A DNA stretch of 27,064 bases from Candidatus Heimdallarchaeota archaeon. Its GTDB lineage: Archaea > Asgardarchaeota > Heimdallarchaeia > JABLTI01. This document shows positions 1-27,064 of this stretch, piece by piece; within the stretch, counting starts at the first letter, position 1; each line of letters starts with the position of its first letter. Made by a program: the position numbers and the translations under genes. The notes below the pieces were generated by a model that was given only the letters and a program-made list of their open reading frames with translations, did not search any database and had not been told where the DNA came from. The stretch is taken from positions 1-27,064 of the forward strand of contig JAHLVW010000102.1 of assembly GCA_019058275.1 (NCBI GenBank), written 5' to 3'.

Positions 1-1
1 A

Positions 2-253
2 CTTGAAAAGTATAGAGGAAAAGGACTTGGTAAGAAACTAATCAATCATGCTTTTAATATCGCAACCCAAGAAGATATCCAATTTGTAGAGCTTGAAGTT
101 ACTGCAAAAAATCAAAATGCTATTTCATTATATGAAAAGATTGGATTTAAAATTATAAAAGCAACAAAAATAACATTAGGAAGAATTTTTGTTGGTGTAT
201 CAAAGTATTATCGCATGAGAAAAAAATTAAATAAAACTAATGATAAGGATTAG
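2..253 (+). CDS. GNAT family N-acetyltransferase, C-terminal part (5' end outside window)
   Basis: Own translation of frame 2: LEKYRGKGLGKKLINHAF...VELEVTAKNQNAISLYEKIGF...KD*. It has the acetyl-CoA motif A (RGKGLG) and the NxxAxxLYEKxGF motif. TAG at 251-253. Confidence 0.9.
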   Translation, partial: LEKYRGKGLGKKLINHAFNIATQEDIQFVELEVTAKNQNAISLYEKIGFKIIKATKITLGRIFVGVSKYYRMRKKLNKTNDKD

Positions 254-271
254 CTGGTTTTTCAACCTTTC

Positions 272-286
272 AAAAAGTATTTACAC
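272..286 (+). promoter_or_regulatory. Putative archaeal BRE/TATA promoter of sfsA (leaderless transcript likely)
   Basis: AAAAAGTATTTACAC: a purine run followed by a TATA-like element about 22 nt before the ATG at 307, with no SD motif in between. Confidence 0.35.
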
Positions 287-306
287 AAACGTTCATATAA
301 TAATTT

Positions 307-1032
307 ATGGCAGCGAAAGAAATCACAGTTAATGGAGAAACAAGTTTTGCTACATTCGTTAGTAGACCAAATCGATTCTTAGTAAATTTGATTCCAGATG
401 GGAAGAAAGAACTCGAGAAAGCATTTCTTCATGATCCTGGAAGGATGAAAGAATTATTGACTCCAGAAGCAAGACTTGTTATTAGGAAACCTCTATCTTT
501 GACTGATCGGAAAACTCAATGGGATATTTTAGCGGTTCATTATAATGATATTTTAGTAACAATTAATTCTAGTTTGCCTAATTTGGTAACAAAAATTGCA
601 TTATCAAATGGTTGGATAGAAGAACTTCAGAATTATGAAAATATCAAACCTGAAGTACGACATGGAAATAGCCGATTAGATTTCATGTTATCAAAGAACA
701 AAGAGAGATGTTTTGTTGAAGTAAAAGGTGTTACATTAGTAAATGGACAAAAGGCATTATTTCCTGATGCACCAACAACAAGAGGTGTAAAGCATCTAAA
801 AGAGTTAATAAAAATAAAATCACAAGGTGATAGAGCAGTCGTTTTATTTATGTGTATGAGAGATGATCCAATTGACTTTTCACCAAATGAAGAGACAGAT
901 CCAAATTTCAGCAAGCAATTGCAAGAAGCTGAAAGAAATGGTGTTGAGATTTTGGTTTACAAACTAAATCCAATTATTCGAGAAAGTAAATTAATTTTAC
1001 AATTTAATAACAAAATTAAAGTTAGCCTATAA
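307..1032 (+). CDS. sfsA: DNA/RNA nuclease SfsA (sugar fermentation stimulation protein A)
   Basis: RPNRF, HDPGRMKELL, SRLDF, FVEVKGVTL, FPDAPTTRGVKHLKEL and DPxF are all SfsA signatures. Confidence 0.95.
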   Translation: MAAKEITVNGETSFATFVSRPNRFLVNLIPDGKKELEKAFLHDPGRMKELLTPEARLVIRKPLSLTDRKTQWDILAVHYNDILVTINSSLPNLVTKIALSNGWIEELQNYENIKPEVRHGNSRLDFMLSKNKERCFVEVKGVTLVNGQKALFPDAPTTRGVKHLKELIKIKSQGDRAVVLFMCMRDDPIDFSPNEETDPNFSKQLQEAERNGVEILVYKLNPIIRESKLILQFNNKIKVSL

Positions 1033-1071
1033 TATTAATCAAAAGTATTGATAGTTCCAAGGATGATTATC

Positions 1072-1356
1072 ATGAATGTTCAAGAATTAGTAGGAAAAAT
1101 TGCTGCAGATAAGAATAGTCGAAAATTAGGTAAAATCATCAAAGTTGAAAAAATACAGGATCAGAAAACGAAAATTTGGAAAGAACATATACTAATTCTT
1201 GTTAAAAATTTCTTAAAAAAGGATGTAGTCATTCTTGTTGAAGCCGAAAAATTCATTGAAGTCAAAGAAATCTATGTTTGGTTTGACATCCTAAAAGAAG
1301 ATTTCGACCAAGAAGTTAGAGAAACAAGAGCTTTGATGAAGCTCTCACAAAATTGA
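1072..1356 (+). CDS. Small PRC-barrel-like protein
   Basis: ELVGKIAADKNSRKLGKIIKV matches the PRC-barrel N-terminal pattern (LxGKxVxdxxGxxLGkVxdv). ATG 1072 chosen because AGGATGA precedes it; the ORF track starts at TTG 1048. Confidence 0.6.
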   Translation: MNVQELVGKIAADKNSRKLGKIIKVEKIQDQKTKIWKEHILILVKNFLKKDVVILVEAEKFIEVKEIYVWFDILKEDFDQEVRETRALMKLSQN

Positions 1357-1458
1357 GTAAAGCTCGTTATTTTGATTCAAAAATCTTGCATATATAAATT
1401 AAATTTAAATACTAGAGATTTTAGAAAATTAGCTGGCATTCATAGAGGACTGATAAAA

Positions 1459-2574
1459 ATGAGCTTTATAGCTGACTTTACACCTATACTACTAATTTTA
1501 GTAGCTATAGCATTCATCTTTGAGTTTATGGATGCCTCACTAGGTATGGGATTTGGAACAACATTAACTCCTGTGTTACTAATTTTTGGCTATGATGTAG
1601 CCCATATTGTCCCTGCAGTTTTAATGTCAGAACTATTTGCTGGTCTGGTTTCAGTCCTTTTTCATGGTGCTTTTCGGAATTTCAAACTTGGACGAAAAAA
1701 AACTTTTCAAAAAAAACGAAGAAAAAGGAAAGTAAAAGTTTATTCTCTTCCAGCTAGTGCATCATCAACAGGAACATCAATTGGTATCCCCAATGATGAC
1801 TATTCCGATATGAATGATGATTTTGTAGGAGAAATCGTTATTGAAGATGACATTAAAGTTGGAGAGGATGAGGAATTAGTCGAAATAAAAATCAAAGATG
1901 GTAATCTTCTTGAAAGAATTAAAAATCTCACAACAGACACAAAAGTAGTGTTTATCCTTGCAAGTTTTGGTATTGTCAGCTCAATTTTCGCAGCTGTAAT
2001 AAATGTTGTATTTAGTTATAGTGATGCCTTCAATTTGGGTGTAAAAATCTATATTGGCGTAATGGTTTTAGCTATGGGTATTGTAATATTAACCTTGAGA
2101 AACAAGAAATTGAAATTTGCTTACAAAAGAATAATTTCTCTAGGAGCGTTAGCTGGTTTTAACAAAGGATTATCAGGTGGGGGATATGGACCAATTACTG
2201 TTTCAGGACAGATATTATCCGGTCGTGAGGGAAGGAATGCTATCGCATCTACTTCACTTTCCGAAACCTTAGTATGTTTCGTTGGGGTACTTACATATAT
2301 TCTAACTAATCTTGGAAAAAGCTATCGTAGTGGAATTCCAGTATCTTGGGATTATCTAAGTATAACACCATATCTAATAGTAGGCGCAGTACTTTCTGCA
2401 CCTTTGGCAGCATTAGTTACTAAAAAAGCTGAAGGACAATGGCTGAAAATAGCTGTTGGATGGGCAACTATATTTCTAGGTTTATTTAGTCTTGTTAGGC
2501 TAACTCTTTGGGAAACAGGTATTTGGGAAAAAATTCCTAAATTCATTGATATAATAAATCTTCTTCCTAGTTGA
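1459..2574 (+). CDS. Sulfite exporter TauE/SafE (TSUP) family membrane protein with large hydrophilic insertion
   Basis: DASLGMGFGTTLTPVL in the first repeat, GFNKGLSGGGYGP and AIASTSLSE in the second; multiple TM helices. ATG 1459 follows AGAGGA; the track start is 1372. Confidence 0.88.
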   Translation: MSFIADFTPILLILVAIAFIFEFMDASLGMGFGTTLTPVLLIFGYDVAHIVPAVLMSELFAGLVSVLFHGAFRNFKLGRKKTFQKKRRKRKVKVYSLPASASSTGTSIGIPNDDYSDMNDDFVGEIVIEDDIKVGEDEELVEIKIKDGNLLERIKNLTTDTKVVFILASFGIVSSIFAAVINVVFSYSDAFNLGVKIYIGVMVLAMGIVILTLRNKKLKFAYKRIISLGALAGFNKGLSGGGYGPITVSGQILSGREGRNAIASTSLSETLVCFVGVLTYILTNLGKSYRSGIPVSWDYLSITPYLIVGAVLSAPLAALVTKKAEGQWLKIAVGWATIFLGLFSLVRLTLWETGIWEKIPKFIDIINLLPS

Positions 2575-2661
2575 AAACAATATTCTTAATTATATAATAC
2601 TTTCAATTATCTCCATATTTAACCATTTTTAATCTCAATATTATTCATTGCTTGTAGGAAG

Positions 2662-3546
2662 TTGCATCGAGTGTTCAAACTCTATTACAAACACCTTTAC
2701 CCATCAATCATCGAATGGCAAGATGAACCATTTGCACCTTGGAGTTTCAAAGAACAAGTTTTATCGAGTGTTCTTCCTTTTTTTGAATCTACATTACTGA
2801 AAGAAGAATTCTCTTTGAAGAAAGAAATTGGTTGTGAAATCTTTATGGATTCAGGAGCATTCACAGCTGCTTCGATGGGATATGAATTGGATCCTTACGA
2901 AGTTGCTGAAATGCAGGCTCTTCTCAAAGCAGATTTAGTTGTACCAGTAGACAAAGTTGTTTTTAGAGAAGATTCTTCTAGAATCGTCAATCAAAAAATC
3001 GAAGATACAATTAGTAACACCAAAATATTGCTAGATTTGAAGCATAAAACAAGTCAAGTTATTGGTCCTCTACAAGGATTTACAAAGGAGATTTTAGAGC
3101 ACTCCTTTAATGAATTTAAGAAACTAGGAATACAAAGATTTGCTATTAGTGGTTTGGTATTTGAATCAGAAATTAAGAGAAATATGGAGAGAATTGCACT
3201 TGCCAGAGAAATAACAAAAGGTTATCCACTACATATATTTAGCAAATTTCTACATCCTGAATTATTGAAACTAATAATTGATGCTAATACTGATTCAGTT
3301 GATGGTTATGGTTATATTATAGCATCTCTAAAAGGCAATTACATTTTTAATGGGACATATGAGCCAATCTCAGATTTAACAGATGATGAGATAGACCTTT
3401 GCTCTTGTAGTATTTGTCAAGAAAATTCCTATGAAAATTTAAGCAGAGTTGATAAGGAATCTCAACATTTGCTGATAATGCACAATATTATAGCTCTAAA
3501 TAATCTAAAAGAAGAATTATTAAAACAGAAAAGTAATCAACACTGA
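2662..3546 (+). CDS. tRNA-guanine transglycosylase (TGT/DpdA)-fold protein, catalytic domain only
   Basis: IFMDSGAF, ADLVVPVD, IGPLQG, FAISGL, PLHIF, DSVDG, and a zinc site CSCSIC...HN. Confidence 0.85.
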   Translation: MHRVFKLYYKHLYPSIIEWQDEPFAPWSFKEQVLSSVLPFFESTLLKEEFSLKKEIGCEIFMDSGAFTAASMGYELDPYEVAEMQALLKADLVVPVDKVVFREDSSRIVNQKIEDTISNTKILLDLKHKTSQVIGPLQGFTKEILEHSFNEFKKLGIQRFAISGLVFESEIKRNMERIALAREITKGYPLHIFSKFLHPELLKLIIDANTDSVDGYGYIIASLKGNYIFNGTYEPISDLTDDEIDLCSCSICQENSYENLSRVDKESQHLLIMHNIIALNNLKEELLKQKSNQH

Positions 3547-3557
3547 TGTGAACTGTC

Positions 3558-4562
3558 ATGTTTCGATTAAACAAGATTATTGATGTAACATATAAGCGAA
3601 CATGCTTTTGTGGCAGACCTTTAATCAGAAATTTCTGCGAAAAACATGGAACTGATGTGAAGATATCTACGAGTTTAATACATGCACAATTTGATTTTAT
3701 AGAAGAAAGTAAAACAAAAGACGATAATCAAATAATTAATGTAAATTTAACTAAAAATCAATTTCTTAATTTATTTAAGAAAAAGAAATATGGAAATATT
3801 GAGAAAATAAGTGAGAATTATTCAATTAAAATCTCTTCATTTGGTGCTGATGAACCAATTCAAGGAATTCTTACAGATTTTTTTGATATGCTTGAATGTG
3901 ATTCTTTTTTTGGTATGAATAGAATCAAAGAGGTTCAAATGAAAAACTCGGGTGTTTTCTTTAATTTCTTGTTTTCATATGAACAAATAGAAGATAATTT
4001 GATTCACATCAATTTCGAGCTTGTAGTGTTGAGAAAACTAATTGACTACATACAATGGCGTTTAACTCATTTTCATGCAAAAAAAGAAAATATTGTTAAA
4101 TCTTTGAAAAATACAAGATCTAAGATTTACAATGAAGATGGTTGTTCATATAAAATTAAAGAAGTTATTTGGAGTACCAATAATCAGTTACCAGATAAAA
4201 CAGTAGTTGAAGAGCTGGAAAACCAGAATAACGAAATAGCATTCAAGGTAGGGGTTTTATATCAAAACCATGAAGACTTCTTTCTTTCAACAAAAGCAGA
4301 AAATCAATTGGTTTCTGCACTAACTAATTATTCTCAAAACTTCCTAAAATCATTGAAACAATATTTAACTCAAAAATCATTTTTAGCAGAAATTAATGTA
4401 TTAAAATTCGAAGATAGATTAAAGCTATTTGAAGAATTCATAGGAAAAGAAGTGGTAAATTCATCTGCATTTGTTGAGAAAATCAATAATCAGATTTTTG
4501 AATCATACTCAACTAATAGTGAGCGAATTAGCTCATTTCTCAAACAAGGTTCAGAAAAATAA
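3558..4562 (+). CDS. Hypothetical protein with N-terminal CxC-x8-CxxH zinc finger (RPA-like)
   Basis: 334-aa ORF 11 nt after the TGT-like stop. N-terminus reads RTCFCGRPLIRNFCEKHG. The remainder is not recognised. Confidence 0.7.
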   Translation: MFRLNKIIDVTYKRTCFCGRPLIRNFCEKHGTDVKISTSLIHAQFDFIEESKTKDDNQIINVNLTKNQFLNLFKKKKYGNIEKISENYSIKISSFGADEPIQGILTDFFDMLECDSFFGMNRIKEVQMKNSGVFFNFLFSYEQIEDNLIHINFELVVLRKLIDYIQWRLTHFHAKKENIVKSLKNTRSKIYNEDGCSYKIKEVIWSTNNQLPDKTVVEELENQNNEIAFKVGVLYQNHEDFFLSTKAENQLVSALTNYSQNFLKSLKQYLTQKSFLAEINVLKFEDRLKLFEEFIGKEVVNSSAFVEKINNQIFESYSTNSERISSFLKQGSEK

Positions 4563-4565
4563 GAT

Positions 4566-5099
4566 TTAGTTTTTTGCTTCTAAGAAAGAATTTAGATTAT
4601 CAATTACTTGTTTTGTGAAAGGTTGATCAAAAATAGCTATTTCTTTGAAAATAGATTTTACTAATTGTTCCGAGTATTGCAAAATGAATTTAGCTATTTC
4701 CTTTCTTTGAAAGTTTTCATCTAAGCTAAAAACTACATCAACTAGTGGAAGTATTCTTTCTTTGGATGGATTAATTTGCTTAATAACTAATTTATCTTGA
4801 TTAATATGTGTGAAAAATTCTTTTTTTAAAAGTTCAGATAATTCAGCTTTAGTTTCTTTGTTTAGCTTCTGTATTAGATTATCTAGTGCTTTTTTCCCAA
4901 TAAAATTAATTTCATAACTAATTCCAGCTTCTAGCATAATTTGCATTCTAAAGGGATCAGGCACAATATTCGCACGATGCATTGCTTTAATTGCTCGTTT
5001 TGTTTCCAGCTGCCTTTTCTTATAAAGAGCTATACGTTCTTCAAGGATATTAGCGATGTGAAGTAATTGTTCAAGATTATTATTATCTTTCAATACCAT
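4566..5099 (-). CDS. Hypothetical protein, mostly alpha-helical
   Basis: 177-aa ORF with ATG start, AGGATG upstream and normal composition; converges tightly on the previous gene. Confidence 0.7.
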   Translation of the reverse strand: MVLKDNNNLEQLLHIANILEERIALYKKRQLETKRAIKAMHRANIVPDPFRMQIMLEAGISYEINFIGKKALDNLIQKLNKETKAELSELLKKEFFTHINQDKLVIKQINPSKERILPLVDVVFSLDENFQRKEIAKFILQYSEQLVKSIFKEIAIFDQPFTKQVIDNLNSFLEAKN

Positions 5100-5160
5100 G
5101 ATTTCTGTACATCCTAATGAATATTATAAAATTAATCCTATTAAAAATTGGTATCAATTA

Positions 5161-5185
5161 CAAAAATTCTAATTTAGAATCTTTG
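5161..5185. promoter_or_regulatory. Near-perfect 25-bp palindrome in a divergent intergenic region, candidate operator
   Basis: CAAA-A-ATTCTAA-T-TTAGAAT-C-TTTG; 11 of 12 positions pair. Confidence 0.4.
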
Positions 5186-5260
5186 AGTATGCTTCAAATC
5201 ATTTATTTAGTATGAAATCTTATACATTTGATTAGATAATTGCATAATAGGTGAGTAATC

Positions 5261-5584
5261 TTGGCTGGTGATGAAAACCAATTCACAATTGCAGAAATGA
5301 TTGGAAAGAACGCAACATCTACAGATAATATAATTGTTGGAAAAATTACAAAGATAATTGATCAGTCTGACAGCGATGAAGACGACACTACACGAATCTG
5401 TGATATTCAAACTGACTTTTTTCAAGTTGTTGTTCAATTAGATCCTGCCGTATTTCCAGCTTTAAGTGAAGCTACAGATATTTTATTCTCTAGTCAAACT
5501 TTAGAAAAAGTTTTGGAAACAGGAATCCAACTTAAGCTTACAAAAGATAAAATCAATGAATCTATAGAAGCATCGATACGATGA
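5261..5584 (+). CDS. Small acidic PRC-barrel-like hypothetical protein
   Basis: TTG start after GGTGAG. EMIGKNATSTDNIIVGKITKI resembles the PRC-barrel start; acidic loop DQSDSDEDD. Confidence 0.6.
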   Translation: MAGDENQFTIAEMIGKNATSTDNIIVGKITKIIDQSDSDEDDTTRICDIQTDFFQVVVQLDPAVFPALSEATDILFSSQTLEKVLETGIQLKLTKDKINESIEASIR

Positions 5585-5618
5585 TTTTTTTACTATAACT
5601 CTGCAGAATATTAGATTT

Positions 5619-6665
5619 TTAAATTGCTAATGGTCTATCTATTTTTGTAATTACACCACTTTCTGTTATATGAAAAACAACTTCTGCAGTGCCTGTATAA
5701 TCAATGAATCCTATTTTTGTTCGCATTTCTGCTTCGCGTATTGGTGCAAACCATCTAATAAGCCAACTATCATCAGTTTCCTTTTGTACTTCTGCACAAA
5801 CAATCTGGTTCTTTTGCCAAAGACGATAATAATGACTATTCTCCCTTGTAACATTAACTAATTGGAGGATTTGAGAGATAGAAGCATTGTCAATAATTTT
5901 TATCTCAGGAATGAAGAATTCTTCCACAATTTTCTTCTGCATGCCATCAATTATTGCAATAACATATGTTTTATTATTGTTATCAGTAGAATCGTATACT
6001 TTGTAGTTTACATTATAAGTAAAAATGAGTTCACTACTGGAATAATCACTACTCCCATATTTATCCTCAAAAACCTTAGATGAATTAATATTCACAGCAA
6101 CTCTTACAGCACTGTAAAAAGTAATACTTATGATGAATAATGTTAAAGCAATATTTCTTCTTCGTTTGTTCCAATTCAAAGGAAAAATTGAAAGAACAAA
6201 AACTGCTGCAAGAATAGAATGGATGTTATTTGTGGACAGAATTTTCAATCCATACCATTTGAAGCTGAAAGGAAAGAAAAGCATCAATCCTGTAGGAACA
6301 AAAAAATCTGTAAGTAAATGAGTTAATGTCCCTAAGTAAAGAAACATAATTCCTCCCCAAGACCAAAAATCAAGGTCAGGATATTTTTTTTCTTTCCAAA
6401 TACTTCTTTTTATTTTTGAGAAATTAAGTGTTACAGCTGTTAGAATAACATAAGGAATTACACCTACAATACTATGACCCATACCCCTGTGTTCCAACCA
6501 ATAAAGTTTAGGTGCAAGATAGACCACCCAATTGAAGAAAATATCTAAATCTGGTATAACTGCACCAATTAAATATGGTATCATGAATTTCGCGGATATT
6601 TTTTTGAATTTCTGTATCCAAAATATCAAACAATAAGCTATAGCTATATGAGTTAAAGGATCCAA
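5619..6665 (-). CDS. Membrane-bound metal-dependent hydrolase (YdjM/DUF457-like)
   Basis: MDPLTH, PDLD, HRGMGHS, HLLTD, GLMLFFPF and TM segments. TTG start after GGTGAA. Confidence 0.9.
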   Translation of the reverse strand: MDPLTHIAIAYCLIFWIQKFKKISAKFMIPYLIGAVIPDLDIFFNWVVYLAPKLYWLEHRGMGHSIVGVIPYVILTAVTLNFSKIKRSIWKEKKYPDLDFWSWGGIMFLYLGTLTHLLTDFFVPTGLMLFFPFSFKWYGLKILSTNNIHSILAAVFVLSIFPLNWNKRRRNIALTLFIISITFYSAVRVAVNINSSKVFEDKYGSSDYSSSELIFTYNVNYKVYDSTDNNNKTYVIAIIDGMQKKIVEEFFIPEIKIIDNASISQILQLVNVTRENSHYYRLWQKNQIVCAEVQKETDDSWLIRWFAPIREAEMRTKIGFIDYTGTAEVVFHITESGVITKIDRPLAI

Positions 6666-6688
6666 ATGAAATTCACCAAATTCTAATC

Positions 6689-8080
6689 TTAAACCATTTT
6701 TCGGGGATCAAGTATATCGTCTATGTTTCCATTAATCTTAATTTTCATTTCCTGAATTACTTCTTTGATTGTTTTTCCTGTTTCATGTGCAATTTGGGTA
6801 ATTTCTCCAGCCTTTTCATATCCAATATAGGGTGTTAATCGAGTAACAATCATTAGTGCATTTTTTAGGTTTTTGTCTATTTTTTGGTTGGCTACTTCCA
6901 ATCCTAACAGACAATTATTAACAAAAGATTCAATGCCAGTAGACAAAATCTCTATTGATTCTAATAGATTTACAATCATGAGTGGTTTTGCTACATTTAA
7001 ATCAAGCAAGCTACTAGATCCTTCAGCAAAAGTGATCGTAGTATCATTTCCTATTACTTGTAAACATACCTGAATTAAAGCTTCAGATTGAGTAGGATTA
7101 ATTTTACCGTGCTTGATCGATGATCCTGGTTCGTTTTGCGGTAGTAATAATTCACCCAAACCTGCTCTTGGACCACTCCCCATCCAACATATATCATTAG
7201 CCATTTTCATTAAAGAAAGAGCTAGAAGCTTTAGTACGCTGCTAACACTAACTAATGTATTGTGTGAAGAGATTCCTTCAGCTTTTACAGGATTGATTTT
7301 TAATGAGTATTTTGTGCTTTTTGAAAGTGTTTCAATTACAAGTTGATCAAAATTCTCAGGTGCATTCAAATCTGTACCTAAAGCAGTACCACCAATTGGA
7401 AGAAGATAAAGTTCTTTTAACACTTCTGTTAAGCGCTTAATAGCAGATTTAATTTGCTGGTGATAAACAGCAAATTCAGTAGCAAGAGGTATTGGAACTA
7501 CATCTTGTAAATGAGTTCTCCCAACCTTGATTACATCTTTAAACTCGTTCATTTTCTTGTCCAAAGATTTTTTCAGTATTTCTAATGATAGTAATAATTT
7601 TTTATGGATTAATTCAATCGATGCAAGATGCATTGCTGTTGGGATGACATCATTACTTGATTGGCTTTTGTTTACATGATCATTTGGATGGATTGGTTTC
7701 TTCTTCCCTTTAGGGTGACCTAGGATTTCATTTGCTCTATTGGCCAATACTTCATTCATGTTCATATTAATTTGTGTGCCTGACCCAGTTTGGAAGATAT
7801 CAATAGGAAATTGATTAAGGAATTTTTCATCAACCAATATTTCATCAATTGCTTGACGAATAGCTTTCGCTTCAATATTGTCTATGACTTCCAGTTTTTG
7901 ATTAGCACCTAAGCAAGCCCTTTTCACTTTAGCTAAGGAAAGAAGAAAAATCTTGGGGAATCTCTTTTGACTAATTTTAAAATTTCTGAGAGCTCTTTGT
8001 GTATTTATTCCCCAGTAAACATCTTCGGGGACTTCTAATTCGCCTAGAATATCTTTCTCAATTCGTACTTTCTTATTCAT
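6689..8080 (-). CDS. fumC: Class II fumarate hydratase (fumarase/aspartase superfamily) with altered signature loop
   Basis: YWGINTQRA, FQTGSGTQINMNMNEV, HPNDHVNKSQSSND, GRTHLQD, SGPRAGLGEL, and GSSIKHGKINPTQSE (canonical GSSIMPGKVNP). Confidence 0.9.
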   Translation of the reverse strand: MNKKVRIEKDILGELEVPEDVYWGINTQRALRNFKISQKRFPKIFLLSLAKVKRACLGANQKLEVIDNIEAKAIRQAIDEILVDEKFLNQFPIDIFQTGSGTQINMNMNEVLANRANEILGHPKGKKKPIHPNDHVNKSQSSNDVIPTAMHLASIELIHKKLLLSLEILKKSLDKKMNEFKDVIKVGRTHLQDVVPIPLATEFAVYHQQIKSAIKRLTEVLKELYLLPIGGTALGTDLNAPENFDQLVIETLSKSTKYSLKINPVKAEGISSHNTLVSVSSVLKLLALSLMKMANDICWMGSGPRAGLGELLLPQNEPGSSIKHGKINPTQSEALIQVCLQVIGNDTTITFAEGSSSLLDLNVAKPLMIVNLLESIEILSTGIESFVNNCLLGLEVANQKIDKNLKNALMIVTRLTPYIGYEKAGEITQIAHETGKTIKEVIQEMKIKINGNIDDILDPRKMV

Positions 8081-8081
8081 G

Positions 8082-8843
8082 CTATTTCTTCTCTAATTTT
8101 CTTATTTTATCAATTGCTGTTCCAGGCATGACTCCTTTAGGACAAACTGCATTACAAGCAAAGATTTTTTCACATGCTGATACGCTGTTTTCTTGCATTG
8201 CTTTGTCGTAAATGACTTTTCTGTGTTCATTAGAAACTCGAGTATCATCAATAAAACGAAATGCTTTTGCTAATGCTGGAGGTCCTAAATAATTCTTGTT
8301 TTTTCCTGAAACTGGACAAGTCCAACATAAACCACATAAAATGCAATAAACTAGTTGTTCTATTCTTCTCGCATCTTCAAAAGTTTGACTAGACTCTGGA
8401 GCAACGTCAGTGATTTCTCTGTCAAAGTAAGGCTTCACTTCTCTGTAAAATATCCAGAATGGTTTCATATCAACAATTAAATCCTTAATGATTGTCATGT
8501 TTGGTAAAGGTTCAATTAATATTTCATTTTCTTTGTCCCAATCAGATAGCTCTCCGAAGATTAACTCTGGAACTCTGGCATGTTTCTTTAGTTCAATTGG
8601 ATCAACTTGTGTTTTGCATGCAAGTTGTGGGAACTTGTTAATCGTCAATCCGCATGATCCACAAATAGCACCTCGACATGAATACCTAAATGCCAAAGTG
8701 TGATCATAATAGTCTTGAATATAAAATAAAGCATCTAATACTGTCATACCCGGAGTTAAAGGTACTTTATAGCGCTCATATTTTGGTTTGGATTTTGGAT
8801 CAGATTGTCTATAAATTATGATTGTTTTTTCCTTTATTGTCAA
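8082..8843 (-). CDS. sdhB: Succinate dehydrogenase/fumarate reductase iron-sulfur subunit
   Basis: FRYSCRGAICGSCG...LAC (2Fe-2S), IEPL..MTIIKDLIVD, CILCGLCWTCP, and CEKIFACNAVCPKG. Confidence 0.95.
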   Translation of the reverse strand: MTIKEKTIIIYRQSDPKSKPKYERYKVPLTPGMTVLDALFYIQDYYDHTLAFRYSCRGAICGSCGLTINKFPQLACKTQVDPIELKKHARVPELIFGELSDWDKENEILIEPLPNMTIIKDLIVDMKPFWIFYREVKPYFDREITDVAPESSQTFEDARRIEQLVYCILCGLCWTCPVSGKNKNYLGPPALAKAFRFIDDTRVSNEHRKVIYDKAMQENSVSACEKIFACNAVCPKGVMPGTAIDKIRKLEKK

Positions 8844-10556
8844 CTAATATGCACGCTCCTTAACTTCAAAAATACCCAGAGTTACTGGTTTCGTTCCCAT
8901 AATTAATCCTTCTTTTTTCTGTAAAACAAGTGAGTGAACTAAAAATTGTTCGTCATCCCTCTTAGGATAGTCTGTTCGGAAATGAGCACCTCTGCTTTCT
9001 TTTCTCCACAAAGCAGCGAATGCTGTTACTTCAGCTATATCTACCATATTACGAAGTTCTAATGCTCTAATTAAACCATAATTGAATTTTCTGTCATCTG
9101 TCTCAATACTCATAGATTTGAAGTCCTTCTGTACTTTTTGTAGGTCATTAACTGCTTTCAGCAAGTTTTCTTCAACTCGGTAAACACCAACATTCACATC
9201 CATGGTATTTTTCATAGCTGTCCTGATTTCTACAGGTTTTTTACCAGTATTAGAATTCCAAGTTTTGAAAAGATCCTCAATTATGCCAAGAGCATTTTCC
9301 ACAACTTTTTTAACATCTCCTTGAGCAAGTGTTTTTTGCTTTCCTTTCTTCAGAATAGCTCTTCCAACATATCTACCAAAAACAACTGTTTCAAGAAGCG
9401 AGTTTCCACCTAATCTATTTGCACCATGAACGGAGACACAAGATGTCTCTCCAATTGAATAAAGACCATTTAATGGTGTTTCACCAAAATCTCCTTTATA
9501 TTTTGAAGCGATACCTCCCATTGAATAATGCTGTCCTGGTTGAACAGGTATCGGTTTTTCTATTGGATCAACTCCGGCAAAATACATGGAAATTTCTCTT
9601 ATTCCGGGTAATCTTTCCATTATTTTTTCTCGACCGAGATGTGTTAAATCTAAATGAACATAACTATTTTCAAATCCTCGTCCTTCCATGATTTCAGTTT
9701 CTATAGCTCGTGCAACAATATCTCGAGGAGCTAATTCCATAGCTTTTGAAGCGACTTTTTTCATAAAGCGTTCTCCCTCTGTATTATACAGCAATCCACC
9801 TTCTCCACGGGCACCTTCAGTCATCAAAATATTAGTACCATAGAGAGTTGTAGGATGAAACTGTACAAATTCACAATCCTGCATTGGAATGCCTGCTCGA
9901 AATGCAGCACCCAATCCATCACCAGTATTTATAATAGCATTTGTTGAACGTTGGTAGATTCGACCAAAACCACCTGTCGCTAATACAACCATTTCTGATC
10001 GAAAGACAACAAGTTCTCCTGTAGCTATATCCATAGCTATTAAACCAGAAACATTGTTCCCTACTTTTATCAAATCTATCAAGAAATACTCATCATAGAA
10101 TTTTACTCCTTTACGAACACATTGTTCATAAACTGTATGCAGTAATGCGTGCCCTGTTCTATCACCTGCATAACAGGTTCTTGGAAATCCTGCCCCACCA
10201 AAAGGTCTTTGGGCAATTAAACCTGAATCGAGTCTAGAAAAGGGAGCACCCATGCTTTCTAATTCTATGACAATTTTTGGAGCTTCTTCAGCTAGAAGCA
10301 TTACAGCGTCCTGATCAGCTAAATAATCTGAACCATAGACAGTATCGTAAGCGTGATTTTTAGCTGAATCTTCTTTACCTGCTTCAGTATTACCCAAAGA
10401 AGCATTAATTCCTCCTTGAGCTGCTCCGGAATGACTTCTTAAAGGATAAACCTTGCTTATCACTGCAGTACTCATTTTATCTACTAGTTCAATAGCAACT
10501 CTTAACCCACTTAATCCGCCACCCACTATTAAAGCATTAAATTCTTCCACTTTCAA
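8844..10556 (-). CDS. sdhA: Succinate dehydrogenase/fumarate reductase flavoprotein subunit
   Basis: GGGLSG FAD-binding motif, [10 protein letters not shown] (covalent FAD His), [43 protein letters not shown] and ESRGAH. Confidence 0.96.
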
Positions 10557-10719
10557 AGATTCAAATCAACCAATTATTCACTAAAACCTAGTCAAAGATA
10601 AGAGTTATCTAATAAATGTTTATCCGCTTAATTTTTTAAGATAACATTTTATATTGAAAACATTTAGGTAGGTAGCTTTATTTACAATTTTATTTCAGAT
10701 TAGTTCAAGAAAAAAATGG

Positions 10720-10974
10720 ATGATTTTGATGTTAAAAGAAATAATTTTTGTTTCAGCACCTTTATGTCCAAAATGTGTTAGAATTAAACGTTGGTTAAGG
10801 GAGTTAGAAAAAACTAATCCGGAAATTAATATCAGTAGGTTAAATATTGCATTAAAAACTAAGGAAATTAAGCCACTTAAAATAAAGACAATTCCAACGT
10901 TAATTGTTGGAGAAATGCGATTAGATGGTTGGATAAAAGAAGAAGAATTCCAAGAAGCATTGAGAAAATTGTAG
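10720..10974 (+). CDS. Thioredoxin/glutaredoxin-like protein
   Basis: SAPLCPKC CxxC motif and IKTIPTLIV cis-Pro loop. Alternative start ATG 10729. Confidence 0.85.
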   Translation: MILMLKEIIFVSAPLCPKCVRIKRWLRELEKTNPEINISRLNIALKTKEIKPLKIKTIPTLIVGEMRLDGWIKEEEFQEALRKL

Positions 10975-11005
10975 AAAAAAATAATAGGTAACTGGTGAAA
11001 GGTCA

Positions 11006-11971
11006 TTAGTACCTATCAGCAGAACCTAATACATTCTTATTTTTATGAATTAGTAACTTCTTTAATTCCTCTCGAGCAGGACCAAAGTATTTTCTAGGAT
11101 CAAATACACCTTTTTGCTCCGCTAAAACCTTTCTAATCATGGCTGTTACGACAAGACGTCCATCTGAATCGATATTTATTTTACAAACATTCATTGCAGC
11201 AGCTTTTCTTAATTGGTCTTCAGGAACACCCACAGCTCCACTAAGGTCACCACCGAATTTGTTAACCATTTCAACGTATTCTTGTGGAACAGATGAACTA
11301 CCATGCAAAACAATTGGAAAACCTGGCAATTTCTTCTGAATCTCTTCTAATATGTCAAATCTTAAAGGTGGTATTGGTTTTCCTGGTTTAAACTTGTAAG
11401 CACCATGTGATGTACCAATTGAAATCGCTAAACTATCACAACCAGTTCTGTTTACAAAATCCTCTACTTCTTCTGGTTTAGTATAGTGAGATTTTTCAGA
11501 AGAAACATGTTCTTCAATGCCAGCTAAGACACCGAGTTCAGCTTCAACTGTAACATCGATTTGGTGAGCATATTCGACTACTTGTTTAGTTATTTTGATG
11601 TTTTCTTCATAAGGATGATGTGAACCATCATACATAACTGATGAAAAACCCATATCAACACATGATTTGCACAATTCAAAGGAGTCTCCATGATCAAGAT
11701 GAAGAGCCATTGGTATGTTTCCACCAAGTTCTTTCATATATTCAACTGCACCTTCAGCCATATATCGCAGCAAAGTTTGGTTTGCGTATTTTCGAGCCCC
11801 CTTAGATACTTGAAGAATTACTGGAGAACGTGACTCCACACAAGCCATTACTATAGCTTGTAATTGCTCCATATTGTTAAAATTATAAGCTGGTATTCCA
11901 TAGCCATTTTCCATAGCATGTTTGAACATTTCACGAGTGTTTACAAATCCTATATCTTTGTAATGAACCAT
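11006..11971 (-). CDS. fba: Fructose-1,6-bisphosphate aldolase class II
   Basis: PAYNFNNMEQ, LHLDHG, FSSVMYDGSH, VEAELG, LAISIGTSHGAYK, VLHGSS, KINIDSD and FDPRKY. Confidence 0.96.
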   Translation of the reverse strand: MVHYKDIGFVNTREMFKHAMENGYGIPAYNFNNMEQLQAIVMACVESRSPVILQVSKGARKYANQTLLRYMAEGAVEYMKELGGNIPMALHLDHGDSFELCKSCVDMGFSSVMYDGSHHPYEENIKITKQVVEYAHQIDVTVEAELGVLAGIEEHVSSEKSHYTKPEEVEDFVNRTGCDSLAISIGTSHGAYKFKPGKPIPPLRFDILEEIQKKLPGFPIVLHGSSSVPQEYVEMVNKFGGDLSGAVGVPEDQLRKAAAMNVCKINIDSDGRLVVTAMIRKVLAEQKGVFDPRKYFGPAREELKKLLIHKNKNVLGSADRY

Positions 11972-12058
11972 TATTTATTCCCTTCGAGTATTACTTTGTT
12001 TGTTTATTAGAATGATACCTATTGAGCTTATTTTATCACTATAAAATAATAAATTTTT

Positions 12059-12627
12059 TTATTTTTGTTTCTGACCCATTTTCTTAATTATAGCCAGATA
12101 CTTGTTTAAACGTTTCTCAGATTTTCTTCTTAAGCGTGCAAAGAAAGTCATACGAATAGGTCGCATACCAAATAATCTTAGATTGTACCATAATGCAGTT
12201 GTTCCTGGTGAAAATAACAAAGATAAACTAATCTATAATTACCCATAGTAACTACAAAACGAGAGCTCCTTCCTTTTAGAAGGCTATCCCAAAGAAATTT
12301 TCCTGTAAGTTTGAATGCAAATCCAGGGATAAACACTCGGTCAATAAACTCTTTCATGATTGCAGGATATATTCCCCACCAAATTGGAAAGAATCAAACA
12401 ATGTGATCAGCCCATTTAATCTGTGTTTGAGCTTTAATCAAATCAAGCTCAAGTTTTTGATCAATTTTATAACCCAATCTTAAGTTTATATCAAAAGATA
12501 AATCGCTAATGTTGATTTTGACTACTGCTCCAGATTCTTTAGCTCCAAGAATATAAGCATCTACCAAAGCATTACAGAAGCTTTTCTTGTCTGGATGTCA
12601 GAGCAAAACTAAAATTCGTTTAGACGT
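12059..12627 (-). pseudogene. Disrupted NAD(P)H-dependent oxidoreductase (flavodoxin-like fold, MdaB/NQO-type)
   Basis: Own translation: (ACG)SKRILVLL*HPDKKSFCNAL...WADHIV*FFPIWWGIYPAIMKEFIDRVFIPGFAF...LLKGRS..VVTMG, then a frameshift near 12215-12235, then LRLFGMRPIR...MGQKQK*. In-frame TGA at 12598-12600 and 12394-12396; the start codon reads ACG. Confidence 0.9.
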
Positions 12628-12871
12628 TGTTTATCCCATTAACCATAATTTTCCTATGTTAATTCAAAACATTTCTTGAACTTAAATTTAACTTCTAACA
12701 AAATTTCTCTTCTTTTGATGATTATTTTTAATTTGTATACTCCAAACTTATAAGCTGTAGAATTTTCTTCAGATTCTATATTTGAAAAAAAACTTTCCAA
12801 ATATAATTTTTGCTCTAATTTTGTCAACTTTGAATCTGTTTATAAGAAGTTAATGATAGTGGATTAATTCC

Positions 12872-13558
12872 CTATTCTTCGGGAACACCAAATCCACCAT
12901 AGAGTGTAAGTTGAAAGATTACTGCTAAGGATATCAAGATGATTGAATTTACTAAGAGAATCGTTAATAATCCACCTCTCATAACGAATGATTTCATATG
13001 GTAGAATTCATCTTCATCTTCCTCTTCGAGTTCATATATGTATTCTTCTTCTTCTTCAAAATCCTCATCGTCCTCATATTGTTCCTCATCTATTTCCTCA
13101 ATATCTGGATCTTTATCGTATTGATATTCATCTTCTTCATCATCAAGGAACTCATGTTTTGCTTTAGCTGCTTTTTCAGCTTTTTGTTCTTTGATGTATT
13201 GTTTATAGATTCGAGATTTTTTGGATTCTCTTCTCAGCATCCTATAAACAAATACATTACGATATAACATATCTCCAACAACAACTAGACCAAAAACGCA
13301 CATTCCAATAATAGCTATTATTGCTGTAGGGTTTATATTTTCAGAAAATCCTACATAATGATCAACTAGAATAATAATACCAGCAATTATCAAAGCTGGA
13401 GCGATCATTAATATTATTCGCAACCACTTTGGTAATTTTACAAGTGGTTGAAATCTATCATCATCTTTGAACTTAATCTTTAATTCTTCTTCAGTTAATT
13501 CCTCATTGTTTTCATTGAGAGTTTCTTCATTAACTGTTTCGTTTTCATTAGTTGTCAC
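12872..13558 (-). CDS. Hypothetical membrane protein (3 predicted TM helices) with basic-then-hyperacidic loop
   Basis: GTG start after GGTGAT. Three hydrophobic stretches; loop DDEEDEYQYDKDPDIEEIDEEQYEDDEDFEEEEEYIYELEEEDEDEF. Confidence 0.8.
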   Translation of the reverse strand: MTTNENETVNEETLNENNEELTEEELKIKFKDDDRFQPLVKLPKWLRIILMIAPALIIAGIIILVDHYVGFSENINPTAIIAIIGMCVFGLVVVGDMLYRNVFVYRMLRRESKKSRIYKQYIKEQKAEKAAKAKHEFLDDEEDEYQYDKDPDIEEIDEEQYEDDEDFEEEEEYIYELEEEDEDEFYHMKSFVMRGGLLTILLVNSIILISLAVIFQLTLYGGFGVPEE

Positions 13559-13767
13559 TGAAAATCACCATAGTTGTAAAAGAAAGTATACATAGTATAT
13601 CTAAAAGCATTATCAAATATATGCTAATATAAAAAAAGTAAGACTGATAAAAATTATTAGAAATTGGCACAAAAATAATCTTTATCAACTATAAACAACA
13701 TTCTTACTTGTTCTAAATTAAGAGCTAGTGGGATATTATACTAATTTCAAAAAGGAGAATATCATAC

Positions 13768-14778
13768 TTGCCAACAATTGGATTCGTAGGCATCGATAAT
13801 GCTGGAAAAACAACCATTATTGATGTTTTTACGAAGCATAAATTAACGAAAACCATACCAACTGTAGGTGTTAATCTTGAGCAAGTGAGCTTCTCAGAAA
13901 TTGGATTTGATGTTTCAATTTTGGATATGGGAGGGCAAAAAAACTTTCGACTTCTATGGGTAGACTATTTGAATACTGTAGATCTCATTCTCTATGTAGT
14001 TGATTCTAGTGATCATGAGCGATTAGATGAATCTATGAAAGAATTTCAAAATATGTTAGTATTAACAGAAGCAAATGCAGCTCCAATTCTAGTTTTAATA
14101 AACAAAATTGATTTACCAAACACTATGGGTGCAATAGAAATAGGACACAAGCTTTCTTCTATTTCTGAGCTCATGAAAAGAGATTGGAATATAATTGAAA
14201 CCAGCGCTGTTACTACAAAAGGTTTGGTAGAGATGTTTAAATGGACATATTCCAAACTAACGAAGAAAACGTTAGTTTTTGAAGTTGACTATAAGGAAAT
14301 CGCTGATAAGAAATATTACAATACATGTCCTTTATTACTTAATCTTGCTGATGGTAGTTATTGCATTAATCATGATAATTTTACTCCTATTAAGGTTGTA
14401 CCTTTGGAAAATCTATTTGCTGAAAACATTGAGAATCCTGAACAAGTCATAAAGGAAACAATTGAGGAATTTGAAACCGTTGGAAGAATGGTTTGTTTTA
14501 ACAGTATTTTCGTATCTGATGAAAGTGAAAATATTAGATGTGCTACTGATACAACAGAATTAATGGTTGAGGGAACTACTGCAAGTAATGATGAATATAT
14601 TGATTCTTACAATATGATGCATCTAACTGGTGGAATCATGTGTTCAGAATGTCTTTACAAGATACTTTTCTCAGTCTTAAAACGAAAGATAAAAGCTGGT
14701 TTTGAACCTAATGTAGCTGACATTGAGAGTATCAAAGCTGATGAAGCTAGAAGGAAAACAGATTTGAGCAAATGCTAA
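13768..14778 (+). CDS. Arf-family small GTPase with Cys-rich C-terminal domain
   Basis: G1 GIDNAGKTT, G2 TIPTVGVN, G3 DMGGQ, FRLLW..Y, YVVDSSD..R, G4 NKID and G5 SAV, followed by about 170 extra residues. TTG start after AAGGAG. Confidence 0.92.
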   Translation: MPTIGFVGIDNAGKTTIIDVFTKHKLTKTIPTVGVNLEQVSFSEIGFDVSILDMGGQKNFRLLWVDYLNTVDLILYVVDSSDHERLDESMKEFQNMLVLTEANAAPILVLINKIDLPNTMGAIEIGHKLSSISELMKRDWNIIETSAVTTKGLVEMFKWTYSKLTKKTLVFEVDYKEIADKKYYNTCPLLLNLADGSYCINHDNFTPIKVVPLENLFAENIENPEQVIKETIEEFETVGRMVCFNSIFVSDESENIRCATDTTELMVEGTTASNDEYIDSYNMMHLTGGIMCSECLYKILFSVLKRKIKAGFEPNVADIESIKADEARRKTDLSKC

Positions 14779-14794
14779 GATAAGAATTTTAGAA

Positions 14795-16678
14795 TCATTT
14801 TATTTTCGAAGGCATTTTAGAGATTGCTTGATTATATGCTTGTTTGTACTCTTTGATAATATTTCGCCAACTATACAATTCCGATATTTCTCTTGCTGTT
14901 CTTCTTGCATTTTTGACTTGTTTTGGTGAAAGCTTTGAGTGCTTAATTATTACTTCAGCTAAATCTTCTGCTGCTTGCTCATTTGTCCTTCCTTTTCTTT
15001 TTAAAACATAAATCCCTAAAGCATCATCCTTGAGTTGTTCATTAACCAGCAAACCAAAGCCAGAAAGATCGGTTGTTATTGCTGGAACACCTAAAGCAAG
15101 AGCTTCTAATGGTGTTAATCCATATGGTTCATATACAGAGGGATATACTCCTAAATCACAACCAGCAACTGCATCATAATAATTTAGATTCAATAATTGA
15201 TCATCTTCAGAGAGATAAACAGGATAGAATACCACTTTAATATGGTCATCTGGTTTATTGACCAGATTTAGCTCTAGAAGTGTTTGATAGATTGTATCTC
15301 GTTCATTATGATTAAATGGACAAATTGGTGGATACTCATCCTTAGTTTTTTTAGGCATCTTTTTAGCAATTTTGTTGATCTCATTTATTTCAGATTCGTT
15401 AAAGAAATCAGATAATGTTTTTGAACCTAAATGCTTATCAAAATCTGATTTTAAGTGAGATATCCATTCTTCCATTCTAAACAAAGGTGATTGGATTATT
15501 TCTCGTTGTTGTTTTACTAGTTGAAAAGTCTCGAGAATATCGGGTTTTATACCAGATACAGGTGCTGGAACCCAAATGAATGTCAATATATCCTTTTGCG
15601 TTCCACTTTTCTTTAAATGATTGTTTACAAGTTGTAAAGAGCTAAGAAATACATCTATACCTTTGTTATGAAATTCATATCTACCTGAAATATGAATGAT
15701 AAGCAGATTTTCTAAGTTTAAAGTATAATAAGGGTTGAAATAGGCTTCAGCAAATCGAGCAATTCTCAATCTAGCACTTTGATGTTTTGAAACTAATTCC
15801 TCTAATTTAGATAAACTTTCTAAATTAATTCCATTAGGAATAATGAAATCAGCTCTTATTCCAAGGATACCCTCAGTCTCTCGAGCAACAGCTTCAGATA
15901 CAGTTATTAATGCATCAGCTTCTTTGGCACAAATTACTTCAATTTGATGTGTTCCTTCTACATGGTATTGATATGCTTTTTGTGGAGGGATTGTTTCTCC
16001 CTTTGTTAGAAGCTCATCAAGGATTTTATTGATGTCTTCCTCACCCATAGCTATATTACGTCCCAACTGTGTTGCATGCGTCATGAACACCGTAGCAATG
16101 TCAACCAAAGTTCGTTTGAGGTATAACAATCCTGGACCAGATGTCCACTCATGAAAATGAGCAACTATTTTCTTGTCTTTGAATCTTGATGTCTCAACAA
16201 GATTAGAGATTAAGACACCAGCAGCCCACCCAAAAGCTACCATTGGGTCGAAAACTTCAGGCATCCATAATGAATCTATGTTAAACCAATCCCATAAAAC
16301 ACCTTTGATTTCATCTATTTTTCTATCAGATTTACCTGTTACTAATGGAACATCTAGCAAGTAAGAAGGATCAACTAATATTGTCTCAACTGCTCCCCCA
16401 CCTTTCCACCTACCATATTTAACTTCAATGCTTTCAGCGCGAACTGCATTAAATGCTTCTTCAAATTCCTTAGGGGATTCCAATTCTTCAAAATCATTCT
16501 TTGCTTTGAAAGCATTGTATAATCCTATAGCGATGTAATTACCTGGTCCCATTAATCGTTGCATTTCAGGAGCTTTGGATGCTATTACAGTGTAAATGCC
16601 ACCAATTTTATTTGCAATTTCATTTGAAACTTCAAAAACAATCTGACATTCATCTAATCCTTCTTGCTTAGTAGGCAT
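14795..16678 (-). CDS. Glycogen synthase, GT3 (fungal/animal-type) family
   Basis: FEVSNEIANKIGGIYTV, HFHEW, FMTHATQLGR, ITVSE, PNG, GRYEFHNKGID, KVVFYPVYL, and GCDLGVYPSVYEPYGLTPLE. Confidence 0.92.
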   Translation of the reverse strand: MPTKQEGLDECQIVFEVSNEIANKIGGIYTVIASKAPEMQRLMGPGNYIAIGLYNAFKAKNDFEELESPKEFEEAFNAVRAESIEVKYGRWKGGGAVETILVDPSYLLDVPLVTGKSDRKIDEIKGVLWDWFNIDSLWMPEVFDPMVAFGWAAGVLISNLVETSRFKDKKIVAHFHEWTSGPGLLYLKRTLVDIATVFMTHATQLGRNIAMGEEDINKILDELLTKGETIPPQKAYQYHVEGTHQIEVICAKEADALITVSEAVARETEGILGIRADFIIPNGINLESLSKLEELVSKHQSARLRIARFAEAYFNPYYTLNLENLLIIHISGRYEFHNKGIDVFLSSLQLVNNHLKKSGTQKDILTFIWVPAPVSGIKPDILETFQLVKQQREIIQSPLFRMEEWISHLKSDFDKHLGSKTLSDFFNESEINEINKIAKKMPKKTKDEYPPICPFNHNERDTIYQTLLELNLVNKPDDHIKVVFYPVYLSEDDQLLNLNYYDAVAGCDLGVYPSVYEPYGLTPLEALALGVPAITTDLSGFGLLVNEQLKDDALGIYVLKRKGRTNEQAAEDLAEVIIKHSKLSPKQVKNARRTAREISELYSWRNIIKEYKQAYNQAISKMPSKIK

Positions 16679-16881
16679 TGTCCTTCACATACAATTAGCT
16701 TTTACAGGGAACTAGCTATGTTCTGCATTAATCGATAAAACATAATGAGTATAAAAAGAATTGCAAGTGACAACTATTAGAAATTTTATGGATGTTGGGG
16801 ATAAAATTTTAAGGTAAGTAATACAGATTTTTTTCAATCAAAATAAAAATATCAAAAAAAATTGTCTCGAGGGACGTTCAT

Positions 16882-18219
16882 TTGAATGGTAAAGAAATAG
16901 TTCAACAAATCCGACAGAAAATGAGAGATCATCATGGGCTTTTTGCTCGTTCCATTCCTCTAATTGCTTCAGAAAATATTACTAGCAATGAAGTTCGAGA
17001 AGCAACGTTGTGTGATTTCTCACACCGTTATGCGGAAGGATGGCCTGGAGAAAGAGTATATGCAGGATGTCAATACATAGATGACGTTGAGTTTATTTGT
17101 ATGGATCTTGCAAAAGAAGTGTTTAAAGCAGATTTTGCAGATGTGAGACCCATTTCTGGAGTCGTAGCAAATCTTGTACTTTACTCAGCGTTTACCAATC
17201 CTGGAGATATTAGTATGTCAATTAGCATACCAAATGGAGGACACATATCAACAGGACCATTACACACAAAAAAAGGAGCCTTCATGGGAGGAACTGCAGG
17301 AGCAGTAAGAGGATTAAATGTTCAATATATACCATTTGATAGAAGAGCTTTGGTAGTTGATATAGAAAAAGCTGAGGAAGCAATAAAAGAATTAAAACCA
17401 AAATTATTGCACTTTGGTGCGTCAGTATTTCTATTCCCACACCCAGTTGAGAATCTTGCACCAGTTGCTAAAGACCTAGGAGCAACAGTAACATATGACG
17501 CAGCACATGTTTCTGGACTAATTGCATGTGGTTACTTCCAAAATCCACTTAAAGAAGGAGTGGAAGCAATGTCATTTTCAACTCATAAAACAATGTTCGG
17601 ACCTCAACATGGATGTGTTGTAGCAACTTCTGACAAAGAAGAATTTTACGATAAAATAAAACGAGCAACCTTCCCAGGAATGACAAGTAACCATCATTTG
17701 CATAATGTAGCTGCATTGGCAATTACACTTGCTGAAATCAAAGAATTTGGAAAAGATTATGGTGGGCAAGTTGTTAAGAACTCACAAGCATTGGCTAAAG
17801 CACTAGAAAGTGAAGGATTCAGAGTCTGCGGTAAAGAAAGAGGATTCACAAAATCACATACTTTGTTAGTAGATATAAGTTCTCTACAAGAAAATGCTGG
17901 TTTAGGAAAAGACATAGAAGAAGATCTTGAAGAAGCAGACATTATTCTCAATCGCAACTTACTCCCGTGGGATATGTTTGAAGGAAGGAACTACCTTAAT
18001 CCCGGTGGCATTCGTATGGGTACTTCTGAAATAACTCGCTTAGGTATGAAAGAAGGTGAAATGAAGGAAATCGCCAAATTCATTAGAAGAGTTGTTATTG
18101 ACCGCGAAGATACCAAGAAAATTGCTAAAGAAGTTAACGCTTTCAGAAAGAACTATCAACAGCTTCATTATTGCTTTAGTTCTAATGAAGATGCTTATAG
18201 ATATATTGAGATTTATTAA
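16882..18219 (+). CDS. glyA: Serine hydroxymethyltransferase (archaeal type)
   Basis: LIASEN, RYAEG..GERVYAG, DVRPISGVVAN, GGHIS, YDAAH, STHKT (PLP lysine), FPG.TSNHHL and GIRMGT. Confidence 0.96.
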   Translation: MNGKEIVQQIRQKMRDHHGLFARSIPLIASENITSNEVREATLCDFSHRYAEGWPGERVYAGCQYIDDVEFICMDLAKEVFKADFADVRPISGVVANLVLYSAFTNPGDISMSISIPNGGHISTGPLHTKKGAFMGGTAGAVRGLNVQYIPFDRRALVVDIEKAEEAIKELKPKLLHFGASVFLFPHPVENLAPVAKDLGATVTYDAAHVSGLIACGYFQNPLKEGVEAMSFSTHKTMFGPQHGCVVATSDKEEFYDKIKRATFPGMTSNHHLHNVAALAITLAEIKEFGKDYGGQVVKNSQALAKALESEGFRVCGKERGFTKSHTLLVDISSLQENAGLGKDIEEDLEEADIILNRNLLPWDMFEGRNYLNPGGIRMGTSEITRLGMKEGEMKEIAKFIRRVVIDREDTKKIAKEVNAFRKNYQQLHYCFSSNEDAYRYIEIY

Positions 18220-18229
18220 TTCTTTAACT

Positions 18230-18268
18230 AAGGGGGGGTTTTCTTCCCCTTCTTATTCTTTATTTTTT
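18230..18268 (+). terminator. Putative terminator after glyA (G/C hairpin plus T-rich tract)
   Basis: AAGGGGGG...TTCCCCTT stem directly followed by CTTATTCTTTATTTTTT, about 10 nt after the glyA stop. Confidence 0.5.
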
Positions 18269-18405
18269 GCTCGTTTAATTTCAAGCTGTAGAAATATTCC
18301 GACATAAAACCTATTTTGTAATAAAAACCTTTAAAATGGACTTTAGAGTAAAAAGGATTTGTTAGAATCAATGTTTTCATTTAATATTGTTAAGGTGACA
18401 ATCTA

Positions 18406-18639
18406 ATGGCAAGACATAGAAGAACAAACCTTCCTTTAGCTCCTATAGAGCGAATAATCAAAGAATCTACTAATATGCTTGTAAGCGAAAGCGCAGCTGA
18501 AGAGCTTCGTAAAGTCTTAAGTGATGTTGCTGAGGAGCTATCAATAGATGCTGGAGAGCTAGCTGTTTTTGCGAAAAGAAAGACCATTAAAGATCGAGAT
18601 ATTGCTTTAGCATTTAGAAATATGAAGAAAGTTCGGTAA
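18406..18639 (+). CDS. Archaeal histone (HMf-like), divergent variant
   Basis: LPLAPIERIIK...VSESA...AKRKTIKDRDIALA histone fold. AAGGTGA RBS upstream. Confidence 0.95.
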   Translation: MARHRRTNLPLAPIERIIKESTNMLVSESAAEELRKVLSDVAEELSIDAGELAVFAKRKTIKDRDIALAFRNMKKVR

Positions 18640-18735
18640 AAACATCGATTTTTTCTTATCTTCTCATACTTTGTTATAATGCTAATTTTTTTAAAATACT
18701 ATTTCATCTAGCAATATGGAACTTGTCGAACTTAA

Positions 18736-20397
18736 ATGACATTAAGAATGATAAATAGCTGGTGCTCACAATTGTCTCAGAAAATCACTTTGGAAGATCT
18801 TATTCGTATCTTTGGTGAAGATATTATTCCATCCGAAATTGATCGTAAAATCTTAATGAAACACTTTGATGTTGGAGTTAATCGAATTATTGGCGATAAA
18901 TCTATTGACAAAGTAAAAGCCGTTTTACTTTCAGCAATTGAAGCTGCGAAAACAGTGCAATTTAAGGATAGAGGAGGAGTAATTAGTTCTCCCGCAGCTA
19001 GACTAGCACCTAAGATAACCGCTAAAGTAGAAGGCGTTCAGGCTGAGAAAGAAGCAGATACTCAGCAAAGTGATAGGTACGGATTAAATTCAATTAGAAA
19101 GGGGTTTGTTTCAAGAAGATTAGAAGAGAAGGTTTCGCCATTTGAAGAGGATGATTCTATTGGTATTGAAAGAAGTGAACCAATGGACAAAGGAACAGTT
19201 AGTAACAAGGTTGGATCAGAAATTGAAAAGGATTCTATGATACCTTCTGTAGAGGACTTGACAGTTCTATCTGGAGGACAAAGAAAACGAATAGATTTAG
19301 ATAGTGATAATGCAAATCTAGCAGGTCATGTTCAACGTGAAATCTCCATTAGAGATTATAAGGTACAAGATGAAGGAAGAAGTGTTAGATGGGGTAAAGA
19401 TAAGATAACAGATAGAAAAGGTGAATTACAAGAAATTAATCACCCATCATATATTTTTCATTCTGATTTGTGGCAAATAGAAGTAGCCAGGTCTATCAAT
19501 GCAGAACACCGTTGTGATATTTTACAACATGTTGTTTTAGATATGGTAGCTAACAACATAAACGTTGTAATGTTAGAGCATGAAGCAGAACCCTTCTTTG
19601 TAGTAGAAGGACATGGATTACTTTATTCCAAAGAGACTTTGAAAGATAAAGTTCGAATTCGTGAATTAATTCAGCTAATGATAATATCTTCTGATGCTTG
19701 GCAAATTGCATTAAGACGTCCCGAATCAATGATCAAAGGAAAAGATGCTCAAGGTAAAGAGAAAACACATGCAATAGATATGACAAGTGTAATACCTCTA
19801 GCAGATATACGAAATAAAATAATTGGATTAGATAACCAATTCAAAGCTAGCTATCATCAACCTGATCAGATTATCAAAAAAACGTTGCAGGAATTACAAA
19901 AACATCGCAAAAACGTCATCTGGACTTGTGGTTCAAAACTAATCGACAATCTTAGAAGTGCTATTAATGAGCATCGGCAACTAATTGAAAATCCTAACCA
20001 AACTTTAAATGTAGTAATAGTTGGAACTGAACAAGCATTTCATCCTATGAAAATAAAATATAAACTATCAGGTGAGATTTCTTTTCAAGAGCTTTTCCCT
20101 GGTTACTGCAAAAAACATCAGATTTTAAGCGACATTTCACTGAAAAACATATTTGGTAGCATTCCAGCTATCTATGACACTCATGGTATTGAGTCTTGGG
20201 AAAGTGAAATTCCAAAAATCGCTCATGCAGTTTATCAAAGATTGGGATTTAGTGCTATTGAAAATCATTTTGATCTTGGATACATTAAAGGCAATCCAAG
20301 TGATATGTTACCAATTGGTAAAATGGATATAATTCTCCCCTTAATTGAAGACGAGCTACAAGAAAAACTTGAGAAAAAAGGTTTCTATTTTGACTAA
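18736..20397 (+). CDS. Hypothetical protein (small N-terminal helical domain, charged linker, C-terminal alpha/beta domain)
   Basis: 553-aa uninterrupted ORF co-oriented with its neighbours; no family motif recognised. Confidence 0.8.
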   Translation: MTLRMINSWCSQLSQKITLEDLIRIFGEDIIPSEIDRKILMKHFDVGVNRIIGDKSIDKVKAVLLSAIEAAKTVQFKDRGGVISSPAARLAPKITAKVEGVQAEKEADTQQSDRYGLNSIRKGFVSRRLEEKVSPFEEDDSIGIERSEPMDKGTVSNKVGSEIEKDSMIPSVEDLTVLSGGQRKRIDLDSDNANLAGHVQREISIRDYKVQDEGRSVRWGKDKITDRKGELQEINHPSYIFHSDLWQIEVARSINAEHRCDILQHVVLDMVANNINVVMLEHEAEPFFVVEGHGLLYSKETLKDKVRIRELIQLMIISSDAWQIALRRPESMIKGKDAQGKEKTHAIDMTSVIPLADIRNKIIGLDNQFKASYHQPDQIIKKTLQELQKHRKNVIWTCGSKLIDNLRSAINEHRQLIENPNQTLNVVIVGTEQAFHPMKIKYKLSGEISFQELFPGYCKKHQILSDISLKNIFGSIPAIYDTHGIESWESEIPKIAHAVYQRLGFSAIENHFDLGYIKGNPSDMLPIGKMDIILPLIEDELQEKLEKKGFYFD

Positions 20398-20442
20398 AAT
20401 TATATACTCGAAATTCTTGGATGCTATTAGAGGAAAAACTGA

Positions 20443-21792
20443 ATGAAAAAAGTTCTTCATATTGGCATTGATGATACAGATTCATTAAAAGGATCATGTA
20501 CTACCCATTTAGCAACTGTAATTATCAATGAAATTGCCAATCAAGTAGATTTCTTAGATTTTCCAAATTTAATTAGGTTAAATCCAAATATTCCTTACAA
20601 AACAAGAGGAAATGGTGCTGTAGCAATTAGAGTGGATGGAGAAGAGAAGGATTTGGAAAATGCTCGAGAGCTTGTAATAAGAAAAGTAAAAGAAATGGCT
20701 AAACTAGATGATGAGAATACAAATCCAGGAATTGCTTTTCTATCAGATGAAATCACCAGTGCAGTAAAAGAATTCTCAAAAAGAGCATTGTGGGATATCA
20801 TTTCTATACCTGAAGCAGAAAAATTCAATTCATTCGCTAATATCGATTTAGTAAAATTTGGTAATGGAAGAGGAATTATCGGAGCATTAGGATCTATTGG
20901 CAATCCACTTAATGACGATTTTACATATGAGCATTTGACATATCGAAGTCCAGAAAAATATGGTACTAAAAGATTAATCGATCGAGATAGTATTATTGCA
21001 GCAGACAAAGCAACTCCCTTAACATTCAGTAATGTAGATTATGATTACAATTCAATCATGATTACCCCAAGGGGAGCAGATCCTGTATTCACAGGGATTA
21101 GAGGGGAAACAGCAGAGGAAGTAATGAAAGCTTGGTGTATTATTAAACCTCTAGAAGAAATTACTATGAGGATGATTTTCAGAACGAATCAACACACAAA
21201 TCAGCATTTTGTTAAGGAATTTAAAATCAATGAATTAAAACCGCACCTCTCCATTATTACTCAAGGAAAAGTATCTAAGAACCCATACTATATTGAAGGC
21301 AGTCATCTTATTTTCCCAATTAAGGATAATACTGGGGAAATTGATTGTGCAGCTTATGAACCTACAAAGAAATTCAGAGGAGAACTAAATAATCTCATCA
21401 TTGGTGATGAAGTTACTGTTTTTGGTGGCGTCCGTCCTCCTGCTGAAAAACACCCACTTACAATTAATATTGAAAGATTAAGAGTTGATATACTGGAAAA
21501 AACCTTCTCATATGAAAATCCATTTTGTGATGAATGTAGCGCTCGTTTAAAATCTGCAGGTAAAAATAAAGGTTATAAATGTCACAAGTGTTCAGCTGTC
21601 TATAGAAACAAAAAACCTATTGAGAAGCTAGTACCTAGAAAGTTAGCTTTACAAGAATATTTACCACCAATTATTGCTCACCGTCATCTTACAAGACCTA
21701 GAAGTAGAGAAAAAAGAGATAACTCGAACAAACAAAAATCCAAAGAGGATGTTAATAAGATTCTCAATTTATTGTTTAGCTCATCAAAATAG
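20443..21792 (+). CDS. tiaS: tRNA(Ile2) agmatidine synthetase
   Basis: IGIDDTDS..G.CTT, LIRLNPNIPYKTRGNGAV, GRGIIGA, PRGADPVFTGIRG, TNQHT, OB region with AAYEPT, and zinc ribbon CDEC...CHKC. Confidence 0.96.
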   Translation: MKKVLHIGIDDTDSLKGSCTTHLATVIINEIANQVDFLDFPNLIRLNPNIPYKTRGNGAVAIRVDGEEKDLENARELVIRKVKEMAKLDDENTNPGIAFLSDEITSAVKEFSKRALWDIISIPEAEKFNSFANIDLVKFGNGRGIIGALGSIGNPLNDDFTYEHLTYRSPEKYGTKRLIDRDSIIAADKATPLTFSNVDYDYNSIMITPRGADPVFTGIRGETAEEVMKAWCIIKPLEEITMRMIFRTNQHTNQHFVKEFKINELKPHLSIITQGKVSKNPYYIEGSHLIFPIKDNTGEIDCAAYEPTKKFRGELNNLIIGDEVTVFGGVRPPAEKHPLTINIERLRVDILEKTFSYENPFCDECSARLKSAGKNKGYKCHKCSAVYRNKKPIEKLVPRKLALQEYLPPIIAHRHLTRPRSREKRDNSNKQKSKEDVNKILNLLFSSSK

Positions 21793-21924
21793 TTAACACT
21801 ATTGTATTTTGTTTGTTTAAAGTGATAAAGATAAGCATGAAAAAACTCTGACAAAGCATAAAGTTTTAATAAAATCTTAAGGAAAACAACTGTAGATATG
21901 AGTTTTATTGGAGGAAATTTCCTT

Positions 21925-22365
21925 TTGATTAAAATTGGTGAATATGAATTTGATGAAAACTTGCATTATTTCACAGGTGGAGATGGTCACATCTGGTTGA
22001 AAAAACTTGATAATGGGAAAGTCCAAGTAGGATTCGACGACTTTGGTCAAAAATTAGCAGGAAAAATACTTTTTGTTAGAACTGTTCCTGTTGGAAAAGA
22101 AAGACCAAAAGGTAAAAGCTTGGGAACTATTGAAACTGGTAAATATGTAGGTGCACTTCGTTGTCCCGTAACAGGAACAATAGTTGAAATCAATCCTGAT
22201 ATCAAAGAAAGTCCAGGTCTAATTAATGATGATCCTTATGGCAAGGGTTGGATTGCTATAATTGATCCAAATAACCTTGAGGAAGATCTAAAAACAGAAT
22301 TTGTTTTTGGTGAAGCTGATTTAAAGGTATGGATAGAAAAAGAAGTTGCAGAACACGTTAAATAG
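21925..22365 (+). CDS. gcvH: Glycine cleavage H-like lipoyl carrier protein (GcvH/LbpA-like)
   Basis: HIW, VGFDDFGQKLAGKI, IETGK (lipoyl Lys), PVTGTIVEIN and PGLINDDPYGKGWI. TTG 21925 follows GGAGG; the track start is 21898. Confidence 0.9.
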   Translation: MIKIGEYEFDENLHYFTGGDGHIWLKKLDNGKVQVGFDDFGQKLAGKILFVRTVPVGKERPKGKSLGTIETGKYVGALRCPVTGTIVEINPDIKESPGLINDDPYGKGWIAIIDPNNLEEDLKTEFVFGEADLKVWIEKEVAEHVK

Positions 22366-22399
22366 ATCAATTTAATGATCTATTTATTTTCTCTATTTT

Positions 22400-22621
22400 T
22401 TAGTATCCACCAGCTACTATCTGGGTAATTATTACTTTATCATTATTTTCTACTTCATGATCATATGAAGCAGCTTGTTCATTAACAATGATTGCTATTA
22501 GGTTTATAGGTATATCAGTAAAATCTAGAAGCTCATTTAATCTCTTTTTACCTTCAAAGTTGATTTCTTTTTCTTCGAAACCAAACATCTTTTTAGCAAA
22601 ACCAATTGTTCTAATTTTCAT
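22400..22621 (-). CDS. MoaD/ThiS/SAMP-like ubiquitin-fold protein ending in GG-Y
   Basis: 73 aa with beta-grasp pattern AIIVNE....D..V.NNDKVII...VAGG, followed by TAC TAA. Confidence 0.88.
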   Translation of the reverse strand: MKIRTIGFAKKMFGFEEKEINFEGKKRLNELLDFTDIPINLIAIIVNEQAASYDHEVENNDKVIITQIVAGGY

Positions 22622-22779
22622 AATTACTCACTGATTTAAAATAACTTCTTGTGAAATTAAGCATTGCTATTTATGAAATAATTATTTTCTCTTGTCAAAT
22701 ATGATTTTCTTTAGGTTAGTTTATTCACGAAAAGAATATTAACAATTAATGCGAATTGAAACTTTAGACATAGGAGTTA

Positions 22780-23613
22780 GTGTTACAATTGATAGATTAT
22801 GATAATAATTTCCTAAAGAAATATCAAAAAGCCAAGGATGAAAAGGACTCCATACTCTGTGCAGGATTTGATCCGGCAATACCCAATCAACGTGATAAAA
22901 ATACTCTCTCAGAGAAATATTTTGAAAACGTATCAATTGAGGAAGGTATTTTAGTCTTTTTTGAAGAGTTTCTAGAGAGTGTTCAAGATTATTGCTGCGC
23001 TGTTAAACCTAATAATCAATACATCTTTCATTTTGGATTAAAAACATATCAAAAAATGAATAAGATGATCCATAAGCAAGGATTAGTTTCAATATTAGAT
23101 CAGAAAATAGGAGACATTGGTTCATCTAATGAAGCTGGTTTTTACTGGATGAATGAAATGGGATTTGATGCAGTTACCTATTCACCTTTCGCAGGTAATA
23201 TTATAGAAAGCATAAATTCTGCACATAAGGTAGGTATGGGACATATTACTCTTACATTAATGTCTAATCCAGATGCAATCTACTTTATGAAAGATTCAGT
23301 TATTGAAGGACAAAAGGGATATGAATTCATTGCTAAAATGATAAATGAGCATAAAGGTGATGGCATTGTTGTTGGGGCTACAGGTCATGTAACGCAAGAT
23401 GATTTACAGAGAATAAGAAACCTTGCAGGAAATGACACAGTAATGCTTGTTCCGGGCATTGGTAAACAACAAGGTGATTTGAAGAAAGTAATTCATTTTG
23501 GTGGAGAAAATATCCTGCTTAATGTAGGTAGAGCAATTCTCTACTCTGACAATTTGAAAGAAAGTGCTGAGAATTATAATTCTAAATTTAATGATGTTAG
23601 AAAAGGAAAATAA
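22780..23613 (+). CDS. pyrF: Orotidine-5'-phosphate decarboxylase
   Basis: LCAGFDP, AVKPN, ILDQKIGDIGSS (DxKxxD), SNP, VVGAT, LVPGIGKQQG and NVGRAI. GTG start after AGGAG. Confidence 0.95.
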   Translation: MLQLIDYDNNFLKKYQKAKDEKDSILCAGFDPAIPNQRDKNTLSEKYFENVSIEEGILVFFEEFLESVQDYCCAVKPNNQYIFHFGLKTYQKMNKMIHKQGLVSILDQKIGDIGSSNEAGFYWMNEMGFDAVTYSPFAGNIIESINSAHKVGMGHITLTLMSNPDAIYFMKDSVIEGQKGYEFIAKMINEHKGDGIVVGATGHVTQDDLQRIRNLAGNDTVMLVPGIGKQQGDLKKVIHFGGENILLNVGRAILYSDNLKESAENYNSKFNDVRKGK

Positions 23614-23641
23614 TCCAATAAATGGTTATTTTCCAATTATC

Positions 23642-25204
23642 TTATCGTTGTATTCTACGATACAGTGCTACATGAGTGAAAGGCAACGAAATAACTTGAC
23701 TTTTTCTTACAAAACCAACTTCACTTAATTTTGCAGAATGTTCTTTACCTTCAACTGTAATTTTAGGTGCAGTTGGCTGTCGATTAAGATTACCTTTTAA
23801 AATCATTGAAACTGATAACTTATCTGCAACATCCCATGACATTTTCTTGGAATCACCAGGGGCAAGTTCTGATGGTAGATACTCAGTTGCATCTAAACCA
23901 CTTTCAATTTCATTAACAAGTGTACAAGATACTGGAGTTGAAACTGCTAATGTGCAGATATAAGTGTTTTCTTTCACAGTTGGTTCGATTATTTTTGTCA
24001 CATAAACATCATCTAAAATATCTTCACCCATTGGTACTTTGAAATCGATTTTCCATACAAGAGCTGACAAATCAATTTTATATTTCTGTAAGAATTTTGT
24101 TCCTGTTTCAACATTCGTTTGTACCTGTTGAGCATTTATGCCGTATTTTTGACCAAAATCAACAAAGCTCATTTCCTCTGTAACTGATTTATCGCTTATG
24201 CACGTTTCAGTTGGTATTAAATCCCTAACGATTAATTCATCTAATGTAACTGGAAGTAAATTAATTGCTTCAGATACAAAATAAATAGCAATTTTGCCAT
24301 CTTCATCTTCTTCTCTTAACAAGGAATTATAATCCTGAACAATTCTAATTTCTTCGCTTTTTCGAACCATAATCGTTCTAGGGATTCTCTTTTCAAGTGT
24401 ATAAAACGCTTTGATGTCTTCTCCTGAAGGTACTTTTGTAATTTTCCAAGTTACTTTTAATCCATCTTCAAGAAGTTCTTTCTTATATTTCCCGCCCTTT
24501 TTACATTGGACATCAATAATTTTGTAATTATAAGGAATGATATCTGATATGATAATATTCTTTAGTTCCTTCTCGGTTTCATTTTTGAATGAAGCAACTA
24601 ATTTGTGTTCTAGTATTTTCTCTGATGGAGTAATTTCTAGTTTGATCTTATCCTTATGATCTACTCCACCACTGTTTTTGTATGAAATCTTTCTATTTAC
24701 AGTATTGGAAACAGGTGTTTGATGTTTTTCCAGAAGATCATATAGTTCATCTTCTGATAATAAACGATCAGATGTTATAGCAATTAATTTTGCTAAAACG
24801 TCTGTTTCTATTGAAACTAAATCAGAAGGCTCTACATGTTCAATTGCAACTCTAGAAATTCTTTCTAATGCTTGAGAAACTTTCTTTATTATTTGGTATG
24901 CTTCTTCTTCATCTAATGTAATGTTTATTTTTCCTAAATAATCTGCAAACCAAACAGACATTCTACGATCGTTAATTGGAAGATTAGTTCTGTTTTGAAT
25001 AAACAATTTCAAATTCTTTGCTATTGTAAAGAGTGATCTTGCTTTCTGTCTCATAATTTGTTCGTCATTTTCATCATAAACCTTAACAACAGCTTCCAGC
25101 ATGTCAAAATTTTCAAACTCACCAATTGGAGTAATTGATAAAGAGATACTTGCAATTCCTGGAAACTTTACTATTACCGCTTCTTTGTCTTCTGGTTTGC
25201 TCAT
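23642..25204 (-). CDS. Hypothetical cytoplasmic protein with repeated beta-sandwich (DUF11/adaptin-like) modules
   Basis: Long ORF with repeated NxxxxxLxxxxxxDxIP...W/Y units and no signal peptide or TM segment. ATG 25204 follows GGTG; the track start is 25237. Confidence 0.75.
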   Translation of the reverse strand: MSKPEDKEAVIVKFPGIASISLSITPIGEFENFDMLEAVVKVYDENDEQIMRQKARSLFTIAKNLKLFIQNRTNLPINDRRMSVWFADYLGKINITLDEEEAYQIIKKVSQALERISRVAIEHVEPSDLVSIETDVLAKLIAITSDRLLSEDELYDLLEKHQTPVSNTVNRKISYKNSGGVDHKDKIKLEITPSEKILEHKLVASFKNETEKELKNIIISDIIPYNYKIIDVQCKKGGKYKKELLEDGLKVTWKITKVPSGEDIKAFYTLEKRIPRTIMVRKSEEIRIVQDYNSLLREEDEDGKIAIYFVSEAINLLPVTLDELIVRDLIPTETCISDKSVTEEMSFVDFGQKYGINAQQVQTNVETGTKFLQKYKIDLSALVWKIDFKVPMGEDILDDVYVTKIIEPTVKENTYICTLAVSTPVSCTLVNEIESGLDATEYLPSELAPGDSKKMSWDVADKLSVSMILKGNLNRQPTAPKITVEGKEHSAKLSEVGFVRKSQVISLPFTHVALYRRIQR

Positions 25205-25428
25205 TTTAAACACCATTATATTCTTGTTTCTTAACACTAAATTCTGCCTTTATATTAAATTTAGTTTTGAAGCACAAATATTCATAAGAATTTTTAAGAA
25301 TAAATCTTTTGAGGTTGGAACATTTTCTAGATATCTTCTTTCAAAACATTAATTTACTATGACTGAGGTTTAAAAAACTCGTGAACAATTAGTTGTTTAG
25401 GTGCCTTCCTAATAAATTGGAGTGAAAC

Positions 25429-27064
25429 TTGTTGTTATATGCTATCAAACATGCATTACGAGGGATTAGTCGACGTAAAATGAAAAACGTCATAAATATG
25501 TTGGGTATTTTGATAGGAGTTTCTCTTTTGGCTGGTGTGCAAATAGCCACAGATTCTCTAGTAAATGCTATGCAAGAAACTGTTTCATTAAGATATGGAA
25601 ATGCTGATATTGTAATTCAAAAAGGAGAGTTCACACCTGAATTTTTCAATTACTCCATTTATGAGCAATTAAGAGATGATCCAGTTTTAGCCCCACATAT
25701 TGATGCTATTTCATCTAGGATTACTTCCCAAATAAGTGCAACTTCTATCTTTACTACAAAACAAACAGAACCATTTGTTACTGTTATTGGAATAAATGAA
25801 ACAATAGATAATTCGTTTGGTGAACTAATCCCTGATGATACTTATGGTAATAATGAATTCAATTTCTCCAATTTAACTGAATATCAATGTATTATTGGCA
25901 GTAGACTTGCTGAATCTCTAATTGATTTTGATGTTAGACAAGAAGGTAGAGAAGAAAAATTGTTTCTGCCCAATGCTAATCCAATTGAAATGTCATATAT
26001 TGATGCTCAAGGAAATGTAAGATTACTTGAATCAGTTTATGTTAAAGGCATAGCTAAAACAGAAGGGAAGGGAGTTCTAAATACTGGTCTAACAATTTTC
26101 CTTAAGCTTGAGTATTTACAAAGGTACTTTAATACTACAGGTACAGGCATCAATAATATTGTAGTGAGTACAACTCTTGGTAATGACAATGCAGTAAATG
26201 TAAAGAAATTATGTGAAGAAAGGCTACAGCTTTATTTGGGTGAAGAGGATGGAGGACGATTCCAAGTATATGCTCAAAAATACGAAGCTTTTGAGGATGT
26301 TGCAGATTCAATAGGTGATTTTAGAGTTGTATTGTATGTTTTTGGATCATTAATTATAATTTCAGGTGTTATGTTGATTCTAAATATTACCTTAATGAAT
26401 ATTGATGAAAGGCAACGATCAATTGGAATCATGCGAGCAATTGGAATGACAAAGACTCAACTCTTGGTTTCATTATTAACAGAAAGTTTTGTTTTAGGTG
26501 GTTTAGGATCCTTACTTGGATTATTAGGTGGAGTGGTAAATGGGTTAGGTATAATTGCTTTGTTAGAAAATTTTCTTGATATTGGAAATATTCTTACAAA
26601 TATACCCTTAATTGTCAAACCAGTTGGACTTGTTGTTTCGTTTGTCATTGGTCTATTAATTTCATTACTTGCAGCAATATATCCGGCAATAAGAGCAGCT
26701 AGACTTGACATAGTACAAACAATAAACGAAATAGAGACTCCGCAGCTCAGAAGAAGAAGCGGAAATTGGTCAATTCTTGTAGGGGCAAATATGATAGTTG
26801 GAGCAATAGCAGCTTTTGCTATTTCATTAGTAATTACTCCTGGTTGGCGCTGGATGATGTTTGTAATAAGTATCCTTGTGTTCCTTTTTGGGTTAGGATT
26901 TACCTTTGCTAGAATTATAGGAACTAGGATTTCGTTTAACGCGTTCGCTATATCATGGATGATAACAGGATTACTTTGTGTTTTGTTACTTAATCCCTAC
27001 TTAAACACCATTGAAGTTGATCAAGAATGGGGTTTGTATACTTTCCTTGCTTCAATGTTAGCAC
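25429..27064 (+). CDS. ABC transporter permease, FtsX/MacB/LolE family (3' end outside window)
   Basis: Own translation of frame 1: AIKHALRGISRRKMKNVINMLGILIGVSLL, a large extracytoplasmic domain, ERQRSIGIMRAIGMTKTQL...TES, AAIYPAIRAARLD, then more TMs. GGAGTGA precedes TTG 25429/25432; no stop seen before the window end. Confidence 0.92.
   Translation, partial: MLLYAIKHALRGISRRKMKNVINMLGILIGVSLLAGVQIATDSLVNAMQETVSLRYGNADIVIQKGEFTPEFFNYSIYEQLRDDPVLAPHIDAISSRITSQISATSIFTTKQTEPFVTVIGINETIDNSFGELIPDDTYGNNEFNFSNLTEYQCIIGSRLAESLIDFDVRQEGREEKLFLPNANPIEMSYIDAQGNVRLLESVYVKGIAKTEGKGVLNTGLTIFLKLEYLQRYFNTTGTGINNIVVSTTLGNDNAVNVKKLCEERLQLYLGEEDGGRFQVYAQKYEAFEDVADSIGDFRVVLYVFGSLIIISGVMLILNITLMNIDERQRSIGIMRAIGMTKTQLLVSLLTESFVLGGLGSLLGLLGGVVNGLGIIALLENFLDIGNILTNIPLIVKPVGLVVSFVIGLLISLLAAIYPAIRAARLDIVQTINEIETPQLRRRSGNWSILVGANMIVGAIAAFAISLVITPGWRWMMFVISILVFLFGLGFTFARIIGTRISFNAFAISWMITGLLCVLLLNPYLNTIEVDQEWGLYTFLASMLA

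Follow-up and report, generated by a model that had tools for sequence, protein, structure and literature searches.

Modification of DNA with 7-deazaguanines is known from bacteria, in the Dpd system, and from viruses. DpdC, a DUF328 (PF03883) protein of that system, converts dPreQ0 in DNA to dADG (PMC5699537, PMC12839542, PMC10164549). A DUF328/DUF6884 superfamily has been defined with the motifs CxxxK and LSAxxG; its DUF6884 member YfjM was found among DNA-lesion interactors and is predicted to flip bases (PMC11701544). Here we describe a gene pair in a window of 27,064 nucleotides (the whole stretch of DNA analyzed) from a Candidatus Heimdallarchaeota archaeon. The pair encodes TGTL, a minimal TGT-fold protein, and PART, a partner with an N-terminal zinc ribbon. 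In relatives, the pair comes with a DpdC-like domain and a protein that binds DNA. It is therefore probably a previously undescribed system for writing a 7-deazaguanine-type base into nucleic acid, with DNA the most likely target. The preliminary description had not recognized the arrangement as a known system, and no description was found in the literature searched.

Features of the window are given below. A6 is the TGTL family alignment (26 members), and A4 is an alignment of seven PART family members, short and long forms.

307-1032, same strand as the pair: SfsA, upstream, by family profile match
1372-2574, same strand as the pair: TauE/TSUP transporter, upstream, by family profile match
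2575..4565, no single strand: extent of the two-gene cassette, from the TauE stop to that of the 177-aa gene, found or missing as a single block
2590..2597, + strand: TATA-box-like TTATATAA in the 87-nt spacer 5' of TGTL, read directly from the letters, a possible promoter for TGTL and PART
2662..3546, + strand: TGTL, putative minimal TGT-fold catalytic subunit of 294 aa, TTG start, open frame, family-specific N-terminal 60 aa
2848..2856, + strand: first catalytic Asp motif of TGTL, D63-S64-G65 (corresponding to ArcTGT D95-S-G), by alignment to 1iq8, invariant in A6
3301..3303, + strand: TGTL D214 (corresponding to the ArcTGT nucleophile D249), by alignment to 1iq8, invariant in A6
3400..3483, + strand: TGTL zinc site C247, C249, C252...H274 (corresponding to ArcTGT C279, C281, C284, H307), by alignment to 1iq8, 4/4 invariant in A6
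3547..3557, + strand: 11-nt spacer between TGTL and PART, read directly from the letters
3558..4562, + strand: PART, putative partner subunit of 334 aa, ATG start, zinc ribbon at about 1-80, alpha/beta scaffold at about 83-284, helical tail
3603..3647, + strand: zinc-ribbon motif CxC-x8-C-x2-H of PART, with C16, C18, C27 and H30 in TCFCGRPLIRNFCEKHG, invariant in A4
4566-5099, - strand: p177, the 177-aa gene, downstream neighbor

The two reading frames are as first described, both open and on the same strand, and together they occupy <2 kb. An alternative GTG start at 2671 gives a 291-aa TGTL, which is the version on record. All related loci likewise show gene spacers of 1–25 nt or overlaps. 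The PART motif is present as originally quoted and is invariant in all seven members of A4.

The adjacency of the two genes was checked across 400 Asgard genomes. PART was matched in seven and TGTL in five, and the genes were found only together. TGTL is cut by a contig end in one genome (G306), and another (G067) holds a decayed remnant only. The six intact loci fall in three GTDB families, and in 6/6 both genes lie on the same strand within 1.4 kb. The same arrangement was seen in 10/10 of the metagenomic and MAG contigs examined, which represent nine distinct loci. When 185,579 species genomes were scanned, just four more carriers came up, all of them Asgard.

Within its genus, the cassette is present in 2 of 11 genomes. 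Genomes of the same genus with identical synteny lack exactly TGTL and PART: G081 and G090 retain the order SfsA-p102-TauE-p177-p107-YdjM-fumarase-SdhB, with 68 and 10 nt at the cassette position. In a cassette-bearing relative, the flanks are as diverged as in cassette-free relatives; the cassette is therefore the ancestral state at this site, and its loss took both genes at once. Both genes are under purifying selection, with dN/dS of 0.21 for TGTL and 0.25 for PART. Pairing, co-inheritance, and selection are thus observed directly, and the proposal of a conserved functional pair is borne out by them.

SfsA and the transporter do lie upstream in the same orientation, but their suggested link to the pair is ordinary local synteny. 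They are placed outside the unit because same-genus genomes lacking the pair retain them and distant carriers have different neighbors. As candidate module members, p177, SfsA, p102, and TauE were all ruled out, since each persists where the pair is absent. A viral or mobile origin was rejected after no match was found in phage records, IMG/VR, or BFVD.

TGTL matches the Pfam TGT family (PF01702) at 65 bits (cut-off 26.3) over residues 73–285 and belongs to the TGT superfamily by profile score and by its catalytic and zinc residues. It scores 65.1 bits against the ArcTGT model TIGR00432, below the equivalog cut-off of 350, and 27.9 bits against the DpdA model NF041059, below the equivalog cut-off of 200. 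The PADLOC DpdA model (PDLC02807) gives 35.5 bits over residues 50–216 only. By family cut-offs, TGTL classes as neither ArcTGT, ArcS, nor DpdA; its profile scores place it closer to tRNA-type ArcTGT (65 bits) than to DpdA (28–35 bits). Grouping with canonical ArcTGT or ArcS had been raised as a concern. Both canonical genes are encoded elsewhere in the source genome, where TgtA/ArcTGT scores 500.5 bits against TIGR00432, so TGTL is an extra paralog.

The best solved relative of TGTL is ArcTGT (1iq8, residues 92–316). In this alignment, TGTL residues D63, D97, Q138, G164, F193, and D214 correspond to ArcTGT D95, D130, Q169, G196, F229, and D249. The catalytic, base-binding, and zinc residues are invariant or nearly so in A6. 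The window copy has serine at two otherwise glycine positions, one of them (S163) also present in its closest relative and the other (S194) seen in the window alone. No match to TGT_C2 or PUA was found with Pfam, and the protein stops nine residues past the last matched TGT profile position. TGTL is therefore, as first described, a TGT domain lacking the C1, C2, and PUA accessory domains, with its catalytic machinery kept. With a full QueC (176 bits), the source genome can make preQ0; the three carrier genomes that have a longer form of the operon show weak QueC-family matches only. In another split arrangement, the source genome places the gene for a 374-aa TGT-like protein next to one for a DUF5591 protein.

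No family for the window PART was found in Pfam, NCBIfam, PHROG, or PADLOC, and among 1.84 billion proteins its family has just 26 representatives. In a Thor-labelled locus, the third gene encodes 482 aa, and PART matches the N-terminal 310 of these (tblastn E 5e-43). By sequence, the family has a short form, to which PART belongs, and a long form with a C-terminal DUF6884 domain. DUF6884 was matched by 11/11 long-form partners and PF03883 (YaaA/DUF328) by 9/11. The long-form homologs retain CxxxK and LSAxxG-type motifs (A4), and one has a weak PADLOC DpdC match (E 0.017). A profile search found no DUF6884/DpdC-like domain in the window PART, which ends after the helical tail. In a quick tree, the short forms make up a clade of at least nine representatives, diverged to ~40% identity with the motifs invariant.

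The long form of the operon has the order TGTL, a multi-winged-helix gene, and PART fused to the DUF6884/DUF328 domain. The middle gene has weak winged-helix matches to TrmB, HTH_27, and IclR, and in one metagenomic contig it is fused in frame to TGTL. Homology of PART to this ~420-aa gene following TGTL in Thor-, Odin-, and Hod-labelled loci was considered and rejected (13–15% identity when forced; hhalign probability 0.1%). The counterpart of PART is the third gene, and the second encodes a separate winged-helix protein. The window is best read as a reduced two-gene form, with the winged-helix gene and the DpdC-like domain lost in its lineage. Neither the window nor any related locus links the pair to a DpdB-like ATPase, a nuclease, or a gene for preQ0 synthesis. 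A standalone DUF6884 gene of the source genome (C55) was rejected as a co-varying partner in trans: of 10 genomes of the genus, 9 have it, with or without the cassette.

PART had been likened to RPA, with a zinc finger inside an OB fold, and this likeness was not upheld at the sequence and profile level. The PART family has no Rep_fac-A_C or OB-family match, and no Pfam RPA match was found in 25 members at E up to 10. Comparison with the RPA zinc-finger domain of the same genome gave an hhalign probability of 0.1%, and the motif spacing is CxC-x8-CxxH in PART versus CxxC-x14-CxxH in that RPA. The PART model has a pLDDT of 86 with a 25-sequence alignment (66 with a shallower one). Residues 1–80 are modelled as three strands and a zinc knuckle and could include an OB-like element. 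The body, residues 83–284, is modelled as alpha/beta, and a structure search with it matched no OB protein.

This body most resembles the Argonaute N-terminal lobe, with borderline scores. For residues 87–283, nearly all of the top 50 Foldseek matches are Argonaute/PIWI chains (best E 4e-5, probability 1.0), with a TM by query of ~0.3. VIA gave Z scores of 8–10 over ~160–193 aligned residues at an rmsd of 5–6 Å, on a scale where models without a match commonly score Z 7–8 at best. The modelled likeness is borderline and is taken as resemblance, not membership. No Piwi-family or MID-PIWI gene was found in the window neighborhood or any related locus. PDB sequence searches with the PART and winged-helix profiles returned nothing usable. 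An atlas shape search returned one archaeal 580-aa cluster (TM 0.49), and an ESM Atlas feature search gave no lead.

Modelling of TGTL and PART as a complex, proposed earlier as a check on the pair, gave an ipSAE of 0.79 (runs 0.76, 0.80, and 0.79) versus 0.00 for the best control. Contact agreement between runs was at least 83%, and partner pLDDT was at least 75. The ipSAE is the confidence of a model, not a measurement. Among solved complexes, 58 of 80 reached this mark, as did 2 of 110 mismatched pairs; these are rough counts, since our own alignments were used. The predicted interface draws on family-invariant residues: TGTL D77, P78, E80, and E83, and PART R168, S182, and R187 with the zinc ribbon. 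PART residues 17–35 sit within it, and it borders TGTL active-site residues 65–69 and 216–217. The model points to a physical complex of the two proteins.

In our preferred reading, to which we give a probability of about 50%, the pair is a heterodimeric base-exchange module with Dpd-like logic and DNA as the likelier substrate. TGTL and PART would be two subunits of one enzyme. TGTL would be the catalytic TIM-barrel transglycosylase, taking guanine out and putting a free base in. By analogy with every characterized TGT, the incoming base may be a 7-deazaguanine such as preQ0. PART is predicted to use its zinc ribbon and a conserved helical patch to dock beside the active-site entrance, and would supply the nucleic-acid-binding surface absent from TGTL. 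In most of the Asgard lineages that carry it, the system would combine TGTL with the multi-winged-helix protein and the PART-DUF6884/DUF328 fusion. The window lineage would keep the exchange core of TGTL and PART only; since the winged-helix gene and the DpdC-like domain are lost there, an inserted base would stay unprocessed.

Of the two-component base-exchange or repair system first suggested, partner-dependent exchange is retained as the best reading, and the RPA/OB-type partner is set aside at the sequence and profile level. We infer base exchange and the kind of base from TGT homology. The strongest functional clue is that PART is truncated relative to a protein that elsewhere bears a DpdC-superfamily domain. 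The long form parallels the bacterial DpdA and DpdC logic, which makes DNA the likelier substrate. The evidence for DNA is contextual throughout, and the window form lacks both elements that point to it, the winged-helix gene and the DUF6884 domain.

An accessory role in tRNA or rRNA modification is unlikely. TGTL would then be a duplicate of the ArcTGT catalytic domain, PART would replace C1, C2, and PUA, and preQ0 or guanine would enter a new RNA position; the long-form DUF6884 would complete the base on RNA, in the way that ArcS completes archaeosine. The best family and best solved relative of TGTL are both ArcTGT, and archaeal TGT paralogs are known chiefly through tRNA work. Modular TGT enzymes recur in the genome, as in the 374-aa protein and its DUF5591 neighbor, and scaffolds like the Argonaute N-lobe make contact with both RNA and DNA. 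However, a pair present in 6–7 of 400 Asgard genomes and 2 of 11 of its genus would be unusual for a translation-related role. The associated domains, namely the DUF328/DUF6884 superfamily including DpdC and the multi-winged-helix protein, are known or predicted to act on DNA (PMC10164549, PMC11701544). Profile searches of the pair and its relatives detected no PUA, THUMP, or other RNA-binding families.

An effector that excises or swaps bases in DNA instead of writing a self mark, removing 7-deazaguanines or damaged guanines in repair or anti-virus defense, is improbable. DUF6884 would serve it as a sensor that detects lesions or flips bases, which is in keeping with YfjM as a DNA-lesion interactor and predicted base flipper (PMC11701544). 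The patchy, accessory-like distribution also suits such an effector, as does the lack of a cognate nuclease in the loci, which are therefore not a classical restriction-modification set. Yet the residues with which a TGT binds the incoming free base are all conserved, and this fits exchange over simple excision. PADLOC defense matches are weak only, the loci lie outside recognizable defense islands, and inheritance of the cassette is vertical, at one site. Adjacency without functional meaning, whether of unrelated neighbors or of a PART decaying after DUF6884 loss, would accommodate the truncated window PART and the two Gly-to-Ser changes at conserved TGTL positions, but it is highly improbable and already largely refuted by strict co-occurrence over three families and many contigs, joint loss, and selection (PART dN/dS 0.25), with the motif-invariant short-form clade and a complex model that passes its controls also against it.

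Carried further, the base-exchange reading tentatively suggests a 7-deazaguanine mark that some Asgard archaea place on their own chromosomal DNA. They might write it with a two-subunit transglycosylase whose non-catalytic subunit joins a zinc ribbon to an Argonaute-N-lobe-like body, the window being the minimal two-gene core. Such a system could perhaps be an archaeal counterpart of DpdA/DpdB/DpdC made from different parts, with a partner family outside Pfam. If true, 7-deazaguanine DNA modification would extend to a new domain, in a chromosomal and vertically inherited form, in the Asgard archaea, the closest prokaryotic relatives of eukaryotes. There would also be a new route directing a TGT enzyme to its substrate, by a dedicated scaffold subunit and not by fused RNA-binding domains or a ParB-type ATPase. 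The PART family, nameless with 26 representatives, would gain a testable role; E. coli supplies preQ0.

The closest sequence relatives are ArcTGT (TgtA; PDB 1iq8) and ArcS, with an identical catalytic Asp pair, base-binding Asp/Gln/Gly/Phe, and CxCxxC...H. Unlike ArcTGT, TGTL is 294 aa long (versus ~535–580 aa), has no C1, C2, or PUA, and has a family-specific N-terminal segment ~30 residues shorter. Like the DpdA proteins of phages and archaeal viruses, TGTL is a small TGT-fold enzyme without RNA-binding domains; the viral ones act on DNA and, to our knowledge, work without a dedicated structural partner, whereas searches of 50,697 phage records, IMG/VR contigs, and PHROGs yielded no match to TGTL. 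PART recalls the Argonaute N/L1/L2 lobe (APAZ in the partners of short prokaryotic Argonautes) as a non-catalytic, nucleic-acid-contacting scaffold beside a catalytic subunit. It differs in having no sequence similarity to Argonautes, no MID-PIWI protein in its loci, and an N-terminal zinc ribbon that Argonautes lack. The eukaryotic queuine TGT, QTRT1/QTRT2, is likewise an obligate two-subunit transglycosylase with catalytic and non-catalytic subunits, but its second subunit is a TGT paralog and PART is unrelated to TGT. The bacterial Dpd system (DpdA/DpdB/DpdC, Salmonella Montevideo) shares a TGT-fold transglycosylase that has no tRNA-binding domains and needs a partner, a tie to a DUF328/YaaA-superfamily domain (DpdC there, the long form here), and a sporadic distribution (PMC10164549, PMC5699537). 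In contrast to Dpd, TGTL is not DpdA by sequence (28 bits versus 200), and in place of the ParB-like ATPase DpdB, the partner is a zinc ribbon and alpha/beta scaffold of a new family. The DpdC-like domain is of DUF6884 type, fused to the partner and absent in the window. The dpdD-K restriction genes are missing, and the Asgard system is archaeal, chromosomal, and vertically inherited.

Contig C97, from an Asgard MAG of 4.1 Mb and 93% completeness labelled Heimdallarchaeota at NCBI, makes up the window. As the preliminary description had claimed, it carries two open reading frames on the same strand, 11 nt apart, referred to here together as the cassette:

2662–3546, + strand, TGTL, a 294-aa TGT-fold protein
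3558–4562, + strand, PART, a 334-aa partner protein

Convergent with PART, with 3 nt between the stop codons, is a minus-strand gene (4566–5099) encoding a 177-aa protein without a family. Its synteny is kept, also where the cassette is absent, and its dN/dS (0.53) is the maximum of the block. The TauE/TSUP gene directly upstream of the cassette (1372–2574) has a dS of 1.25 and 60% amino acid identity between the window's genome (G000) and G085. Its neighbours, at dS 0.1–0.3 and about 90% identity or more, are far less diverged, which suggests that recombination replaced the allele here, at the border of the cassette. In genome G090 (locus L030, 8743–10131), class II fumarase is spread over two ORFs, of 229 and 217 aa; the window has it as a single 463-aa gene.

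Of 400 genomes searched in the phylum, 7 have a match to PART and 5 to TGTL, and about 393 have neither gene. In G306 a contig end cuts TGTL, and G067 retains only a decayed remnant of a long partner form, with three stops (TGA, TAG, TAA) and without TGTL. All six intact loci, from three GTDB families, therefore carry both genes, on one strand and within 1.4 kb. The proposed check on the adjacency across Asgard genomes thus came out in favour of a conserved pair. The G067 remnant (C1:2364809–2365432, locus L036) is a loss in progress; a 161-aa ORF still spans its DUF6884 part, and neither TGTL nor a winged-helix gene lies in its vicinity. Four more carriers came from a pattern scan covering 185,579 species genomes, and every one of them is Asgard: Heimdall CSMAG_1263, Borrarchaeum weybense, and MAGs TM1M.79 and TM2S.58. 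In all metagenomic contigs examined, PART follows TGTL directly or after one ~420-aa gene, and the outer neighbours of the pair vary. Same-genus genomes G081 and G090 have the order SfsA-p102-TauE-p177-p107-YdjM-fumarase-SdhB (p, product length) intact and lack exactly TGTL and PART. Flanks of the cassette-bearing relative L006 are as diverged as those of these cassette-free genomes, which, with the intact synteny, implies that the cassette has long occupied this site and that its loss took both genes together. For the window's genome against G085, TGTL has a dN/dS of 0.21 and PART one of 0.25.

TGTL matches Pfam TGT (65 bits, residues 73–285), and its closest solved structure is Pyrococcus ArcTGT (1iq8, residues 92–316). 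In the 1iq8 alignment, TGTL D63, D97, Q138, G164, F193, and D214 align with ArcTGT D95, D130, Q169, G196, F229, and D249, residues with roles known from the literature. C247/C249/C252/H274 align with C279/C281/C284/H307, the ArcTGT zinc ligands. All these TGTL residues are invariant or nearly so in a 26-member family alignment, and the enzyme looks catalytically intact by sequence. An N-terminal segment, LYFKHLYPS..EW...PF.PW, is specific to the family. Ser163 (3148–3150) and Ser194 (3241–3243), in motifs GG..LV and LHxFG, are Gly in 24–25 of the 26 members; P0007, the nearest relative, also has S163, and S194 occurs only in the window's genome. The suggested lack of a nucleic-acid-binding accessory domain was borne out. 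TGTL scores below all equivalog cut-offs: TgtA (65 vs 350 bits), DpdA (28 vs 200), and tgt_general (44 vs 47.6). Its roughly 38 homologues share 50–75% identity and are all from Asgard-labelled sources. The genome separately encodes canonical ArcTGT (500 bits), ArcS (416 bits, with DUF5591, TGT_C2, and PUA), and a 374-aa TGT-like protein, which makes TGTL a fourth paralogue. The 374-aa protein (TIGR00432, 124 bits, below cut-off) adjoins a 194-aa DUF5591 protein (G000:C55:72375–74108; locus L008 1441–3174, minus strand). DUF5591 is the ArcS C1-type domain, and the two proteins appear to be an ArcS-like or ArcTGT-like pair in split form, distinct from canonical ArcTGT and ArcS.

PART matched no Pfam, NCBIfam, PHROG, or PADLOC family, and word-based searches returned only four close homologues. 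Even when 1.84 billion representatives were searched exhaustively with a profile, the family came to only 26 members. The CxC-x8-C-x2-H motif given in the preliminary description was confirmed (C16, C18, C27, H30), and CxCG...FC..HG, Y164, W167, R168, S182, L183, R187, W205, and P212 are invariant in a seven-member family alignment. PART had also been read as an RPA-like OB protein. That reading was not upheld: a Pfam profile search matched no family member to RPA or OB families, profile comparison with the RPA zinc-finger region of the same genome was null, and the modelled scaffold, about residues 83–284, is not an OB barrel. In the AlphaFold2 model (pLDDT 86, pTM 0.69, 25-sequence alignment), the first 80 residues form three strands around a zinc knuckle. 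Argonaute/PIWI chains made up nearly all of Foldseek's 50 leading matches in the PDB, the best of them with E 4e-5 and probability 1.0, yet a TM by query of only ~0.3. VIA-align superposed residues 87–283 on the Argonaute N-terminal lobe (MpAgo 3–254, KmAgo 5–302, TtAgo 11–309, hAgo2 43–405) at Z 8–10, with 160–193 residues aligned and an rmsd of 5–6 Å. In an independent wide fold search, the top rank went to the aIF2-alpha C-domain, which is ferredoxin-like (Z 9.8 over 88 residues), and Argonautes scored Z 8.4. A predicted alpha/beta scaffold resembling the Argonaute N/L1/L2 lobe is thus a lead, not a family membership.

Modelling the pair as a complex, as had been proposed, gave an ipSAE of 0.79 (runs 0.76, 0.80, 0.79) against 0.00 for the best control, with contact agreement between runs of at least 83% and partner pLDDT of at least 75. 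The ipSAE mark was reached by 58/80 solved complexes and 2/110 mismatched pairs, counts that are only rough because our own alignments were used for TGTL-PART. We know of no like complex, so the model is unlikely to reproduce a remembered one. TGTL contributes an invariant DPYEVAE helix (74–87) and its family-specific N-terminus to the modelled interface, and PART its zinc ribbon (17–35) and an invariant R168/S182/R187 patch; the interface borders TGTL active-site residues 65–69 and 216–217. The model supports, rather than shows, binding of TGTL to PART.

The best functional clue is a three-gene form of the operon, encoding TGTL, a multi-winged-helix protein (weak TrmB, HTH_27, and IclR matches), and PART fused to DUF6884. 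By tblastn (E 5e-43), PART is homologous to the N-terminal ~310 residues encoded by the third gene (~480 aa) in Thor- and Hod-labelled loci. Family members are short (~300–335 aa) or long (~450–497 aa). Their N-terminal 310 aa have no Pfam match; the C-terminal part of long forms matches DUF6884 in 11/11 and PF03883 (YaaA/DUF328) in 9/11. Short forms are essentially one clade in a quick tree (SH-aLRT 92), which fits a single loss of DUF6884. For this YaaA-related domain, Pfam curators (PMC11701544) describe two motifs, CxxxK and LSAxxG, together with a DNA-binding cleft and a pocket predicted to flip bases; long partners retain both motifs. DpdC, a DUF328/PF03883 protein (PMC5699537, PMC12839542), turns preQ0 in DNA into ADG (PMC10164549); one long partner has a weak PADLOC DpdC match (E 0.017). 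The window's genome encodes full-length QueC (176 bits), so preQ0 is available there; QueC-family matches in long-operon carriers are only weak. On one JGI metagenome contig (L043:395–3875), an N-terminally short TGTL is in frame with the multi-winged-helix protein in a 666-aa product, followed by a 488-aa long partner; with one contig as its source, the join may be a natural fusion or the result of a single-base error in assembly or sequencing. A standalone 233-aa DUF6884 protein is encoded at G000:C55:112870–114851 (locus L011) beside a 288-aa SLOG-cluster4 and winged-helix protein, and is kept in 9/10 genus genomes irrespective of the cassette.

In our preferred reading, TGTL-PART would be a heterodimer that carries out guanine/7-deazaguanine exchange on DNA, with PART as the subunit that binds the substrate; the window would then contain a reduced core that lacks the finishing (DUF6884) domain. 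By sequence, tRNA-type ArcTGT is closer to TGTL than DpdA is, and the window version lacks both DNA-pointing elements of the long form. An RNA substrate is rather unlikely, at about one chance in four, and a role in excision, repair, or defence is more improbable still. Like the bacterial Dpd module for 7-deazaguanine DNA modification, the Asgard operon brings together a TGT-fold enzyme and a DpdC-superfamily domain. Unlike that module, it adds a DNA-binding-type protein and has neither a DpdB-like ATPase nor any nuclease. The literature searched describes neither the PART family nor its pairing with a TGT enzyme. The system would work as DpdA plus DpdC do, but it lies outside both families by their cut-offs.
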